From IMG/VR virus record IMGVR_UViG_3300022916_000005: 64,000 bases of DNA. The stretch is one strand, 5' to 3'. Made by a program: the position numbers and the translations under genes. The notes under the pieces were generated by a model. That model saw only the letters and a list, made by a program, of their open reading frames with translations. It had not been told where the DNA came from and searched no databases. The DNA comes from a virus. Position 1 is the first letter of the stretch. Each line of letters begins with the position of its first letter. This document shows, piece by piece, positions 1 through 64,000 of this stretch.

Positions 1-1584
1 AACCAAACAAAGGAACTTCTTCGAGAAGCTTCAACGATGGCTGCTGGTGACGTAGAAGGTTTTGCTTCCGTAGCATTCCCTATTGTACGTCGAGTGTTTG
101 GTGGACTTATTGCAAATGAACTAGTATCAGTTCAGCCAATGAGCCTTCCATCAGGACTGATCTTCTTCCTAGACTTCACCTTTACAGATACTAAGCTTAT
201 GGCTGGTGCTCTTGCTGGTGAATCAATCTATGGTCAGGATCGAGTAGGTGCAGGTATCATCGACGGTGTCAATATTGAAGGTGGTGTTGGTGGATATGGT
301 GATGAGTTGTGGAACCTTGAAAAGGGATTCTATTCACTTAACAACGCATATTCTGCCGCAACCGGTACGGTAGCATTATCAACGACTACAGTTCTTAGTG
401 GCGCAATTGGTGATGGTGATGCAACTAGCTTGAACACTACACCAAAATTCGAAACTCTTGATGCTATGGTAGGTTATGACCCAGATATGATCGGTCTTAA
501 CGTTGCATTTGGTATCTTCCCAACCAGTTCTATTGAAACTGGTACTGGAAAGATGAACTTCAAGAACCTTGTGGCATTCCATGCTCCTTATGGTTCTGGT
601 AGTATGGTAAGACGACATACCAATTACTTCATCGACCACGATCAGGCTGACGGACATTACATTGCTGTCGCACTTGTGGCAACTGGTAGTGAATCAACAA
701 ATGAGCTTTCTGGCGCATTGACTGGTTCTGTTACATTCAGTTACGCATACGCTGACAACTTTGAGGAAGGAACTGGTCTTGGAGCAATCAAGGGTACTAC
801 ACTATGGCCTTTGGAAAACGAGACAGAGATTCCTGAAATTGACATCAAGATTGATAGCACTGCAATTACTGCAATGACTAAGAAGTTGAAGGCAAAGTGG
901 ACCCCAGAATTGGGACAGGATCTAAACGCCTATCACAACCTTGATGCTGAAGTAGAGTTGACAAGTATTCTGTCTGAACAGATTGCTCTTGAAATCGATC
1001 AGGAAATCTTGAACGATCTAGTCAAGGGTGCAACTGCCGGTACTTATTACTGGTCACGCCGACCTGGACGCTTTGTTGACCGTTTGACTGGTGAGCTTAT
1101 CAATGTTCTCGAACAGGGTGACTTCACTGGTACTGTTTCTCAATGGTACGAGACCATGCTTGAGACAGTGAACGACATTAGCGCACAGATTCAACGCAAG
1201 GTGCTTCGTGGTGGTGCAAACTTCCTAGTTTGCGGCCCAGAGCTTGCCAATGTGTTGGAGATGACTTCTGGTTTCCGTGCAACCGTTACTGGTGACGAGG
1301 CCAAGGGTACCGCTGGTGTATTCAAGAGTGGAGCAATTAACAAGAAGTGGGATATCTACGTTGATCCTTACTTCCCACGTAATGTTGTTCTAGTCGGTCG
1401 TAAGGGTGGATCATTCCTTGAGAGTGGTTATGTATACTCACCTTATGTTCCACTACAGGTTACTCCTACTATCTTTGGTATCGAAGACTTCGTGCCTCGT
1501 AAGGGTGTCATGACTCGATATGCCAAGAAGATGGTTAGACCAGACATGTATGGCATTCTCATCGTGAGGGATTTGATGGGATAA
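1..1584 (+). CDS. Major capsid protein, T4 gp23-like (5' end outside window)
   Basis: Frame is open from base 1. Contains gp23-type motifs PIVRRVFGGLIANELVSVQPMSLPSGLIF, KLKAKWTPELGQDLNAYHNLDAEVELTSILSEQIALEIDQEIL, YSPYVPL and PRKGVMTRY. Confidence 0.95.
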   Translation, partial: NQTKELLREASTMAAGDVEGFASVAFPIVRRVFGGLIANELVSVQPMSLPSGLIFFLDFTFTDTKLMAGALAGESIYGQDRVGAGIIDGVNIEGGVGGYGDELWNLEKGFYSLNNAYSAATGTVALSTTTVLSGAIGDGDATSLNTTPKFETLDAMVGYDPDMIGLNVAFGIFPTSSIETGTGKMNFKNLVAFHAPYGSGSMVRRHTNYFIDHDQADGHYIAVALVATGSESTNELSGALTGSVTFSYAYADNFEEGTGLGAIKGTTLWPLENETEIPEIDIKIDSTAITAMTKKLKAKWTPELGQDLNAYHNLDAEVELTSILSEQIALEIDQEILNDLVKGATAGTYYWSRRPGRFVDRLTGELINVLEQGDFTGTVSQWYETMLETVNDISAQIQRKVLRGGANFLVCGPELANVLEMTSGFRATVTGDEAKGTAGVFKSGAINKKWDIYVDPYFPRNVVLVGRKGGSFLESGYVYSPYVPLQVTPTIFGIEDFVPRKGVMTRYAKKMVRPDMYGILIVRDLMG

Positions 1585-1608
1585 CGTAACCCTGTCATAA
1601 CGTAAAGT

Positions 1609-1646
1609 AAAAAGGGGTACTCATTGATTTGGGTGCCCCTTTTTTT
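1609..1646 (+). terminator. Rho-independent terminator after major capsid gene
   Basis: AAAAAGGGGTACTCA-ttgatt-TGGGTGCCCCTTTTTTT: GC-rich stem with G-U pairs followed by a T-tract. Confidence 0.85.
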
Positions 1647-1713
1647 GTCTTTTATCTTGTCTTTTGTAAAAAAGGGTGCTAATTAGTATATAGCATTAAA
1701 GAAGGAGAAAGAA

Positions 1714-3243
1714 ATGGAGACATGTTTAATTTGTGGAAAGGAAAAGAAAAGTAAAAGAGCATTGGCAACTCATCTTCAAATGGTTCACCACTTGAAATCA
1801 AAGGATTATACAATTCAATATATCTTAAAGGGAGAGCAACCAAAATGTTTGCTATGTAACAATGAGCCTCGTTATGTATCTTTTGAATTTAAACAATATT
1901 GCAAAGAACACAAGAACATTGCAGAAACAAAAGGAGGAAAGAGGGGAGGAAGAGGAGCGAAACTTTCTCTTGACGTTTTCGAAGAAAGATTAAAGGAATA
2001 TTGTTCTTTAAGAAATGTAGAAGATTTGAACAATAGGTATGAGGATTATATTAGCCAGAACGAAAAGAACATTAAAGTAAAATGTAACAAGTGCGAAGAG
2101 GAATTGACGACATCTTTAAATTATCTAAGAGATCATAGTTCAATATGCGGGAATTGTAGAGATCGTTCTACGTCTGAAGAGACAAAAGGCAAAATTTCAA
2201 ACACCTTAACGATGAAGAAGGAAGTATTTGAAAAAAGAGTACTGAATAAGTGCGACACGTTTAAAGTTTTAACAAAATATGAAGAATATGGCTCAAGAAA
2301 ATTACAAAAGAAACTGAAAGTAGAATGTGCAAAGTGTGGAGATATTACTAAAAGAACGCTACAACAACTTGACGAAGGGACTTTATGTTGGAAGTGTAAT
2401 CCGTCTTCAAAGCCGGAGAACGAAGTTGCCGAATGGGTAGAATCTCTTGGACTCGATGTTGTAAGAAACAGCAGAAAGATCATTGCTCCAAAAGAGATTG
2501 ATATTTACATTCCATCAAAAAAGGTTGCCATCGAATATAACGGATTGTATTGGCATAGTGAATTAAATAAAGAGAAATCATACCATTCAGATAAATCAAA
2601 GGCTTGCAAGGATAAGGGCATCTTTCTATTCCACGTGTTTTCAGATGATTGGGAACAGAAGCAAGATGTTGTTAAATCAATGATCAAAAACAAGTTAGGA
2701 CTTAACAAGACAAAGGTTGCAGCAAGAAAGTGCAAGATCATCGAGCAAGAGAAAAACAAACTAATGGATAAGTTTTTTAATGATAATCATTTATTAGGGC
2801 ATGTTCAAGCAACTAAAGGATTTTTCTTGGAATATAACGATCAGGTTGTTGCAGGAATTACGCTAAGAAAGCCTGCACACAGAAAATATAAAGGATCAGT
2901 TGAGGTTGCAAGGTTCACAACAAAGATCGATACAACAGTCCAAGGTGGATTTTCAAAACTTCTCAAGGCAGCAATCAAATGGGCAAAGGACAATGGTTAT
3001 GAAAAAGTTATTACATATGCAGACTTGTCTCACGGCAATGGCAATGTATATGAGAAGAACGGATTTACATTCCTAAACGAAACAAAGTTAAGTTATTGGT
3101 ATACCGATGGCATCTCACGCTACAATAGATTCAAATTCAGAGCACAAGATGGCAAAACAGAGAAACAAGTTGCAGAAGATAATGGTGTATTCAAGATCTT
3201 TGGTTGTGGGAATAATTTGTATGAACTGCCACTTTCTCCTTGA
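1714..3243 (+). CDS. Zn-finger / Hef-like PD-(D/E)xK homing endonuclease with C-terminal GNAT(Mom)-like region
   Basis: Multiple CxxC/C2H2 pairs. Nuclease motif SKPENEV...EIDIYIPSKKVAIEYNGLYWHS. C-terminal EVARF...GGFSKLLK...ITYADLSHGNGNVYEKNGF. Free-standing next to a conserved gene. Confidence 0.75.
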   Translation: METCLICGKEKKSKRALATHLQMVHHLKSKDYTIQYILKGEQPKCLLCNNEPRYVSFEFKQYCKEHKNIAETKGGKRGGRGAKLSLDVFEERLKEYCSLRNVEDLNNRYEDYISQNEKNIKVKCNKCEEELTTSLNYLRDHSSICGNCRDRSTSEETKGKISNTLTMKKEVFEKRVLNKCDTFKVLTKYEEYGSRKLQKKLKVECAKCGDITKRTLQQLDEGTLCWKCNPSSKPENEVAEWVESLGLDVVRNSRKIIAPKEIDIYIPSKKVAIEYNGLYWHSELNKEKSYHSDKSKACKDKGIFLFHVFSDDWEQKQDVVKSMIKNKLGLNKTKVAARKCKIIEQEKNKLMDKFFNDNHLLGHVQATKGFFLEYNDQVVAGITLRKPAHRKYKGSVEVARFTTKIDTTVQGGFSKLLKAAIKWAKDNGYEKVITYADLSHGNGNVYEKNGFTFLNETKLSYWYTDGISRYNRFKFRAQDGKTEKQVAEDNGVFKIFGCGNNLYELPLSP

Positions 3244-3260
3244 TTTTCGAACGATTCTCC

Positions 3261-3289
3261 TTGACAAGTATCTTATATCATACTATAAT
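3261..3289 (+). promoter_or_regulatory. Sigma70-type early promoter for ligase
   Basis: TTGACA-17 nt-TATAAT, perfect consensus, 25 nt before the ATG. Confidence 0.85.
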
Positions 3290-3314
3290 ATAAACAACAT
3301 GAGAGGAGAGGTAA

Positions 3315-4778
3315 ATGACAAAGGTATACGACATTCTAAAAGAGATCAAGGCGACATCAAAGAAGAACGAAAAACTTGCAATTCTTAAAAAGAATAAAGA
3401 TAACGAATTGTTAAAGCAAGTTATCTATCATGCCCTAAACCCGCATTATCGGTATTACATGACAGAGAAGACGATCCCAGAAGATTATAGTATGATTAAT
3501 CCTCAAATTACGCTTGGAGAAGCTATCGAAGATTTGTACAAACTTCATGAACGAAAGATCACAGGACATGCTGCAATTGAATATGTACATGGTCAGATGC
3601 TTGGGTTAACCCGAGAAGATGCAAATGTATACTATGACGTAATTCTCAAAGATCTTAAATCTGGATTCTCTGCCAAGACTGCAAATAAAGTGTTTGGCAA
3701 GAATTTCATTCCAACAATCCCATATATGAGATGTTCTAGTGATGATAAGCACCTTGCCAAAATCAAATATCCCGCCATTTGTCAAGAGAAAATGGATGGA
3801 GCATTCTGTAATATTGTTGTTCACGACAAGGAAGTTGATTTTATAACAAGGAATGGCACAGTATTCGCGGTAAACAATATTGTAAATTCTGTTCTAGGAA
3901 TGACCGAAGAACAGGTTCTTATTGGGGAGATGTTGTACTTGGTTGATGGGAAGATTGCCGAGAGAAAGGTAGGAAACGGCAAGATCAATAAATTAATCAA
4001 GTCAGAACAGACAAGAGAATCAATTGCAAAGAAATACCAAGAAGCCACAACAATCAGACAAAGAGAAAAGTTGGATGAAAAGATTGCAGCTTTAAATCTT
4101 GATTTGTATCATATTGATACGAACATCGTTATGAAGGTGTGGGATATGATTCCATATGAAGATTGGATTAATGGCGAATACAATATGGCATACGAGGATA
4201 GGTTTGAAAAGGTAAAGGAATTGTGCAAGCACTGGATGAATAATGGATCAATTCTCCCTGTTGAATCGCAAGATGTCCAAGACGAAGAAGAATTCAGAAA
4301 GACAACAAGAGCATACATTAAAGAAGGAAAGGAAGGATCGGTTCTAAAGAACAAGACATCATTTTTCAAAGATGGAACATGTCGAGAACAAATCAAAGGT
4401 AAGGCCAAGAGAGATACAGATTTAAGATGTATTGGATGGGAGAAGGGAAAGAGTGGATCAACATTTGAAAATGGTATTGGTAGTCTAATCCTCGAATCAT
4501 CAGACAAAAAGTTGAAGGTCAATGTAGGAACAGGATTTGCAAGATCTCAAAGAGGGCTTGAACCAATTGATACAAATAATATTGCAAAAGGATTGCAAGC
4601 CATTGAAGACTTTGACTTCGATCAGTATACAGGTAAGATTATCGAAGTTGAATATAACGAACTTATTGAAACAAAGTCCAACAGAGAGACGTACAGTCTA
4701 TTCCTTCCAGTATTTGTTGAAGTTCGAAACGACAAGGATGAAGCAGATGGATTAACAAAGATTCAGGAGGATAATTAA
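3315..4778 (+). CDS. lig: ATP-dependent DNA ligase (T4 gp30-like)
   Basis: Motif I QEKMDG, EGSVLK, and OB-fold motifs VNVGTGF, IIEVEY and SLFLPVFVEVRNDK. Confidence 0.93.
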   Translation: MTKVYDILKEIKATSKKNEKLAILKKNKDNELLKQVIYHALNPHYRYYMTEKTIPEDYSMINPQITLGEAIEDLYKLHERKITGHAAIEYVHGQMLGLTREDANVYYDVILKDLKSGFSAKTANKVFGKNFIPTIPYMRCSSDDKHLAKIKYPAICQEKMDGAFCNIVVHDKEVDFITRNGTVFAVNNIVNSVLGMTEEQVLIGEMLYLVDGKIAERKVGNGKINKLIKSEQTRESIAKKYQEATTIRQREKLDEKIAALNLDLYHIDTNIVMKVWDMIPYEDWINGEYNMAYEDRFEKVKELCKHWMNNGSILPVESQDVQDEEEFRKTTRAYIKEGKEGSVLKNKTSFFKDGTCREQIKGKAKRDTDLRCIGWEKGKSGSTFENGIGSLILESSDKKLKVNVGTGFARSQRGLEPIDTNNIAKGLQAIEDFDFDQYTGKIIEVEYNELIETKSNRETYSLFLPVFVEVRNDKDEADGLTKIQEDN

Positions 4779-4852
4779 AATGAAAGAAGAAATCAACATC
4801 CTCAAAGAACACCTCAAGAAGTTTGACAAACAATAATTAACGCTTTCTTTAA

Positions 4853-4859
4853 CTATTTA
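4853..4859 (+). promoter_or_regulatory. Candidate late promoter motif (CTATTTA) upstream of neck operon
   Basis: The same motif lies ~25-50 nt upstream of the sheath (10090), tube (12985), 14712 (14669), 52953 (52897) and 59622 (59573) genes. Confidence 0.55.
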
Positions 4860-4893
4860 GAGTGTATCATAATAGTTATGGAGAAGTGTATCT

Positions 4894-6126
4894 ATGTCAT
4901 ATCCTGAATTTTCTCCTGCTTCTCAAATAAGCAGCACAGTACTACCAGAGACAGGAAGCGAAGGAAGTGTCCTTGCAGCCTTGCCATTTGGTATCTATCA
5001 ATCAACTGCATTCCTTTCTGGAGCAGCAGATCAAGTAACATATGTGTATCGAAGATTAGGAGGAGACGTTCTTGATCTTGAGATTACAGAAGATAATGTG
5101 TATTCAGCATATGAAGAAGCTTGTCTTGAATATTCATATCTAATCAACATCCATCAAGCCAAAAACGTATTAGGTGATGTATTAGGTTCGACAACGGGTT
5201 CTTTCGATCAGGATGGGAACATTATCGATGGAGCACAGAATGTTGAATCAATGTACCCTAAATTTGGATATGCCTATTCAAGAAAGGTATCTGATGCTGT
5301 AGGATCTGCAATGGCTATTGGAGGCTCAGAACCCGTCTATTCTGCATCTTTCGTGATCAAAGAACACCAGCAAGATTATGACCTACAAGAGATCATTAGT
5401 ACATCAGTTGAACACTCTGGAGCAGTAGGAAACAATAGGGTTCTCATTAAAAGAGTGTTTTACAAGACTCCCCATAGTATGTGGAGATTCTATGGTTATT
5501 ATGGTGGACTCAATGTCGTAGGTAACTTGCAGAACTATGGGCAGTGGGCAGATGATAGCTCATTCCAGGTTATCCCAGCTTGGCAGAACAAGATGCAGGC
5601 AGGAGCATTTGAAGATCACCTATATACAAGAACATCTCACTACTCATTTCAGGTAAGAAATAACAAGTTGAGAATTTTCCCTGCTCCTACATTTGCAGAT
5701 CCTCACAACTTCTGGGTCGAATTCATGGTTGATGGAGATGCTTGGGATGAAGACCCAAACAATCCAACTGGGGTTACTGGGGTAAACAACATGAACACCA
5801 TTCCTTTTGAAAATGTACCTTACGAAAGTATTAACTCTATTGGTAAACAGTGGATCAGAAGGTTTGGGTTGGCCTTGATTAAGGAAACGTTAGGACAAGT
5901 TAGAGGAAAGTTCACATCTGGTATCCCATTCCCTAATGGTAACGTAACATTGAATGCGTCAGAACTATTGACACAAGCCAAAGATGAACAAGAGAAGTTA
6001 CGAGAAGAACTAAAAACAATCCTTGATGAATTGACGTATGCCAAATTGGCAGAGCGTGATGCCACAATTATGGATAACACATTAAAGGTAAATGAAAAGA
6101 TCCCTCTCTTCATCTTCCGAGGATAA
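4894..6126 (+). CDS. Neck / head-tail adaptor protein (gp13-like)
   Basis: RRLGGDVLDLEIT at the N-terminus and WIRRFGLALIKETLGQVRGKF...VTLNASELL...EQEKL at the C-terminus, typical of gp13-like proteins. Position upstream of the tail genes fits. Confidence 0.8.
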   Translation: MSYPEFSPASQISSTVLPETGSEGSVLAALPFGIYQSTAFLSGAADQVTYVYRRLGGDVLDLEITEDNVYSAYEEACLEYSYLINIHQAKNVLGDVLGSTTGSFDQDGNIIDGAQNVESMYPKFGYAYSRKVSDAVGSAMAIGGSEPVYSASFVIKEHQQDYDLQEIISTSVEHSGAVGNNRVLIKRVFYKTPHSMWRFYGYYGGLNVVGNLQNYGQWADDSSFQVIPAWQNKMQAGAFEDHLYTRTSHYSFQVRNNKLRIFPAPTFADPHNFWVEFMVDGDAWDEDPNNPTGVTGVNNMNTIPFENVPYESINSIGKQWIRRFGLALIKETLGQVRGKFTSGIPFPNGNVTLNASELLTQAKDEQEKLREELKTILDELTYAKLAERDATIMDNTLKVNEKIPLFIFRG

Positions 6127-6132
6127 AAAAAT

Positions 6133-8745
6133 ATGAATAAAGAAACAATCAAAAATCTAATTTTAAATGAACATCAAAAGTTTCTTAGAGAGGCAACCAC
6201 TGGGAAAGGTCGTTATGGAGAAGATATCACCATTTCAGACATGTATTCTGATGAATTGATGCGCTTTTTGGATGATGAATATGATGAAGAAGAAATGACA
6301 GATTGGATGATTTTGAATAATCGAGCTACAGATATGAATTTGCTGTGGAATTTGGCAATGAAGACTCCAAACGTTGATACTTTAGTTTCTATTATCCGAA
6401 GCAACAAGATGTCAGACGATATGTTGGAAGAGTTGAGAGTAGAGCTTTCGAAAGAAGATTACACAACACAAGATGCCCAAAGATTAAGTGAAGAATTCAC
6501 AGAACGTTTGGGAGAAGAATTCCAAGTAGGGGATGCAGTATCTTATTATGATCACAGAAGACAAAGAACAATAAGAGGAACAATTGACGATATTCGAGGA
6601 GATAGGGCATTTATTCAAGAGCCAAATAGAGAAATGTTAAGTAACAGACCTTTTAGCGACTTGAGAAAGGTAAGGGAAATTTCTGCATCCGGCAGGATAG
6701 AAAGAGAAGATCTCGAAAGACTGCCAACAGAAGAATTCCAAGTAGGGGATGAAGTGGAATACACTACACAAGTTGGAACGAGACAAGAGAAAGAACGAGG
6801 CGTGATTAGTGATACCTACAATACTTACAATGATAACGCTATTTATACTATATCTCTTTCTAGAGGAAGAAGTGCAGAGGTAAGAAGAAATGAAATTACA
6901 TTAGTAAATAAAAAACCACCAATCCCAACCCAAGTCCTACAAACCGGAGATCGTGTATCTGTCAAATCAATGATGGGAGACAAAGAAGGACACATTATTG
7001 CAAAGCATGGCGACAAGTACAGCATTCAAATAGGACCAGACCATATCCTAAAAGGTGTGACATTGGATAGAATCAAAGTATTGCAAGCAAAGGCGAATAT
7101 GCCAAAATCTGCCAAGTCAGATGAAGAAGTCCGAATGTCAATGATGGATTTTGATGATGAACCCGAGACAGAAAAAAATAAAGATGATGATGGAACAAGA
7201 TTTGGTAGACTTGAACTTGATGAGGGCATTATTAAAAATTGGAAAGAAAATTTAAGAAAGGCCAAAGATCCAAACACATCACCTGACGAGTTGATAGAGC
7301 TGTCAAAAAACATTAGACCTGCAGTGAAAATGGCAGTTGCCGCAAATTCAAATACTCCAAGTTCTACACTGAAAGATTTGGCAAAAAGTAAACTAGGCAA
7401 AGTACAAGCTTTGGCGATCTTAAATCCAAATATCGAGGTTAGAGATATTCATATAGTTTTGGAGGAACTTGGAGTCAGTACTTCAACAAGATTAATTAGA
7501 TTACTTCGCAGAAAGTATGGTCGTCGTTGGGAGACCATAGAACGAATTGGAAAGTTTGAAGTAGGAGATAATGTATCATTCTTGTGGACAGGTAGAGTTG
7601 ATCCTCGGATATACGGAGTAATTGGAAGAGTTGAAGGAGAACGGGGTTATGGTACTGACAGTTATTGGATTGGTATTCCAAGAAGCCAACAAGAAAGGGA
7701 TACAACTCCAACGGGGACGTGGGTTGACGGCTCAGAACTTCGTCTTGAAACGGGGACATCTTCAGAAATGGCCCAAGGAAGGGTTCGTCAAGGAAGTATA
7801 ATTGAATTTGATGTATCTGGAGATACCTATATTGGGAGAGTTATTGGAATAGGCAGTGATGGGATGATTGTGGTTGATGTCGCAAATCATGAAGAAAATA
7901 TGCGTATATCAAGAGAAAGTGTTGTAAGCATATCTAATCCTTCTTCGACAACTCTTCGGCCAGGAATAGAAGATGATTTTGAAAGAGAATTGGAAAATGT
8001 TGTAGATAGATACAGAGCTTCTCTTGCAAGTAAAGAGCTAGCCCCTAAACAAGGTGATCGCGTTGAATTCAAGGACTCCTTTGGTATTGCAACTATTGGC
8101 AAGATCCAGACAATTCATGACAATGATACCTACACCGTTGGAGTGAAAGGTGGAACGAAGCAAGTTGCCAAATCAAAGATTACAAAGATCCTCGACAAGA
8201 AGAAAGAGAAAACAGATCAAAGAGATGACACCCAATCAAGATTTGATATGTTAGATTTTGATGGTGGCAATACAACAAGTACCCGAGACAAAGAAACAAA
8301 AGAAAGGAGATTCAATATGTTAGATTTAGATGAAGCTCGAAAATTTATTAACGATCTTGTAAAAGAAGAATTGGAGAATGTTCAATCAACTACTCCAAAA
8401 GTAGGAGATGAAGTAACCGTTTCTTTCCAAAGAAGGGAAGATGAGCATGGCATCATTATTGCACAAAACCGAGAGCAAACCAGATTCAATGTCAAGATTG
8501 GTAAGGCACAAGTCATTAAAGGACTACCAGCAGAAAGATTAATTATTACAAAGGTTGGACCATCCCCAGAAGATAAGGATGGTAAACGAAGATTCAACAT
8601 GATGGACCTTGACGATAAGGGTGTTGAAGTTGTTAACAATAGAGGCAGAGATGACGATCATTCAAGATTCAATCGACTTGAACTTGACGAGGCAAAAGAA
8701 ATGATCAAGAAGTTAGTTATTCGAGAAGGGAAAGAGAGAAAGTAA
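6133..8745 (+). CDS. Large multidomain virion-region protein with ~7 KOW/SH3-like domains, LRV-like helical repeats and repeated RFxxL(D/E)LD motifs
   Basis: 870-aa ORF with recurring (F/L/K)xxGDxV starts, a DPNTSPDELIEL...ANSNTPSSTLKDLA segment and six RFxx(L/M)(D/E)(L/F)D-like motifs. Confidence 0.7.
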   Translation: MNKETIKNLILNEHQKFLREATTGKGRYGEDITISDMYSDELMRFLDDEYDEEEMTDWMILNNRATDMNLLWNLAMKTPNVDTLVSIIRSNKMSDDMLEELRVELSKEDYTTQDAQRLSEEFTERLGEEFQVGDAVSYYDHRRQRTIRGTIDDIRGDRAFIQEPNREMLSNRPFSDLRKVREISASGRIEREDLERLPTEEFQVGDEVEYTTQVGTRQEKERGVISDTYNTYNDNAIYTISLSRGRSAEVRRNEITLVNKKPPIPTQVLQTGDRVSVKSMMGDKEGHIIAKHGDKYSIQIGPDHILKGVTLDRIKVLQAKANMPKSAKSDEEVRMSMMDFDDEPETEKNKDDDGTRFGRLELDEGIIKNWKENLRKAKDPNTSPDELIELSKNIRPAVKMAVAANSNTPSSTLKDLAKSKLGKVQALAILNPNIEVRDIHIVLEELGVSTSTRLIRLLRRKYGRRWETIERIGKFEVGDNVSFLWTGRVDPRIYGVIGRVEGERGYGTDSYWIGIPRSQQERDTTPTGTWVDGSELRLETGTSSEMAQGRVRQGSIIEFDVSGDTYIGRVIGIGSDGMIVVDVANHEENMRISRESVVSISNPSSTTLRPGIEDDFERELENVVDRYRASLASKELAPKQGDRVEFKDSFGIATIGKIQTIHDNDTYTVGVKGGTKQVAKSKITKILDKKKEKTDQRDDTQSRFDMLDFDGGNTTSTRDKETKERRFNMLDLDEARKFINDLVKEELENVQSTTPKVGDEVTVSFQRREDEHGIIIAQNREQTRFNVKIGKAQVIKGLPAERLIITKVGPSPEDKDGKRRFNMMDLDDKGVEVVNNRGRDDDHSRFNRLELDEAKEMIKKLVIREGKERK

Positions 8746-8748
8746 ATA

Positions 8749-9240
8749 ATGACAAACGAATGGCAACAACCCCCAAACCGCCCACCAGCCCTATTCGCAG
8801 GGGACAAGGAAAGAGATTTAACTCATCAAGTAGGAAATGAGCTTATAGAAAGAGTAATGGGTACAGAAGTATTCTATTACCCTATCTCAAGAGAGTTGAC
8901 AAACTACCATTCACTATATGGAGAAGCAATAACAAAAACATTCCTTCCAGCTATTAGAGTATATGCAGTAATTGCATGGGAAGGATACAAAACAGAGACG
9001 ACAGAATTAGGTATTGATAAGAGACCATCAATTAAAATACATTTTCATCATAGAAGGTTGACAACAGATCAAGATTTGAATGTGACAGTTGGAGATTTTG
9101 TAAAGTACGGAGATAGCTATTTTGAGATCACAGAATTAAACGAACCTACTCCCGTCTTTGGTCATATTGAACACCAAGTAGAAATTGAAGCGATGTGTAT
9201 CAAGGCAAGAAAAGGATTATTTCAAGGGCATGACGAATAA
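8749..9240 (+). CDS. Neck / head-closure protein (gp14-like)
   Basis: ELIERVMGTEVFYYPI...SLYGEA...VGDFVKYGDSYFEI. Sits between the gp13-like and gp15-like genes. Confidence 0.7.
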   Translation: MTNEWQQPPNRPPALFAGDKERDLTHQVGNELIERVMGTEVFYYPISRELTNYHSLYGEAITKTFLPAIRVYAVIAWEGYKTETTELGIDKRPSIKIHFHHRRLTTDQDLNVTVGDFVKYGDSYFEITELNEPTPVFGHIEHQVEIEAMCIKARKGLFQGHDE

Positions 9241-10061
9241 TGGCAAACGATAATTCAACAATACCATTCCAAGCATCAACCTTGGAAACAATTGATGAAG
9301 GATTTTTCAACTGGGTTGACAAAGACCTTGATCTGTTTTGTGATACCAATACCGGATGGAAGAAGTCTCCCGTATTTTGGGTAGGAGCAGAACGATCATT
9401 CCAATCCAAAGATGACAAGGAGAGGTTTGACGACACTGGAGCATTGATCTTCCCTGCAATTACTATTGAGAGAAAGAGTATAAACAAAAATCCAAACAGT
9501 AAAGGATCTGCATGGGCAAACGTACCACCAGTAGGGGATCTCAAGGGTGGTAGCATCTCGATAACAAGAAGATTAAAACAAGACAAGACTGCCAATTACA
9601 CAAATACACTTTCAAAGAGAAAGACAGGACAAGAGAACTTCCCAAAGATTACCAACAAGATGGTATATGAAACTATCACAATCCCAATGCCAGTTTATAT
9701 TGACATCAATTATGAAGTAACATTGAGAACAGAATACCAACAACAGATGAATACATTGATGTCTCCATTTATAACAAAGCCTGGAGGAATTAACTACATT
9801 ACCTTCGAGAATGAGAATCACAGATACGAGGCATTTATTCAAGAAGATTTTGCACAATCTAACAACGTCGATTCAATGGGAAATGAAGAAAGAAAGTATA
9901 TCACAAAGATTACAGTTAAGGTCTTAGGATACATCTATTCCGAGGACAAAAATGAAGAACAACCAAAGATTGTAAGAAGAGAATCTATCGTAGAAGTAAA
10001 GATCCCAAGAGAAAGAGCACTAACCCAAGAAGAACAAGACTATATCACCCTAAATTCATAG
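9240..10061 (+). CDS. Tail terminator / sheath stabiliser (gp15-like)
   Basis: LIFPAITIER and IPMPVYIDINYEVTLRTEYQQQMN motifs, immediately upstream of the sheath. Confidence 0.7.
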   Translation: MANDNSTIPFQASTLETIDEGFFNWVDKDLDLFCDTNTGWKKSPVFWVGAERSFQSKDDKERFDDTGALIFPAITIERKSINKNPNSKGSAWANVPPVGDLKGGSISITRRLKQDKTANYTNTLSKRKTGQENFPKITNKMVYETITIPMPVYIDINYEVTLRTEYQQQMNTLMSPFITKPGGINYITFENENHRYEAFIQEDFAQSNNVDSMGNEERKYITKITVKVLGYIYSEDKNEEQPKIVRRESIVEVKIPRERALTQEEQDYITLNS

Positions 10062-10139
10062 TATAAAAACAACTTTACATTTTTAAGAACTATTTAATAT
10101 AAAAGTCGTAGTATGTTTGAATAAAGGAGATCTATCAAC

Positions 10140-12962
10140 ATGTCAGTAAAGCAATTTAAATTTGTATCACCAGGAGTTTTCCTAAACGAAATTGATAATT
10201 CACAACTTCCAAATGTAGGGGATGAAATTGGGCCACTAGTAATTGGTCGATTTAAGAAAGGCCCTTCAATGCAGCCAGTTCTTATTGAAGATACTGACAA
10301 GCTTGAGCAGACATTTGGATTGCCAGATCCTGGATTATCATCTGGGGATGCTTGGCGAGATGGTACCTATACTAGTCCAACATATGGCGGATATGCTGCA
10401 TATTCATGGTTAAAAAATTCAAATGTGCCTATCACTGTTGTTCGTTTGTTGGGTGAGCAGAATGATGATGCAACAAGCGACATTGGAGAGGCTGGCTGGA
10501 ATGCTGGGCAGATTACAGAAGAGAACTATGGTGGAGCATATGGTCTCTTTGTTTTCCCATCTTCAAGTTCTGCAACAAATATTACTGGAGCTTTGGCTGC
10601 AACTTGGTACTTCCCAAACGAAATGAGTGGTGGAATCATGTTGTCTGGGACAATCGCTGGGGCAATTACCGAAACGACTGCGAGTAATGCACTACTTTTC
10701 GAGTCGGCAAATCAAGCACTTACTGTAGTAATGTCATCTGGGTCTACATTGCTAGATGCAAAGAAGATTACTTTTGATATGGATACTGTCCGTGACAAGT
10801 TTAACATGGATCCAACATTGACAAATACTTCTGTCACGCTGGCGGCAGATCAAAAAACCTACTGGTTAGGCGAAACTTACGAAAGAGCTGCAAAAGAAAT
10901 TATTGGTACTGGTGAATATTGGGGAATGATTGTAGGATTAGAAGATTCGGCAGGAACTGTAGAGAAGTCAAATTACAATATGTCTCGTCAAGTTGCGAAG
11001 ACTGGTTGGTTCTTCTCCCAGGATGTTGGAACAGCTACATCATTCGTTCCTTCCGCGATGCAAAAGTTGTTTAGATTGCACACTCTAGATTCTGGAGAGC
11101 ACGATCAGAGAAATTATAAAGTTACAATTCAAGACATTAAAGCAGCAAAGGTAACTGGTGATTATGGTACTTTTACCATTCAAATCAGAGACATTAGGGA
11201 CTTGGACAGTAAAAAGAACATCGTTGAGCGTTATTCAAACTGTAGTCTTAACCCTGCTGCAGATAACTATATTGCAAAGAAGATTGGAGATCAATATTAC
11301 GAATGGGATTCAACACGAAATGTTCTGTTAGAGAAGGGAACTTTTGAAAATAAATCAAGGTTGGTAAGGGTTGAAGTAGATACGGTTGTTGCATCTGGTC
11401 GTGCCAATAAGGTATTTTTACCATTCGGTGTGTACGGCCCAGAAAAGATTAAAGATACAGTCATTACAGAAGCTGTTGTGACCCCAGATACGTTGGTTGT
11501 TGGTAGTGGTTCGATTTATAAAGATTTGGTAAACTGGGAAGAGGGAACAAACGAATTCTCAAGTTCTTTTGCAACAGATTTTACATCAAGCTTGCAGTTC
11601 CCTTCAATTCCGCTTGTTGAGTCAAACCACCCTTATGGTGGCACCTTGAAGGAAGATATGCACTTTGGAGTCGATCTTCTTAAGAGCGGAAGCTTGACAG
11701 CATTTGAAGGAAGTGTTGTTGATCTTGTAAGATCACTTCCCGCAGACGGGGCAAATCCAGGAAGTCCAATTGATTCTACCTTTACAGAGCAGTCTTGGTA
11801 CTTCACTCTTGACGATATTGCGTCAGGGTCTGTATCTGCAAATTATGATTATACTTCTGGTAGCCGAGCAGCAGAAAGATCAGTAACAGCCATTAGTGGA
11901 TGGTCAAACTTCTTGAACAACACCACAGGATTGAATAGATTTACTACAGTTCTCTATGGTGGGTTTGACGGTCTTGACATCACAGAGCGAGAGCCATTGG
12001 TGAACAACACACTATTGTCAGGGAAGACCGAACTAACAAGTTATTCTTTTAACACAATCAAGAGAGCGATTAGAATTGTTGAAGATGCCGAGGTTGTTGA
12101 ATACAATGTATTGACCGTTCCTGGCTTAACAAACGCATCATTGACCGATCAAGTCTTGGATACTTGTGAGACAAGGGCGGACGCTTTGGCAATTGTTGAC
12201 CTGCCATACGAATATACTCCAGAAACAGAAACTACAGATAACGAAGATACTCGTATCGGTAGTGTTAAAGATACTGTTGACGATGTGAAAGATAGAAACA
12301 TCAATACAAGTTATGGAAGTTCTTACTACCCTTGGGTAATGATTTCTGACCATCTTAATGGGAATGTCAATCTTTGGGTACCACCTTCAATTGTTGCACT
12401 TGGAACATTTGCATCAAGTGACACAGAGAAGGATGGAGCAGTTTGGTTTGCCCCTGCAGGATTTAACAGAGGTGGATTGGATGACGGTTCATCTGGCTTT
12501 AAGGTACTGCAAGTTCGAGATCGAGTATATGTTGCAGATAGAGATAATCTATATGAAAACAACATTAACCCTATTGCCAAGTTCGCAGGAGAAGGAATTG
12601 TAATCATGGGTCAAAAGACCTTGCAAAGAACACCTTCAGCACTTGACAGAATTAATGTTCGAAGAATGCTTCTATACGTTAAGAAGGAAGTATCTCGTAT
12701 TGCAACAAGTGTTCTGTTCGAGCCAAACTTGGAGAAGACTTGGGCACGATTCCGAGGACCAGTTGAGGCAATGTTGAGCGGTGTAAAGGCAGACTTCGGT
12801 TTGGCAGATTACAAAGTAATCCTTGACAAGTCAACAACTACCGAAGACCTTGTTGATAGAAACATCATGTATGCAAAGGTATTGTTGAAACCTGCCTATG
12901 CAGTAGAGTTCATTGCAGTTGATTTTGTTGTAACAAACTCTGGAGCATCATTCGCAGACTAA
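10140..12962 (+). CDS. Contractile tail sheath protein (gp18-like)
   Basis: FVSPGVFLNEID N-terminus. C-terminal sheath motifs YYPWV, WFAPAGFNRG, LYENNINPI, GQKTLQ...ALDRINVRR and AVEFIAVDF. Confidence 0.96.
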   Translation: MSVKQFKFVSPGVFLNEIDNSQLPNVGDEIGPLVIGRFKKGPSMQPVLIEDTDKLEQTFGLPDPGLSSGDAWRDGTYTSPTYGGYAAYSWLKNSNVPITVVRLLGEQNDDATSDIGEAGWNAGQITEENYGGAYGLFVFPSSSSATNITGALAATWYFPNEMSGGIMLSGTIAGAITETTASNALLFESANQALTVVMSSGSTLLDAKKITFDMDTVRDKFNMDPTLTNTSVTLAADQKTYWLGETYERAAKEIIGTGEYWGMIVGLEDSAGTVEKSNYNMSRQVAKTGWFFSQDVGTATSFVPSAMQKLFRLHTLDSGEHDQRNYKVTIQDIKAAKVTGDYGTFTIQIRDIRDLDSKKNIVERYSNCSLNPAADNYIAKKIGDQYYEWDSTRNVLLEKGTFENKSRLVRVEVDTVVASGRANKVFLPFGVYGPEKIKDTVITEAVVTPDTLVVGSGSIYKDLVNWEEGTNEFSSSFATDFTSSLQFPSIPLVESNHPYGGTLKEDMHFGVDLLKSGSLTAFEGSVVDLVRSLPADGANPGSPIDSTFTEQSWYFTLDDIASGSVSANYDYTSGSRAAERSVTAISGWSNFLNNTTGLNRFTTVLYGGFDGLDITEREPLVNNTLLSGKTELTSYSFNTIKRAIRIVEDAEVVEYNVLTVPGLTNASLTDQVLDTCETRADALAIVDLPYEYTPETETTDNEDTRIGSVKDTVDDVKDRNINTSYGSSYYPWVMISDHLNGNVNLWVPPSIVALGTFASSDTEKDGAVWFAPAGFNRGGLDDGSSGFKVLQVRDRVYVADRDNLYENNINPIAKFAGEGIVIMGQKTLQRTPSALDRINVRRMLLYVKKEVSRIATSVLFEPNLEKTWARFRGPVEAMLSGVKADFGLADYKVILDKSTTTEDLVDRNIMYAKVLLKPAYAVEFIAVDFVVTNSGASFAD

Positions 12963-13014
12963 GAAAATAAATAAGATAAAGCATCTATTTATTGTATAAA
13001 AGGAGAATAATTAA

Positions 13015-13596
13015 ATGGGCGGTTTTTGGAGCGGAGAAAGAAATAAAGTAGTTGAACCAAAGAGAGCTTTTAGATGGCTAATTAACTTTCCAGGAGATGC
13101 CTCGACAGGTATTGAAAGTTGGGTCGCAACAGAAGTAAACAAGCCAGGGTTTGCAATTGGAGAAACTGAGCACGGATTTTTGAATTACAAGTTCAATTAT
13201 CCAGGGCATATCAAGTGGGATGACGTATCATTAACAATTGTAGATCCAGTCGATACAGATCAGACAGTTCAGTTAGTTGCAATGTTGGAGAAAGCAGGAT
13301 ATAGAGTCCCTCCTTCTCTGATCGATAGTCGCGGTCAAATTAATGTTCAAACCATTTCAAAGAAAGAAGCAACAAATGCGGTTGGGTCAATCACTATTGC
13401 CCAATACGGATCTGGAGACACTAAAGTAGAAGAGTGGGAACTTCACAATGCATGGATTAAAGAATGCAAGTTTGGAAAGCTTTCCTACGATTCAGAAGAT
13501 CTTGTAAAGATTGAACTTGTATTAAAATATGACTGGGCGACTCTTCGAACTGCAGGCGATCACTCTTTGGCCAATATGACAAGTCCACTTAACTAA
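13015..13596 (+). CDS. Tail tube protein (gp19-like)
   Basis: EPKRAFRW...KPGF...YPGHIKWDDVSLT...EEWELHNAW...LSYDSED...LKYDWA, directly after the sheath. Confidence 0.9.
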   Translation: MGGFWSGERNKVVEPKRAFRWLINFPGDASTGIESWVATEVNKPGFAIGETEHGFLNYKFNYPGHIKWDDVSLTIVDPVDTDQTVQLVAMLEKAGYRVPPSLIDSRGQINVQTISKKEATNAVGSITIAQYGSGDTKVEEWELHNAWIKECKFGKLSYDSEDLVKIELVLKYDWATLRTAGDHSLANMTSPLN

Positions 13597-13620
13597 TCAA
13601 AACAAACAAAAGAGGTATAA

Positions 13621-14496
13621 ATGTCAAACAGTAGACGAAACGAGGAACGCATGAAGACGGTTCCACACGACATAGCAATGTCTGCTATGTCTGCAATGTC
13701 GCAAAATCAAGAAAGCAAACCAGCACCATTCTCATTTGTAGTTCCTACTACATTTGTTGACCTTCCATCCAGAGGGAGACATTACACGGAGGGACATCCC
13801 TTTCATAATCAAAATCAAGTAGAAATCAGAGAGATGACAGCAAAGGATGAAGATCTGTTAACATCAAAGGCATTAATCAAGAAAGGTGTTGTAATTGATA
13901 GATTTGTTCAAAACATTTTAATGGACAAGTCTGTTAACGCAGAAACTCTTTTGATTGGCGATAAGAATGCCATTATTGTTGCAGCAAGAATCGCAGCATA
14001 CGGTTCAGTTTATGAGGGTTCTGCTGTTTGTCCTTCTTGTGGAGAAACTTTTGATAACTCTTTTGAGTTAGGAGACCTTGAAATTTATGAAGGGAATGAC
14101 TACGAAGATTATGATATTTCGAAAACAGAGAATAATACATTCATCATCCACATTCCAAAACTAGATGTTGATATTGAAACGAGATTGATCACAGGAAAGG
14201 AAGAAAAAAAGTTAGCAAGAATGGCCAAAGGAAAAAAGAAGAATAACCTTCCAGAAGCACCATTGACAGATATGTTAAAACTGATCATCGTATCGGTAGC
14301 AGAGAATAGGGATTCATTTTTAATTGATCAGCTTTTGGACGTACTCCCAGCATCAGATTCTAGATATTTAAGAGCAGCATATGCTAAGGTAGTGCCAAAT
14401 ATCGACATGAAGAGAGAAATCGTATGCCCAGAATGTGATGCAGTCAATGAAGTCGAGGTGCAGCTATCTGCTGACTTTTTTTGGCCTAAGCGATAA
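13621..14496 (+). CDS. Baseplate hub assembly / tail assembly chaperone (gp26-like)
   Basis: VDLPSRG, IREMTAKDEDLL, LLIGDKNAIIVAARI, two CPxC pairs and an FFWP end. Confidence 0.75.
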   Translation: MSNSRRNEERMKTVPHDIAMSAMSAMSQNQESKPAPFSFVVPTTFVDLPSRGRHYTEGHPFHNQNQVEIREMTAKDEDLLTSKALIKKGVVIDRFVQNILMDKSVNAETLLIGDKNAIIVAARIAAYGSVYEGSAVCPSCGETFDNSFELGDLEIYEGNDYEDYDISKTENNTFIIHIPKLDVDIETRLITGKEEKKLARMAKGKKKNNLPEAPLTDMLKLIIVSVAENRDSFLIDQLLDVLPASDSRYLRAAYAKVVPNIDMKREIVCPECDAVNEVEVQLSADFFWPKR

Positions 14497-14659
14497 GTAT
14501 CAAGAGAACATCTACGAACAGTTCTTTTTCTTAAAATATCATGGTGGTTGGAGTTTCATTGAAGCTTACAACTTGCCAATCGGATTACGTAAGTGGTTTG
14601 TTGAGCGTCTAAATACTCAACTTGAAAAAGAGAAAGAAGCCAAAGAAGATAATAAATAA
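14477..14659 (+). CDS. +1-frame extension of the tail chaperone (probable frameshift product)
   Basis: The +1 frame becomes protein-like (FGLSDKYQENIYEQFFFLKYHGGWSFIEAYNLPIGLRKWF) exactly at the T7 run at 14476-14482. It has no convincing RBS/start of its own. Confidence 0.6.
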   Translation, partial: FFGLSDKYQENIYEQFFFLKYHGGWSFIEAYNLPIGLRKWFVERLNTQLEKEKEAKEDNK

Positions 14660-14711
14660 CAATCCAATCTAATTATAGTGTACAACATTTAATAATAGGG
14701 ATAATTATATC

Positions 14712-15050
14712 ATGAACAAGAAGAACCCTCCAATCATCGATCTCGGAATGGCAAAAAGAAACACAACAGATGATAAGCAATTGTTAAATGAGTGGCTTGA
14801 TGTTTTGGGAGCTTGGATAGAACATATCCTTGGAGGAATGTTTGGTAAATCTTCCTTATCAGGAACAGTCAAAGGAACGCAATCAGAAATTCAAGCTTTT
14901 TCTAATGCTCTGGCAGGGGAAAAGAGATATATGGAAGCATACAAAAGGTATGGCCTTGACAATCAGGCGACTTTGAATAACAAATATAAGCTTGAAGATG
15001 CAGTACGCAAATTTGAGCAAGAAACAAAATTAAAGTGGCCCTTTAAATAA
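14712..15050 (+). CDS. Hypothetical virion-module protein
   Basis: 112-aa ORF preceded by a CTAATTA motif, between the chaperone and tape measure genes. Confidence 0.7.
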   Translation: MNKKNPPIIDLGMAKRNTTDDKQLLNEWLDVLGAWIEHILGGMFGKSSLSGTVKGTQSEIQAFSNALAGEKRYMEAYKRYGLDNQATLNNKYKLEDAVRKFEQETKLKWPFK

Positions 15051-15065
15051 GGAAACTGTAAGACA

Positions 15066-17273
15066 ATGGCGGATAAGAACTACTCTGAAGAGATTGCAGC
15101 AACAAGAGAAATAATCAAACTCGGGAAAGAGAGAACCAAGGTCATGGAAGATATGGTTAGGGTTAGACTGCAAGCTGAAGTTTTGAATAAAGAAATTCTT
15201 GATGCCCAATCTGGAGAAATTGAATTAACAGAGGAAGAGATTGGTTTAAAGCAGGATTTATTAGACATTGCTCTTGAAAACATCGAAACACAAAAAACCT
15301 CAGTTAAAGCGCAAGAGTCGGCAATCCAAGTTCAAAAAGAAAGAATAAAACTACTAAGATTAGAAGTAGAAGTAGACAAAGAAAAGGAAGAACAATCAAA
15401 AAAGACAGAACAAGCTTTAGGAGGATTTGACAAAGTTTTAAAAAGCATCGCCTTAAGATACACATTGGTATCTTCAGATGCATTTAAGAATTCTCTTACT
15501 GGTCAGATCGTAGAAATGAAAAAGCTTGGATATACTTCTAAACACCTTTTGAAATCGATGGGTGAAATTTACACTGCCGGGAATATTGGAGCATCAATTT
15601 TAAGCAAAGTTAAAGTATCAACAGCGGGATTAGTAGCAGAACTGTTTTCTGCAAGAGAAAGATTCTTTGCAACAACTGGTGCGATGGAAGACTACACATC
15701 AGTAATGACAGAATCGTATTATGCGAACTTAGATGTTGGGATGTCGATGGGAGAAACTTCAGAAGCTTTTGCAAAACTATACACAGAGATGAGAACATTT
15801 ACAGAAGTAAGCGATGAAACGCAAATATCTCTTGTCAAAACTGTTGGAGCACTAACAAAATTGGGAGTATCGAATGCTCCGAAGATGTTGGATGATCTTG
15901 TCAAAGCTTTTTACATGACAGAAAGTGCAGCAGAATTGACAATTAGGCAAGTTGCAGGATTGGCAAAAGAACTTAATATCTCAATGGGGAAGATGACAAG
16001 CGACTTTGCATCAGCAATGAGTATGATGGCAGCACACGGGGATAAAGGACAAAAAGTATTTGAAGGATTGCAACGAATATTTAAAGCAACAGGAATTGAA
16101 ATGCAAAACTTGTTGGCAATTGTGGGGCAATTTGACACATTTAAAGGTGCTGCAGAAGTGGCAGGACAATTGAATGCAGTTTTGGGTGGACCTTTGTTGA
16201 ATGCAATCGATCTCGTTAATGCATCAGAAGAGAAGAGAATTTCAATGTTGAGACAGTCTCTTGATTTGACAAACAAATCGTGGGACTCGCTAGACAAGTA
16301 TAACAGATTGGCAATTATGAATGCTGCAGGAATTAAAGACATGACTGTTGCAAACAAATTATTTGGACAATCATTTAGCGAATATCGAAAGGCAGTTTCT
16401 GGGATGAAAGCTTTGGCAGTAACTCAAGAGCAATTGGCAGATGCAGCAAAGGATGCAACATCATTTTTACAAAAAGTAAAGTTGCTTGGATATCAACTTG
16501 CAGTACTTGTTGAGCCAATTGTATCACTTCTTTCCTGGATGGTCGATGGATTGTTGAACGTGTCAAAGGGCATGAAATGGTTTGGAGCAGTTTTGGCAGT
16601 TCTTGGCATTGTTTTAATGACGTTCGGAGCAAAAACAGCACTTGCGGCAGGAACAATCAAGCTTCTTGGATTGGCAGGGGCAACTGCAGCGCCTGGATTA
16701 ATTTCTCTTGGTGTGGCAGGAAAGATGGCATCTCCAGGAGTTGCGTTGTTTGGAGCATCTTTGGCAATTGTTGCATTTAGTGTAGGCTTGATTGTTGGAA
16801 GTATTGGATATCTAATTAACAGTTTTGCAAACCTATTCACAAGCATTGGCAATTTATCAGGGGCAAGCTTTTCAGGGGTTGTTGATGGAATCAAAGGAAT
16901 GGGCAGCGTTCTTGATGAATTACCTATGGATAAGTTGTATGCATTCGATTCTGCGTTAACCAATACAAGAGCAATTGGAGATTCAAGTACAAAGATTGTT
17001 GAAGTATTTGACAGTATGACGACAGTTATGCAAGAAGCAAAGAATGCAGAATCAATGAACAATTTGGCAAAAGCACTGAATGGTTTGACAAAGGCACTTG
17101 ATGGAGGTGGTAGTAATGACACAACATCGGGCTCATCTGGGAAGAATGACACAACATCGGGCTCATCTGGGAAGAAAGTTGTGTTGAAGATTGATGATCG
17201 AGTTCTCGGAGAGGTTATTGTTGAGAATGTAAAAGAATTGTTAAATGACACCAACTTGACATTGGCGAGATAA
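15066..17273 (+). CDS. Tape measure protein
   Basis: 735-aa Ala/Gly-rich helical protein with an N-terminal coiled coil and a hydrophobic segment, between the chaperone and baseplate genes. Confidence 0.8.
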   Translation: MADKNYSEEIAATREIIKLGKERTKVMEDMVRVRLQAEVLNKEILDAQSGEIELTEEEIGLKQDLLDIALENIETQKTSVKAQESAIQVQKERIKLLRLEVEVDKEKEEQSKKTEQALGGFDKVLKSIALRYTLVSSDAFKNSLTGQIVEMKKLGYTSKHLLKSMGEIYTAGNIGASILSKVKVSTAGLVAELFSARERFFATTGAMEDYTSVMTESYYANLDVGMSMGETSEAFAKLYTEMRTFTEVSDETQISLVKTVGALTKLGVSNAPKMLDDLVKAFYMTESAAELTIRQVAGLAKELNISMGKMTSDFASAMSMMAAHGDKGQKVFEGLQRIFKATGIEMQNLLAIVGQFDTFKGAAEVAGQLNAVLGGPLLNAIDLVNASEEKRISMLRQSLDLTNKSWDSLDKYNRLAIMNAAGIKDMTVANKLFGQSFSEYRKAVSGMKALAVTQEQLADAAKDATSFLQKVKLLGYQLAVLVEPIVSLLSWMVDGLLNVSKGMKWFGAVLAVLGIVLMTFGAKTALAAGTIKLLGLAGATAAPGLISLGVAGKMASPGVALFGASLAIVAFSVGLIVGSIGYLINSFANLFTSIGNLSGASFSGVVDGIKGMGSVLDELPMDKLYAFDSALTNTRAIGDSSTKIVEVFDSMTTVMQEAKNAESMNNLAKALNGLTKALDGGGSNDTTSGSSGKNDTTSGSSGKKVVLKIDDRVLGEVIVENVKELLNDTNLTLAR
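17115..17174 (+). repeat. Perfect 30-bp tandem duplication in tape measure C-terminal linker
   Basis: AATGACACAACATCGGGCTCATCTGGGAAG x2 (NDTTSGSSGK x2). Confidence 0.95.
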
Positions 17274-17289
17274 AAATAGGATATAGAAA

Positions 17290-18066
17290 ATGGCATATAT
17301 AAACGGACCAAAACAAGTCGCAAATGCAAACAATGCTTATGTGTGGTTATATCACGTATCAACAGGAAGGCAAATTAAGTTTATGTCTTGGCTAACTCAA
17401 TACGAAGATAACTATGAATCAGATTGGAACCAAGAAGAAGTCTTTGGGAGAATGGATCCAATCCAGACATTTAAAGGAACAAAAAGAGTTTTATCATTGG
17501 GATGGGATGTTATTGCTGCAGATGTCAAAGAGGCAAAAGAAAATCTCAAATCTTGTGAGGCATTGTTTTCAATGCTATACCCAGTCTACGAAGGAAAGAA
17601 TGGTGGAGTAGGAAGAATGGTAGCTCCTCCTTTGTTTAAGATCAAATTTCTCAACCTGATCTGTGATTCAGACAAGCCATCTGCCAAAGATGCTCATCGC
17701 GGAGGATTATTAGGGACAGTTAAAGGATTTAAATATGATCCTGATGTTGAATCTGGATTCTTTATGACAAATGACAATGGCAACTCTGCCTTCCCTCAAA
17801 AGATTAACTTGAGCTTTACATTGACAGTTGCTCACACTCACAAATTGGGATGGGATTCGAAAGACGGTGCCAAAAGAGATAAGGGAAACTTTCCATATGG
17901 TTTGAATTCAAAAGATGTAGTATCATTGAAAGATAATTCTTCAATGATTGTTGACAACACTTTGCCAACGATTGAGGAGAATGTTGCAGAGGAGGCAATC
18001 TTCGAGAGTGCAGAGGAGGCAATTCTTGATGCTAACGGAAACGCTATGAGTTTAAATTTAAGTTAA
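17290..18066 (+). CDS. Baseplate tube-initiator / tail-tube cap protein (gp48/gp54-like)
   Basis: WNQEEVFGRMDPIQTFKGTKRVLSLGW and APPLFKIKF motifs, following the tape measure. Confidence 0.65.
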   Translation: MAYINGPKQVANANNAYVWLYHVSTGRQIKFMSWLTQYEDNYESDWNQEEVFGRMDPIQTFKGTKRVLSLGWDVIAADVKEAKENLKSCEALFSMLYPVYEGKNGGVGRMVAPPLFKIKFLNLICDSDKPSAKDAHRGGLLGTVKGFKYDPDVESGFFMTNDNGNSAFPQKINLSFTLTVAHTHKLGWDSKDGAKRDKGNFPYGLNSKDVVSLKDNSSMIVDNTLPTIEENVAEEAIFESAEEAILDANGNAMSLNLS

Positions 18067-18082
18067 CAATACGAGGTACAAC

Positions 18083-18427
18083 ATGACAAGAACAAGATAC
18101 GATAACAGACAAAAGATGAGGAACAATGCAGAACAGTATCGTTCTTATTTCGATAAAAGAAATGTAAAACATATCAACCAATATAACACACCAGAATTGT
18201 CATATCCATCAAGAGAACAGTTGAGAGACATAACAACAGTTCAGCACATATGGACATCTGGCGATAGTTATTGGAAATTGGCAGCAGAACACTATGGAGA
18301 TCCCAAGGTGTGGTGGGTTATTGCATTTTACAATCAAAAACCAACAGAGTTCCACGTTCAATTAGGAGAGCAGATAAACATTCCTTATCCTCTAGATAGG
18401 ATAATAACATTACTTACGATAGGATAA
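18083..18427 (+). CDS. Baseplate wedge protein, LysM/gp53-like
   Basis: HIWTSGDSYWKLAAEHYGDPKVWWVIAFYN...LGEQINIP is a LysM-like pattern. Confidence 0.85.
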   Translation: MTRTRYDNRQKMRNNAEQYRSYFDKRNVKHINQYNTPELSYPSREQLRDITTVQHIWTSGDSYWKLAAEHYGDPKVWWVIAFYNQKPTEFHVQLGEQINIPYPLDRIITLLTIG

Positions 18428-18431
18428 CGAG

Positions 18432-20948
18432 ATGGGAACACCAAAGAAATTAGAGAAGAAAAGACTACAACCTCAATGCGTGTTAATGAATGCACCAGAG
18501 ATCTTCCAAGATAGAAGTGATTTCAACAGAGAAGCTTGGGGAACTTATGAAGGAAAGACTGAAGACGAGCAAAAAGCAGCAATTGTAAAGGGGAAATTTA
18601 ACAACCTCTCAGTTTTAACAGGGAATATTCAACTTCTCATTAATGAAATGGTATCAAAGAAGAATATGAATTCTGTTATTAACGAGATTACCCCAGCACA
18701 GATGGCATCTTTAGTTCCAAAGATTCGTCTTTATGTAGTCAAACACAATTCTACTGGCAAGACCGTTCCTTTTGAAGTAGCCTTTCCTGATCATGTAGAC
18801 CCCTATTCTGTTGATAAGATTCTTCAAGACAGAAAGGGAAGAGTAGAAGGATCAGGTATTAAAGATATTAGTTTTGATTTCTATGGAACTAACATGGCAG
18901 AGACAAACAAGATGATTAAATGCAAGATTAAATATTATTTTGCATCAATGCAAGATGTCTTTGAAGTAAGAAAGATGAAAGAAGACTTGGAGCATAGTTT
19001 TGCAGATCTGATTATGTATGGTACACAAACTGTTGCGACAAAGAACGCTCTCTTAACACAGTCTGGGACATTCCATCACAGGGTTAGATTGGTTGTTGGA
19101 TGGAACTTGCCAACAGGACCAATTTTAAAAGAACTGTTTGACGATAGCCCAAAGCTTAAAGAAACATTAAAAAAGTTGAATATGGAAATGTTCCTTGGAC
19201 TAATCAGTCACAACATTGTATACAAAGAAGATGGAACGGTAGAAATTGATGCAGAGTATCAGGCAGCGATTGAAGGAGCTTTGGTAAGTCAAGATGCTGA
19301 CGTTCTAAATCTATCAGATGTTGCAATTATGGAAGCACATAAAGATTTCGAAGAGCTTTTTGACATTTTCGAAGCGGCAAAAGAATTGCAAAAACACCTA
19401 CAACAACAAAAGATAAAGATTGAGAATGTAGTCTTTTCTGGAGAGTCTCTTTCATCTAAGCCATCCTACAACGATACTCCGAATACGACCTCTGTTAGTG
19501 TAAGAACTCATAAAGACATTGAAATCAGAAACTTTGCAAAATTAGTTGAAAGAATTCCCATTTCTTTTGGACTTTTGAGAAGGACGGGAAAAAATCTTTA
19601 TTTTAAATCTATTGATGAAATTTTATCAGCAATTCAAAACGAAATTGACAAGGAAAGAAAAAAATATAAAGGAGAGGTATATTCTGCATTTTTAAGAAGA
19701 TTGTATTCATCTAACAAGATTTACAAAGCAATTGTAAGTGATCCTGTTGTCCTCGATATCTATAAAAACAAAGATGACGACGATAAGGATGATGAACTAA
19801 AAAAGGTATTAAAAATTAATGATAATAATGTCGAGGTTAAGCAGATTGTAACAGGGAAAACGGGAAACGAAGCTCACTTTCTTCTTAATAACAAGATGAA
19901 GAATGAAGCAAAAAAAGTAGATGCCAGTAATGTCAAAGAATTTGTAAATAACAGAATGAAAGTTGGAAAAGATGCTGTTGAAATCCCGTTTGTTTATTTT
20001 GGAGACTTTCTTGATCTTTGCTTTAGTTCGTATAATCCAAAAGAAAAAAAGGTACGATTTTTCTTGGGAACGTTAAGTTATGAAAATCCAATTGACGGTA
20101 TTACTAAAAGTGTAAGTTTGGCATATTTGCCAATTAGCCTTGGACTACTTGAGACGTGGTTCTTTGAGTATGTTGTCGCAAGAGAAAAGCAAAAATACTA
20201 TTTGAAAACACTAATCAGAGATGTCGTTACAACAATGATTAAGCCAATATTGGGCTCTGAATGTGTGTCTGACAAGCCCAATGATAACCTTGTAACTGTA
20301 GGATTGGAGCACATTGTAGTTCCTGGACGTAAGCACTATGGAGGATGGGGGCAATATATCCCAACAGATACCAACGAAATTGACATTTCAATGATGAAAA
20401 TTGCAAAGTTTGATGAAGATGTCTCGGAGAGTAATGATGCAGAAGCCCTTGAACACAGATGGACATACATTGTTCTCTATGTTAACAGTATAGCCTCAGA
20501 TACTTTGTGGGGAAACGAGAAAGAAGATGAAGACAAAGGAATTCACCACTTCAGATTGGCACAAGATACTGGATTTTTAAAGAAGGTAACGTTCCAAAAA
20601 ACAACACAACAATATCTTCCAGAGGCCAGAGTGGAATCGGAAGGAACATTAGATGCTCACCAATTAAGGGACAAATATGATGCAGATGTTGTATTGTATG
20701 GTTTACCAATCTTTAGACCAGGACAATATATTTATGTAGATCCTACAGTATTGGGGGTTCCTTCTGAACATCTCGATACACTAGGGATTGGCGGATATTA
20801 CATGGTGATTGATGTTGCAAATAATCTATCAAGAGATAGATATGAAACTACACTAAAAGGAGTTTGGCAAACGGGTGCAGACTTGAAAAGATCCCGTATT
20901 CAAGCCCTAACTTCTGAGAATGGTGCTGAAGTGTTAGATAATCCCTAG
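18432..20948 (+). CDS. Baseplate hub protein (gp27/VgrG-like, large)
   Basis: C-terminal YDADVVLYGLPIFRPGQYIYVDP...LGIGGYYMVIDV...YETTLKG hub pattern. Position fits. Confidence 0.65.
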   Translation: MGTPKKLEKKRLQPQCVLMNAPEIFQDRSDFNREAWGTYEGKTEDEQKAAIVKGKFNNLSVLTGNIQLLINEMVSKKNMNSVINEITPAQMASLVPKIRLYVVKHNSTGKTVPFEVAFPDHVDPYSVDKILQDRKGRVEGSGIKDISFDFYGTNMAETNKMIKCKIKYYFASMQDVFEVRKMKEDLEHSFADLIMYGTQTVATKNALLTQSGTFHHRVRLVVGWNLPTGPILKELFDDSPKLKETLKKLNMEMFLGLISHNIVYKEDGTVEIDAEYQAAIEGALVSQDADVLNLSDVAIMEAHKDFEELFDIFEAAKELQKHLQQQKIKIENVVFSGESLSSKPSYNDTPNTTSVSVRTHKDIEIRNFAKLVERIPISFGLLRRTGKNLYFKSIDEILSAIQNEIDKERKKYKGEVYSAFLRRLYSSNKIYKAIVSDPVVLDIYKNKDDDDKDDELKKVLKINDNNVEVKQIVTGKTGNEAHFLLNNKMKNEAKKVDASNVKEFVNNRMKVGKDAVEIPFVYFGDFLDLCFSSYNPKEKKVRFFLGTLSYENPIDGITKSVSLAYLPISLGLLETWFFEYVVAREKQKYYLKTLIRDVVTTMIKPILGSECVSDKPNDNLVTVGLEHIVVPGRKHYGGWGQYIPTDTNEIDISMMKIAKFDEDVSESNDAEALEHRWTYIVLYVNSIASDTLWGNEKEDEDKGIHHFRLAQDTGFLKKVTFQKTTQQYLPEARVESEGTLDAHQLRDKYDADVVLYGLPIFRPGQYIYVDPTVLGVPSEHLDTLGIGGYYMVIDVANNLSRDRYETTLKGVWQTGADLKRSRIQALTSENGAEVLDNP

Positions 20949-21009
20949 CTAATGGAGGATACCCAGTTTCAGACCCAGGTCTGGACTAAGATGGGTTGCC
21001 AAAATAAAA

Positions 21010-22122
21010 ATGATTTTAACATCAAATACATTAAGAAAAAATAAGAAAGGCAAGATCGAATTACCAAAGGCAAGTAATGAACTTGTATCTTCAGATCTCT
21101 TTAAACAAAGAAAGTATTACAAAGACAACATACTTGTCAGAAATATCAGGACTATTGATCTTTGGGAAGAAAATAAATACTACGGTTTACTTGACAAGGA
21201 AGGGAATTCTATTAAATTAAAAGAGGAATATCTTGTCAACATAGATAAGATACAAGTATTAAATTTTGTTGCAGATGCTTTTAAAGAATTCCAATCCAGT
21301 ATGGAACGAGCATCAAATAACAAAACATTTGACAAGAAAAGTATCTTTACGAACATTACTCCAAAAGTAGGATGGATAGGCTTGGATGCAACATATGAAA
21401 ATTATTTCACAGGAGTCTTCAAGAAACCACTTTTCGATTCTGTAGATGATAAGAAGATTGTAACGTTTAACGACTATGTAAAGGAATTGTTGAAATCTTT
21501 TATGCTTAATGGTAAAATGCTTCCTATCACTCAATCTTTATTTTTGACATCAAACATGTTCTTTCAAAGAACAAATGGTCTCATTATCGAAATTGGAGAA
21601 GGGACATACGATGATGACAACGCGAAGTACAATAAATACATTAAAGACAATATGTTCAGCTTTTATAAGAACGAAGCGCAAAGGTTTGGATTTGCAGTTG
21701 ACAAGAATGTCCCTTGGAGATTGGTAGCACAATTAAATTCTCCAAAGATGCAAAGATATATGGACACATACGAGATTACCCTTGACAATATATTTGAAGT
21801 ATATTATAATATTGTATATCGAGATGAGTTAACAACACTTCAAAAAATGATTGAAGAATCGTATAAAGACTTCTTAAGAGAGAAGGGAGACTTCATCATT
21901 GAAGAGAGAACATGTTGTCAAAGACAAAGAGAAGTTGGAGTTGTATCAAGAAAGTACAATGACGACTATTGGTTTAACACCTATCTTGATATCAAATTCA
22001 TCGAAGCACAAAATGACTATTCCGATAAAGAAAAGAAAAAAATCAAATCAAAAGCACTCACTCTAAAGAAACACGTTGACATACAAAGATCCTTGTGGTA
22101 TATTAATACAGAGATTACATAA
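21010..22122 (+). CDS. Conserved hypothetical protein
   Basis: 370-aa ORF with normal codon use. No family recognised. Confidence 0.7.
   Translation: MILTSNTLRKNKKGKIELPKASNELVSSDLFKQRKYYKDNILVRNIRTIDLWEENKYYGLLDKEGNSIKLKEEYLVNIDKIQVLNFVADAFKEFQSSMERASNNKTFDKKSIFTNITPKVGWIGLDATYENYFTGVFKKPLFDSVDDKKIVTFNDYVKELLKSFMLNGKMLPITQSLFLTSNMFFQRTNGLIIEIGEGTYDDDNAKYNKYIKDNMFSFYKNEAQRFGFAVDKNVPWRLVAQLNSPKMQRYMDTYEITLDNIFEVYYNIVYRDELTTLQKMIEESYKDFLREKGDFIIEERTCCQRQREVGVVSRKYNDDYWFNTYLDIKFIEAQNDYSDKEKKKIKSKALTLKKHVDIQRSLWYINTEIT
22076..22104 (+). promoter_or_regulatory. Sigma70-type promoter for replication operon
   Basis: TTGACA-17 nt-TATATT upstream of the PolA-like gene. Confidence 0.65.
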
Positions 22123-22139
22123 TATCATAAGGAGAAGTT

Positions 22140-23312
22140 GTGTCCCTTTTTCAAGTATTAGATGACAAAAACTACAACTGTAAGCGTATCTGTGTTGAAG
22201 GAACATTCTACGAATTAGAAGAAGTAGATAAGCCAATTATTACAGATACATGGAATTATTACCCATATCTCGAAGACCTACCAATCGAATATGCACAATT
22301 ATATGCTGAAGGTAAAACACCATCACAAGTATGTCCAGAAGGGTTAAAAGAAGAATTCAAACAAATCAACAATAAATTGAAAGCATACTATAGATCTTTT
22401 GCCACTTCAAAGATCAACTTGGATAAGTATTGTTTCTATGATCTTGTGCCGGATAAAGTTGTAAGAGAATATGCAAGAATTAAAGATCTAATATGCAAAT
22501 ATGTATTCGATACCTACGATAAACCAGAAAATTACAATCATATGTTGAAGATTATAAAGATAATCACAGATATTAGGCCATTAAATATTGATAAGAGAAT
22601 GGCAAAGATGATTAATTATAACAAATGCCCATCAGGAGTGCTTTCTTATAATCCATTTACATCTAAAACTGGCAGATTGGGGATTAATAGTAAATCATTT
22701 CCAATTCTTAATATTAAGAAGGAAGATAGAGTTGTAATTGTTCCTCACAATGACATGTTCGTCAATCTTGATTATAATGCAGCAGAATTGCGCGTTTTGT
22801 TGGGTCTAAATGGTGAGAAGCAACCAAGCATTGATATTCACGAGCACAATAGGCAAATATTAAAGAAAGATAAGACAAGAACAGAAGTAAAGAAGATGAC
22901 ATTTGCTTGGTTATATGGAAGTGAAAGAGAAGAACACGTTGAAGTGCAAGATTTTGGGTTTGCATACGATAAAAAGAAAATCCTTGACAAATACTATCGC
23001 GATGGTATAGTATATACAGACTTTAGAAGAAAGATTAAGGCAGATGACCATCACGCTTTGAGCTATATCATTCAAAGCACAGCATCCGATATGTTTCTTG
23101 AGCAAGTATACGAGATTAGAAAGCTACTAAAAGGAAAGAAGAGTTTTGTGTCATTTATGGTACACGATAATGTAGCAATCGACCTACATAGAGAAGACAG
23201 ATCGCTTGTCCGAGAGATAAAGAGAATATTCGAAGATACGAGATATGGGAAGATACTATCAACCCTTGAGATGGGAAAAAACTTTGGAGAAATGGAGAAA
23301 ATAAATATATGA
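22140..23312 (+). CDS. Minimal family A DNA polymerase (polymerase domain only)
   Basis: SKTGRL, motif A LDYNAAELRVL, motif B RTEVKKMTFAWLYG, IQSTASD and motif C MVHDNV. Confidence 0.8.
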   Translation: MSLFQVLDDKNYNCKRICVEGTFYELEEVDKPIITDTWNYYPYLEDLPIEYAQLYAEGKTPSQVCPEGLKEEFKQINNKLKAYYRSFATSKINLDKYCFYDLVPDKVVREYARIKDLICKYVFDTYDKPENYNHMLKIIKIITDIRPLNIDKRMAKMINYNKCPSGVLSYNPFTSKTGRLGINSKSFPILNIKKEDRVVIVPHNDMFVNLDYNAAELRVLLGLNGEKQPSIDIHEHNRQILKKDKTRTEVKKMTFAWLYGSEREEHVEVQDFGFAYDKKKILDKYYRDGIVYTDFRRKIKADDHHALSYIIQSTASDMFLEQVYEIRKLLKGKKSFVSFMVHDNVAIDLHREDRSLVREIKRIFEDTRYGKILSTLEMGKNFGEMEKINI

Positions 23313-24118
23313 AAATCATATCACTAGGGGAAAAGTCGATAGCGTTGGCAAAAAAATTATCACAATATCCAGAATATAATTTAAAAGAGATAATGGAAGT
23401 AGGAAATCAAACACCAGAAGAATATGAGACAAGTGCATCTGATTTCAATATGGGGGTATTGTGTAACGACAAGGATGAAGAATTGACATTCATCGTAACA
23501 GGAGGATCATACATTTCTGGAATGACCTTGGCATTGATGGAAAAGGTAAAGGAAAAGTCATTAAAGGTATTGTACATTAAGCCAAACATATTAAACATAA
23601 CAGATGAAGTTGCATTAAAACAAGATAGGGCGACATTCCATATTTTACAAGAGTTTGCTAGATCAGGATTAATAACAGATATGTCAATTATATCTGTAGG
23701 ACAGTTGGCACACATTTTAGGCAATATGCCCATTATTGGCTACACAAGTAAGATTAATGATGCGATAGCCTACCCTTACCATATGATCAACGTATACACC
23801 AACACAGCCCCTCTCATGGGCAATATGAGTCCTGTCTATAAGACGGCAAGGATGTCAACGTTTGGTACATTTGACATTGAAGAAAAGAAAGATCTGTTAT
23901 ATTTTCCTATTGACAATATCAGAGAAAAGAGATATTATTATGCTGTACCTGAGAGCATTTTAAAAGAAGATGGGGAGTTGCTATCAACTATCCAAGACAA
24001 CATGAAGGAGCAGTCAAATAATGGAAAGATCAAAACAACGTATGGTATATATTCCACAGATTATGAACGTAGTTATTGTTTCGTTCAAGCTTTCAGTTCT
24101 CACATTCAGCCTTATTAA
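23309..24118 (+). CDS. Divergent tubulin/FtsZ-like protein
   Basis: N-terminal IISLG..SIALA (degenerate IGLGxxGxNIA), IVTGGSYISG (degenerate tubulin signature), VLYIKP, and ~270 aa length. Confidence 0.45.
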   Translation: MKIISLGEKSIALAKKLSQYPEYNLKEIMEVGNQTPEEYETSASDFNMGVLCNDKDEELTFIVTGGSYISGMTLALMEKVKEKSLKVLYIKPNILNITDEVALKQDRATFHILQEFARSGLITDMSIISVGQLAHILGNMPIIGYTSKINDAIAYPYHMINVYTNTAPLMGNMSPVYKTARMSTFGTFDIEEKKDLLYFPIDNIREKRYYYAVPESILKEDGELLSTIQDNMKEQSNNGKIKTTYGIYSTDYERSYCFVQAFSSHIQPY

Positions 24119-24164
24119 GGGACAGGTATTTCAAGGAGCGAGAACAAAAATTAAAAGAAAGGAC

Positions 24165-24193
24165 TTGACTATTTGGGGAACTTAGGGTATAAT
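24165..24193 (+). promoter_or_regulatory. Sigma70-type early promoter
   Basis: TTGACT-17 nt-TATAAT, followed by AGGAGG and the ATG at 24220. Confidence 0.8.
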
Positions 24194-24219
24194 GTATTAT
24201 AACAATCAAGGAGGCTGCT

Positions 24220-24489
24220 ATGAAGGCGTATCGTGGAACATTTAAGAAGAAGAATGGGGAAAATAGGGACATGTTCTTTGTTCGTCTTTCTGACATGCCA
24301 ACGTTGGTAATGGAAGGACTTGTCAAAGGGACTGGCAAGAAGCGAACATTAGGAGAAGGATTGGAATTGGTTTATGATCTTGATGCAGATGGTTTTCGTA
24401 TTTTCAATTGGAAGGCTGCAATTGGAGATGTCGAAGATTTGGAAATTAGTGAAAGTAGATTTAATTTGACAGAAGGAGAATCCAAGTAA
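24220..24489 (+). CDS. Small SH3/WYL-like (DUF2693-type) protein
   Basis: GTFKKKNGENRDM...VYDLDADGFRIFNW pattern and a strong RBS. Confidence 0.6.
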   Translation: MKAYRGTFKKKNGENRDMFFVRLSDMPTLVMEGLVKGTGKKRTLGEGLELVYDLDADGFRIFNWKAAIGDVEDLEISESRFNLTEGESK

Positions 24490-24791
24490 TGGAAGTGTAT
24501 AGAGTAACGATCAACGACAAGGGTACCACTATTTGGTATAACGAAGATGGTGTTTATCACCGCAATGATGGTCCTGCCATCAAAGACGCTGACGGTGCCA
24601 AATTTTGGTATCAAAATGGCAAGTGTCATCGCATTGACGGCCCTGCTGCCATTTACACCGATGGCAGGAAAAAATGGTATATTGAAGGTCTAAAATACAC
24701 AGAAGAAGACTATAACAAAAAATTAAATCCTTCATGTGAAGGACAAACTGTGACAATTGAAGGCGTCACATACAAACTGACAAAGGTATAA
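24489..24791 (+). CDS. HRxDGPA 23-aa repeat protein (2 units)
   Basis: YHRNDGPA and CHRIDGPA units. DNA is close to the repeats at 57-64 kb. Confidence 0.85.
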   Translation: MEVYRVTINDKGTTIWYNEDGVYHRNDGPAIKDADGAKFWYQNGKCHRIDGPAAIYTDGRKKWYIEGLKYTEEDYNKKLNPSCEGQTVTIEGVTYKLTKV

Positions 24792-24804
24792 AAGGAGGTT
24801 CAAG

Positions 24805-25599
24805 ATGGGAGTTAATTTAGGTAAGATGGCAGATCGTGCCAAGAGTTTCAAAGCTGGAGGTTCCGGCGAGGACAAGAAAGATAATCTTTTTGCAAAGGTT
24901 ACAAAGGAACCACAAGTGTTCCGAATGTTGGAGGTTAATGGCGATGCTTGGGAGACTTATCATCTTCATTATTTGACAAAGAATGGAAAGACAATTGCAT
25001 CATTCCTTTGTCCTCGAAAGAATTTTGGGGAGGATTGTCCTGTATGCGATTGGGCAACAGAACTGTTCCAGAAGAGCAAGGAAACTGGTGATGAGACAAT
25101 GAAGCGACAGGCTATTAAGATGTTCGCCAATCAGCGTTGGTATTCTCCAGTACTAGTAAGAGGAAAGGAAGAGGATGGTCCTCGAATTTGGTCATATAGT
25201 AAGACAGTTGCGGCAGAACTTACTCGTAAGTTCACAAACCCTGACTATGGAGATCTTACAGACTCAGAGACGGGGACAGACTTGACAGTGTTTCATGCAA
25301 CGGCAGAAGGAAAGTTGTATCCTGATACTGTCATCGACCCTCGACGAATGCCAAGCAAGTTGGCAGAGACTGCAGAAGAGGTGCAGGGCATTATGTCTTC
25401 GATTCCCAATATTATGGAACAAATGCGAAGACTGACAAGAGACGAGATCCAAGAGAAGCTTGACGAGTCTCTTGGGCTAAATGATGCCCCTCCTGTTGAG
25501 AAGAATGCTACACAAACTCCAAAAGGAGAAGATCAGCCATCATCAGACCCGGAAGCAGACGAGATTGACCGCAAGTTTGCAGAATTGGATGAAGTATAA
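24805..25599 (+). CDS. Single-stranded DNA-binding protein (gp32-like)
   Basis: HLHY...CPRKNFGEDCPVC Zn motif, YGDLTDSETGTDL and an acidic C-terminal tail. Adjacent to RecA. Confidence 0.8.
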   Translation: MGVNLGKMADRAKSFKAGGSGEDKKDNLFAKVTKEPQVFRMLEVNGDAWETYHLHYLTKNGKTIASFLCPRKNFGEDCPVCDWATELFQKSKETGDETMKRQAIKMFANQRWYSPVLVRGKEEDGPRIWSYSKTVAAELTRKFTNPDYGDLTDSETGTDLTVFHATAEGKLYPDTVIDPRRMPSKLAETAEEVQGIMSSIPNIMEQMRRLTRDEIQEKLDESLGLNDAPPVEKNATQTPKGEDQPSSDPEADEIDRKFAELDEV

Positions 25600-25623
25600 G
25601 AACACATAAGATTGGATAAATAA

Positions 25624-25661
25624 TGTGGAGGGATAGTATAGTTTAAGCCTATCCCTCCACA
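25624..25661. other. Perfect 13-bp inverted repeat (stem-loop) between ssb and recA
   Basis: TGTGGAGGGATAG-12 nt-CTATCCCTCCACA, with no strong U-tract. Confidence 0.75.
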
Positions 25662-25694
25662 AGTGCTATTATTAACAAGAAGGGAGAATAATAA

Positions 25695-26849
25695 ATGGCA
25701 AAGAAGAAGAAAGAGGCAGTAAAAGTGTCAACTGCTTTTGACATTCGAAAGATGATCAATAAGAAGGCAGGAATGAATGTTGCCTTCAACCTCGATAAAG
25801 ACGAAAACCCAACAGAAGTAAAGGGATGGATTCCAACAGGAAGTAAATGGTTAGATAATGTCATTGCATCTGGAAGAGTGGGAGGGATCCCAATTGGCAA
25901 GATTGTAGAATTGGCAGGATTAGAATCTGTTGGCAAATCTTACATGGCAGCGCAAATTGCAGCAAACGCTCTTGAACAAGGGATGGATGTGATTTATTTC
26001 GATTCAGAATCTGCAATTGATCCCGATTTTCTTGAACAAATTGGATGTGATTTGGAAAAGCTTGTGTATGTTCAAGCAACATCTTGCGAATTTGTTCTTG
26101 AAACTATTGAAGATGTATTGGGATCGTCTCCTAATCGAACATTGTTTGTTTTTGATTCTTTAGCACAAACACCAACAAATTCAGATATGACAGGGACTTT
26201 CAATCCTGCCGAAGATGTTGCAGTCAAAGCCCGAGTTATGTCTAAAGGATTGCGAAAGCTATTGATTCCAATTGCGAATCACGAATCGACATTGTTAGTT
26301 CTTAATCAGTTGAAGATCAACATTGATTCTTCGATTAATATGAAATATGCAACAATTAAAGAAAAATATTTCACACCAGGAGGAAAGTCGTTAACTTATG
26401 CCTATTCTTTGAGAATCTGGTTAGAAGGTAGGGCTGCTAAATCTTCATTCGTAGAAGATGATAATGGGTTTAGGATCGGATCGGAAGTAAAAGCTACAAT
26501 CATTAAGTCAAGATTTGGTACTCAATGGAGACAAGCGATCTTCAAGATCCTTTGGGGTGGAGACAAACTTGCAGTGCAGGATGAAGAATCTTGGTTCGAA
26601 GCTATTCGATCATCAGAACATTTTCATCCAGGAGCGTGGAATACTCTTGATTATGCTGACGGAACAAATAGTGGGAAGTGGAGGCAATCAGAGTGGATTG
26701 AAAAATTAAAAGAAGAGAAATTCTATAATCGTGTAGTTGAACTTCTTGATGAGGAATTGATTTACAAGTTTGCTCACAAGACGGGGAAGGCGTCAGACTT
26801 TTATGATGTCGAAGGCAACAATAATGGTATTCCTATAAAAGATGAATAG
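25695..26849 (+). CDS. recA: RecA/UvsX recombinase
   Basis: IPTGS..LD, GGIPIGKIVELAGLESVGKS (Walker A), YFDSESAID, VFDSLA, NQL and TPGGKSL. Confidence 0.95.
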   Translation: MAKKKKEAVKVSTAFDIRKMINKKAGMNVAFNLDKDENPTEVKGWIPTGSKWLDNVIASGRVGGIPIGKIVELAGLESVGKSYMAAQIAANALEQGMDVIYFDSESAIDPDFLEQIGCDLEKLVYVQATSCEFVLETIEDVLGSSPNRTLFVFDSLAQTPTNSDMTGTFNPAEDVAVKARVMSKGLRKLLIPIANHESTLLVLNQLKINIDSSINMKYATIKEKYFTPGGKSLTYAYSLRIWLEGRAAKSSFVEDDNGFRIGSEVKATIIKSRFGTQWRQAIFKILWGGDKLAVQDEESWFEAIRSSEHFHPGAWNTLDYADGTNSGKWRQSEWIEKLKEEKFYNRVVELLDEELIYKFAHKTGKASDFYDVEGNNNGIPIKDE

Positions 26850-26860
26850 AGGAGAATAAA

Positions 26861-27112
26861 ATGTTGGATATCGAAAGAGAAACAGAAGAGTATATCAAGA
26901 ATTTGGAGAATGCAATTGAAGCATTGTGTTTAAAATTGGATAAGAAACCCAATCCAGTATGGTATGATAGTGCTTTTTGGTGTTCGAGGGAATGTCCGTA
27001 TGCAACAGTAACCTCAAGAAGTGATGAGTGGAAGATTGTGTGTGGTGTTGACAATGAAACAAAACACCAAGAAGATAGTAACTGTTACTACGGTTCTTTT
27101 GACGATGAGTAA
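26861..27112 (+). CDS. Small Cys-containing hypothetical protein
   Basis: Strong RBS (GAGGAG), 83 aa. Confidence 0.65.
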   Translation: MLDIERETEEYIKNLENAIEALCLKLDKKPNPVWYDSAFWCSRECPYATVTSRSDEWKIVCGVDNETKHQEDSNCYYGSFDDE

Positions 27113-27395
27113 TGATGAGTTTATTCCTCCATGTAAATTAATTAACGTATCTCCAAGAGTTTGGTGGTATGGCAAATTGTATGAAGAGGATGGTCAACAT
27201 TTTAAAATCTGTCCAATTTGTTCTTGCAATTCTATTACGGATAAGGTAAAATGGTATACAAGATGGAGAAGGAAGAGACAGGGTATTGAAAACATTGAAG
27301 AACTAAGATGTTCAAAATGTAAAACGAGATTCCTTGTCATCTCAAACACATGTAATAGTAAAGGAACTTGGATTTGGTGCAGATATGGAACTTAA
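27105..27395 (+). CDS. Small Zn-ribbon protein
   Basis: CPIC and CSKC pairs. ATG overlaps the end of the previous gene. Confidence 0.6.
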   Translation: MSNDEFIPPCKLINVSPRVWWYGKLYEEDGQHFKICPICSCNSITDKVKWYTRWRRKRQGIENIEELRCSKCKTRFLVISNTCNSKGTWIWCRYGT

Positions 27396-28398
27396 ATTTG
27401 GTACAATTTATTACTATAAAGAGTATAAACGATACGAAATGATACTTGAAATTCGAAAGACTCATTATCTTGTAATGGCTCTGAACGGGACAGAAGGAGG
27501 AAGAACATTCACAGAAGACTTAGCTTGGTATAAGCACGACCGCATTGTGCCGTTATTAGTCCATATTATAGGATAAAATGAATATGAAAGTAGGTGACAT
27601 TTACCGTTATAATGATGTTGTAGAAATTATAACAAAGATAGATAAGGACGTAAATGACTCGTATTGTGTCGGATTTGTGGCAAAAGGTGGAATCCAAAAG
27701 AATAGGTTTATCCTTGAGACTGAGAGTTGGTATGAAGAAAATAAAAATGAAATCACTTGGATTGTAAAGCAATGAATATTAAAGTAGGGGACGTTTACTA
27801 TTTTCATGAAGGAACACTTAAGAGATGGGAAGTTGTAACAAAGATTATCTCTTCGTCAACAGTGGAAATGACAGTGTTGAATGGAAAATTAAAAGATAAA
27901 ACATTTACAGAACACAAGTATTGGTTTAAATCGAATGAAAAGTACATTACTTGGGTTGTAAAGCAATGAATCTTCGACAATATAGTATTTGGTATGATGA
28001 TGATTGTGGAGAATATGCATATCTCGATTCTTATCATGAAGATAGTGCAAGTAGATGGATGAAAGTAGTCTACTTTAGTGACAAAAAGATGATTTCAATA
28101 AGTCTTTGGGGATTTAACGAGGCATTTCACCTTGTCTGGGAAGATAAAACTAGACCAATTATCGGATACAGTGGAGAGCACCATGAAGATTAGAAAACAC
28201 AGTATCTGGTATGATAAAGAATATGAAGAATATGTGACAATTTTGGAAGACAGAACGTACAGAGAGGTGATGTATTCTCGTTTTCTGGTATATTCTTCAC
28301 TACAATATTTAACATTTACATATGATTTAGAATATATACGAGAAAATTGTATACTCATTTTTGAGAACAGAGAAGAGGAAATTTTATATGACAATTAG
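27385..28398 (+). other. Array 1 of small SH3/KOW-like ORFs (starts 27385, 27578, 27772, 27966, 28183)
   Basis: Five 63-75 aa tightly coupled ORFs (LKFGTIY, MKVGDIY, IKVGDVY, LRQYSIW, IRKHSIW). Confidence 0.7.
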
Positions 28399-29383
28399 AA
28401 AGAAAAGAATTATCGTTTGGGATACAACTATGGCATTTTTAAAGTCATATATTGTGGTACCAAATATCAGTTCAACGACAGGACATCCAATTGGGGGAAT
28501 TGTAGGGACATTGAAGTCGTTACAATTCCTTTGTGACAAGGTTAAGCCAGATATGATAGTAGCTGTCTATGACGGCCCAGGAGGGTCAAAGAAGCGTCGT
28601 ACTATCATGAAGGAGTACAAGGAGGGTAGAAAACCCATTCGTCGAAATTATGAGACAGAGGGGATGTCAGAGGAAGACCTTAGAGAGAACAAGTATTGGC
28701 AGATGGACAGATTTGTAGAGTTTTTATCACACCTTCCAATCCATCAATTTATGTTCCCGGAGACCGAAGCAGATGATGTTATTTCGTACATTTCATCCTT
28801 GACAAGTCTGGAAGAATATGGTAAGATTATTGTGTCCTCGGATAAGGATTTCATGCAACTTTGCAATGGTTCAACATTGTTGATGAGACCTACTCAAAAT
28901 GAACTATTAAATGTAGGGAACATAATTGAGCAGTATAAGGTACATCCAAGGAATATGGCATTGGCCAGGGCAATCATTGGTGATGCATCAGATAATTTAC
29001 ATGGAGTTCGTGGTGTTGGTTTTAAGACTTTGACAAAGAAGGTTCCATTTCTTCATGAAGATCGTGATATCTATATGAGCGATATTTACGATTACTGTTC
29101 TGACATGATTGACAAAGAAGAGAGCAAATTAAAGATCTATAACGATATCCTTGAAGGTAAAGACATCATTGAAAGAAACTATAAGATGATGCAGCTATCA
29201 TCTCCAATGATGACTATTAATGACAAGGACAAAGTAAGACTTACTCTCGAAGAGCAAAAGATGGAACTTCACGAACAAAAGTTTCAAAGGATGATGGGAG
29301 AAGATGGATTCATGGACTTGAATCTTGTAGGGTTATTTAAACACATGAGACGAATTGTAAGAGATTCGCAATTGGAGGATTGA
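28388..29383 (+). CDS. 5'-3' exonuclease / RNase H (T4 rnh / PolA 5'-nuclease-like)
   Basis: VYDGPGGS..RR....EYKEGR, EADDVI, SSDKDFMQL and IGDASDNLHGVRGVG.KT (H3TH). Confidence 0.93.
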   Translation: MTIRKKRIIVWDTTMAFLKSYIVVPNISSTTGHPIGGIVGTLKSLQFLCDKVKPDMIVAVYDGPGGSKKRRTIMKEYKEGRKPIRRNYETEGMSEEDLRENKYWQMDRFVEFLSHLPIHQFMFPETEADDVISYISSLTSLEEYGKIIVSSDKDFMQLCNGSTLLMRPTQNELLNVGNIIEQYKVHPRNMALARAIIGDASDNLHGVRGVGFKTLTKKVPFLHEDRDIYMSDIYDYCSDMIDKEESKLKIYNDILEGKDIIERNYKMMQLSSPMMTINDKDKVRLTLEEQKMELHEQKFQRMMGEDGFMDLNLVGLFKHMRRIVRDSQLED

Positions 29384-29384
29384 G

Positions 29385-29591
29385 ATGGCAAATCGATGGG
29401 AAGTGAATGACAATGGAGTAATCACAGTAACAACTTGTAGTAAGTGCCCCTTGAGAGATAGGGTGCAAGATTTTTGTGGAGTAAGCAAGACAGCCATTAA
29501 TGCGGCAAGATACTTTAAGAATGATATTCCAGAAGAATGTCCTTTGAAGAAGAGGATGTCAATCCAAGTTGTTGTTGGAGATAGAACCTGA
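29385..29591 (+). CDS. Small Cys-rich hypothetical protein
   Basis: CSKCP...C...IPEECPL, with an RBS present. Confidence 0.6.
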   Translation: MANRWEVNDNGVITVTTCSKCPLRDRVQDFCGVSKTAINAARYFKNDIPEECPLKKRMSIQVVVGDRT

Positions 29592-29887
29592 TGTCTTATG
29601 TAATTCTTGAAAGAAAAGATAAAATGGTGGCAAAGTCTGATGATGATAAACCTCCAATTATGACTGAAATCAAGAAGAATGTGATTGTAGAGATTGCAAT
29701 CTTCAATAAGAAAGAAAAGATCCCAGAACGAGTTTGGGGCAAGGTTACATACAGAAAGGGAGATCAGTTAAAAGTAGCAATTGATGATACCTTATTTCAA
29801 CCAGATCTGTATGGCCTAAAGGCAGGGGATAAGTTAGATTTGACAAAGAAGCAAGTAATTAACATTTGGAGGAAAAATAATGGCTGA
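29591..29887 (+). CDS. Hypothetical protein
   Basis: 98-aa ORF coupled to its neighbours. Confidence 0.6.
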   Translation: MSYVILERKDKMVAKSDDDKPPIMTEIKKNVIVEIAIFNKKEKIPERVWGKVTYRKGDQLKVAIDDTLFQPDLYGLKAGDKLDLTKKQVINIWRKNNG

Positions 29888-30134
29888 TAAGAAACTAAGG
29901 GAAGCAAGATATCTTGAAGTTGTGATTGGAGAACATAGTTTTATTGACACAAAGGATCGACAAGAGTATCGTATTCTTGAGATTAAGTTGCCAATGAGAG
30001 AAGTTGCTCAGTCTATGGGTAGTCGTGGTGCAGACTATGCCTACGAAGAGCTTGGGGAAAAGATTAAGCAGGAATTTATCAAGGCAATGAGGCTTAAGCT
30101 TAGAGAAGAAACTCAGAAACGAAAAGTACGATAA
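29880..30134 (+). CDS. Hypothetical protein
   Basis: 84-aa ORF with a GGAGG RBS. Confidence 0.65.
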   Translation: MADKKLREARYLEVVIGEHSFIDTKDRQEYRILEIKLPMREVAQSMGSRGADYAYEELGEKIKQEFIKAMRLKLREETQKRKVR

Positions 30135-30156
30135 ACAAACAAAAGGAGAAAATAAA

Positions 30157-30699
30157 ATGAACATTACAGACATGCAGACAATGATGAATATGTGTAAGAA
30201 GCTTAACATTTGCTTTAAATATACATACGGAGACCGAGGAATTACTATTGACACTGATGATTTTACGCGAGAGGTATCTTTTTACTTTGATGAGGAAGAA
30301 AAGTTTGTCAATGCTTATTCTTGTTCGGCAGAGGATGAGGATGAAGTTGAAGGTCTTTGGCCTGGACTTTGGGACGATAGTGATATTGACGACGATGAAG
30401 ATGAGTACGACGATGACGAGTTTGATGACGAGTCAGAACCTGTTCATGGTGAAGATTTGGAAGTCCGTGAAGGTGGGTTTGTAGTCCGTGTCAAGCTCAT
30501 TTCTGTTAAAGACAGTGAAAATGATCGTACATTTATCGTTGTTGATGAATTTGCTGACACTACAAATCAGGCCATCACTAATGCCAAGGTTGAATTTCAT
30601 GAGGTAGCAGATGCAACGTCCTCCATCATGTTGGTTGAAGCCTTTACAAAGAAGGGTTGGGAATGGGCCAAAGACAATACTAATGGATATAACTGGTAA
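30157..30699 (+). CDS. Acidic two-domain hypothetical protein (paralog of 30734)
   Basis: AAGGAG RBS, D/E-rich linker, C-terminal GFV.R...VE..T...WEW. Confidence 0.75.
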   Translation: MNITDMQTMMNMCKKLNICFKYTYGDRGITIDTDDFTREVSFYFDEEEKFVNAYSCSAEDEDEVEGLWPGLWDDSDIDDDEDEYDDDEFDDESEPVHGEDLEVREGGFVVRVKLISVKDSENDRTFIVVDEFADTTNQAITNAKVEFHEVADATSSIMLVEAFTKKGWEWAKDNTNGYNW

Positions 30700-30733
30700 G
30701 ATCAAATAACTATAACAACAAAAGGAGAAAAAA

Positions 30734-31297
30734 ATGAATGATCTAAAAACGGCTAAGGATATGTTTGACAATTATGGTGCCCCTTCTGGACTATTTCGGA
30801 ATGGGCCATACGATAAGACTCTTCGTGTGGAGAGCGATGAGGGAGATATTGTTCTTTTTACTTTCGATGATGATGGTGTACTAATTGAACTTAATGTCGA
30901 AAAGCAGATTGAAGAAAATGAAATCGAAGAAGATGATGTCAATGAAGATCTTGAACCAGAAGGTAGTTGGTCATACGAACAAGATGCTTCAGGCAGAGAT
31001 GTCAATGGAGGATTGCATCAAGACGTTATCAACGTTCCTTATGCGCAAGTGACAACTCACAGTGATCCGGTAACACCAAGAGGGTTTGTCTGTCGTGGAC
31101 GATTCGCAACTGGGGGAGATGATACTTGGGTTTCTTCGAATACTCTATTTGACACCGTGCGTCCAACAAAAGAGCTTGCATATGAATATGCAATTGCAAC
31201 ATTTAAAGTACAGGCAGAAGTAATGCACACTACTCTACTGACCGTAGAGGTCCATACATCATCCGAATGGGAATGGATTAACAAGCATCGGGTATAA
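30734..31297 (+). CDS. Acidic two-domain hypothetical protein (paralog of 30157)
   Basis: AAGGAG RBS and the same domain layout. Confidence 0.75.
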   Translation: MNDLKTAKDMFDNYGAPSGLFRNGPYDKTLRVESDEGDIVLFTFDDDGVLIELNVEKQIEENEIEEDDVNEDLEPEGSWSYEQDASGRDVNGGLHQDVINVPYAQVTTHSDPVTPRGFVCRGRFATGGDDTWVSSNTLFDTVRPTKELAYEYAIATFKVQAEVMHTTLLTVEVHTSSEWEWINKHRV

Positions 31298-31299
31298 TC

Positions 31300-31593
31300 A
31301 TGACAACTCTCGAAGAGCCAAGCCGTAAGTTCAAATTTGCAAAAGGTGCAGCAAGATTCCCGATTTTGGAAGAATACCCAGACGATTGGGATCGTGATCA
31401 GTTATTTCTTTTCATGAAAGAAGAAAAGGCCCCAATTGATGGAAGTCCTTCTGCAAATCTTGACTTGAAACTATTTTACAGTATGGAAGCTCTTCGAGAG
31501 TTTATGTCATACAGACAGTATGAAGAGTTCAAAAAGTTTATGATCGCGAAGAGAACAAGTAAGAAGAAATTAGACGAATTTTACAAGAATTAA
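31300..31593 (+). CDS. Hypothetical protein
   Basis: 97-aa ORF in the operon. Confidence 0.65.
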   Translation: MTTLEEPSRKFKFAKGAARFPILEEYPDDWDRDQLFLFMKEEKAPIDGSPSANLDLKLFYSMEALREFMSYRQYEEFKKFMIAKRTSKKKLDEFYKN

Positions 31594-31603
31594 GGAGACA
31601 ATA

Positions 31604-32029
31604 ATGCAACTAACACGTAATTTTTCAATGCATGAATTTGATTGCAAAGATGGAACAAAGGTAATCACAGAAGGACGAGACATCAAAGCAGAGATCCGAA
31701 CATTGGCATTGACCTTACAATTCATTCGAGATGAATGGGGTGGAGGATTGACAGTACTTAGTGGGTTTCGTACCTTAACCTATAATACGAGTGTAGGAGG
31801 GGAAACGACAAGTCAGCATGTTCGGGCAAGAGCGGCAGACATTCGTCCTAACGATTGGACAGAGGATACTACCCTCGAAGAGAAGCAAGAAGACTTGAAC
31901 AGACTGTATGATACGATCAACGTCATGCAGACAAATGGAGACATTTTGAAGGGTGGATTATCTGTCTATCTTGATGAGCATAATCTGTTTGTTCATGTGG
32001 ATACAAGAGGCAAAGAGGCTCGCTGGTAA
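31604..32029 (+). CDS. Peptidase M15A family (endolysin / D,D-peptidase candidate)
   Basis: NFSMHEFDCKDG, SGFR...N..VGG..SQH....AADI and FVHVDTRG Zn-binding motifs. Confidence 0.9.
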   Translation: MQLTRNFSMHEFDCKDGTKVITEGRDIKAEIRTLALTLQFIRDEWGGGLTVLSGFRTLTYNTSVGGETTSQHVRARAADIRPNDWTEDTTLEEKQEDLNRLYDTINVMQTNGDILKGGLSVYLDEHNLFVHVDTRGKEARW

Positions 32030-32032
32030 TTT

Positions 32033-32869
32033 ATGAGCGAGTATAAAGAAGTTAAAGTATTAGATAAGGGATTTGTGCAGCTAATTGACACGATGGGGGA
32101 TGATCGCTCCATCTGTCAATCTGCACGAGTTTCCTACAGCGGAGGGAAGTTGAAAAACAAATCTTCGGACGAAAAGCTTATTCGATACTTAATGAGAAAT
32201 TCTCATTGGTCTCCTTTCGAAATGTGTCAAATAAAGTTGCACATGAAGATGCCGATTTTTGTTGCAAGACAATTTTATACTTATCGGGCAAGTTCTCGAA
32301 ACGAAATCTCTGGGAGATATTCAAAATTGGAAAGCAACTTTTTCATTCCCGAAGAGAGTCGTATTTTTGGGCAAGGAGTTTTAAATAAACAAGGTAGCGA
32401 GAAACCCCTTGAGGAAGAAATTCAAAAGCAAAGTGTTGAATTAATACAAAAAAGCGTTAACGATTCGGCAAAAGCGTACGAAGCTTTATTGGAAAGCGGA
32501 GTTTCAAGAGAGATTTCGAGAGTGGTACTCCCGACCTCTATTTATACAGAATTCTATTGGAGCATGAATCTTCGTAATATATTCAATTTTTTGAGTCAAA
32601 GACTTGACGAACATGCCCAAATTGAAATTCGAGAGTATGCAAAAGTAATTTACGAAATTGTTAAAGAATGGGTTCCAATTGCTTTGAGTGCGTTTGAAGA
32701 TTATAATCTAAATGCAACTACTTTCTCTGCACAAGAAATTGAGATTTTGAGAAGCGTGTTACAGTCACACATCATGGCAGAAACATTCAGTTCTGCCATC
32801 AATAAAGAAAATAACTTAAAAGGTTCTGAAAAAGTTGAATTTTTGAAAAAAATAAACAAAATGGTGTAA
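32033..32869 (+). CDS. thyX: Flavin-dependent thymidylate synthase ThyX (variant signature)
   Basis: ARVSY, HWSPFE, PIFVARQ, NEISGRY, REISRVVLP, NLRN and HAQIEIR. Confidence 0.9.
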   Translation: MSEYKEVKVLDKGFVQLIDTMGDDRSICQSARVSYSGGKLKNKSSDEKLIRYLMRNSHWSPFEMCQIKLHMKMPIFVARQFYTYRASSRNEISGRYSKLESNFFIPEESRIFGQGVLNKQGSEKPLEEEIQKQSVELIQKSVNDSAKAYEALLESGVSREISRVVLPTSIYTEFYWSMNLRNIFNFLSQRLDEHAQIEIREYAKVIYEIVKEWVPIALSAFEDYNLNATTFSAQEIEILRSVLQSHIMAETFSSAINKENNLKGSEKVEFLKKINKMV

Positions 32870-32917
32870 AGATTCCCATCTTCGTTACTACTTAATGGTA
32901 TAAGGGAGGAAGAGAAA

Positions 32918-33958
32918 ATGGAATATTATGTTTATTTATTGATCGACCCAAGAGACGAAACTGTATTTTACGTTGGGAAGGGAAGCGGAAATAGAATGAG
33001 GCACCATATCAATGCTGTGAAGAGAGGACAGTACCCAAACGGGACAAATGCTAAACTATATTCAAAAATTAAGAAAATATTAAATGAAGGATATGAGGAT
33101 GTTGAATATAAAAAGGAGTTTGAATGTTTGGATGAACAGACCGTGTATGACAGAGAAAAGGAAGAGATTGAAAAATATGGGTTAGGGAATTTGTGTAACC
33201 TCGAAGGTGGTGGAGGAAAAGCATATGAAGTTTCTAAAGAAACAAGAGAGAAATTAAGTCAAGCAACCAAAAATTACTACAAAAATCATCCAAATGAAAA
33301 GAGAAATCGAGATCCCCTCAAAGAGGATGAATGCAGGAAAAAAATTAGTGAATCATTAAAGAAGCATTACAAAGAACATCCAGAAGCAATCGAAAATCTT
33401 AGGAAGAAAGCAACAGGTAGACGACACAGCGAAGAGACGAAAGAAAAGATTTCAAAAAACTCAAGAAGGCCAGAAAATATAAAGATTTCTAGTGAAAATT
33501 TGAAAAAAGCTCGGGCAACTCCACAGACAAAGGAGCAAAGGGAACGAGCAACAGAGACGAAGAGAAATAACGGAAAACCCTGGCATTCGGAAGCGACTCT
33601 CGAAAAACTTAGAAAGCCCAGAAGCGAAGAGTTTAGAGAAAGTTGTCGAGGGAAAAACAATCACTTTTTTGGAAAAAAACATACAAAAGAAACTACAGAC
33701 AAAGCATCAGAAAAATTAAAGTTAGTTTATTATGTTCTAGATCCTTTGGGGAATTTGTATACGATTATAGGGACAAAAGGAATGAGAGATTTTTTTTACG
33801 GAGATGATGGAATAAACAAGAACGTAAAGAGTTGGAAAGATAAAGTTAATTTACAAGAGATAAAAAGAGTTGGAAATTATAAGGGTTGGGTAATTGAAAA
33901 AAAGATAAGCCTTTATGAACACAACTTGTTAACAAAAGGACAATATGACACATTTTGA
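32918..33958 (+). mobile_element. Free-standing GIY-YIG homing endonuclease with NUMOD3-like repeats
   Basis: YYVYLLIDPR..VFYVGKG...R catalytic N-terminus, repeated HSEETKEKIS-like motifs and NHFFGKKHTKET. Confidence 0.85.
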
Positions 33959-34124
33959 GCAATTTATCGATATGCTAGAATGGGCAGAAATTAAATATAC
34001 AACAACTACAAGATATGATTCTGTTTATGTTGTGTTTACAAAGGCAGATGCAGAGGCGTGTTTTACATTTGATGGTGATGGTAATTTAAATTATGTAGAT
34101 ACAGAATCATTAGTAGAAGACTAA
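33945..34124 (+). CDS. Small hypothetical protein (59 aa, not in ORF track)
   Basis: AAGGA RBS. MTHFEQFIDML...CFTFDGDGNL resembles the N-domains of 30157 and 30734. Confidence 0.55.
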   Translation: MTHFEQFIDMLEWAEIKYTTTTRYDSVYVVFTKADAEACFTFDGDGNLNYVDTESLVED

Positions 34125-34145
34125 CATTAATAAGGAAAAACATAT

Positions 34146-36095
34146 ATGACAAATAATGAAACATTTTCAAGATTTGGGAAGGGCTTTCAAGAGAATGTAG
34201 TACACTTGCTGTTACTTGACAGGGCCTTTGCGGATCAATTTGGGGAGTTGTTAGAGTATAGTTTTTTTGAGTATGAATATCTAAGAACATTTATTCATCT
34301 CATTTTTGACTATCGACATAAATACAAGACTCACCCAACATATAAAATTATTGAAGTTCTATTGAGAACAGAGTTGGATAAAGAAATTGAACTTGTTCAA
34401 GAACAGGTTAGGGGATTCTATGCCAAAATTAAGTTATCTGTAGAGATTGAGGGGGCAGAATATACAAAAGAGAAAGCTATTGACTTTGCCAAGGGGCAGA
34501 AGTTAAAGGCAGCTATTTTACAATCTGTTCCGTTGATTGAAGAGGCCAATGAGGCATCGTATGATAAGATTAAGAAGATTGTTAATGATGCTCTAAAGTT
34601 AGGTGTCGATAACAATCTGGGTCAAGATCTCATCATCGATTTCGAGAAGAGATACGAAGATAAGATGAGAAAAGAGATCCCTACTGGTTGGGAAGAAGTT
34701 GACAAGATTACTCAAGGTGGCCTTGGTAAGGGCGAAATGGGAGTGGTAATTTCGACCAGTGGGGGCGGAAAATGTCAATTTTACGATACAAATGTTGACA
34801 TTAAATGGAACAATACCAACAAGTTAGAAACAATCCAAATTGGTGAATTATTCAAAAAACTTGATATCAAAATTGAAGAAGATAATACAATTAAGAATGA
34901 CTTTGTCGATATTAGTGTAAGAACTCTCAATGGATATCGAAAGATTGAAGCGTTTTATAATTCTCCAAAATTAGCAAGTAGAGAGATCTTTCTTGAAAAT
35001 GGTATGAGTTTGAGAGGATCGTATGAACATCGAGTAATGTGTAAACTTAAAATTAACTTAAGAAAAGGTTTAGTTGCAAAAGATCAAGGAGGATATGTTC
35101 ACGTCCGAGCGGAAGATTTGACAATGGAAGATATCGCTTGTTCAGAAACTTTGACTACATATAATTACGTTCATATGAAGAATTTAAGTGTCGGGAGTCT
35201 TGTTGAAACAATTTCTGGCCTTTCGAGAATAAAAGAAATAAAAGATCACGAAGAAGAACACATCCTGTACGACTTTCAGGTAGAAGAAGTACATTGCTTA
35301 TATACTAATGGCATTTTAAGTCATAACTCAATGGCGATGGTTCACTTGGCCGCAACAGCACTTCAAGATGGGAAGAATGTAATTTATTATACATTAGAAT
35401 TGTCAGAGGAAGTTGTCGATTTGAGATTCGACAGTTTTTTTTCAGGAGTTCCTCTTAACGATTTGAAGACATTTAAGGATCTTGTATTTGAGGAGGTAAA
35501 AAAGAAATATAAGGGAAAGTTGCTGACAAAATATTACCCTCCAATGAGTGCAACTCTTAATACTTTACGTAATCATCTTGAAAAGGTTAAGCAAAGAGGA
35601 GTTAAAATTGATTTAATTATTGTAGATTATGCAGATCGAATCAAGCCAATGGGGAATAGAAATGGTGGAGAGAAAAGACACGAACTAGAAGAGATTTATG
35701 AAGAGTTGCGAGGTATTGCAGGGGAGAACGAGTGTACTCTTTATACCTGTTCACAGACAAATCGTGGAGGATTAAATGCCGAAGTCATTACAATGGACAG
35801 TATTAGCGAGGCATATAACAAGTGTTTCCCTGCCGACTTGATTGTCACTATTTCAAGAACTATTGAAGACAGAGCATCAAATAGTGGGAAGATGTTCATT
35901 GCAAAGAACAGATTTGGTGTTGATTCGATTGTCTACGATATGGAAATTGATACATCTCTTGTCAAATTGAAGGTTCTTGATAAGATTGATAAGTCAATTA
36001 AAGACATCAACAAGAAGAGCGAAGAAGAAGAAAAAGTAGCTTTGCTAGAGAAGTATAGAAAATTCAAAGAAGGAAGAGCAAAGAATGGCAGTTAA
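34146..36095 (+). CDS. dnaB: Replicative DNA helicase (DnaB/gp41-like), intein-containing
   Basis: IPTGW..VD.ITQGGL, Walker A GGGK|S, YYTLEL, IIVDYAD, SQTNR and KNRFG. Confidence 0.92.
   Translation: MTNNETFSRFGKGFQENVVHLLLLDRAFADQFGELLEYSFFEYEYLRTFIHLIFDYRHKYKTHPTYKIIEVLLRTELDKEIELVQEQVRGFYAKIKLSVEIEGAEYTKEKAIDFAKGQKLKAAILQSVPLIEEANEASYDKIKKIVNDALKLGVDNNLGQDLIIDFEKRYEDKMRKEIPTGWEEVDKITQGGLGKGEMGVVISTSGGGKCQFYDTNVDIKWNNTNKLETIQIGELFKKLDIKIEEDNTIKNDFVDISVRTLNGYRKIEAFYNSPKLASREIFLENGMSLRGSYEHRVMCKLKINLRKGLVAKDQGGYVHVRAEDLTMEDIACSETLTTYNYVHMKNLSVGSLVETISGLSRIKEIKDHEEEHILYDFQVEEVHCLYTNGILSHNSMAMVHLAATALQDGKNVIYYTLELSEEVVDLRFDSFFSGVPLNDLKTFKDLVFEEVKKKYKGKLLTKYYPPMSATLNTLRNHLEKVKQRGVKIDLIIVDYADRIKPMGNRNGGEKRHELEEIYEELRGIAGENECTLYTCSQTNRGGLNAEVITMDSISEAYNKCFPADLIVTISRTIEDRASNSGKMFIAKNRFGVDSIVYDMEIDTSLVKLKVLDKIDKSIKDINKKSEEEEKVALLEKYRKFKEGRAKNGS
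34773..35327 (+). mobile_element. Mini-intein (185 aa, no endonuclease) in helicase Walker A
   Basis: Starts with C (CQFYDT), has a block B-like GSYEHRV, and ends YDFQVEEVHCLYTNGILSHN followed by S. Removal restores GGGKS. Confidence 0.92.
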
Positions 36096-36438
36096 TTTCA
36101 AAGTAGGTGATATTGTCAAATTTGAAAAGATATTGGATGCATATGAAAAAGTTGTAAGTGATATGTCTCGTCAACTTGCAGAAGAAATTGATAAGATGAT
36201 TCTTGAAGATTTGCTTAGAATGTCTGGAGTAGACGAAACATTCTTAAATGACGAAAAGTTTACTACAGTAGAAGAAAAAGAGGAGACCCCTGACAACGTA
36301 GTCAAACAATATCAATATGGGATTATTGTAAAGATAAAGGAAGAATGGTATTGTGAAGTTAGAGTATTTGGTGAAAAGAAAATTGAGAATATTAGATTTG
36401 ATGAATTAACAAAAGCCAAGTGGATAAATTCTCCTTGA
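36085..36438 (+). CDS. SH3/KOW-like protein with inserted capsid-like helix
   Basis: FKVGDIVKF...YGIIVKI...EVRVFG, with the insert VSDMSRQLAEEIDKMILEDL. Confidence 0.7.
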   Translation: MAVNFKVGDIVKFEKILDAYEKVVSDMSRQLAEEIDKMILEDLLRMSGVDETFLNDEKFTTVEEKEETPDNVVKQYQYGIIVKIKEEWYCEVRVFGEKKIENIRFDELTKAKWINSP

Positions 36439-36463
36439 CCTTTTGTTATAAATATATTATAAT
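36435..36463 (+). promoter_or_regulatory. Sigma70-type early promoter heading small-ORF array 2
   Basis: TTGACC-17 nt-TATAAT. The ATG follows at 36470, so the mRNA may be leaderless. Confidence 0.75.
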
Positions 36464-36469
36464 GTATGT

Positions 36470-37639
36470 ATGGAAAACAAATATCTATTAAAGACTGGAG
36501 ATTTTATTGTCATAAGTGGGTATGATCAGTATGAAGATGAAAACCCACATTTGCAATACGGAATTGTGGTAGATAGGGAATGCGATCTTTTGAGAGTTAG
36601 GATTCTCGGGGAAAGTCGAGTGAAGAATATATATCTTGCGTTTCACAATTTTGAATATTGGAACATCTTGGAGGATAAGGATGATTGACAAACCAAAGAT
36701 CGGAGATTTTATTGTTGCAGAATACAATTCTTTAAAATGGTATGGAATTATCACAGAGATAAGTAATACCAATGATTGGCATCATGTAAATTATTGTTGT
36801 AAACGTATTGGGAGTAAGAAAATATATAATTTGGGATGTAGAGAAAGTCTTTCATATTGGAACATCTTGGAGGACAAATGAGATCACTGTATAATGTAGG
36901 AGATTTTGTTAAGAGAGTTTCAACTTCGTCCTATTGGTCTTGGCACGGAGTCATAGTTGAGAAATATAGCTCAGAGTATTATGGGACTACTTACAAAGTA
37001 AGACAGCTCTTCCCATCAAATACAGAGATAGTTGTTTCAGACACTTATAATATGACGATTTGGTTTGACACAAAAGGAGAGCAAAATGATTAAAAGAGAA
37101 TTAGAAGAAGCAATTAAACATATTGCAAATTATATTGAGAGTGAAGATTTGATATGGGACGAACAAGAGTTAGAAAATCTTACAAAATATAGAATCGAGA
37201 TCGAAACATTTGAAGAGAAGAAGTATGTAGTAATGGTAACATACCTAAACGATCAGTTATCAAGTTTAACAATCTCTGACAACAGAGGGGAAAGGATTAT
37301 TCATCAACCCACGTTTACCTTGGATGATGGGAACTTTATTCAAGACAGATTTGAAATTAAGACCAGAAATAAAAGACACCTTGCCTTTCTGGCATTCAAT
37401 GATGAAATGAAAGAATTGGCAAAATTATCATGAATAGGGGCGATTTTGTTATTGCTTACAGCGAATCTGTCGGATACGCTAAACAGTTTTATGGAATAAA
37501 CACTACAGAACAAAATGGGGCTTTACGCCATCAAGTGATGTACTGTAGAGTGTGGGACTTAAAAGGCAGAATCCACAGATATATTCTACGTAAAGAAGTT
37601 AAGGTTTTGATTAAATATGAAAAGGGAGAAAATATATGA
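36470..37639 (+). other. Array 2 of small ORFs (36470, 36681, 36878, 37430 SH3-like; 37086 unrelated)
   Basis: KTGDFIV, KIGDFIV, NVGDFVK and NRGDFVI starts with (Y/H)G(I/V) motifs. Confidence 0.7.
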
Positions 37640-40071
37640 ATCAAGAAGAAGTATATAATAAAACATTAGAGTATTATGAAGGAGATATTTTAGCGACAGA
37701 ATCATGGATTAATAAATATGCATTAAGGGATAATGATAGCAACCTTGTAGAATCAACTCCTGACAACATGCACCGAAGACTTGCCAAAGAGTTTGCGAGA
37801 ATTGAACAGAATTATTCAAATCCTTTGACAGAAGAAGAGATCTATAGTTACTTTAAGGATTTCAATTCAATTGTTCCTCAAGGTTCTCCAATGTATGGAA
37901 TTGGGAACAATACGAGTTTGATGAGTTTGTCAAACTGTGTGGTTGTTGCTCCTCCAAAAGATAGTGTATCTGGGATCATCAATACTTCGAGAGACTTGGC
38001 AAACCTATACAAGAACAGATGTGGCGTTGGAACAGACATTTCAACATTAAGGCCAGAAGGAGAGAGGGTAAATAACTCGGCAGGAACTACAACTGGTGCT
38101 TGGAGTTTTGCAGATTTCTATTCGTATGTAACAAACATGATTGGGCAGAATGGTAGACGATCAGCGTTGATGCTTACAATGGATGTTTCTCACCCAGATA
38201 TTGAGAAGTTCATCACAATGAAGACAGATCTGTCAAAAGTGACAGGTGCCAATATTACTGTTAAACTATCAGACAAATTCATGAATGCCGTTTTTGCAGA
38301 CAAAATGTTTGATCTTGTATTCGATGGTAAAGTTTATAAGACAGTTAATGCCAGGAGTTTGTTTAAGTTAATTGGAGAGACTGCGACAACAACAGGCGAA
38401 CCTGGAGTTTCATTTTGGGATCGTATTCTTGAAGATAATCCTCTACAATGCTATAAGGATGATGGATTTAATCATGTTGGTTTAAATCCATGTGGAGAAT
38501 TATCCTTATCTCCTGACGATAGTTGTCGCTTAATTGCTATCAATCTTGTTAACTTTGTTCTTAATGCCTTTAGTGTCAAAGATGCAGTATTCGACATGAC
38601 ATCGTTCGAAAGAACTATCAGAGTTGCAACAAGACTGTCAGATGATCTTATCGACCTTGAGGTAGAAAAGCTTAACAAGATCATCAATCATGCAAGTGAA
38701 CAAGATGTAAAAGATGTCTTTATTCGCTTACGAGATACGGCACTGAAAGGTAGAAGAACAGGACTGGGTGTCTTTGGTTTGGCAGACATGCTTGCTAAAC
38801 TGACTCTCAAATATGATAGTCAAGAAGCCATTGATTTCGTAGAACATATGATGAACAGCTTCAAAAACACTGCCTATAGTGAAAGTACGAGACTTGCTAA
38901 AGAAAGAGGACCATTCCCAATTTGGAATTGGGAGAAGGAGAAGAACAATAAATTCATTAATAGCCTTGACAACGACGTTATTGAAGAGATTAAGACGTAT
39001 GGCAGGAGAAGTGGGGCTTCACTCACATGTGCCCCAAATGGCACCTCTGCCATCGTCTCAAGGGTATCTTCTGGTATTGAGCCAATGTTTAGATTCTCTT
39101 ATACGAGAAGACGTAAACTAAACGAAAATGAAAAAGATATTAGAGCAGACTTTGTTGATGATAGTGGTATTCGTTGGAAGGAGCATAAATACGTGCATCC
39201 TCTGATCGAAAAGTATATGAGAGATTTCGGCATCAAGGAAGAGAAAGATCTCCCAGAGTTCTTTACAACTTCAGATAAGATTGATTATACTCAAAGAATC
39301 AAGATGCAAGAGGCATTACAGAAGGGAATTGATCATCAAATTTCAAGTACGATCAATCTTCCAAAAGGAACCAAATCAGATGTTGTGTGTGACATCTATG
39401 AGAAGGCTTATGAGCACAACCTAAAGGGATTGACAGTATATGTTGATGGTTCAAGAGCAAACGTTCTTGTTGATAACACAACAGCAAGTGATGTAAACCA
39501 AGATAGATTTTCTCCCGACAGGCCAAAGGAGTTGCCGTGTAATATCTTTCAAACTGTCGTGTCTGGTAAGCCTTATATCTTCTTTGTTGGGTTATATGAT
39601 GGAAAGCCATTCGAGTTGTTTGGCGGAGAGCAGAAAAAAATTAGGTTGCCAAAGCGTTATGAATCTGGTACAATTATAAAGCATGAGAGGAAGACGGTAA
39701 GGAACAAGTATGATCTTGTTTTGACAGAAAAGAATTGTAAAGAGAATGGTACTGACTGTGATGAGATGGTTATTTCAGACATCGTTAATCAGTTCGACAA
39801 TGGGATTAATTTAGCTTTTGCGAGGATCATTTCGACGAGTTTGAGACACAAAGTACCAGTGAAGTTTATTGTTGAGCAGTTACAGAAGGAAACTGGCAAC
39901 ATGGATAATGATGGCTTGCACTCTTTTAATAAGGGTGCAGCAAGGGCATTAAAGCCTTATATTCTTGACAACGAGGGAGCAAATGGAGTCTGTGAAGAGT
40001 GTGGATCAACCAATCTCAGATATGAGGGAGGATGCATTATTTGTGAATGCGGAAGCAGTAAATGTGGGTGA
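37636..40071 (+). CDS. nrdJ: Class II (adenosylcobalamin-dependent) ribonucleotide reductase
   Basis: PQGSP, SLSNC, GANITV, GEPG, NPCGE, APNGT, SSGIEP, ISSTINLP and a C-terminal Zn-ribbon CEECG...C..CG.SKC. No NrdB nearby. Confidence 0.9.
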   Translation: MNQEEVYNKTLEYYEGDILATESWINKYALRDNDSNLVESTPDNMHRRLAKEFARIEQNYSNPLTEEEIYSYFKDFNSIVPQGSPMYGIGNNTSLMSLSNCVVVAPPKDSVSGIINTSRDLANLYKNRCGVGTDISTLRPEGERVNNSAGTTTGAWSFADFYSYVTNMIGQNGRRSALMLTMDVSHPDIEKFITMKTDLSKVTGANITVKLSDKFMNAVFADKMFDLVFDGKVYKTVNARSLFKLIGETATTTGEPGVSFWDRILEDNPLQCYKDDGFNHVGLNPCGELSLSPDDSCRLIAINLVNFVLNAFSVKDAVFDMTSFERTIRVATRLSDDLIDLEVEKLNKIINHASEQDVKDVFIRLRDTALKGRRTGLGVFGLADMLAKLTLKYDSQEAIDFVEHMMNSFKNTAYSESTRLAKERGPFPIWNWEKEKNNKFINSLDNDVIEEIKTYGRRSGASLTCAPNGTSAIVSRVSSGIEPMFRFSYTRRRKLNENEKDIRADFVDDSGIRWKEHKYVHPLIEKYMRDFGIKEEKDLPEFFTTSDKIDYTQRIKMQEALQKGIDHQISSTINLPKGTKSDVVCDIYEKAYEHNLKGLTVYVDGSRANVLVDNTTASDVNQDRFSPDRPKELPCNIFQTVVSGKPYIFFVGLYDGKPFELFGGEQKKIRLPKRYESGTIIKHERKTVRNKYDLVLTEKNCKENGTDCDEMVISDIVNQFDNGINLAFARIISTSLRHKVPVKFIVEQLQKETGNMDNDGLHSFNKGAARALKPYILDNEGANGVCEECGSTNLRYEGGCIICECGSSKCG

Positions 40072-41450
40072 TCTCTTTATTGAGAAAAATTTAAACATAT
40101 ATGCTGTTTTGATTGGAGAGGATGAATTAAGCTATGAATTCAAAGAGTATTATGGAAATGGGAAGACTGACATCTTCTTTGTTGGAAAGCGAAATGTTTT
40201 TCATTATTATAAAAAAATCGTATAGTTGGTAACTAATGGATACAGTAAATGTTGGAGATATCTTGAGAGAAAATGAAACAGGGAGAATTGCAGTAGTTGT
40301 TGGTGTTATTTATGAAAGACAGAAAAAGTACCTCATTGAAGAACACCGTTCATCTTATGGCATTTTTAAATTTCAATTTGTACAAGATGATGTTTGGTAT
40401 TTTTATGATAGGATTGTAGAATACAAAGTTGGCAATTGATGATTGACAAAACCAAGGTAAGAGTGGGTTCGATCTTGAGAGAAAAGACAAGTGGAAGAAT
40501 TGCTTTCGTTTATAAAATGGAATCTTGTACTTATTCGAAAATTGCTCATGTAAAAGAACTCTCTGCTCTTGGGAAACCTAATTGGTCCTTTTTTATAGAC
40601 AATTTACAATATTACTATTCACCAATTATGTATTGAGGGCAATGTGGAAGGTAAATACAAAATAGGGGACATCTTTCGAGAAAGAGAAAGTGAAAACATT
40701 GCCATAATTGTAGGTCGAGTTCTTGAGTGGGATGAATATTGGGTTGACGAGTATCGTAAAGATGGGGGCATAAGTGAACTTTTATTTACAGAATATGGGA
40801 TAGAAAAATATTATTACAAGATAGAGATCGAAGATGTTTAATGATGGAATAAAAATGCACACATTACTAAAAGATAAGATGAATCGCAATCATTTGGCAA
40901 TCATTATTAATGATAATGCTTCTTTTTCTGGGTATTATAGAGTATTAGGATATGATATTACAGTAAAGCGATGGATACAGTATAGTCTGCATTGGCAAGC
41001 GATTAACAATTATTACGAGGCTTGGTAGTATGAAAAATAAATATAAAGTAGGGGATGTTTTACTCGATCCTGAAAGAAAGAATTTTGCTGTAGTTTTATC
41101 TGTAGTTAGACTTTCGGGTGGAGGATTTGCAGCCAAGATTAAAGAGTACAATCGTAGTATAAAACGGATAGAATTCTAAGAATTCTTTACCTTGACGTTT
41201 GCATATCTTGTTGGTCACTTTTCAAAAGTGGATATTAATTATTAAGATGGATACTAACAAACTAAGAGTAGGATCGATCTTGCGTGAAGATATTTCTAAA
41301 TGCAATTGTGTTATAGTGAAAATTGACTTTTCAAAAAAGGATCAAGATGTCGATCTTGTCCGTATTAAAGAATCTGAGGAAGCTACAAGAGAATTCTGGA
41401 ATTTCACCAGAATAAGAGTAGAAAATTATTACACTATCCTTATTTATTAA
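40043..41450 (+). other. Array 3 of small SH3/KOW-like ORFs (40043, 40236, 40436, 40644, 40834, 41030, 41247)
   Basis: VNVGDLF, VNVGDIL, VRVGSIL, YKIGDIF, YKVGDVL and LRVGSIL starts. Most end with YY. Confidence 0.75.
41030..41245 (+). pseudogene. SH3-like family member interrupted by in-frame TAA
   Basis: ...GAA TTC TAA GAA TTC TTT...; the frame continues 21 more codons to a stop just before the next ATG (41247). Confidence 0.55.
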
Positions 41451-41475
41451 GGATAAAAACAAAAAGGGGATCAAA

Positions 41476-41676
41476 ATGGCGAGAGTAACTAGCATGAAGA
41501 CATTCTATTTAACAGAGGAAGAGATGAAAACAATTGTTGTCGAACACCTAAAACATACGGTGTTGAGAAGGGATACCAAAACGTTAAGTCATCTATACGA
41601 CAATTGGGAAACAATTAATATGGAATGGGTAGATGGAGAGTTTGCAATTTCAGTAGATGGAGAAATGGAGGCATAA
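41476..41676 (+). CDS. Hypothetical protein
   Basis: 66-aa ORF with an RBS. Confidence 0.6.
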   Translation: MARVTSMKTFYLTEEEMKTIVVEHLKHTVLRRDTKTLSHLYDNWETINMEWVDGEFAISVDGEMEA

Positions 41677-41677
41677 A

Positions 41678-41953
41678 ATGAAAAAAGAAGCAAAGACACT
41701 AACTTACAACAAAGAGAAGACCGAAGAGTTTGCAAAGCGATTATTCGCGATTCGTAGAGAAAAGAAGATTCTACAAGAGGATGAGAAGGAACTAAAGGCA
41801 GAGTTTAAAGAACACGTTCCGGTAAAGCTCGTAAACAAGATTATCAGAGTAGTTAAGCTGAAGATTGATATGCAGTATGAGGCAGCATCAGAAGAAACTA
41901 TTGAAGAGATTGAGGATATCATTGCGGATAGTATTGGCGCAATTATTGAATAA
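41678..41953 (+). CDS. Small coiled-coil dsDNA-binding protein candidate (DUF2312/GapR/T4 DsbA-like)
   Basis: FAKRLFAIRREKKILQEDEKELKAEFKE...KLVNKIIR pattern. Confidence 0.5.
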   Translation: MKKEAKTLTYNKEKTEEFAKRLFAIRREKKILQEDEKELKAEFKEHVPVKLVNKIIRVVKLKIDMQYEAASEETIEEIEDIIADSIGAIIE

Positions 41954-41966
41954 ATAAGGAGAAATT

Positions 41967-42284
41967 ATGATTAACAATAAGTTGTGGCCTGCTGGAAAAT
42001 ATGTCCTACTGGAGCCATACAAAGAAACTGGAGATATCGAAAGAGAAGCTGATCTTATTTATCTTCCAAAAGATCCAGATAAAGAAGAAGAAAGATATCA
42101 AACATTTGTCATTGACAGTTCTGGAGATAAGTGTGATAATGTTGTGTCTGGCGATAATGGCAAGATTGCAATTATTGACGTTTCAGGATTAGAACAGATG
42201 ACGATATTTGGGGAAACTATTCATTTTTGTTTGGAAGGGTCTGTTGTGGCGATGTTCGATCATGACGCGGCAGAAGAAGAGTAA
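41967..42284 (+). CDS. GroES-like co-chaperonin
   Basis: KLWPAGKYVLLEP...LIYLP...GDKC...FCLEGSVVA matches the GroES layout. GroEL is encoded in the window. Confidence 0.55.
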   Translation: MINNKLWPAGKYVLLEPYKETGDIEREADLIYLPKDPDKEEERYQTFVIDSSGDKCDNVVSGDNGKIAIIDVSGLEQMTIFGETIHFCLEGSVVAMFDHDAAEEE

Positions 42285-43093
42285 TGTTACCTTCTGTTTG
42301 TATTGGCTCAACTATGGGAGTGTTGATGCATTCTGTATTAACTGACATTCCTTTGATTTACACAAATGATAAGCCATTCACATTTCTCGACAGAATGCCT
42401 CCTCAATATTCAGAATTACTTGAGGAACATTTAGGAATTCCTTTTAAAAACGGAATACTCAGAACTCCACAAGGAGATGAAATTGTTGGTCCTCTTGAAG
42501 AAGATGCTGAAGAAGATTTATTATTAAAACTTAGTTTAAATGGTGCCAACCTTTCAGGAACAGGAGTTGAAATCGTTTTCGTAAATGGAACAAATAATGT
42601 CATAAAAGTTAATTACAAAAACAAGACAAGAACCACATTTTCCCCAAATAGAATGTTTATTTATGATGACTACAAGGTTCATGGATTAACAAATCGGATC
42701 ATCAGGATACAAGATCAGAAAAATAATGACGAAGTGGTGGATACATTTGAAGTCAGAACTTCATATGACTTGTTGAAGGAAGGCAAGTTTGACAGGTTCA
42801 ACATCCAAGGGGATGTTGAGACAAAAGCGTACGTTTTTGACAATAATATTGTCAAAGTGTATGGGGCATATAAAGATATTGAAGATTTCCCAATGCACTT
42901 CATTTCAAGAAGATTAAGATTTGCCATCAATTATGTGTATGGCATTAAGTCTGAAGATATGGACATTCTTCCAATTGATAGACAATCTTGGAATAGATCG
43001 AAAAACATTTATGAGAATTCAAAGTACATTAAATTTAAAAACAACATGAGGACAACAAAATCAATCAATGAGTATTTCAAGACGAAGTGTTAA
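42284..43093 (+). CDS. Hypothetical protein
   Basis: 269-aa ORF coupled to its neighbours. Confidence 0.7.
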   Translation: MLPSVCIGSTMGVLMHSVLTDIPLIYTNDKPFTFLDRMPPQYSELLEEHLGIPFKNGILRTPQGDEIVGPLEEDAEEDLLLKLSLNGANLSGTGVEIVFVNGTNNVIKVNYKNKTRTTFSPNRMFIYDDYKVHGLTNRIIRIQDQKNNDEVVDTFEVRTSYDLLKEGKFDRFNIQGDVETKAYVFDNNIVKVYGAYKDIEDFPMHFISRRLRFAINYVYGIKSEDMDILPIDRQSWNRSKNIYENSKYIKFKNNMRTTKSINEYFKTKC

Positions 43094-43961
43094 ACAGAGA
43101 AGAAACACCTATTTACGCAATATTTATCGAGACCTTAAAAATAACAGTATTGGGTACGATCATGTTGCAGGGATCATTCCTGTATCAAATTTGCTATTTG
43201 ATTACGAATTTCCTTGGCACGGATGTATGATGCCAATTGGAGATGGTAAATATCTTATAGACAGATCCATAACAGAGTGTTTGGCAGCGGGAGCAAAGAA
43301 TATCTGGATTGTTGCAGATGAAGATATTCAGCCTTTCATTAGAAAACATGTTGGCGAGAAAACAAAGAACGGTGTAAAAATATTTTATATTTCATTCAAA
43401 CCAGAAGACTATATCAGCAAAAGGGCAGGAAGTTTAAATTGGACAATTATTTCTGGCATGTTTGAGGCTCGCAAATTGACAAGACCAGTTGGAGAAGCAC
43501 TCGGACCAGCCTATTTTTATGTTTCATTCCCAAATGTAGTTCACAATTATCCAACAAAGATAGTTCTTGGAAAGGAGAGTAACTTCATTTTTGAGACAAA
43601 AGATGGGAAATCAATTTATGACAACCAACTGTTAGGATGTGGATTTGATGTTCAATCAATGGGAAGGTTTTGGAATTATGTATTTGGAGAGGCTCAAAAG
43701 CCTATCGAAGAACAAACACTAGAAGATATGTTGAAAGTGAGGAAGAAAGAGTTTGCAATTTTTGAAAAAGTAAGATATTATTATGATGTGTCTACTTGGG
43801 AAGGGTATACTGCATTTATAGGTTCTGGGGATGATTTGAAAGATGTGATGAGTAATGAAAATTGGGAGAACATCACTCACGAAGAAGATTGGACAGAACC
43901 GCCAAAAAGAAATAAGAATAAGTATGTTAAAAAGTGGAAGGTCAAAGATGACAGCAAATAA
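43068..43961 (+). CDS. Nucleotidyltransferase-like (NTP_transferase fold) protein
   Basis: AGIIPV...CMMPIGDGKYLIDRSITECLAAGAKNIWIV resembles the N-terminus of sugar nucleotidyltransferases. Confidence 0.55.
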   Translation: MSISRRSVKQRRNTYLRNIYRDLKNNSIGYDHVAGIIPVSNLLFDYEFPWHGCMMPIGDGKYLIDRSITECLAAGAKNIWIVADEDIQPFIRKHVGEKTKNGVKIFYISFKPEDYISKRAGSLNWTIISGMFEARKLTRPVGEALGPAYFYVSFPNVVHNYPTKIVLGKESNFIFETKDGKSIYDNQLLGCGFDVQSMGRFWNYVFGEAQKPIEEQTLEDMLKVRKKEFAIFEKVRYYYDVSTWEGYTAFIGSGDDLKDVMSNENWENITHEEDWTEPPKRNKNKYVKKWKVKDDSK

Positions 43962-44517
43962 AAAGTATAATATCATATATGCAGATCCTCCTTGGAGCTT
44001 TGGTAATAAGAAAACTGGAGGGAGTTTAATATCTGGAGCATCATCACAATATGATGTTATGTCTGTTACAGATATTAAAGAGTTACCACTAATTAAAGAA
44101 ATCACAGAAGATGATTGTTTTCTATTTATGTGGTGGGTAGCATCAATGCCAAAAGAGGCGTTGGATGTAGTAGATGCTTGGGGATTTACTTTAAAGACTA
44201 TGACTGCCTTTAGTTGGATCAAGAAGACAAAGAAGTTGAAAGATCATTTTGGTATGGGATTCTACACAAGACAACAACAAGAACATTGTCTCATTGCGGT
44301 CAAAGGAAAACCAAAAGTATTATCCCACTCAGTAAGACAAAATGTGAGAGAAGTAAACATTAAACATTCAAAGAAACCAATCATTGTAAGAGATAATATT
44401 ATCGAGTTATGTGGAGATATCCCAAGAATTGAACTGTTTGCCAGAGAGACGGCGAAAGGATGGGATTCTTGGGGGAACGAGGTGAACAACAAGGAGGAAG
44501 AAAATAATGACAAATAA
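43948..44517 (+). CDS. MT-A70 family N6-adenine methyltransferase
   Basis: YNIIYADPPW, LFMW, WGF, GMGFYTR...EHCL, HSKKP, RIELFAR and GWDSWGNE. Confidence 0.93.
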   Translation: MTANKKYNIIYADPPWSFGNKKTGGSLISGASSQYDVMSVTDIKELPLIKEITEDDCFLFMWWVASMPKEALDVVDAWGFTLKTMTAFSWIKKTKKLKDHFGMGFYTRQQQEHCLIAVKGKPKVLSHSVRQNVREVNIKHSKKPIIVRDNIIELCGDIPRIELFARETAKGWDSWGNEVNNKEEENNDK

Positions 44518-44782
44518 TGACAACTATTCAAACATTAGCCCGAGTCTGAAAGAAAGTTTAGGAATGCCAGTAGGATACGAAGAACTTTCTTTAGAGCAAA
44601 AAGAATTCATTAATGCGATCACGGTTCAAGAACGAACATCAATTTCGTTAGATGATATCCTCGATCAGATTAAAGAAATCAAATATGAATGTCACCATCT
44701 TGAAAGTGACGATGCAATACAAATCGAAGATAGTCTTCAAGATCTCGAAGATGAAGTCCGATACTTAATGAATAACAAATAA
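44507..44782 (+). CDS. Hypothetical acidic protein
   Basis: 91-aa ORF with an AGGAGG RBS. Confidence 0.65.
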   Translation: MTNNDNYSNISPSLKESLGMPVGYEELSLEQKEFINAITVQERTSISLDDILDQIKEIKYECHHLESDDAIQIEDSLQDLEDEVRYLMNNK

Positions 44783-44794
44783 TCCACATTTTCA

Positions 44795-44823
44795 TTGCGT
44801 AACCATTCAAAGAGTGCTATAAT
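44795..44823 (+). promoter_or_regulatory. Sigma70-type early promoter heading array 4
   Basis: TTGCGT-17 nt-TATAAT with an extended -10 TG. ATG at 44830. Confidence 0.65.
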
Positions 44824-44829
44824 CTTAGC

Positions 44830-45836
44830 ATGGGTAAAGAAACTTACAAAAAATTTCACCAACATGACATCTGGTATTATCCAAGATGGAAATTGTTTTA
44901 CCTTGTTACAAAGGTTGAAGGGGATCTTTGTCGATTTGTGCCGATTATGAAACTATGGCTGACAATGCGCTCTTTTCATGTTCTCGGAGAACTTTCTCAC
45001 AATAGCATTTTTATTTCGAGGGTAGATGAAAGCTTTTAAAAAATATGACATTTTTCATCATACATTTGCGAATTGTGGAAGCAGGGAAGGATATATTTTG
45101 ATATTAGATGTGGAAAGGGATCGTGTTGAATATCTTCAATTAACTGGGAATAAAAAAACACATGTTTTTAGAAATTATAGCATATTTGCTTCTCGTTGCA
45201 TTCTCATCTCAAGGATAGATAATGAAGTTTAAAGTAGGTGACATTTATTATAATTATTATCACGGATACATTGTCATACTGGAAGTAAGATTTCATACCA
45301 GTATCGTATTTTACAAAGGAACAAAAACTCTTAGGGATTGGTTTAGCATTTACGGGTCACTTGCAGAAGACTTAACCCTTGTTTATGGTGGATAATGAAC
45401 AGTTTTAAAACAAATGATTTCGTATGGATACAGTACTATGGAAGTTATGCTCTTGTCAAAGAGGTTGAGATGTATAAGGCTTGGAGTGCTCAAAAGATAA
45501 AAGTAAGGACTTGTAGGTATAAGTGCATCTTACTTCCAATAAGAAGCAGTTTGAGTGCCCACTTTGAACAAGGCTCTGCTGTTGCAAATAGTTGCATCTT
45601 GATTGCTAGGGATTATAATGAATAACTTTAAAGTAGGAAACATCTATTATCATAAAAACGAATACGTTAGTGAAGGATTTGTTGTAATAATCAAGATCGA
45701 GGACAGTTATGAGGACAGTTATAATGTAAATCATCGATTTTGTACTTACTACTCTTCTGTTGAGAGGAGAACAGTTCCTTTTGAAACTGGTAGTAGATTT
45801 GCAAATCAATTACAATTAATTTACGAGGAGAAATAA
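44830..45836 (+). other. Array 4 of small SH3/KOW-like ORFs (44830, 45026, 45222, 45395, 45618)
   Basis: FHQHDIW, FKKYDIF, FKVGDIY, FKTNDFV and FKVGNIY starts, with a shared C-terminal S..A....LI motif. Confidence 0.7.
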
Positions 45837-48800
45837 ATGACATTAAAGAACTATGTAAACCTACACGGACATACGAATGACAGTATTGGTGATGCTATCG
45901 GCTCGCCAGTTGAGCATATTGATTTTGCCATTAGTAACGGAGCAAAGGCCATTGCTCTAACAGATCATGGGAACATGATTAACTTTTCTGCTGCCTACCT
46001 ATACTCACAAAAACTACAAGAGCAAGGACAAGATTTCAAGGTTATTTACGGCACAGAAGCATATTTTATTGACGATTTGGAGGAATGGCATGATGAGTAT
46101 CAAGAGTATAAGAAATCTCTTAAAAACAAGAAAACCAAAAAAGAAGAAAAAGGAATTGAAGATGATCGAACCAGAGGCAAGGTTGGCAGAAATCCCATCA
46201 ATCGACGTTATCATCTCGTTCTGCTAGCAAAAAACGAGACAGGTTTGAAGAATCTATTCAAACTGATCTCTCAATCTAACAGCGACTACAATTACTATAG
46301 ATATCCTCGTATTGATTATAAGATGCTTGAAGAGCATAGTGAGGGATTGATCTGTCTTTCTGCGTGTATGGGAAGTAGAATGGCAAATGTCTATTTCAAG
46401 TACAAAGATAAGAAGAACAAAGAAGAACAAATCATTAAAGAAATGACAGAAGTCGCAGAGAAGCACAGGTCTATCTTTGGAAAGGATTATTATCTTGAAT
46501 TGCAGTGGAATGCTTTTGAAGATCAACATACAATTAATCAATACATCATTCAGGTAGCACAAAAGTTGGACATCAAATTGGTATCAACAACGGATGCTCA
46601 CTACCATAAACCAGAGTTATGGCAGAGCAGAGAGATGTATAAAAGATTGGCATGGCTATCAAAAGGAAAGGGAGAACCACTTCCAGAGAGTATTGAAGAG
46701 TTGGGTATGGAATTGTACCCAAAGAATGGGGAACAAATGTGGGATTCCTATCTCAATTATGGGAATGGATACACATATGATGATAATACAATTGAAGATT
46801 CGATCACAAGGACAAAAGAAATTGCAGATGAGATTGAAGTAATTAAGGTCAAAACGGATGTAGAGTTTCCTGATTTCGTATCCCCAGAAGGGAAGGACGC
46901 AGGAGAATACTTGAAAGAATTGTGCTACAGTTCGATGATTGAAAAGAACCTTGATAATGACAAGTATTCAAGCAGACTTGAGTATGAACTTGATGTAATT
47001 ATCAAGAGAGGATTTGCAGAGTATTTCTTATTGATGAATGAAATTATCGAAGAAGCAAAGAGAACACAACTTGTCGGTCCTGGAAGAGGGAGTTGTGGAG
47101 GAAGTTTGATTGCCTATCTTCTTGAAATCACACAGATTGATCCAATTAGGTGGGGAATGCAGTTTGAAAGATTCCTCGACATTGAGGGGAACAGTTTTCC
47201 TGATATTGATGTAGACTTTGAAGATCGTGCAGGGTTAAGAGAGATCATCGAGAAGAAGTGGAAAGAAAAGTATGGAGTAGATGTAGTACAGATCTCAAAC
47301 TTTACAACATTAAAGTTGAAGTCTCTTATTAAAGATCTTTCAAAGTATCACGAAATTCCATACAAGGAAGTTAATATCGTAACTACAGCAATGTTTGAAG
47401 AATCAGAATCATCAATTAAAGAAGAAAGAGGAATTACAGCAGGTATTCTTGACAATCCAACTCTAGATGAGGTAAAGAAGCACAGCCCATCATTGAGGGA
47501 GTTCCTTGATAATCACCCAGAAGTGTCAAAACATATGGGGGCATTAGAAGGACAAAAACGTTCAATTGGCAAGCACGCAGCAGGGATCGTAATTGGGTCA
47601 AACATCACAGAGAAAATGCCTTTAGTCAGAAGTAAGGGAACATTGCAAACCCCTTGGACAGAAGGAATCTCCGCAAGACATCTTGAACCACTAGGTTTCT
47701 TGAAGTTTGACCTTCTTGGTCTTGAAACTTTGGGGATGATCAGAGGAGCTATTGAACATACTCTCAAAAGGCATTACAACATGCCAAACCCAGAATTCAA
47801 AGACATTCAGGATTATTATAACAAAAATTTGCATCCAGACGTTCTTGACTTTTCAGACAAGATGGTATATAATAATGTATATCAAGGTGGCAATTTTGTA
47901 GGAATCTTCCAGTTTGCCAGAGATAATGTCCAACAGTTTTGTATGGATGTTAACCCAAAAGGATTGAGAGATGTTTCTGCAGTTACTGCAATTCACAGAC
48001 CAGGACCACTGATCGCAGGAGTACATAGAAAATTCATTAAGAACAGGGCGAACTCTAACTCTATTGGGTATCAACATCCAATCACAAAGGAAGTTCTTAA
48101 AGACAATGCAGGATTGGTTATCTATCAAGAAGATATTGCCAATTTGACTCATAAGCTTGGGAAAGACCTGTCATTAGCTGAAGGCAACAAACTACGAAAG
48201 TTGTTGATGAAGAAGGGATTGGGGGAGACTGGAGGGAAGAAGGAACAAATTTACAAGAAGTTCTTGGCAGGCTGTCTTGAAAAGGGAATCACGAAGAAAG
48301 AAGCAGAGAAAATGTGGAAAGAGTTTGAGGGGCACTCAAAGTACAGTTTCAACTTTTCTCACAGTTTGATGTATTCGGCAATTTCGTACCAATGCTCTTG
48401 GTTGTTGACTCATTACCCTGCCGAATGGATTGCAAGTTATCTGCAAAGAGAGAAGCCCGCAAACAAAGAACAAGCCATTTCGTCGGCAAAGAAGGCTGGG
48501 TTCAAGATTGAAGATGTAAATATCAACACTTCTGGCAAGGTTTGGGAAATCTCTGAGGACGGAAAAACACTGATTCAGCCACTAAACTCCTTAAAAGGAG
48601 TTGGAGATGCTGCAGTTGAAGAGATCCTTAAATTCAGGCCGTTTAATACCGTCGAAGAACTACTTTTCAATAAAGAGATTAGGTATGGAAAGCTAAATAA
48701 AAAGGTGATGGATGCTTTTGCAAGAGTTGGAGCATTGAAAGATCTTTATAAAGATGACAGTAGATTCAATCACTTGAGGCATTTTTGGTCATCAACTATC

Positions 48801-49253
48801 CTTGTAAGACCAACGTCACTTAAAAAGATGTTGGAGGCAGTAGACGCATTCAAGGATGAAGATGACTTTTCTCAAGATGATATGATTACGATGAAGTCAG
48901 AATTGACAGGGATGTACCCAATTGAATTGATCATGTCAGATGAACTTGACACAAGATTAAAAAATAAAGAGATTCAATCATTAGGTTCGATCTCCAAGAA
49001 GGAGAATGGAGTACATCTTTGTTGGACAATCCCTAAAGAGATCAAGACATTAAGAACAACAAGAGGATCTCAATACCTTATTGTTACATGTATTGATGAT
49101 ACGTTTGAAATTGTAAAGATCAAGTGTTGGAACGTTAACCCCAAATCGGATACGATTGCATTGAATAGAGTATATGCGGTGAAGTTAAAATACGATAAGA
49201 AGTGGGGATATTCTTGCGATGACTTTGGCAAATGTTTTAAGAGGCTAACATGA
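45837..49253 (+). CDS. dnaE: DNA polymerase III alpha subunit
   Basis: PHP motifs LHGHT..S..D and ALTDHG, GPGRGSCGGSL, FERFL, PDIDVDF, HAAG, KFDLLGL and FNFSHS. Confidence 0.96.
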   Translation: MTLKNYVNLHGHTNDSIGDAIGSPVEHIDFAISNGAKAIALTDHGNMINFSAAYLYSQKLQEQGQDFKVIYGTEAYFIDDLEEWHDEYQEYKKSLKNKKTKKEEKGIEDDRTRGKVGRNPINRRYHLVLLAKNETGLKNLFKLISQSNSDYNYYRYPRIDYKMLEEHSEGLICLSACMGSRMANVYFKYKDKKNKEEQIIKEMTEVAEKHRSIFGKDYYLELQWNAFEDQHTINQYIIQVAQKLDIKLVSTTDAHYHKPELWQSREMYKRLAWLSKGKGEPLPESIEELGMELYPKNGEQMWDSYLNYGNGYTYDDNTIEDSITRTKEIADEIEVIKVKTDVEFPDFVSPEGKDAGEYLKELCYSSMIEKNLDNDKYSSRLEYELDVIIKRGFAEYFLLMNEIIEEAKRTQLVGPGRGSCGGSLIAYLLEITQIDPIRWGMQFERFLDIEGNSFPDIDVDFEDRAGLREIIEKKWKEKYGVDVVQISNFTTLKLKSLIKDLSKYHEIPYKEVNIVTTAMFEESESSIKEERGITAGILDNPTLDEVKKHSPSLREFLDNHPEVSKHMGALEGQKRSIGKHAAGIVIGSNITEKMPLVRSKGTLQTPWTEGISARHLEPLGFLKFDLLGLETLGMIRGAIEHTLKRHYNMPNPEFKDIQDYYNKNLHPDVLDFSDKMVYNNVYQGGNFVGIFQFARDNVQQFCMDVNPKGLRDVSAVTAIHRPGPLIAGVHRKFIKNRANSNSIGYQHPITKEVLKDNAGLVIYQEDIANLTHKLGKDLSLAEGNKLRKLLMKKGLGETGGKKEQIYKKFLAGCLEKGITKKEAEKMWKEFEGHSKYSFNFSHSLMYSAISYQCSWLLTHYPAEWIASYLQREKPANKEQAISSAKKAGFKIEDVNINTSGKVWEISEDGKTLIQPLNSLKGVGDAAVEEILKFRPFNTVEELLFNKEIRYGKLNKKVMDAFARVGALKDLYKDDSRFNHLRHFWSSTILVRPTSLKKMLEAVDAFKDEDDFSQDDMITMKSELTGMYPIELIMSDELDTRLKNKEIQSLGSISKKENGVHLCWTIPKEIKTLRTTRGSQYLIVTCIDDTFEIVKIKCWNVNPKSDTIALNRVYAVKLKYDKKWGYSCDDFGKCFKRLT

Positions 49254-50140
49254 AAAGTGAAGGGTATAAAGTTGGGGATATTTACTATCATACCGAATGT
49301 CGAGAGTATGTGGTGATTGTTGGGCATCTTAAGAGCGGGAAGGTTAGAGCGCGTTGTTGGACAAGAAAAGGTATAGGTGAGAACACAGTTTTTAAGCCAA
49401 ATTTGAACATGTATGCAAGATGTCTTATCCCAATTGTGGAGCGTAAAGAGTGAGATATAGAAAAGACATCATCTCTATTGGAGATATTCGTAGGTCACTA
49501 AACTCAGGTATATTCTATTATGTTTATGGAACATGTAGACACAGTGTTAAGACTTATACTCTTCTTATTTTGAGTGGGTTATCTAAAGGAAGATATGTCC
49601 ACATCTTGAAAGGATCAATGTTCGCACAGGATTTGAGGCTTGTTTCGAAATGAAGGCAAAGATTATGGAGAGTAAAGATGGATAAGAAACAATTACTTAA
49701 GATCATCAAGAATTTAACAAACTCATATGAATGTCATTTGGCAAAGGAAAAAGATATCAATAATTGGGATGAGTATGATTATATGATGATCCCATATTGG
49801 AGAGAGGCATTGATGGCATTGCAAATTTGTGAGCGAGAAGAAAAATTATAATCATTTTTATGTTGCAAATCATTCCTGATCGGGGTATAATGTATTAAAC
49901 AATAAAGGATAAGACACGATGTTTAAAGTAAACGACCTCCTTTATACCTCGATATATCGAGAATATTGGTTGGTTTTGGAGGTTTTGAGTGACTGTGATT
50001 TGTATGTTGTCTTAATCATAAACGGGCCTTTAAAAGGCAAAATTCACAATTTATATGCATTAAAAAATGCAACAAGCTTAATTAGCAGGGAGAATAAAAA
50101 TGGACATGACAATTGGAGCGTTCATCTTGGCAGCAAGTAG
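49250..50140 (+). other. Array 5 of small ORFs (49250, 49450, 49919 SH3-like; 49678 other)
   Basis: YKVGDIY, ISIGDIR and FKVNDLL starts. Confidence 0.65.
49863..49891 (+). promoter_or_regulatory. Sigma70-type early promoter
   Basis: TTGCAA-17 nt-TATAAT upstream of 49919. Confidence 0.7.
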
Positions 50141-50309
50141 TATCTTTTGGTTCTACAAAGGAAAGAGAGAAGGAGTACGAGAGGCAATCTCAACAGTGAC
50201 AGCTTTGTCAATGGAGCAGGATAAGTATCGAGAAGATAATGATGGAGAAGTAAGCGAAGAAACTCAAGAAGAATTGACACAATATATCCAGTCAGCGTTG
50301 AAGGATTAA
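50100..50309 (+). CDS. Small N-terminally membrane-anchored protein
   Basis: Hydrophobic N-terminus followed by YKGKREG. Confidence 0.6.
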   Translation: MDMTIGAFILAASSIFWFYKGKREGVREAISTVTALSMEQDKYREDNDGEVSEETQEELTQYIQSALKD

Positions 50310-50311
50310 AT

Positions 50312-50500
50312 ATGCTAGAACTTATTCTTATTGTAACTGCTATTTTCTTGAGTTTCGTTGGATGGATTTTTGGTTATAAGACAGGATACAACGCGGCAAT
50401 TGAGGTTTGCGAGGAATTAACAAAAAAGGAAAGAGAAAGACTGAGCATAACACCCGTATTGGATGGTTGGAAAGAAGGAAAGAATAAAAAGGAGAATTAA
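50312..50500 (+). CDS. Small N-terminally membrane-anchored protein
   Basis: Hydrophobic N-terminus followed by GYKTGY. Confidence 0.6.
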   Translation: MLELILIVTAIFLSFVGWIFGYKTGYNAAIEVCEELTKKERERLSITPVLDGWKEGKNKKEN

Positions 50501-50952
50501 TGTATATTAAGTTTTATAGTTTGAGACTAGGAGTCAAGACACCAGAGAAAGGACACCCAGGGGATGCGGGAATCGATCTGTTTTATAACCCCGAGAAAGA
50601 AGAGGTAAAATATATTGATGCACATAGTACAGTTCTACTTAAGACAGGAATTAAGGTAGAAGTTCCATTAGGGCATGTGTTAAAGATTCAGAACAGATCA
50701 AGTATGTCCTTAAAGAAAGGGTGTATTGTTGGAGCAGGAATTGTAGATCCCCTATACGAAGGGGAAATTGGAGTAGTTCTTCACAACATTAGTGGTAAGA
50801 GCATCCAGATCAATCCAAAAGATAAGATTGCTCAAATGATTTTGTTTCCAATTGTATCTTGTGAACCTATTGAAGCACTAGATGACGACCTTTACGAGAA
50901 TACTCCAACAAGGGAAAGAAAGGATAGCGGTTTTGGAAGTACAGGACGTTAA
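50500..50952 (+). CDS. dut: dUTPase (trimeric)
   Basis: GDAGIDL, NRSS, GIVDPLYEGEI, KIAQ and RKDSGFGSTG. Confidence 0.95.
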   Translation: MYIKFYSLRLGVKTPEKGHPGDAGIDLFYNPEKEEVKYIDAHSTVLLKTGIKVEVPLGHVLKIQNRSSMSLKKGCIVGAGIVDPLYEGEIGVVLHNISGKSIQINPKDKIAQMILFPIVSCEPIEALDDDLYENTPTRERKDSGFGSTGR

Positions 50953-52203
50953 ATTATTAAACATTGGAGATATCTTTCACCATAACGGAAGGGGAAGGGG
51001 TACAAGTCCGTTTTTGGGAATTATTGTTGGAGACAGTGGAGGATATTATGATATAAAATGGAGATTTACCAAAAGGCAGAACCATAATGAGTGGACAATC
51101 GGATTTTGTTCCAATTCGGATATGGAAGGATGGCTTTATAACGACAATTTAACATTTCTTTCAGAAAAGCATTTATAAAATGAAGAAACTTAAAGTAGGT
51201 GACATATTCTTTCTCAAATCATCGGATATTTCCTATTCAAAATCTCGTCACTTTGGTATAATTACAAAAATCAAGAATGGAAGTTACAGTCTTTTTTGGG
51301 TTCGTTTGGCAGAAAGTAGAAAGTTTTCTGCCACAATTTGCGCTTCTTCTTTAGAAAGGTGGGAGAGGGAAGGTCGTTTAAAAGTCGTTATTCGAGGATA
51401 GTATGAAGTACCCAATTGGAACGATATTTTGTTATCACGGAATCAATTGCCCACCAACTTATTGGAAGTTTTGCATAATTATTGGACATAAAAGTAATTC
51501 GTATAGTGTAAAGTGGATTCGATATAACGGATCAACTGCGAAGTATCTCTTAGAAGTGAACAGTGTAAATCGTTGGACAGAAGATTGCAAAGGAATAATA
51601 CTTAAAATAGCATGAAGTACTCAATTGGAACGATATTTTATCACAAACCCTACACCAAAGAAGATGAGCCATTCCTTATTGTTGTTACAAGAGATAGTGG
51701 GGAATTTTGCTTATGCAACGTAAATTGGGCCTTTATTAGGAAAAATATAGAATGGGTATCTGGGACAATGAACAAGGATTGGGCAAGAAGAGAATTTAAT
51801 AATAATAATATGTACTGTATTGTAGAGTGAACATGAAGTACCCAATTGGAACAGTATTTTGTTATCACGAAATCAATTGCCCACCAAATTATTGGAAGTT
51901 TTGCATAATTATTGGACATAAAGATGGAACGTACTCTACAAAAATGATTCGTTATGATGGAAAAGCATACGCTGATTATGGATTTTGTTGTAATATAGAC
52001 CTGTGGGAAACGAACAACAAAGGAACAATATTTAAAATAACATGAAGTACCCAATTGGAACGATTATAGGAATTCCTTTTAATAAAATGTATTTTCCAGA
52101 ACACCAGTGGAAATACTTGATCATCATTTCTCAAAATTATTTCAACTTTGCGCCTCGTTATGAAGGAATCGTTATCTCGCATAGTGGCAAAAAGAAGTAT
52201 TAA
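50933..52203 (+). other. Array 6 of small SH3/KOW-like ORFs (~50933, 51180, 51403, 51612, 51833, 52042)
   Basis: LNIGDIF and LKVGDIF starts, plus four MKY(P/S)IGT starts with near-identical 5' DNA. Confidence 0.75.
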
Positions 52204-52227
52204 AAACATGGGAGGAAAAATATTAAT

Positions 52228-52527
52228 ATGAGCATTTTAAGAAAATTTAAAAGAAAGAAACAAATCAAGGAAAAGAACATCAAACGAAAGGCAGCAGAGA
52301 AAAAGTTGCAAGAGCAAGCAACAATGTTTGATAAATTACCAGAAGGATGTTCAATTTGCAAGACACCCTTCGACAAGCAAAATAGAGAACACGCTATGAC
52401 ATGGCGAGTTTTTATTAACAACAAAGAAAAAAGAGTATCTCTGTTTTGCCCAAATTGCTATCAGGAGGCAGAGGAAAAAAATGAAAAAAGGGATTCAAAC
52501 ACCGGACAAACACAAACCAAGAATTGA
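52228..52527 (+). CDS. Zn-finger hypothetical protein
   Basis: CSIC...LFCPNC with a basic N-terminus. Confidence 0.7.
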   Translation: MSILRKFKRKKQIKEKNIKRKAAEKKLQEQATMFDKLPEGCSICKTPFDKQNREHAMTWRVFINNKEKRVSLFCPNCYQEAEEKNEKRDSNTGQTQTKN

Positions 52528-52867
52528 TTTTAGTTTTGGACAAGAAGAATCAAGAGTAAGATGGGGCCACGTTACTTTTGTAGAAAAAAGACAATTACAA
52601 GAATTTGATATTTGTCTCTCCAGAGACAAAATGACTAGAGGTGAATTTGTAAGGAACTGCATTGATCTTTACATTTCAAGGGATAAATCTTTTAACGATG
52701 TCTTAGACAAAATGTTGATAAGAATGAATCGAAACATGGATCCAGATGAAACCAAAATCTCAAGAGAGATTTTAAAGAAGAGAGAGAAGCAGGCAGAACT
52801 TGATGATGAGATTTTAGGGGAAGGTGATATTAAAAGTTTCTTTGACAATGTTGAAGAGAATAGTTAA
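52481..52867 (+). CDS. Hypothetical protein (possible ribbon-helix-helix)
   Basis: 128 aa. The MTRGEFVRNCI helix resembles an RHH. Confidence 0.55.
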   Translation: MKKGIQTPDKHKPRIDFSFGQEESRVRWGHVTFVEKRQLQEFDICLSRDKMTRGEFVRNCIDLYISRDKSFNDVLDKMLIRMNRNMDPDETKISREILKKREKQAELDDEILGEGDIKSFFDNVEENS

Positions 52868-52952
52868 TCTCTTTCTGTCTTTTTGCATATTGAATACTAT
52901 TTATTACAATAAAGCAAGTTTTATCTGCTATTAAAAAGGAGAAAGTACAACA

Positions 52953-53549
52953 ATGAGTAAGAAACTATTACTAACAGAGGCAACCACAAAGTCGTTTATG
53001 CGATTAGCTGGTTTGAAGTCTGGAGCATTCCTGACAGAGATGGCAGATGAAGGTTCTGACGTTGGCGAAGCACCAGAAGAGGGTGTTGTAGAGGAAGAAG
53101 TAATCCCAGGAGAAGATGAGGAGATTGACATCGAGGCCGATCTTGAAGGTGAGGCTCCTATGGACACTCCTGTTGAAGCTCCTGTTGAGGGTGGAGATAT
53201 GGCTCCAATTGACGATGTCCCTGTTGAGGATGGAAGTGCGGTCCCTAATGCGGAGGCTATCGCAGCAGCAGTAGCTACAGCAGTTGCTCAAGTAATTCAG
53301 GATGAGTTAGGTATTGAAGCTTCCGTAGAAGGTGGTGATGAGATGGGACTAGAAGGTGAGTTAGGAGAGGAACTTCCTGTAGAAGACGATCTTGGGCTAG
53401 ATACCGAAGTTCCTGTCGAAAGTGAAGAAATGCCTCCAATGGATGATGAACTTGTCAACGAAGTTACAGAGCGAGTATTTAAACGACTCAAAGGGATGCA
53501 AAGAAAGGCTCCTGCAAAACAGAAGCGAGTTATTCGACAAAAGAAGTAA
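52953..53549 (+). CDS. Highly acidic late protein, probable head core/scaffold-type protein
   Basis: Preceded by CTATTTA (52897). N-terminus LLLTE...FMRLAGL...FLTE and an E/D/P-rich body. Confidence 0.65.
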   Translation: MSKKLLLTEATTKSFMRLAGLKSGAFLTEMADEGSDVGEAPEEGVVEEEVIPGEDEEIDIEADLEGEAPMDTPVEAPVEGGDMAPIDDVPVEDGSAVPNAEAIAAAVATAVAQVIQDELGIEASVEGGDEMGLEGELGEELPVEDDLGLDTEVPVESEEMPPMDDELVNEVTERVFKRLKGMQRKAPAKQKRVIRQKK

Positions 53550-53598
53550 GACATTCGTTCTTATTTCGACATAATAAAAACAACAAAAAGAGGCTTAA

Positions 53599-54186
53599 AT
53601 GAACTATAGATGCAATCGAGAGCAAGAAAATCTCGAAGACGTACAGGAATGTCATTCTTCTGTCATTATTGTAGAAGAGGCACGCATTATTGGGATGTAT
53701 GGCGATATTGATTTTGAAAAGACGGCAGAAGTTATTCACGCCCTTGACCATTTTGGAATGGACGAAGATAATAAACAACCTGTTAGGTTTAACATTTCAA
53801 CTCCAGGTGGAGATCTTGTAAATGCTCTTGCGATTTATGACGCAATGATGGAACTAAGATCGAAAGGTGTTGAGATTCATACTAAAGGAGTGGGAGAAGT
53901 GTCTTCGGCAGGGGTTTGTTTAATAGCTGCTGGATCAAAGAGAGTGATGGGTCCAAATTGTCGCTTAATGATCCACGGTCTTTATTCTACTTTTAACGGA
54001 ACAATTGCAGAAATTGAAGACGAGATCAGAGAAACAAAGATCAGAGAAAAACAATATATTAAGATTCTAAAAGATCATAGCGAACTAACCGAAGAACAAT
54101 ATCAGCACTTTATTGATTCTGGCAAGAATGTGTTCATTTCTGCAGAATCTGCTTTAAAGTTCGGTTTAATTGACGAAATTCTATAA
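53599..54186 (+). CDS. clpP: ClpP-like protease
   Basis: ISTPGG...ALAIYD, GEVSSAG (catalytic Ser), RLMIH and ALKFGLIDEI. Confidence 0.88.
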   Translation: MNYRCNREQENLEDVQECHSSVIIVEEARIIGMYGDIDFEKTAEVIHALDHFGMDEDNKQPVRFNISTPGGDLVNALAIYDAMMELRSKGVEIHTKGVGEVSSAGVCLIAAGSKRVMGPNCRLMIHGLYSTFNGTIAEIEDEIRETKIREKQYIKILKDHSELTEEQYQHFIDSGKNVFISAESALKFGLIDEIL

Positions 54187-54206
54187 AACAACAACAAGAG
54201 GAAGAA

Positions 54207-55766
54207 ATGAAACTATATTCAAGAGAAGAAGAGTTAAAGGCATCCTTGATTAAGGGTGCAGAACAAATTGCAAGCATTGTATCAAGCACTTTGGGTCCAA
54301 ATGGTTGTCCTGTCATTTTAAAAGCAAAGGGAGAAAAACCTTTAATTACGAAAGATGGAGTAACTGTTGCAAGATTTACAACATACGAAGACCCTTTTGA
54401 GAATGTCGCTGCATCAATCATCAAACAAGCATCAGAAGAAACAAATACCACTTGTGGAGATGGAACAACAACTACAACAATCTTGGCTAGTGCTATCTTT
54501 AAAGAGTCACAAAAATATATCTCTCTTGGTATTTCTCCTTACAAGTTAAAGAGGGAGATTGATGTAGTTGTAGAAAAGATCGTTACTCAAATTGCAGAAC
54601 TTGCAAAACCAATTGGTTCATTAAAAGAGATTCGAGATATTGCAAGGATTTCTGCAAACAACGATTCAAAGATTGGAGATCTTGTTGCAGATGCTATCGA
54701 TCAGATCGGTAGAGATGGAGCAATCACTATTGAAGAGGCCAGATCATTAGAGACAACGCTAGAGATTGCTGAAGGGTATAGATTCGATTCAGGATATGTT
54801 GCAAAAGATTTTATTACAGACACAAAGAATGGCTTGGCAAAGTTAGACAATCCTTACATTCTTGTCACTGATGAATCAATTGACAACATCAAATCAATTG
54901 CAAAGATTTTAGAGACTGTTGCAAGAGATGAATCGTCAATTGTTCTTATTGCAAACGATTTTGGGAAAGAAGTGTTGTCAACATTATTGATTAACCATAT
55001 TCGAGGAACAATCAAGAATGTAGCAATTAAGGCTCCAAGATACGGAGAAGAAAGAAGAGCAATTCTAGAAGATATTGCATTGGCAACTGGTTCAACGTTT
55101 ATTAACAAATTGGCAGGACTTAAAGTATCTGCCGTAGAGTTGAAGGATCTTGGAAGGGCAAAATCTATTGAGATTTCAAGTACAGAAACGATCATTGCCG
55201 AAGCTAATGGAGAACAAGGAAAGATCGAAGAACAGGTAGAGAAGTTAAAGTCATTGATTAAGCAGACAAATAATATGAAGGAAGCAGAGCGGATTCAAGA
55301 CAGAATTAATCAATTGTCTGCTGCTGTTGGGATCATCAAGGTAGGTGGTAGAACTGAAGTAGAAGTGACAGAGAAGAAATTTAGAATTGAAGATGCCTTA
55401 GAAGCTGCAAAATCTGCCATCGAAGAAGGAATTGTCCCTGGTGGTGGTACAACATATTTAAGAGCGATTTTAGACATTAATGACCATTCCGATGTAGAGT
55501 ATGGATACAAAATTGTTTACAATGCAGTAATGGAACCGCTGAAGATCATGGCTGCAAGAACAAAAGACACATCAGAAAGACAAATTTTTAACAAGTTGAC
55601 CAACGATGACACGAGCGGATATGACTTTGCAAATGAAGAATTTGTAGATGACATGTTTGAAATTGGAATTGTGGATCCTGCAAAAGTATTGAAATATGCA
55701 TTAAGAAATGCAGCAAGTGCAGCAACTACATTACTCATTACAAATCATGCCGCGATAGAAGAATAA
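54207..55766 (+). CDS. groEL: Chaperonin GroEL
   Basis: STLGPNG, ITKDGVTVA, GDGTTT, KAPRYG, GIVPGGG and GIVDPAKV. Confidence 0.96.
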   Translation: MKLYSREEELKASLIKGAEQIASIVSSTLGPNGCPVILKAKGEKPLITKDGVTVARFTTYEDPFENVAASIIKQASEETNTTCGDGTTTTTILASAIFKESQKYISLGISPYKLKREIDVVVEKIVTQIAELAKPIGSLKEIRDIARISANNDSKIGDLVADAIDQIGRDGAITIEEARSLETTLEIAEGYRFDSGYVAKDFITDTKNGLAKLDNPYILVTDESIDNIKSIAKILETVARDESSIVLIANDFGKEVLSTLLINHIRGTIKNVAIKAPRYGEERRAILEDIALATGSTFINKLAGLKVSAVELKDLGRAKSIEISSTETIIAEANGEQGKIEEQVEKLKSLIKQTNNMKEAERIQDRINQLSAAVGIIKVGGRTEVEVTEKKFRIEDALEAAKSAIEEGIVPGGGTTYLRAILDINDHSDVEYGYKIVYNAVMEPLKIMAARTKDTSERQIFNKLTNDDTSGYDFANEEFVDDMFEIGIVDPAKVLKYALRNAASAATTLLITNHAAIEE

Positions 55767-55807
55767 TTAATATAACTATATAGTATATAACTGAAGGGTA
55801 AAGATGT

Positions 55808-56992
55808 ATGGCAAATATTGAAGAAATGATAAAAAATATAATGAATGCTGCCGAGGTGTTTGACAGGATCCCAATTACATTAGGGAAACCAATGTTAAAA
55901 GAAGAATATAGAGATGTTCAAGGGAAATCTGAAAAGTCTGGAGGAGATCTTGGTATTCGTTTACCCGTTATTGGATGGTCAGAGGCAAGGTTGGGAACTC
56001 TTGGGACAAAAGAAAGGGATGTCTTTAAGAAGTACCTTGATAACATTGGAAAAGGTGGAGATTCTGCAAAAGAGATCATCAAGAATAAGTTCAATGCTTT
56101 AAATAAGTTTGTTCAAAGAGGACCAATTCCAGGGGCCAGTGCTGGAGAAAAGTTATCACACTTGTTGTTCATTGATTTATTTATGACATTATTGAATGAA
56201 TTTAGTGCTGGTGCATCTGGCATGTTGACAGAAGCTTTTGTTGCTGCCATGATTGACGGGATTCAAAAGGCAGGTAGAACAATTGTTGATATTGTCGGAC
56301 CAAATGGGGAACCCTTGTCATTAAAAGTAATTGAACCAAAGACTCCAATTAGAGGTAGTGCAGCAAACTTGTCAGTTGGAATTCTCGCAAGTGGGAAGGG
56401 AAGTATTGATTACCTCATCTTCGAGAAATCAGGAACACAAGGAAATATCAACGCAATTGAAGCATATTATCTTCCAATTACAAGAGAAAACTTTTTAAGA
56501 ACAACAACCGCAAAGGTGAATCAAAAGTATATCAATTTGACAAGTGAAAAGTTGTTTGCAGAAATTGAGAGGTTTGTTGATCAGAATGTTACGCCCGAGG
56601 ATAGTGATGACGAGATTGACAGAGATGTATCACGACCTCCAAGACAGGAAAGATTGTTACAAGAGGGATATGAAGAAAAGATTGGCAGAAGTATTGCCAA
56701 AGAGTTTTTTGTAAAGTCTCAATTGCTGATCAAGAAAGCAGAAGTAAAGAGAAATTTACCGTTTGCTGTTCTTAACCTCGGAGAAAAAGAAGAATATTTA
56801 AATAACATCCAATCATATACTGCCTCAATCGAGAAAGATGTTAAAACAATTTATGATGGAGTATATTGGTTAGGAGTTTATATCAGCAGATACTTCATTG
56901 ACAACAAAACAGAAGCAGTGAACGAAGCCTCAAAAGAATTAGACAAGCTAAAAGATGCTGTTGACTCCGTTGTTCAAGGTACGGTAGAATAA
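55808..56992 (+). CDS. Hypothetical late protein with PD-(D/E)xK-like nuclease motif
   Basis: Preceded by a CTATATA variant motif. LTEAFVA...IVDIV....LSLK pattern. Confidence 0.55.
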   Translation: MANIEEMIKNIMNAAEVFDRIPITLGKPMLKEEYRDVQGKSEKSGGDLGIRLPVIGWSEARLGTLGTKERDVFKKYLDNIGKGGDSAKEIIKNKFNALNKFVQRGPIPGASAGEKLSHLLFIDLFMTLLNEFSAGASGMLTEAFVAAMIDGIQKAGRTIVDIVGPNGEPLSLKVIEPKTPIRGSAANLSVGILASGKGSIDYLIFEKSGTQGNINAIEAYYLPITRENFLRTTTAKVNQKYINLTSEKLFAEIERFVDQNVTPEDSDDEIDRDVSRPPRQERLLQEGYEEKIGRSIAKEFFVKSQLLIKKAEVKRNLPFAVLNLGEKEEYLNNIQSYTASIEKDVKTIYDGVYWLGVYISRYFIDNKTEAVNEASKELDKLKDAVDSVVQGTVE

Positions 56993-56998
56993 AAGTCC

Positions 56999-57027
56999 TT
57001 GACAATCCCCTCCATTCGTATTATAAT
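56999..57027 (+). promoter_or_regulatory. Sigma70 early promoter of cassette A
   Basis: TTGACA-17 nt-TATAAT, perfect consensus. Confidence 0.88.
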
Positions 57028-57057
57028 ATGACATAACTTGATATAGGTAGGTCCAAA

Positions 57058-57312
57058 ATGATTCAATTCCTTCTCGCTTGTTTGGGTCTTTTTCTGATCA
57101 TATTCCTCATTTTGGTAAGTCGTTATTATGAGGAAAAATTGGAGGAAGAAGTCCATAAAACAAGATGCCCAAAATGTGGTGGAATGTGGAAGATACACAA
57201 CTGGTTTCGCGGTATGGTGGTTCTTTCTTGCCCCAAATATCACGAGTTAAACCATGTCAGCCTTTCCTCATTTGAACAATTTGAAAAATATTGCAACAAC
57301 AAGGAAGGATAA
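57058..57312 (+). CDS. Membrane-anchored Zn-ribbon protein (cassette A)
   Basis: N-terminal hydrophobic helix, then CPKC...CPKYH. Confidence 0.75.
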   Translation: MIQFLLACLGLFLIIFLILVSRYYEEKLEEEVHKTRCPKCGGMWKIHNWFRGMVVLSCPKYHELNHVSLSSFEQFEKYCNNKEG

Positions 57313-57830
57313 TGATCAAGCCATATCAAATTTGGGCAGATGGCACCGTCATTTATAATCGCGATCACTATACTCCAAGACCTGATGGTTGTGCCATTAG
57401 TATCCCAGAGAAGATAATCATTTGGTATCAAAATAACAAGTATCACCGCACTGATGGTCCTGCCATTGAATATGCCAATGGTGGCAAAGAATGGTATCAA
57501 AATAACAAGCGTCACCGCTTTGACGGCCCTGCCATTGAATTTGCCAATGGCGACAAATCTTGGTACATTGATGGCAAGTGTCACCGCATTGACGGCCCTG
57601 CCATTGAATATGCCAATGGTACCAAATTTTGGTTTCAAAATGGCAAATATCACCGCATTGACGGCCCTGCCATTGAATATGCCAATGGTGACAAATTTTG
57701 GTATCAAAATGGCAAACATCACCACATTGACGGCCCTGCCGTTGAATATGCCAATGGTACCAAATTTTGGTATATTGATGGTGTCGAATATTCCGAGCAT
57801 GACTATAAAATTGAGATGAGCAACAAATGA
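57312..57830 (+). CDS. HRxDGPA 23-aa repeat protein (5 units)
   Basis: N-cap YQIWADGTVIY, five 69-bp units at 57423-57767, C-cap WYIDGVEYSEHDY. The start overlaps the previous stop (TAATG). Confidence 0.9.
   Translation: MIKPYQIWADGTVIYNRDHYTPRPDGCAISIPEKIIIWYQNNKYHRTDGPAIEYANGGKEWYQNNKRHRFDGPAIEFANGDKSWYIDGKCHRIDGPAIEYANGTKFWFQNGKYHRIDGPAIEYANGDKFWYQNGKHHHIDGPAVEYANGTKFWYIDGVEYSEHDYKIEMSNK
57423..57767 (+). repeat. 5 x 69-bp tandem repeat
   Basis: Consensus TGGTATCAAAATGGCAAGTATCACCGCATTGACGGCCCTGCCATTGAATATGCCAATGGTGACAAATTT. Confidence 0.97.
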
Positions 57831-58450
57831 AAAATAAAAATAAAAATAACAGCAGCAGTAACAATCATTTAGATCGAATTAATGCACTTCTTATTGATAA
57901 GCTTGAATATCTTGATGACAAAACAAAAGAAGTATTGACATCTTTTGAGAATCATGTTACAAATAGAGGGAGCTTAACGATGAATCAAGAAAAATGGTTC
58001 ATCAAGATGGAAGAAGAATATAGTGATGAGAATATCGCTATTATGGATGAATGGGAATATGGAGACGAAGAAAAAGAAAACGCTACAATTGCTGCACATT
58101 ACAATTCTGCGGGAAGATGGCACACAGATCTGTCAGCTAAGATTCTGATCGATTATGTTCCAACATACACGGAATATAGAAGCTTGACAGAGAATTCTTA
58201 TGCCAAGAAAGTAATTGAAGAAACAAAGAAGACTCCTAGATTTGCAGTTGGTAATTTGGTTCAAGCAAGGGCAACAGCAAGCTTGGGATATAAAAATAAA
58301 CCAGGGATGATTGTAAAGATAGTTAATGATCCTATTCTTGTTTCTGCTCGTGGAGCAAAAGAATATATGGTAAAGTTTTATCATGGCCCTCTTTTGACAG
58401 TTCAAGAGAGGTGGCTAAAATTTCAAAAGGGAGAAAAGAAGGGGAAATAA
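57827..58450 (+). CDS. Hypothetical protein with C-terminal KOW-like domain
   Basis: 207 aa, with PRFAVGNLVQ...PGMIV...VQERWLK at the C-terminus. Confidence 0.7.
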   Translation: MKNKNKNNSSSNNHLDRINALLIDKLEYLDDKTKEVLTSFENHVTNRGSLTMNQEKWFIKMEEEYSDENIAIMDEWEYGDEEKENATIAAHYNSAGRWHTDLSAKILIDYVPTYTEYRSLTENSYAKKVIEETKKTPRFAVGNLVQARATASLGYKNKPGMIVKIVNDPILVSARGAKEYMVKFYHGPLLTVQERWLKFQKGEKKGK

Positions 58451-58672
58451 ATGAATTTAATAACAATACAAGAAGAAGAAAATCCACCAGAAACAGTGTA
58501 TCTGCCAGCGAACACATTGGTTCTAAATAAGGACAATAGCCTTGAATTTTATACAGAAGGGGAACCACAAACGGCAATTATGATCAATTGGATGGAAAAT
58601 TATAGAAAGTGTTTGGTAATGATAAAACACAACAGATTAGTTTACGTAGACAAAAATAAAATATATAAATAA
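58451..58672 (+). CDS. Hypothetical protein
   Basis: 73-aa ORF with an RBS. Confidence 0.6.
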   Translation: MNLITIQEEENPPETVYLPANTLVLNKDNSLEFYTEGEPQTAIMINWMENYRKCLVMIKHNRLVYVDKNKIYK

Positions 58673-58684
58673 AAAGGAGATATA

Positions 58685-58951
58685 ATGGTCAATTTAACAA
58701 GAGTAGTAAAAATTACAACGTACGATTGTTCTGGAGAAAGTTGCTATAGATTAAGCTCGATTGATGTGAACCCGAAAAATGTAGAAACAATTGAAGAAGA
58801 TGTGTCGATGACTAATCTTCATAGTAAAACTCCGATTAGTAAAGAGATTGATAAGTATGCAAGGTTTACCAAAATTGCATTAACAAGCGGAAAAGAAATC
58901 ACAGTAATCGGGGAAAATGGCAAAATTTTAAGCAAAATCAAACTAGGATAA
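58685..58951 (+). CDS. Small protein, FlbD-like fold candidate
   Basis: IDVNPKNVETIEE...TKIALTSGKEITVIG, with an AAGGAG RBS. Confidence 0.5.
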   Translation: MVNLTRVVKITTYDCSGESCYRLSSIDVNPKNVETIEEDVSMTNLHSKTPISKEIDKYARFTKIALTSGKEITVIGENGKILSKIKLG

Positions 58952-58958
58952 TCAAAAG

Positions 58959-59369
58959 ATGAAATGGTATCAGATCTTCTCAGATGGAACCGTTATTTAT
59001 GATGATGATTTAAAACAGGATACGATATACCCTGACGGTTGTTCCATTGAAATTCCAACAAAATCTTTGAGATGGTTTAAGAACAACAAGCTTCATCGAG
59101 ATGGTGGTCCTGCCGCCGTTTATACCGATGGTACCAAACATTGGTTTCAAAATGGCAAACATCACCGCATTGACGGCCCTGCCATTGAACGTGCCAATGG
59201 TGACAAATTTTGGTATCAAAATGGCAAACATCACCGCATTGACGGCCCTGCCTGTGAATATGCCAATGGTGGCAAATATTGGTACATCGAAGGGATCAAA
59301 TACACAAAGGAAGGACATCAAATTGTTGTCGATTCAATGACAAAGGAGAATGAGAATGAAAACACCTGA
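58959..59369 (+). CDS. HRxDGPA 23-aa repeat protein (3 units)
   Basis: N-cap YQIFSDGTVIY, units at 59073-59279, C-cap WYIEGIKY. Confidence 0.9.
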   Translation: MKWYQIFSDGTVIYDDDLKQDTIYPDGCSIEIPTKSLRWFKNNKLHRDGGPAAVYTDGTKHWFQNGKHHRIDGPAIERANGDKFWYQNGKHHRIDGPACEYANGGKYWYIEGIKYTKEGHQIVVDSMTKENENENT

Positions 59370-59565
59370 TTACAGTACGTATATTGTTTTTGCAGATGGT
59401 GTAGTTGTTTTCCCTAGAAATTGTAGTTCACTTTCTAGGATCAATCCTTCTTCGTGGAATATTGTCAATTCAAAGTACGAAGTGTTTATTTATTGTGTAG
59501 ATGGGAAGACAGTGACAAAAAAGGTGTGGATAAAGTCTAACCTTTCTTGTGATGAAGAAACGTAA
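59350..59565 (+). CDS. Small protein, possible repeat-less relative of HRxDGPA family
   Basis: YIVFADGVVVF resembles the N-cap and YCVDGKTV resembles the C-cap. Confidence 0.55.
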   Translation: MRMKTPDYSTYIVFADGVVVFPRNCSSLSRINPSSWNIVNSKYEVFIYCVDGKTVTKKVWIKSNLSCDEET

Positions 59566-59621
59566 TTCAAAACTATTTATATCGTATGAATAAGCATTCA
59601 AAATAAGGATGAACATGCGAT

Positions 59622-59882
59622 ATGAACGAACATGACTTTGATGAAAAAGAATTATATGAATGGATTGGTTCTGTAAAAGAATCTTTGTCAACATTAAAAG
59701 AAAATTCATTAGATGTAAAAGATCAGATAACAAAGTTGGCAACCAGTGTCAGCGTATTGTGTACCAAACATGCTACTTTAGAAAATGACGTTAAGAACAA
59801 GGCAAGATTTTGGGGAGCGATTGCTTCGGGTGTTGTAAGTGTTGGAATGGGTCTCATTTTCGTCCTAATAAAAATCGTATAA
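59622..59882 (+). CDS. Coiled-coil protein with C-terminal TM helix (holin/XhlA-like candidate)
   Basis: Heptad-rich N-terminus and a hydrophobic C-terminal helix, preceded by CTATTTA (59573). Confidence 0.55.
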   Translation: MNEHDFDEKELYEWIGSVKESLSTLKENSLDVKDQITKLATSVSVLCTKHATLENDVKNKARFWGAIASGVVSVGMGLIFVLIKIV

Positions 59883-60057
59883 AAACAGCAGCATAAGGAG
59901 TATAACGATATGGATATATTATTCATTATTGTATTTATTATTGCATTGACACATATAGAACAAGAACGAAATAACAACAAATATAAAGAAGAATGTAAAA
60001 CATCAAGAGCGGCAAGATTACTTAACAGACACTACCCAGATCGTCAATAGAACTACC

Positions 60058-60086
60058 TTGACAACCCTTTCAGTTTGAGATATAAT
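60058..60086 (+). promoter_or_regulatory. Sigma70 early promoter of cassette B
   Basis: TTGACA-17 nt-TATAAT, perfect consensus. The leader nearly matches cassette A. Confidence 0.88.
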
Positions 60087-60116
60087 AAGACATAAATTGA
60101 TACAGGTAGGTCTAAA

Positions 60117-60359
60117 ATGTTAGGTTATTTTCTTATTGGTTTGATTATCTTTTCGTTAATTTATGCAATTTGGGGAGAAATCGATCTAAATAAAAGAATT
60201 GAAGAATGCAAATGTCCAGAATGTAACGTAAACTTTATGATCTTTGCAAAAATTCATAGTGTTGCGTTTGTGCAGTGTCCAAAGTGTGGATTGCATAATC
60301 AGTATGTTAGTAGGTATACCATCAAAGATTTTGAAAAGCGTTACAACAATGGCATTTAA
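60117..60359 (+). CDS. Membrane-anchored Zn-ribbon protein (cassette B)
   Basis: N-terminal hydrophobic helix, then CPEC...CPKC. Paralog of 57058. Confidence 0.78.
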   Translation: MLGYFLIGLIIFSLIYAIWGEIDLNKRIEECKCPECNVNFMIFAKIHSVAFVQCPKCGLHNQYVSRYTIKDFEKRYNNGI

Positions 60360-60756
60360 TTCTTACCAAATATGGGCAGATGGCACCGTCATTTATGATG
60401 GCGATTATGATACTCCAAAGCCTGACGGTTGTGCCATTGGTATCCCAGACAAGGCAATTGCTTGGTATCAAAATAACAAGTATCACCGCATTGACGGCCC
60501 TGCCGTTGAATGTGCCAGTGGTGACAAATTTTGGTATCAAAATGGCGAGTATCACCGCATTGACGGCCCTGCCATTGAATATATCAATGGTACCAAATAT
60601 TGGTTTCAAAATGGCAAACATCACCGCATTGACGGCCCTGCCCGCGAATATGCCAATGGTGAAAAATATTGGTACATTGAAGGTGTCTGTTATTTCGAGC
60701 ACAAATACAACATCAAGATGAAAACTTATCACAATGAAAAAGAAAAAGAAGCATAA
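60349..60756 (+). CDS. HRxDGPA 23-aa repeat protein (3 units)
   Basis: N-cap YQIWADGTVIY, units at 60463-60669, C-cap WYIEGVCY. Confidence 0.9.
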   Translation: MAFNSYQIWADGTVIYDGDYDTPKPDGCAIGIPDKAIAWYQNNKYHRIDGPAVECASGDKFWYQNGEYHRIDGPAIEYINGTKYWFQNGKHHRIDGPAREYANGEKYWYIEGVCYFEHKYNIKMKTYHNEKEKEA

Positions 60757-60879
60757 CCCATACAACGTCTTGAAAGGGAAGATTAGAGAGGATCACTTCA
60801 AAGATGGTGGAACTTTGGCAGAATGGCGAGGAAAAGCAGCAACATTCCCAGATAAAAAGAAAAAGGAGAGTAAAAACAA

Positions 60880-63189
60880 ATGCAGAGGAAAATTACGTAT
60901 TCCTTCAAAATAGGTGACATCATCTTTGACCAACTTAGTGGATGTCATCTTGTCGTGGTCAAAAAAGATGAATATGGAAATTTTATCCTACAGTCATTAA
61001 CGACAAAATATAGATTACCGATGCCTCCTACAGATTGGTTTGATGAATTCATTCTTATTTTTGAGACAAAAGATGAAGAATAAAAAAGTCAGTCACTACA
61101 ATCTACATGACATCATTTGGGATGATTATCTTGGTGGATATTACTTCGTTGTCAAAATGATTAATAAAAATGCTATACTTGGAGAAAGAATTTCAAACAG
61201 ATTAGATGAGGGTGATAATCAAATATCTGTCCTTCTTAGCGAATGGCTTGAGGAATTTACATTAATATCGAGGATCCCAAAATGAAATTTCCAAGATTAC
61301 AAAAAGATGATATTATTCTATGGTATAACGTTAATAAAAGCTTTCACAAAACGTATCTTGTCAATACTATATGTGTGGTTTCTTCCGTTTGTGGTGAGGA
61401 ACAGTATGAGACAAACAGAGGAGGGACTCTTTATCGCAGAGATCTGATCGATTATGTAAACTTAACAAACCAAAAAACAAATTGGCGCATTTTGTTTATC
61501 TTTTCAAAAGAGAAGGGGATCGTTTGGCAAAGCGATTGGAGAGTAACATGAATACTGATGAAGTAGCGACCCTTTTTTGTGAAGAAGGAGACATCCTTAG
61601 ATATTCGTATTTAAATGGCGAGACCTATTATTGCTATATAACTTCTGTCAAAGATGGCTATGCAAGAGGAATTCGTTGTGGTGGTAGAGTTGGTGGACCT
61701 TACATGTTTTATGAGAATTGTATTTCGATTGGTAAATGGAAATTGGTGGCAAGATTGTCTGATGGAGAATAAGATGTATCATTCCGTTATTCTAAAAAAG
61801 TACAAACACTTGAGACAAAAAGTAAGACAGAATATTCACAAATATGTTCCAAAGAAGTATCATAAACATATTCAGTATTTGATCAATAAGAAGATTCTAT
61901 AACAACAAAAGGAGGTAACAAGCATGAAGCGATTTATGATTCCAAGAATTGCAAACTGTTGCAACGGTTCTATAATTTGGGCTGGCATCCCATCAACTGC
62001 CAAATTCTTCCATTGACCATCCGTTCAGAATGGGTTATAATCTACCTATGAAAGACAAAAAAGTACACATTTAAAGATGTTGCTTAGTAAAACTGATTGG
62101 AGAATCTTGGTCAAATATGAAAACTGATTACAAAATGAAGTTCAAAGATGTGGCAATTGGTGATATCTTTTATACCAAGTTTTTTGGACCTTTTTTTATT
62201 GTAGAAGTTATCAAACAAGAGAGAGGATATTATAAAAATAAATATGTCATTCGCACTCCAAAAGGGATTGATTACGCATATGCCAATGATGACGAAAGGG
62301 TAAATTGGTTTAAGATTAAGACATCAGACTACTATGCAAAAGTGAAATCTGACAAAGAACAGGATACGAAATAAAATGTCATCATTTATTCCAAAAAAAC
62401 ATTCAATTCTTAAGATCCAAGATTCTCTTTTTCACAACCCATCCACGCATAGTCTTATCTTTGTTCTTGAACGTTATGAGGATGGATTATGCAAAAGACA
62501 AAATTGTGAAACTCCATGTAATCGAAACGTGTCTCCTTTAGAAAGTGATGACCCTATTACTATTGTCTATATAATGTCTGGGAAGGATAAGGGTACTACA
62601 AAATGTTGGTCATCTTATGCCTTCAATCATGTAGAGAAAGTTACAACTATTTTTGAGATAGATCAAGATGAAGTATAAAGACATCAAGGTAGGAGATATA
62701 TTTCGTGTCATTAATAATGATAAGACTTTTTCTACGACTCCTTTTCTAATTAATTTTGTCATGGAGACTTCGGCACCTTATTTCGAAATTGGATACATAT
62801 TGGTTGGTTCTCATCTTGGCAGATTAAGTCTTAATAAAGAAGATGGTGTACGGTGGCACAGAGTTGCAACATCATATGACAGAGAGAGGAATAGGATGAG
62901 TCGTAGTGTAAAAAAGAATGCCGTTCATTCTTTTACAACTAGAGGTTCGAGAGCAGGAGCACAAAAAAAGTGGAAAAAGGGAAATAACAAGAAAAGTAGG
63001 CGTGATGTAAATGAAATCACCAAACTTGTTTCTTTGTTGACGGAAGAGGGAATCGACGAAGTTGAAGATAAACTTGATCTGCCATTGACAAGAAAGAAAA
63101 AGACTGGAGACATTTGGGATTCTCCTTGTGATGGAAAGACACGAGTATATCAAGATGAAGATTATTACGAAGAGGCACTAAGAAAGTGA
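60880..63189 (+). other. Array 7 of small ORFs, mostly SH3/KOW-like (60880, 61073, 61282, 61548, 62117, 62376, 62668)
   Basis: FKIGDII, YNLHDII, LQKDDII, EEGDIL, VAIGDIF and IKVGDIF starts. Confidence 0.65.
62013..62041 (+). promoter_or_regulatory. Sigma70-type early promoter
   Basis: TTGACC-17 nt-TATAAT, heading the run of genes that ends in the 9-unit repeat gene. Confidence 0.75.
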
Positions 63190-63986
63190 TCAAGCTATAT
63201 CAAATTTGGGCAGATGGCACCGTTATTTACGATGACGATCATGATACTCCAAAGCCTGACGGTTGTGCCATTGGTATCCCAGACAAGACAATCACTTGGT
63301 ATCAAAATGGCAAACTTCACCGCACTGACGGCCCTGCCATTGAATATGCCAATGGTGACAAATCTTGGTATCAAAATAGCAAACTTTACCGCATTGACGG
63401 CCCTGCCATTGAATATGCCAATGGTGACAAACATTGGTATCAAAATGGCAAGCGTCACCGCATTGACGGCCCTGCCGTTGAACATGCCAATGGTGACAAA
63501 TCTTGGTGTCAAAATGACAAGTGTCACCGCATTGACGGCCCTGCCGTTGAATTTGCCAATGGCGACAAATCTTGGTACATTGATGGCAAGTGTCACCGCA
63601 TTGACGGCCCTGCCATTGAACATGCCAATGGTGCCAAATATTGGTATCAAAATGACACACTTCACCGCATTGACGGCCCTGCCGCCATTTATGTCAATGG
63701 TACCAAACATTGGTTTCAAAATGGCAAATATCACCGCATTGACGGCCCTGCCCGCGAATATGCCAATGGTGGCAAAGAATGGTATCAAAATAACAAGCGT
63801 CACCGCATTGACGGCCCTGCCATTGAATCTGCCAATGGTGCCAAATTTTGGTATCAAAATAACAAGCGTCACCGCATTGACGGCCCTGCCATTGAACATG
63901 TCAATGGTGACAAATCTTGGTACATTGATGGGAAGCGCTATTCCGAGCATGACTACAACATCAAAATAAGGAAACTAAATGATTAA
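63186..63986 (+). CDS. HRxDGPA 23-aa repeat protein (9 units)
   Basis: GTG start overlapping the previous stop, N-cap, nine 69-bp units, C-cap WYIDGKRYSEHDY. Confidence 0.92.
   Translation: MIKLYQIWADGTVIYDDDHDTPKPDGCAIGIPDKTITWYQNGKLHRTDGPAIEYANGDKSWYQNSKLYRIDGPAIEYANGDKHWYQNGKRHRIDGPAVEHANGDKSWCQNDKCHRIDGPAVEFANGDKSWYIDGKCHRIDGPAIEHANGAKYWYQNDTLHRIDGPAAIYVNGTKHWFQNGKYHRIDGPAREYANGGKEWYQNNKRHRIDGPAIESANGAKFWYQNNKRHRIDGPAIEHVNGDKSWYIDGKRYSEHDYNIKIRKLND
63297..63917 (+). repeat. 9 x 69-bp tandem repeat
   Basis: Same consensus as 57423-57767. The core TGACGGCCCTGCC is invariant across all nine units. Confidence 0.97.
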
Positions 63987-64000
63987 TAATGAAGTAAAAT

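What the first reader, a model, noticed from the sequence alone, without database searches (positions are those of the whole stretch)
57312..63986. Dispersed modular repeat-protein family with fixed scaffold and hypervariable positions: candidate combinatorial binder system
Seen: five genes (24489, 57312, 58959, 60349, 63186) carry 2, 5, 3, 3 and 9 copies (22 units) of a 69-bp/23-aa unit, W(Y/F)QNGKxHRIDGPAxExANGxKx. Four share an N-cap (YQIWADGTVIY...PDGC.I.IP.K) and all five share a WYI(D/E)G C-cap. The scaffold DNA is almost invariant, while amino acids change repeatedly at the same few positions: 5 (G/N/S/D), 7 (Y/R/C/H/L), 15 (I/V/A/R/C), 17 (Y/F/H/R/C/S), 18 (A/T/I/V), 21 (G/D/T/A/E) and 23 (F/S/Y/H/E). 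Known: this spacing resembles MORN-variant beta-hairpin repeats, which form binding surfaces. Inference: the phage keeps a repertoire of cap-repeat-cap binders whose specificity is set by unit number and variable residues (TALE/VLR-like logic), expressed early and plausibly used for anti-defence or host takeover.
Basis: partly seen in the sequence, partly recalled or inferred. Interest (0 to 1): 0.85.

Follow-up and report, generated by a model that had tools for sequence, protein, structure and literature searches.

The report
Phage MORN-like repeat binder gene family
An uncultured large phage carries at least nine genes built from 2 to 9 copies of a 23-residue beta-hairpin unit, and the units swap pieces between genes and change fast at seven fixed positions, so the genes look like a diversifying set of binding proteins whose targets are unknown.

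Summary
The five window genes hold 2, 5, 3, 3 and 9 units of 69 bp. The 122.7-kb contig holds nine such genes and 36 units.

- **Fold:** single-layer beta-hairpin array. The best structural matches are MORN proteins (MORN1, junctophilin, MORN4). No MORN sequence model matches; only Pfam DUF6745 does, weakly.
- **Family size:** about 33,500 cluster representatives, mostly viral and all uncharacterised.
- **Unusual evolution in this phage:**
  - Silent-site diversity in the units is 0.15, against 0.37-0.70 in the caps of the same genes.
  - Seven positions (5, 7, 15, 17, 18, 21, 23) have pN about 0.42.
  - My own M1a/M2a codon test gives LRT 78 and omega about 7, and picks exactly those seven sites.
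  - Unit sets from three other phages give omega 0.18-0.27; two show no positive-selection signal and one only a weak one.
- **Recombination between genes:** exact tracts of 115 and 74 nt are shared between paralogs, and two internal units are C-cap/unit chimeras.
- **Expression:** perfect sigma-70 promoters precede two of the cassettes.
- **Not a DGR:** no reverse transcriptase is present and the changes are not adenine-specific.
- **Untested:** binding targets, any anti-defence role, and whether the variable residues share one face.

Earlier notes of this scan describe similar families in at least four other phage genomes.

The parts
24489..24791 (+). Gene A, class II: short EVYRV-type N-cap, 2 units (the first degenerate), WYIEG C-cap and a C-terminal tail of the C.G..V.I.G..YKL type
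   Evidence: The same tail occurs in other phages' proteins P0083, P0089 and P0107.
56999..57027 (+). Perfect sigma-70 consensus promoter (TTGACA-17-TATAAT) heading the cassette with gene B
   Evidence: 4 perfect sites in the window against 0.10 expected.
57058..57312 (+). 84-aa protein with a membrane helix and a zinc ribbon. Its stop overlaps the start of gene B.
   Evidence: It is a paralogue of the 60117 gene (31% identity, E 1e-8).
57312..57830 (+). Gene B, class I: N-cap, 5 units, C-cap
   Evidence: DUF6745 scores 30.6 bits.
57561..57629 (+). Chimeric unit B3. Its first 14 nt are identical to the start of the C-caps of genes E and G. The rest is an ordinary unit.
   Evidence: It lies inside the 74-nt exact tract shared with gene E.
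58959..59369 (+). Gene C, class I with a divergent N-cap, 3 units, C-cap
60058..60086 (+). Second perfect sigma-70 consensus promoter, heading the cassette with gene D
60117..60359 (+). 80-aa paralogue with a membrane helix and a zinc ribbon. It overlaps the start of gene D.
   Evidence: Weak FmdB-type zinc-ribbon match.
60349..60756 (+). Gene D, class I, 3 units
   Evidence: The only base that differs from the sister contig lies here (N to D in unit 1).
60483..60597 (+). 115-nt tract identical to a tract in gene I (contig position 122374), which is 30 kb away and has a different N-cap
63186..63986 (+). Gene E, class I, 9 units, GTG start overlapping the upstream stop
   Evidence: AlphaFold model at pLDDT 81.
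63573..63641 (+). Chimeric unit E5, with the same C-cap/unit junction as B3

Best explanation
The genes are a lineage-specific multigene family. There are seven class I genes with a private N-cap and two class II genes with the widespread cap and tail. They encode small, soluble, single-layer beta-sheet repeat proteins of MORN-like fold.

The 69-bp units are kept alike at silent sites by repeated recombination and gene conversion among the nine genes. That recombination also moves blocks of units between genes and changes array length through cap/unit crossovers. Against this homogenised background, seven residues per unit are under strong diversifying selection, so all 35 canonical units differ.

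The genes sit in operons of small genes behind strong sigma-70-type promoters and are translationally coupled to the gene upstream.

Inferred mechanism: the proteins are made inside the infected cell, probably early. Each acts as an elongated binding surface for a host or rival-element partner that itself varies, such as defence or other conflict proteins. The family then gives the phage a repertoire of specificities.

Shown: anatomy, fold class, recombination, selection signature, promoters. Inferred: protein binding, timing, and the nature of the targets.
For: - **Anatomy:**
- **Fold:** AlphaFold pLDDT 81. The 13 best Foldseek matches are all MORN proteins, with E down to 3.4e-7 and probability 0.98-1.00. 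They include MORN4/Myo3a and junctophilin/CaV1.1 peptide complexes, which are protein-binding MORN sheets.
- **Homogenised silent sites:** pS is 0.149 in the units, against 0.37 and 0.61-0.70 in the caps of the same genes. Units within one gene are no more alike than units in different genes (0.844 against 0.838). Exact tracts of 115 and 74 nt are shared between genes. Chimeric cap/unit junctions exist.
- **Selection:**
  - pN/pS is 3.8 at the seven positions and 0.35 elsewhere.
  - Parsimony counts give 5.5 silent against 99.5 replacement changes at those codons.
  - M2a against M1a gives LRT 78.3, p 1e-17, omega 7.3. Posterior is at least 0.97 at sites 5, 7, 15, 17, 18, 21 and 23 only.
  - Controls: other phages' unit sets give pS 0.43-0.64 and omega 0.18-0.27. 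LRT is 0 in two sets and 14.6 in one.
- **Promoters:**
- **Coupling to the upstream gene:**
- **Relatives:** mostly viral.
Against: - No partner, target or phenotype is known for any member of this repeat family.
- PADLOC, NCBIfam and PHROGs give no functional hit.
- Placement of the variable residues on the model could not be examined. A simple strand-parity argument, which is my inference only, would put 15 and 17 on the opposite face from 7, 18, 21 and 23.
- The codon test used a fixed tree from 69-nt units that recombine, and recombination inflates such tests. The diversity contrast does not depend on a tree, but the sites were first noticed because they vary.
- VIA-align Z for MORN1 is only 6.6 and ties with OspA single-layer sheets.
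- The host is unknown, so 'early' rests on the promoter consensus alone.
Confidence: 0.55

Rival explanations
1. The proteins bind membrane or cell envelope rather than proteins. On this reading they dock on lipid or cell-wall components, as was classically proposed for MORN repeats and for MORN-type domains in phage endolysins. Some would act together with the small membrane-anchored zinc-ribbon proteins encoded just upstream.
For: - Two of the nine genes directly follow paralogous genes for a membrane helix plus zinc ribbon, in the same promoter-headed cassette.
- The fold matches MORN proteins.
- PMC9238414 states that MORN repeats occur in phage endolysins and are strongly enriched in marine phage long reads.
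Against: - Seven of the nine genes have unrelated upstream neighbours.
- The proteins are near neutral (pI 5.3-9.1) and have no signal peptide or membrane helix.
- No lytic domain is fused.
- Strong diversifying selection is hard to explain for binding an invariant lipid.
Confidence: 0.13
2. There is no adaptive repertoire. The family is a selfishly expanding, recombination-prone repeat with little function. The pattern would come from relaxed constraint at exposed positions plus constraint or conversion at silent sites.
For: - Repeats expand easily.
- In three other phages the same positions vary at about the neutral rate (omega about 1 at those sites; overall omega 0.18-0.27).
- The distant GroEL-sharing relative has no such genes within 10 kb on either side of its GroEL gene.
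Against: - Relaxed constraint cannot push replacement diversity (0.42) to nearly three times silent diversity (0.149).
- The same C/T transitions are common at first codon positions and absent at third positions of the same codons.
- All reading frames are intact, scaffold omega is 0.35, and the caps are under purifying selection.
Confidence: 0.1
3. The units form a modular nucleic-acid-binding code in the manner of TALE, PUF or PPR proteins. Each unit would read one base through its variable residues.
For: Near-identical DNA repeats with a few hypervariable codons resemble TALE arrays.
Against: - The residue combinations do not fall into a few classes. All 35 units are distinct.
- The proteins are not basic.
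- The fold is a beta sheet of MORN type, and the solved MORN complexes bind peptides.
- Seven variable sites per unit is far more than the known codes use.
Confidence: 0.04
4. Targeted hypermutation, DGR-like or otherwise, writes the variable codons.
For: Variation is confined to first and second codon positions of a few codons with a fixed third base, which looks superficially like DGR AAY codons.
Against: - No reverse transcriptase is found in the 122.7-kb contig, while the control genomes scored.
- Several variable columns are C/T or G/A only, or lack A altogether, so the changes are not adenine-specific.
- No non-coding template copy exists: all 36 units lie in the nine genes.
- The contig is only 59% complete, so absence of the enzyme is not proven.
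Confidence: 0.02

Closest known systems
Eukaryotic MORN repeat proteins (MORN1 6T68/6T4R/6T69/6T4D, junctophilin 7RXE/7RXQ, MORN4 6JLE, radial spoke RSP1/10, SET7/9 N-domain)
   Same: - 23-residue period.
- Elongated single-layer antiparallel beta-hairpin sheet.
- Best structural matches.
- Conserved W and G-K-x-H spacing.
- Solved complexes show the sheet binding peptides.
   Different: - No sequence match to Pfam MORN or MORN_2, or to any PDB chain, even with a profile.
- H-R-x-D-G-P-A replaces the MORN G-x-G motif.
- Small stand-alone phage proteins with their own caps.
- VIA-align Z is only 5-6.6.
Pfam DUF6745 (PF20530) and the uncharacterised 'HRxDGPA' repeat family
   Same: - The only Pfam family that scores above its cut-off (30.6 and 31.1 bits against 27).
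- Thousands of relatives carry it.
   Different: - The match covers only about positions 62-98 of a 206-position model, which is the shared repeat and not the domain.
- No paper mentions DUF6745.
MORN, ankyrin and FNIP multigene families of giant viruses (Pandoravirus, Mimivirus, Megavirus)
   Same: - Lineage-specific expansions of repeat-protein paralogues in large viral genomes (PMC5753266, PMC6418002).
- Mimivirus R871 and Megavirus proteins are structural relatives.
   Different: - Here the setting is a tailed phage of bacteria.
- The genes are much smaller.
- There is a measured signature of concerted evolution plus omega well above 1.
YwqK (COG2849, MORN_2) immunity proteins of LXG deaminase toxins
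   Same: - Bacterial MORN-variant repeat proteins that work by binding and neutralising a conflict protein.
- One relative (P0045) is so named by JGI.
   Different: - No MORN_2 match for the window proteins.
- No toxin gene next to them.
TALE arrays, lamprey VLRs and DGR variable proteins (analogies for the sequence pattern)
   Same: - Nearly invariant repeat DNA with diversity focused on a few codons.
- Modules are rearranged by recombination.
   Different: - Different folds.
- No DNA-binding evidence, no dedicated assembly or mutagenesis machinery, and no silent donor cassettes.

Membership tests
MORN repeat (Pfam PF02493 / MORN_2 PF07661) | Tandem units of about 23 residues | tested here: met
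   TRF period 69 bp with no indels. All 35 units are in register at 23 aa.
MORN repeat (Pfam PF02493 / MORN_2 PF07661) | Match to the family HMM above the gathering score | tested here: not met
   No MORN or MORN_2 hit for any of the five proteins at E up to 1. Relatives P0093 and P0045 score 29.5 and 20.5 bits against a cut-off of 29.6. A profile search of PDB sequences finds nothing.
MORN repeat (Pfam PF02493 / MORN_2 PF07661) | Single-layer beta-hairpin sheet fold like the solved MORN arrays | tested here: met
   The 13 best Foldseek hits are all MORN proteins, with E 3.4e-7 to 8e-4. VIA-align gives Z 6.6, rmsd 4.5 over 162 residues to 6T4R, but this is below Z 8 and ties with OspA sheets. 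The fold class is therefore supported, while homology is not proven.
MORN repeat (Pfam PF02493 / MORN_2 PF07661) | Signature Y-x-G-x-W-x-x-G-K-x-H-G-x-G | tested here: not met
   The units read W-Y-Q-N-G-K-x-H-R-x-D-G-P-A. W and G-K-x-H are present, one residue is added before G-K, and there is no G-x-G. The canonical signature is from my own knowledge.
DUF6745 (PF20530) | Score above the gathering cut-off over the domain | tested here: inconclusive
   Genes B and E pass (30.6 and 31.1 bits against 27). Genes A, C and D do not (19.3, 16.3, 13.3). Only model positions 62-98 of 206 are matched.
YwqK-type antitoxin/immunity protein | Adjacent cognate toxin gene | tested here: not met
   The upstream neighbours are zinc-ribbon proteins, a DnaJ-like protein, an Rnl2-like ligase and unknowns. 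No toxin or defence family hit was found.
Diversity-generating retroelement target | Reverse transcriptase and template repeat nearby | tested here: not met
   No RVT_1 match in the 122.7-kb contig, while the controls scored. No non-coding unit copy exists. The contig is 59% complete, so the absence is not final.
Diversity-generating retroelement target | Variation only where the template has adenine | tested here: not met
   Variable columns include C/T-only (19, 49, 53) and G/A-only (13, 14, 52) columns.
Repeat-protein multigene family under diversifying selection (functional class, not a homology family) | Replacement rate above silent rate at defined surface positions, several paralogues, exchange between them | tested here: met
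   with negative controls. Surface placement of the positions was not tested.

The most novel reading that the evidence does not exclude
The nine genes are a recombination-fed combinatorial recognition repertoire. The 69-bp modules are exchanged among expressed paralogues, and cap/unit crossovers reset array length. Positive selection on seven residues per module lets the phage population keep pace with variable host defence or competitor proteins. This would be a phage counterpart of the modular recognition logic of VLRs or TALEs, built on a MORN-like sheet and recurring in many large marine phages.
Probability: 0.25. Interest if true: 0.85.

Novelty: new variant of a known kind. Interest (0 to 1): 0.62.

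Why it matters
Repeat-protein gene families are well known in giant viruses and in cellular immune and effector systems. This very large HRxDGPA / DUF6745-type family has about 33,500 sequence clusters, and the nearest small relatives are 94-100% viral, yet it has no described function and no literature.

This phage offers an unusually clean case. An internal control (the caps) and external controls (other phages) show that the repeats are homogenised by recombination while seven residues per unit are driven apart. That is the signature expected of proteins locked in a molecular arms race.

If the targets are host defence proteins, the family would be a widespread, unrecognised class of phage counter-defence or takeover binders. 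It would also be a natural, compact beta-sheet scaffold for engineered binders. If the targets are something else, the family still marks a main axis of conflict in marine phage-host pairs.

Tried and rejected
- **DGR or hypermutation:** no reverse transcriptase, no adenine bias, no silent template.
- **Sequence membership in MORN:** no Pfam MORN hit. There are no PDB sequence hits with a single protein or with a 3-unit profile.
- **Function by library:** PHROGs returns only unknown-function families. NCBIfam and PADLOC return nothing useful.
- **N-cap relatives:** the word search finds none. A metagenome scan with the cap alignment returns only 36-53% identical stretches that look like degenerate units.
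- **Closely related phages for comparing arrays:**
  - megablast to GenBank phages gives no match.
  - The neighbouring 394-aa protein has no relatives.
  - GroEL finds one distant contig (47% identity) with no repeat genes within 10 kb on either side of the match.
  - The only close relative (L001) is 99.995% identical with identical arrays, so array polymorphism could not be judged.
- **Second AlphaFold model (gene D, 7-row alignment):** pLDDT is 61. It suggests beta strands in the N-cap but is too weak to use.
- **Mapping the variable positions on the model:** not possible, because the tools return no coordinates.
- **Fusion partners in long relatives:** Pfam scans of eight of them give only DUF6745 and, in one, LRV/HEAT repeats.
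- **Twelve-gene count:** another first-reader note lists 12 genes and 48 units. The record I hold ends 19 nt after the ninth gene, so I could confirm only nine.
- **Overlapping alternative-frame ORFs across the arrays:** treated as by-products of stop-free repeats. Third positions vary freely in other phages.


Full report
**1. What is there**

The window is bases 32001-96000 of a 122,708-bp IMG/VR virus contig. CheckV rates it 59% complete and GC is 37%. It is a large myovirus. It encodes a major head protein, a tail sheath, a DnaB-like helicase, ribonucleotide reductase, a DNA polymerase and a GroEL.

TRF finds four 69-bp arrays at the stated places, with 82-87% matches and almost no indels. 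Translation gives five genes at 24489, 57312, 58959, 60349 and 63186 with 2, 5, 3, 3 and 9 units.

A search of the whole contig adds four genes at contig positions 96386 (4 units), 97446 (4), 112511 (3) and 122297 (3). The total is nine genes and 36 units. All 35 canonical units differ in protein and in DNA.

Seven genes share the YQIW.DGTVIY...PDGC N-cap (class I). The genes at 24489 and at contig position 122297 instead start with an E-x-Y-x-V-type strand and end with a C.G..V.I.G..YKL tail (class II). Proteins of other phages carry that same tail.

The second half of the class I N-cap (PDGCAI) reads like a degenerate unit (IDGPAI). The cap has no detectable relatives elsewhere.

An independently assembled contig from another sample matches 20,453 bp, including six of the genes, with a single mismatch. 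The arrays are therefore not assembly artefacts.

**2. Fold and family**

- Pfam gives only weak DUF6745 matches confined to model positions 62-98. No MORN hit appears.
- PDB sequence searches are empty.
- An AlphaFold model of the 9-unit protein has mean pLDDT 81 and reaches 90-98 over the last four units. It shows short paired strands throughout and a C-terminal helix.
- The 13 best Foldseek hits are all MORN proteins: MORN1 of three protists, junctophilins and a radial spoke protein. MORN4/Myo3a and SET7/9 come next.
- VIA-align gives Z 6.6 at best, on a par with OspA single-layer sheets. I call the fold MORN-like without claiming proven homology.
- The repeat family is very large:
  - More than 7,740 hits in the length-limited search.
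  - 33,535 cluster representatives at E up to 1e-3, some with dozens of units.
  - Fusions to DUF7666, DUF3310 and RING domains.
- The nearest clusters are 94-100% viral.
- Structural relatives include many uncultured tailed phages, Agrobacterium phage Atu_ph07, Celeribacter phage P12053L, Mimivirus R871 and Megavirus proteins, all uncharacterised.
- Other large phage contigs carry many copies. One 293-kb contig and one 62-kb contig each give about 30 matches.

**3. The evolutionary signature**

*Silent against replacement diversity.* Over the 35 units, third-codon columns are nearly frozen: 7 of the 23 are invariant, and only the columns in codons 6 and 15 are clearly polymorphic. First and second positions of codons 5, 7, 15, 17, 18, 21 and 23 are highly polymorphic. 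Mean heterozygosity is 0.47 there, against 0.10 at third positions.

| Codon set | pS | pN | pN/pS |
|---|---|---|---|
| All 23 codons | 0.149 | 0.164 | 1.10 |
| Seven variable codons | - | - | 3.8 |
| Other 16 codons | - | - | 0.35 |

At codons 7, 17 and 23, C/T changes are common at the first base and essentially absent at the third base. Mutation bias therefore cannot explain the pattern.

*Internal control.* The caps of the same genes have pS 0.37 (N-cap) and 0.61-0.70 (C-cap), with pN/pS 0.62 and 0.34-0.36. The genes are old duplicates, yet their repeats are homogenised at silent sites.

*External control.* Unit sets from other phages have pS 0.43-0.64 and pN/pS 0.35-0.45.

*Tree-based counts.* These give 23.5 silent and 129.5 replacement changes overall. 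At the seven codons the counts are 5.5 silent and 99.5 replacement.

*Codon model.* My own implementation of M1a against M2a gave the following:

| Unit set | Units | M0 omega | LRT (M2a vs M1a) | Sites with high posterior for omega > 1 |
|---|---|---|---|---|
| This phage | 35 | 2.39 | 78.3 (p 1e-17, omega 7.3, about a third of sites) | 5, 7, 15, 17, 18, 21, 23 (posterior at least 0.97) |
| L003 | 19 | 0.27 | 14.6 (p 7e-4) | 21, 23 |
| L005 | 22 | 0.27 | 0 | no site class with omega above 1 |
| L009 | 19 | 0.18 | 0 | no site class with omega above 1 |

The next highest posterior is 0.72, at site 3.

*Caveats.* The tree comes from the same short, recombining sequences, and recombination inflates such tests. 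The diversity contrast and the cap control do not depend on a tree.

**4. Recombination**

- Units within a gene are no more alike than units in different genes (0.844 against 0.838). Most units have their nearest neighbour in another gene.
- Genes D and I lie 30 kb apart and have different caps, yet they share a 115-nt exact tract. Genes B and E share a 74-nt tract.
- The internal units B3 and E5 begin with 14 nt identical to the C-cap start of genes E and G, then continue as ordinary units. They are fossil crossovers between a C-cap and a unit. This is how an array is lengthened in frame.
- No reverse transcriptase is present, the changes are not adenine-specific, and there is no silent template. 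A DGR is therefore excluded as far as a 59% complete contig allows.

**5. Context and expression**

- Every one of the nine genes starts at or overlaps the stop of the gene upstream.
- The upstream partners are unrelated to one another. They include two paralogous proteins with a membrane helix and a zinc ribbon (57058, 60117), a DnaJ-like protein, an Rnl2-like ligase and unknowns.
- Perfect TTGACA-17-TATAAT promoters occur four times in the window, against 0.10 expected. Two of them head the cassettes made of a zinc-ribbon gene and a repeat gene, at 56999 and 60058.
- Sites matching 11 of 12 bases precede other family members, for example at 24165, and at contig position 97360 upstream of gene G.
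- This fits transcription by the host polymerase, which is early in most large lytic phages. The timing is inferred.
- The proteins have no signal peptide or membrane helix and are near neutral.

**6. Reading**

The best-supported account is a family of intracellular MORN-like binding proteins. Their modules are shuffled among paralogues and their exposed residues are under diversifying selection, as expected for proteins that engage variable partners in a conflict.

The solved MORN complexes in the hit list bind peptides on the sheet (6JLE, 7RXQ). One relative is annotated as a YwqK-type immunity protein. Both make protein binding the most likely activity.

The targets, the anti-defence idea and the one-face clustering remain untested.

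The rivals are membrane or envelope binding, non-adaptive expansion, a nucleic-acid code and targeted mutagenesis. All are weaker for the reasons listed under each.

**7. Novelty**

The literature searches found no paper on DUF6745. They found no study of MORN-like families in phages.

The closest statements are these:
- MORN-repeat proteins are 37-fold enriched in marine phage long reads because repeats break assemblies (PMC9238414).
- Giant viruses carry MORN multigene families (PMC5753266; PMC6418002).

Earlier notes of this scan describe similar 23-residue HRxDGPA families in at least four other phage genomes. One follow-up reached a similar reading, so the phenomenon is recurrent.

What is particular here is the measured combination: homogenised silent sites, omega well above 1 at seven positions, and direct recombination junctions.

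Noticed in passing
window 57058-57312 and 60117-60359: Two paralogous small proteins (84 and 80 aa, 31% identity) with an N-terminal membrane helix and a CxxC...CxxC/H zinc ribbon. Each sits behind a perfect sigma-70 promoter and overlaps the start of a repeat gene. One gives a weak PADLOC hit (PDC-M14A, E 3.8e-5).
   Followed up: partly
window 53599-55766 and contig 96849-97445: The phage encodes its own GroEL (519 aa), a ClpP-like protease and a DnaJ-like protein with a J domain and a CXXCXGXG zinc finger. That is an unusual chaperone and protease set for a phage.
   Followed up: no
window 1714-3243: A 509-aa HNH/homing endonuclease gene lies directly after the major head protein gene (37-1584).
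   Followed up: no
contig 111606-112511 (locus L048): A 301-aa protein with an EKIHGTS motif, like the adenylylation motif of T4 Rnl2-type RNA ligases (from my own knowledge). It lies immediately upstream of repeat gene H and shares a stop/start overlap with it.
   Followed up: no
window 60880-63189: A second family of small (60-100 aa, one of 173 aa) aromatic-rich proteins that start with an (I/V)GDI(I/F)-type motif. It is interleaved with the repeat genes, for example at 60880, 61040, 62117 and 62668.
   Followed up: no
window 60349-60756 against locus L001 10001-10453: The only base difference in 20,453 bp between two independent contigs lies in repeat gene D. It changes N to D at unit position 4. 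This is one event, so it carries no statistical weight.
   Followed up: partly
window 63195-63969: Long ORFs in two other frames run across the 9-unit array (251 aa each, both strands). They are by-products of a stop-free 69-bp repeat and should not be annotated as genes.
   Followed up: partly
loci L003, L005, L009: Other uncultured phage contigs carry dense clusters of the same repeat genes: 19 units in 3 kb of L003, about 30 matches in a 293-kb contig and about 27 in a 62-kb contig. Their silent sites are ordinary and nearly saturated.
   Followed up: partly
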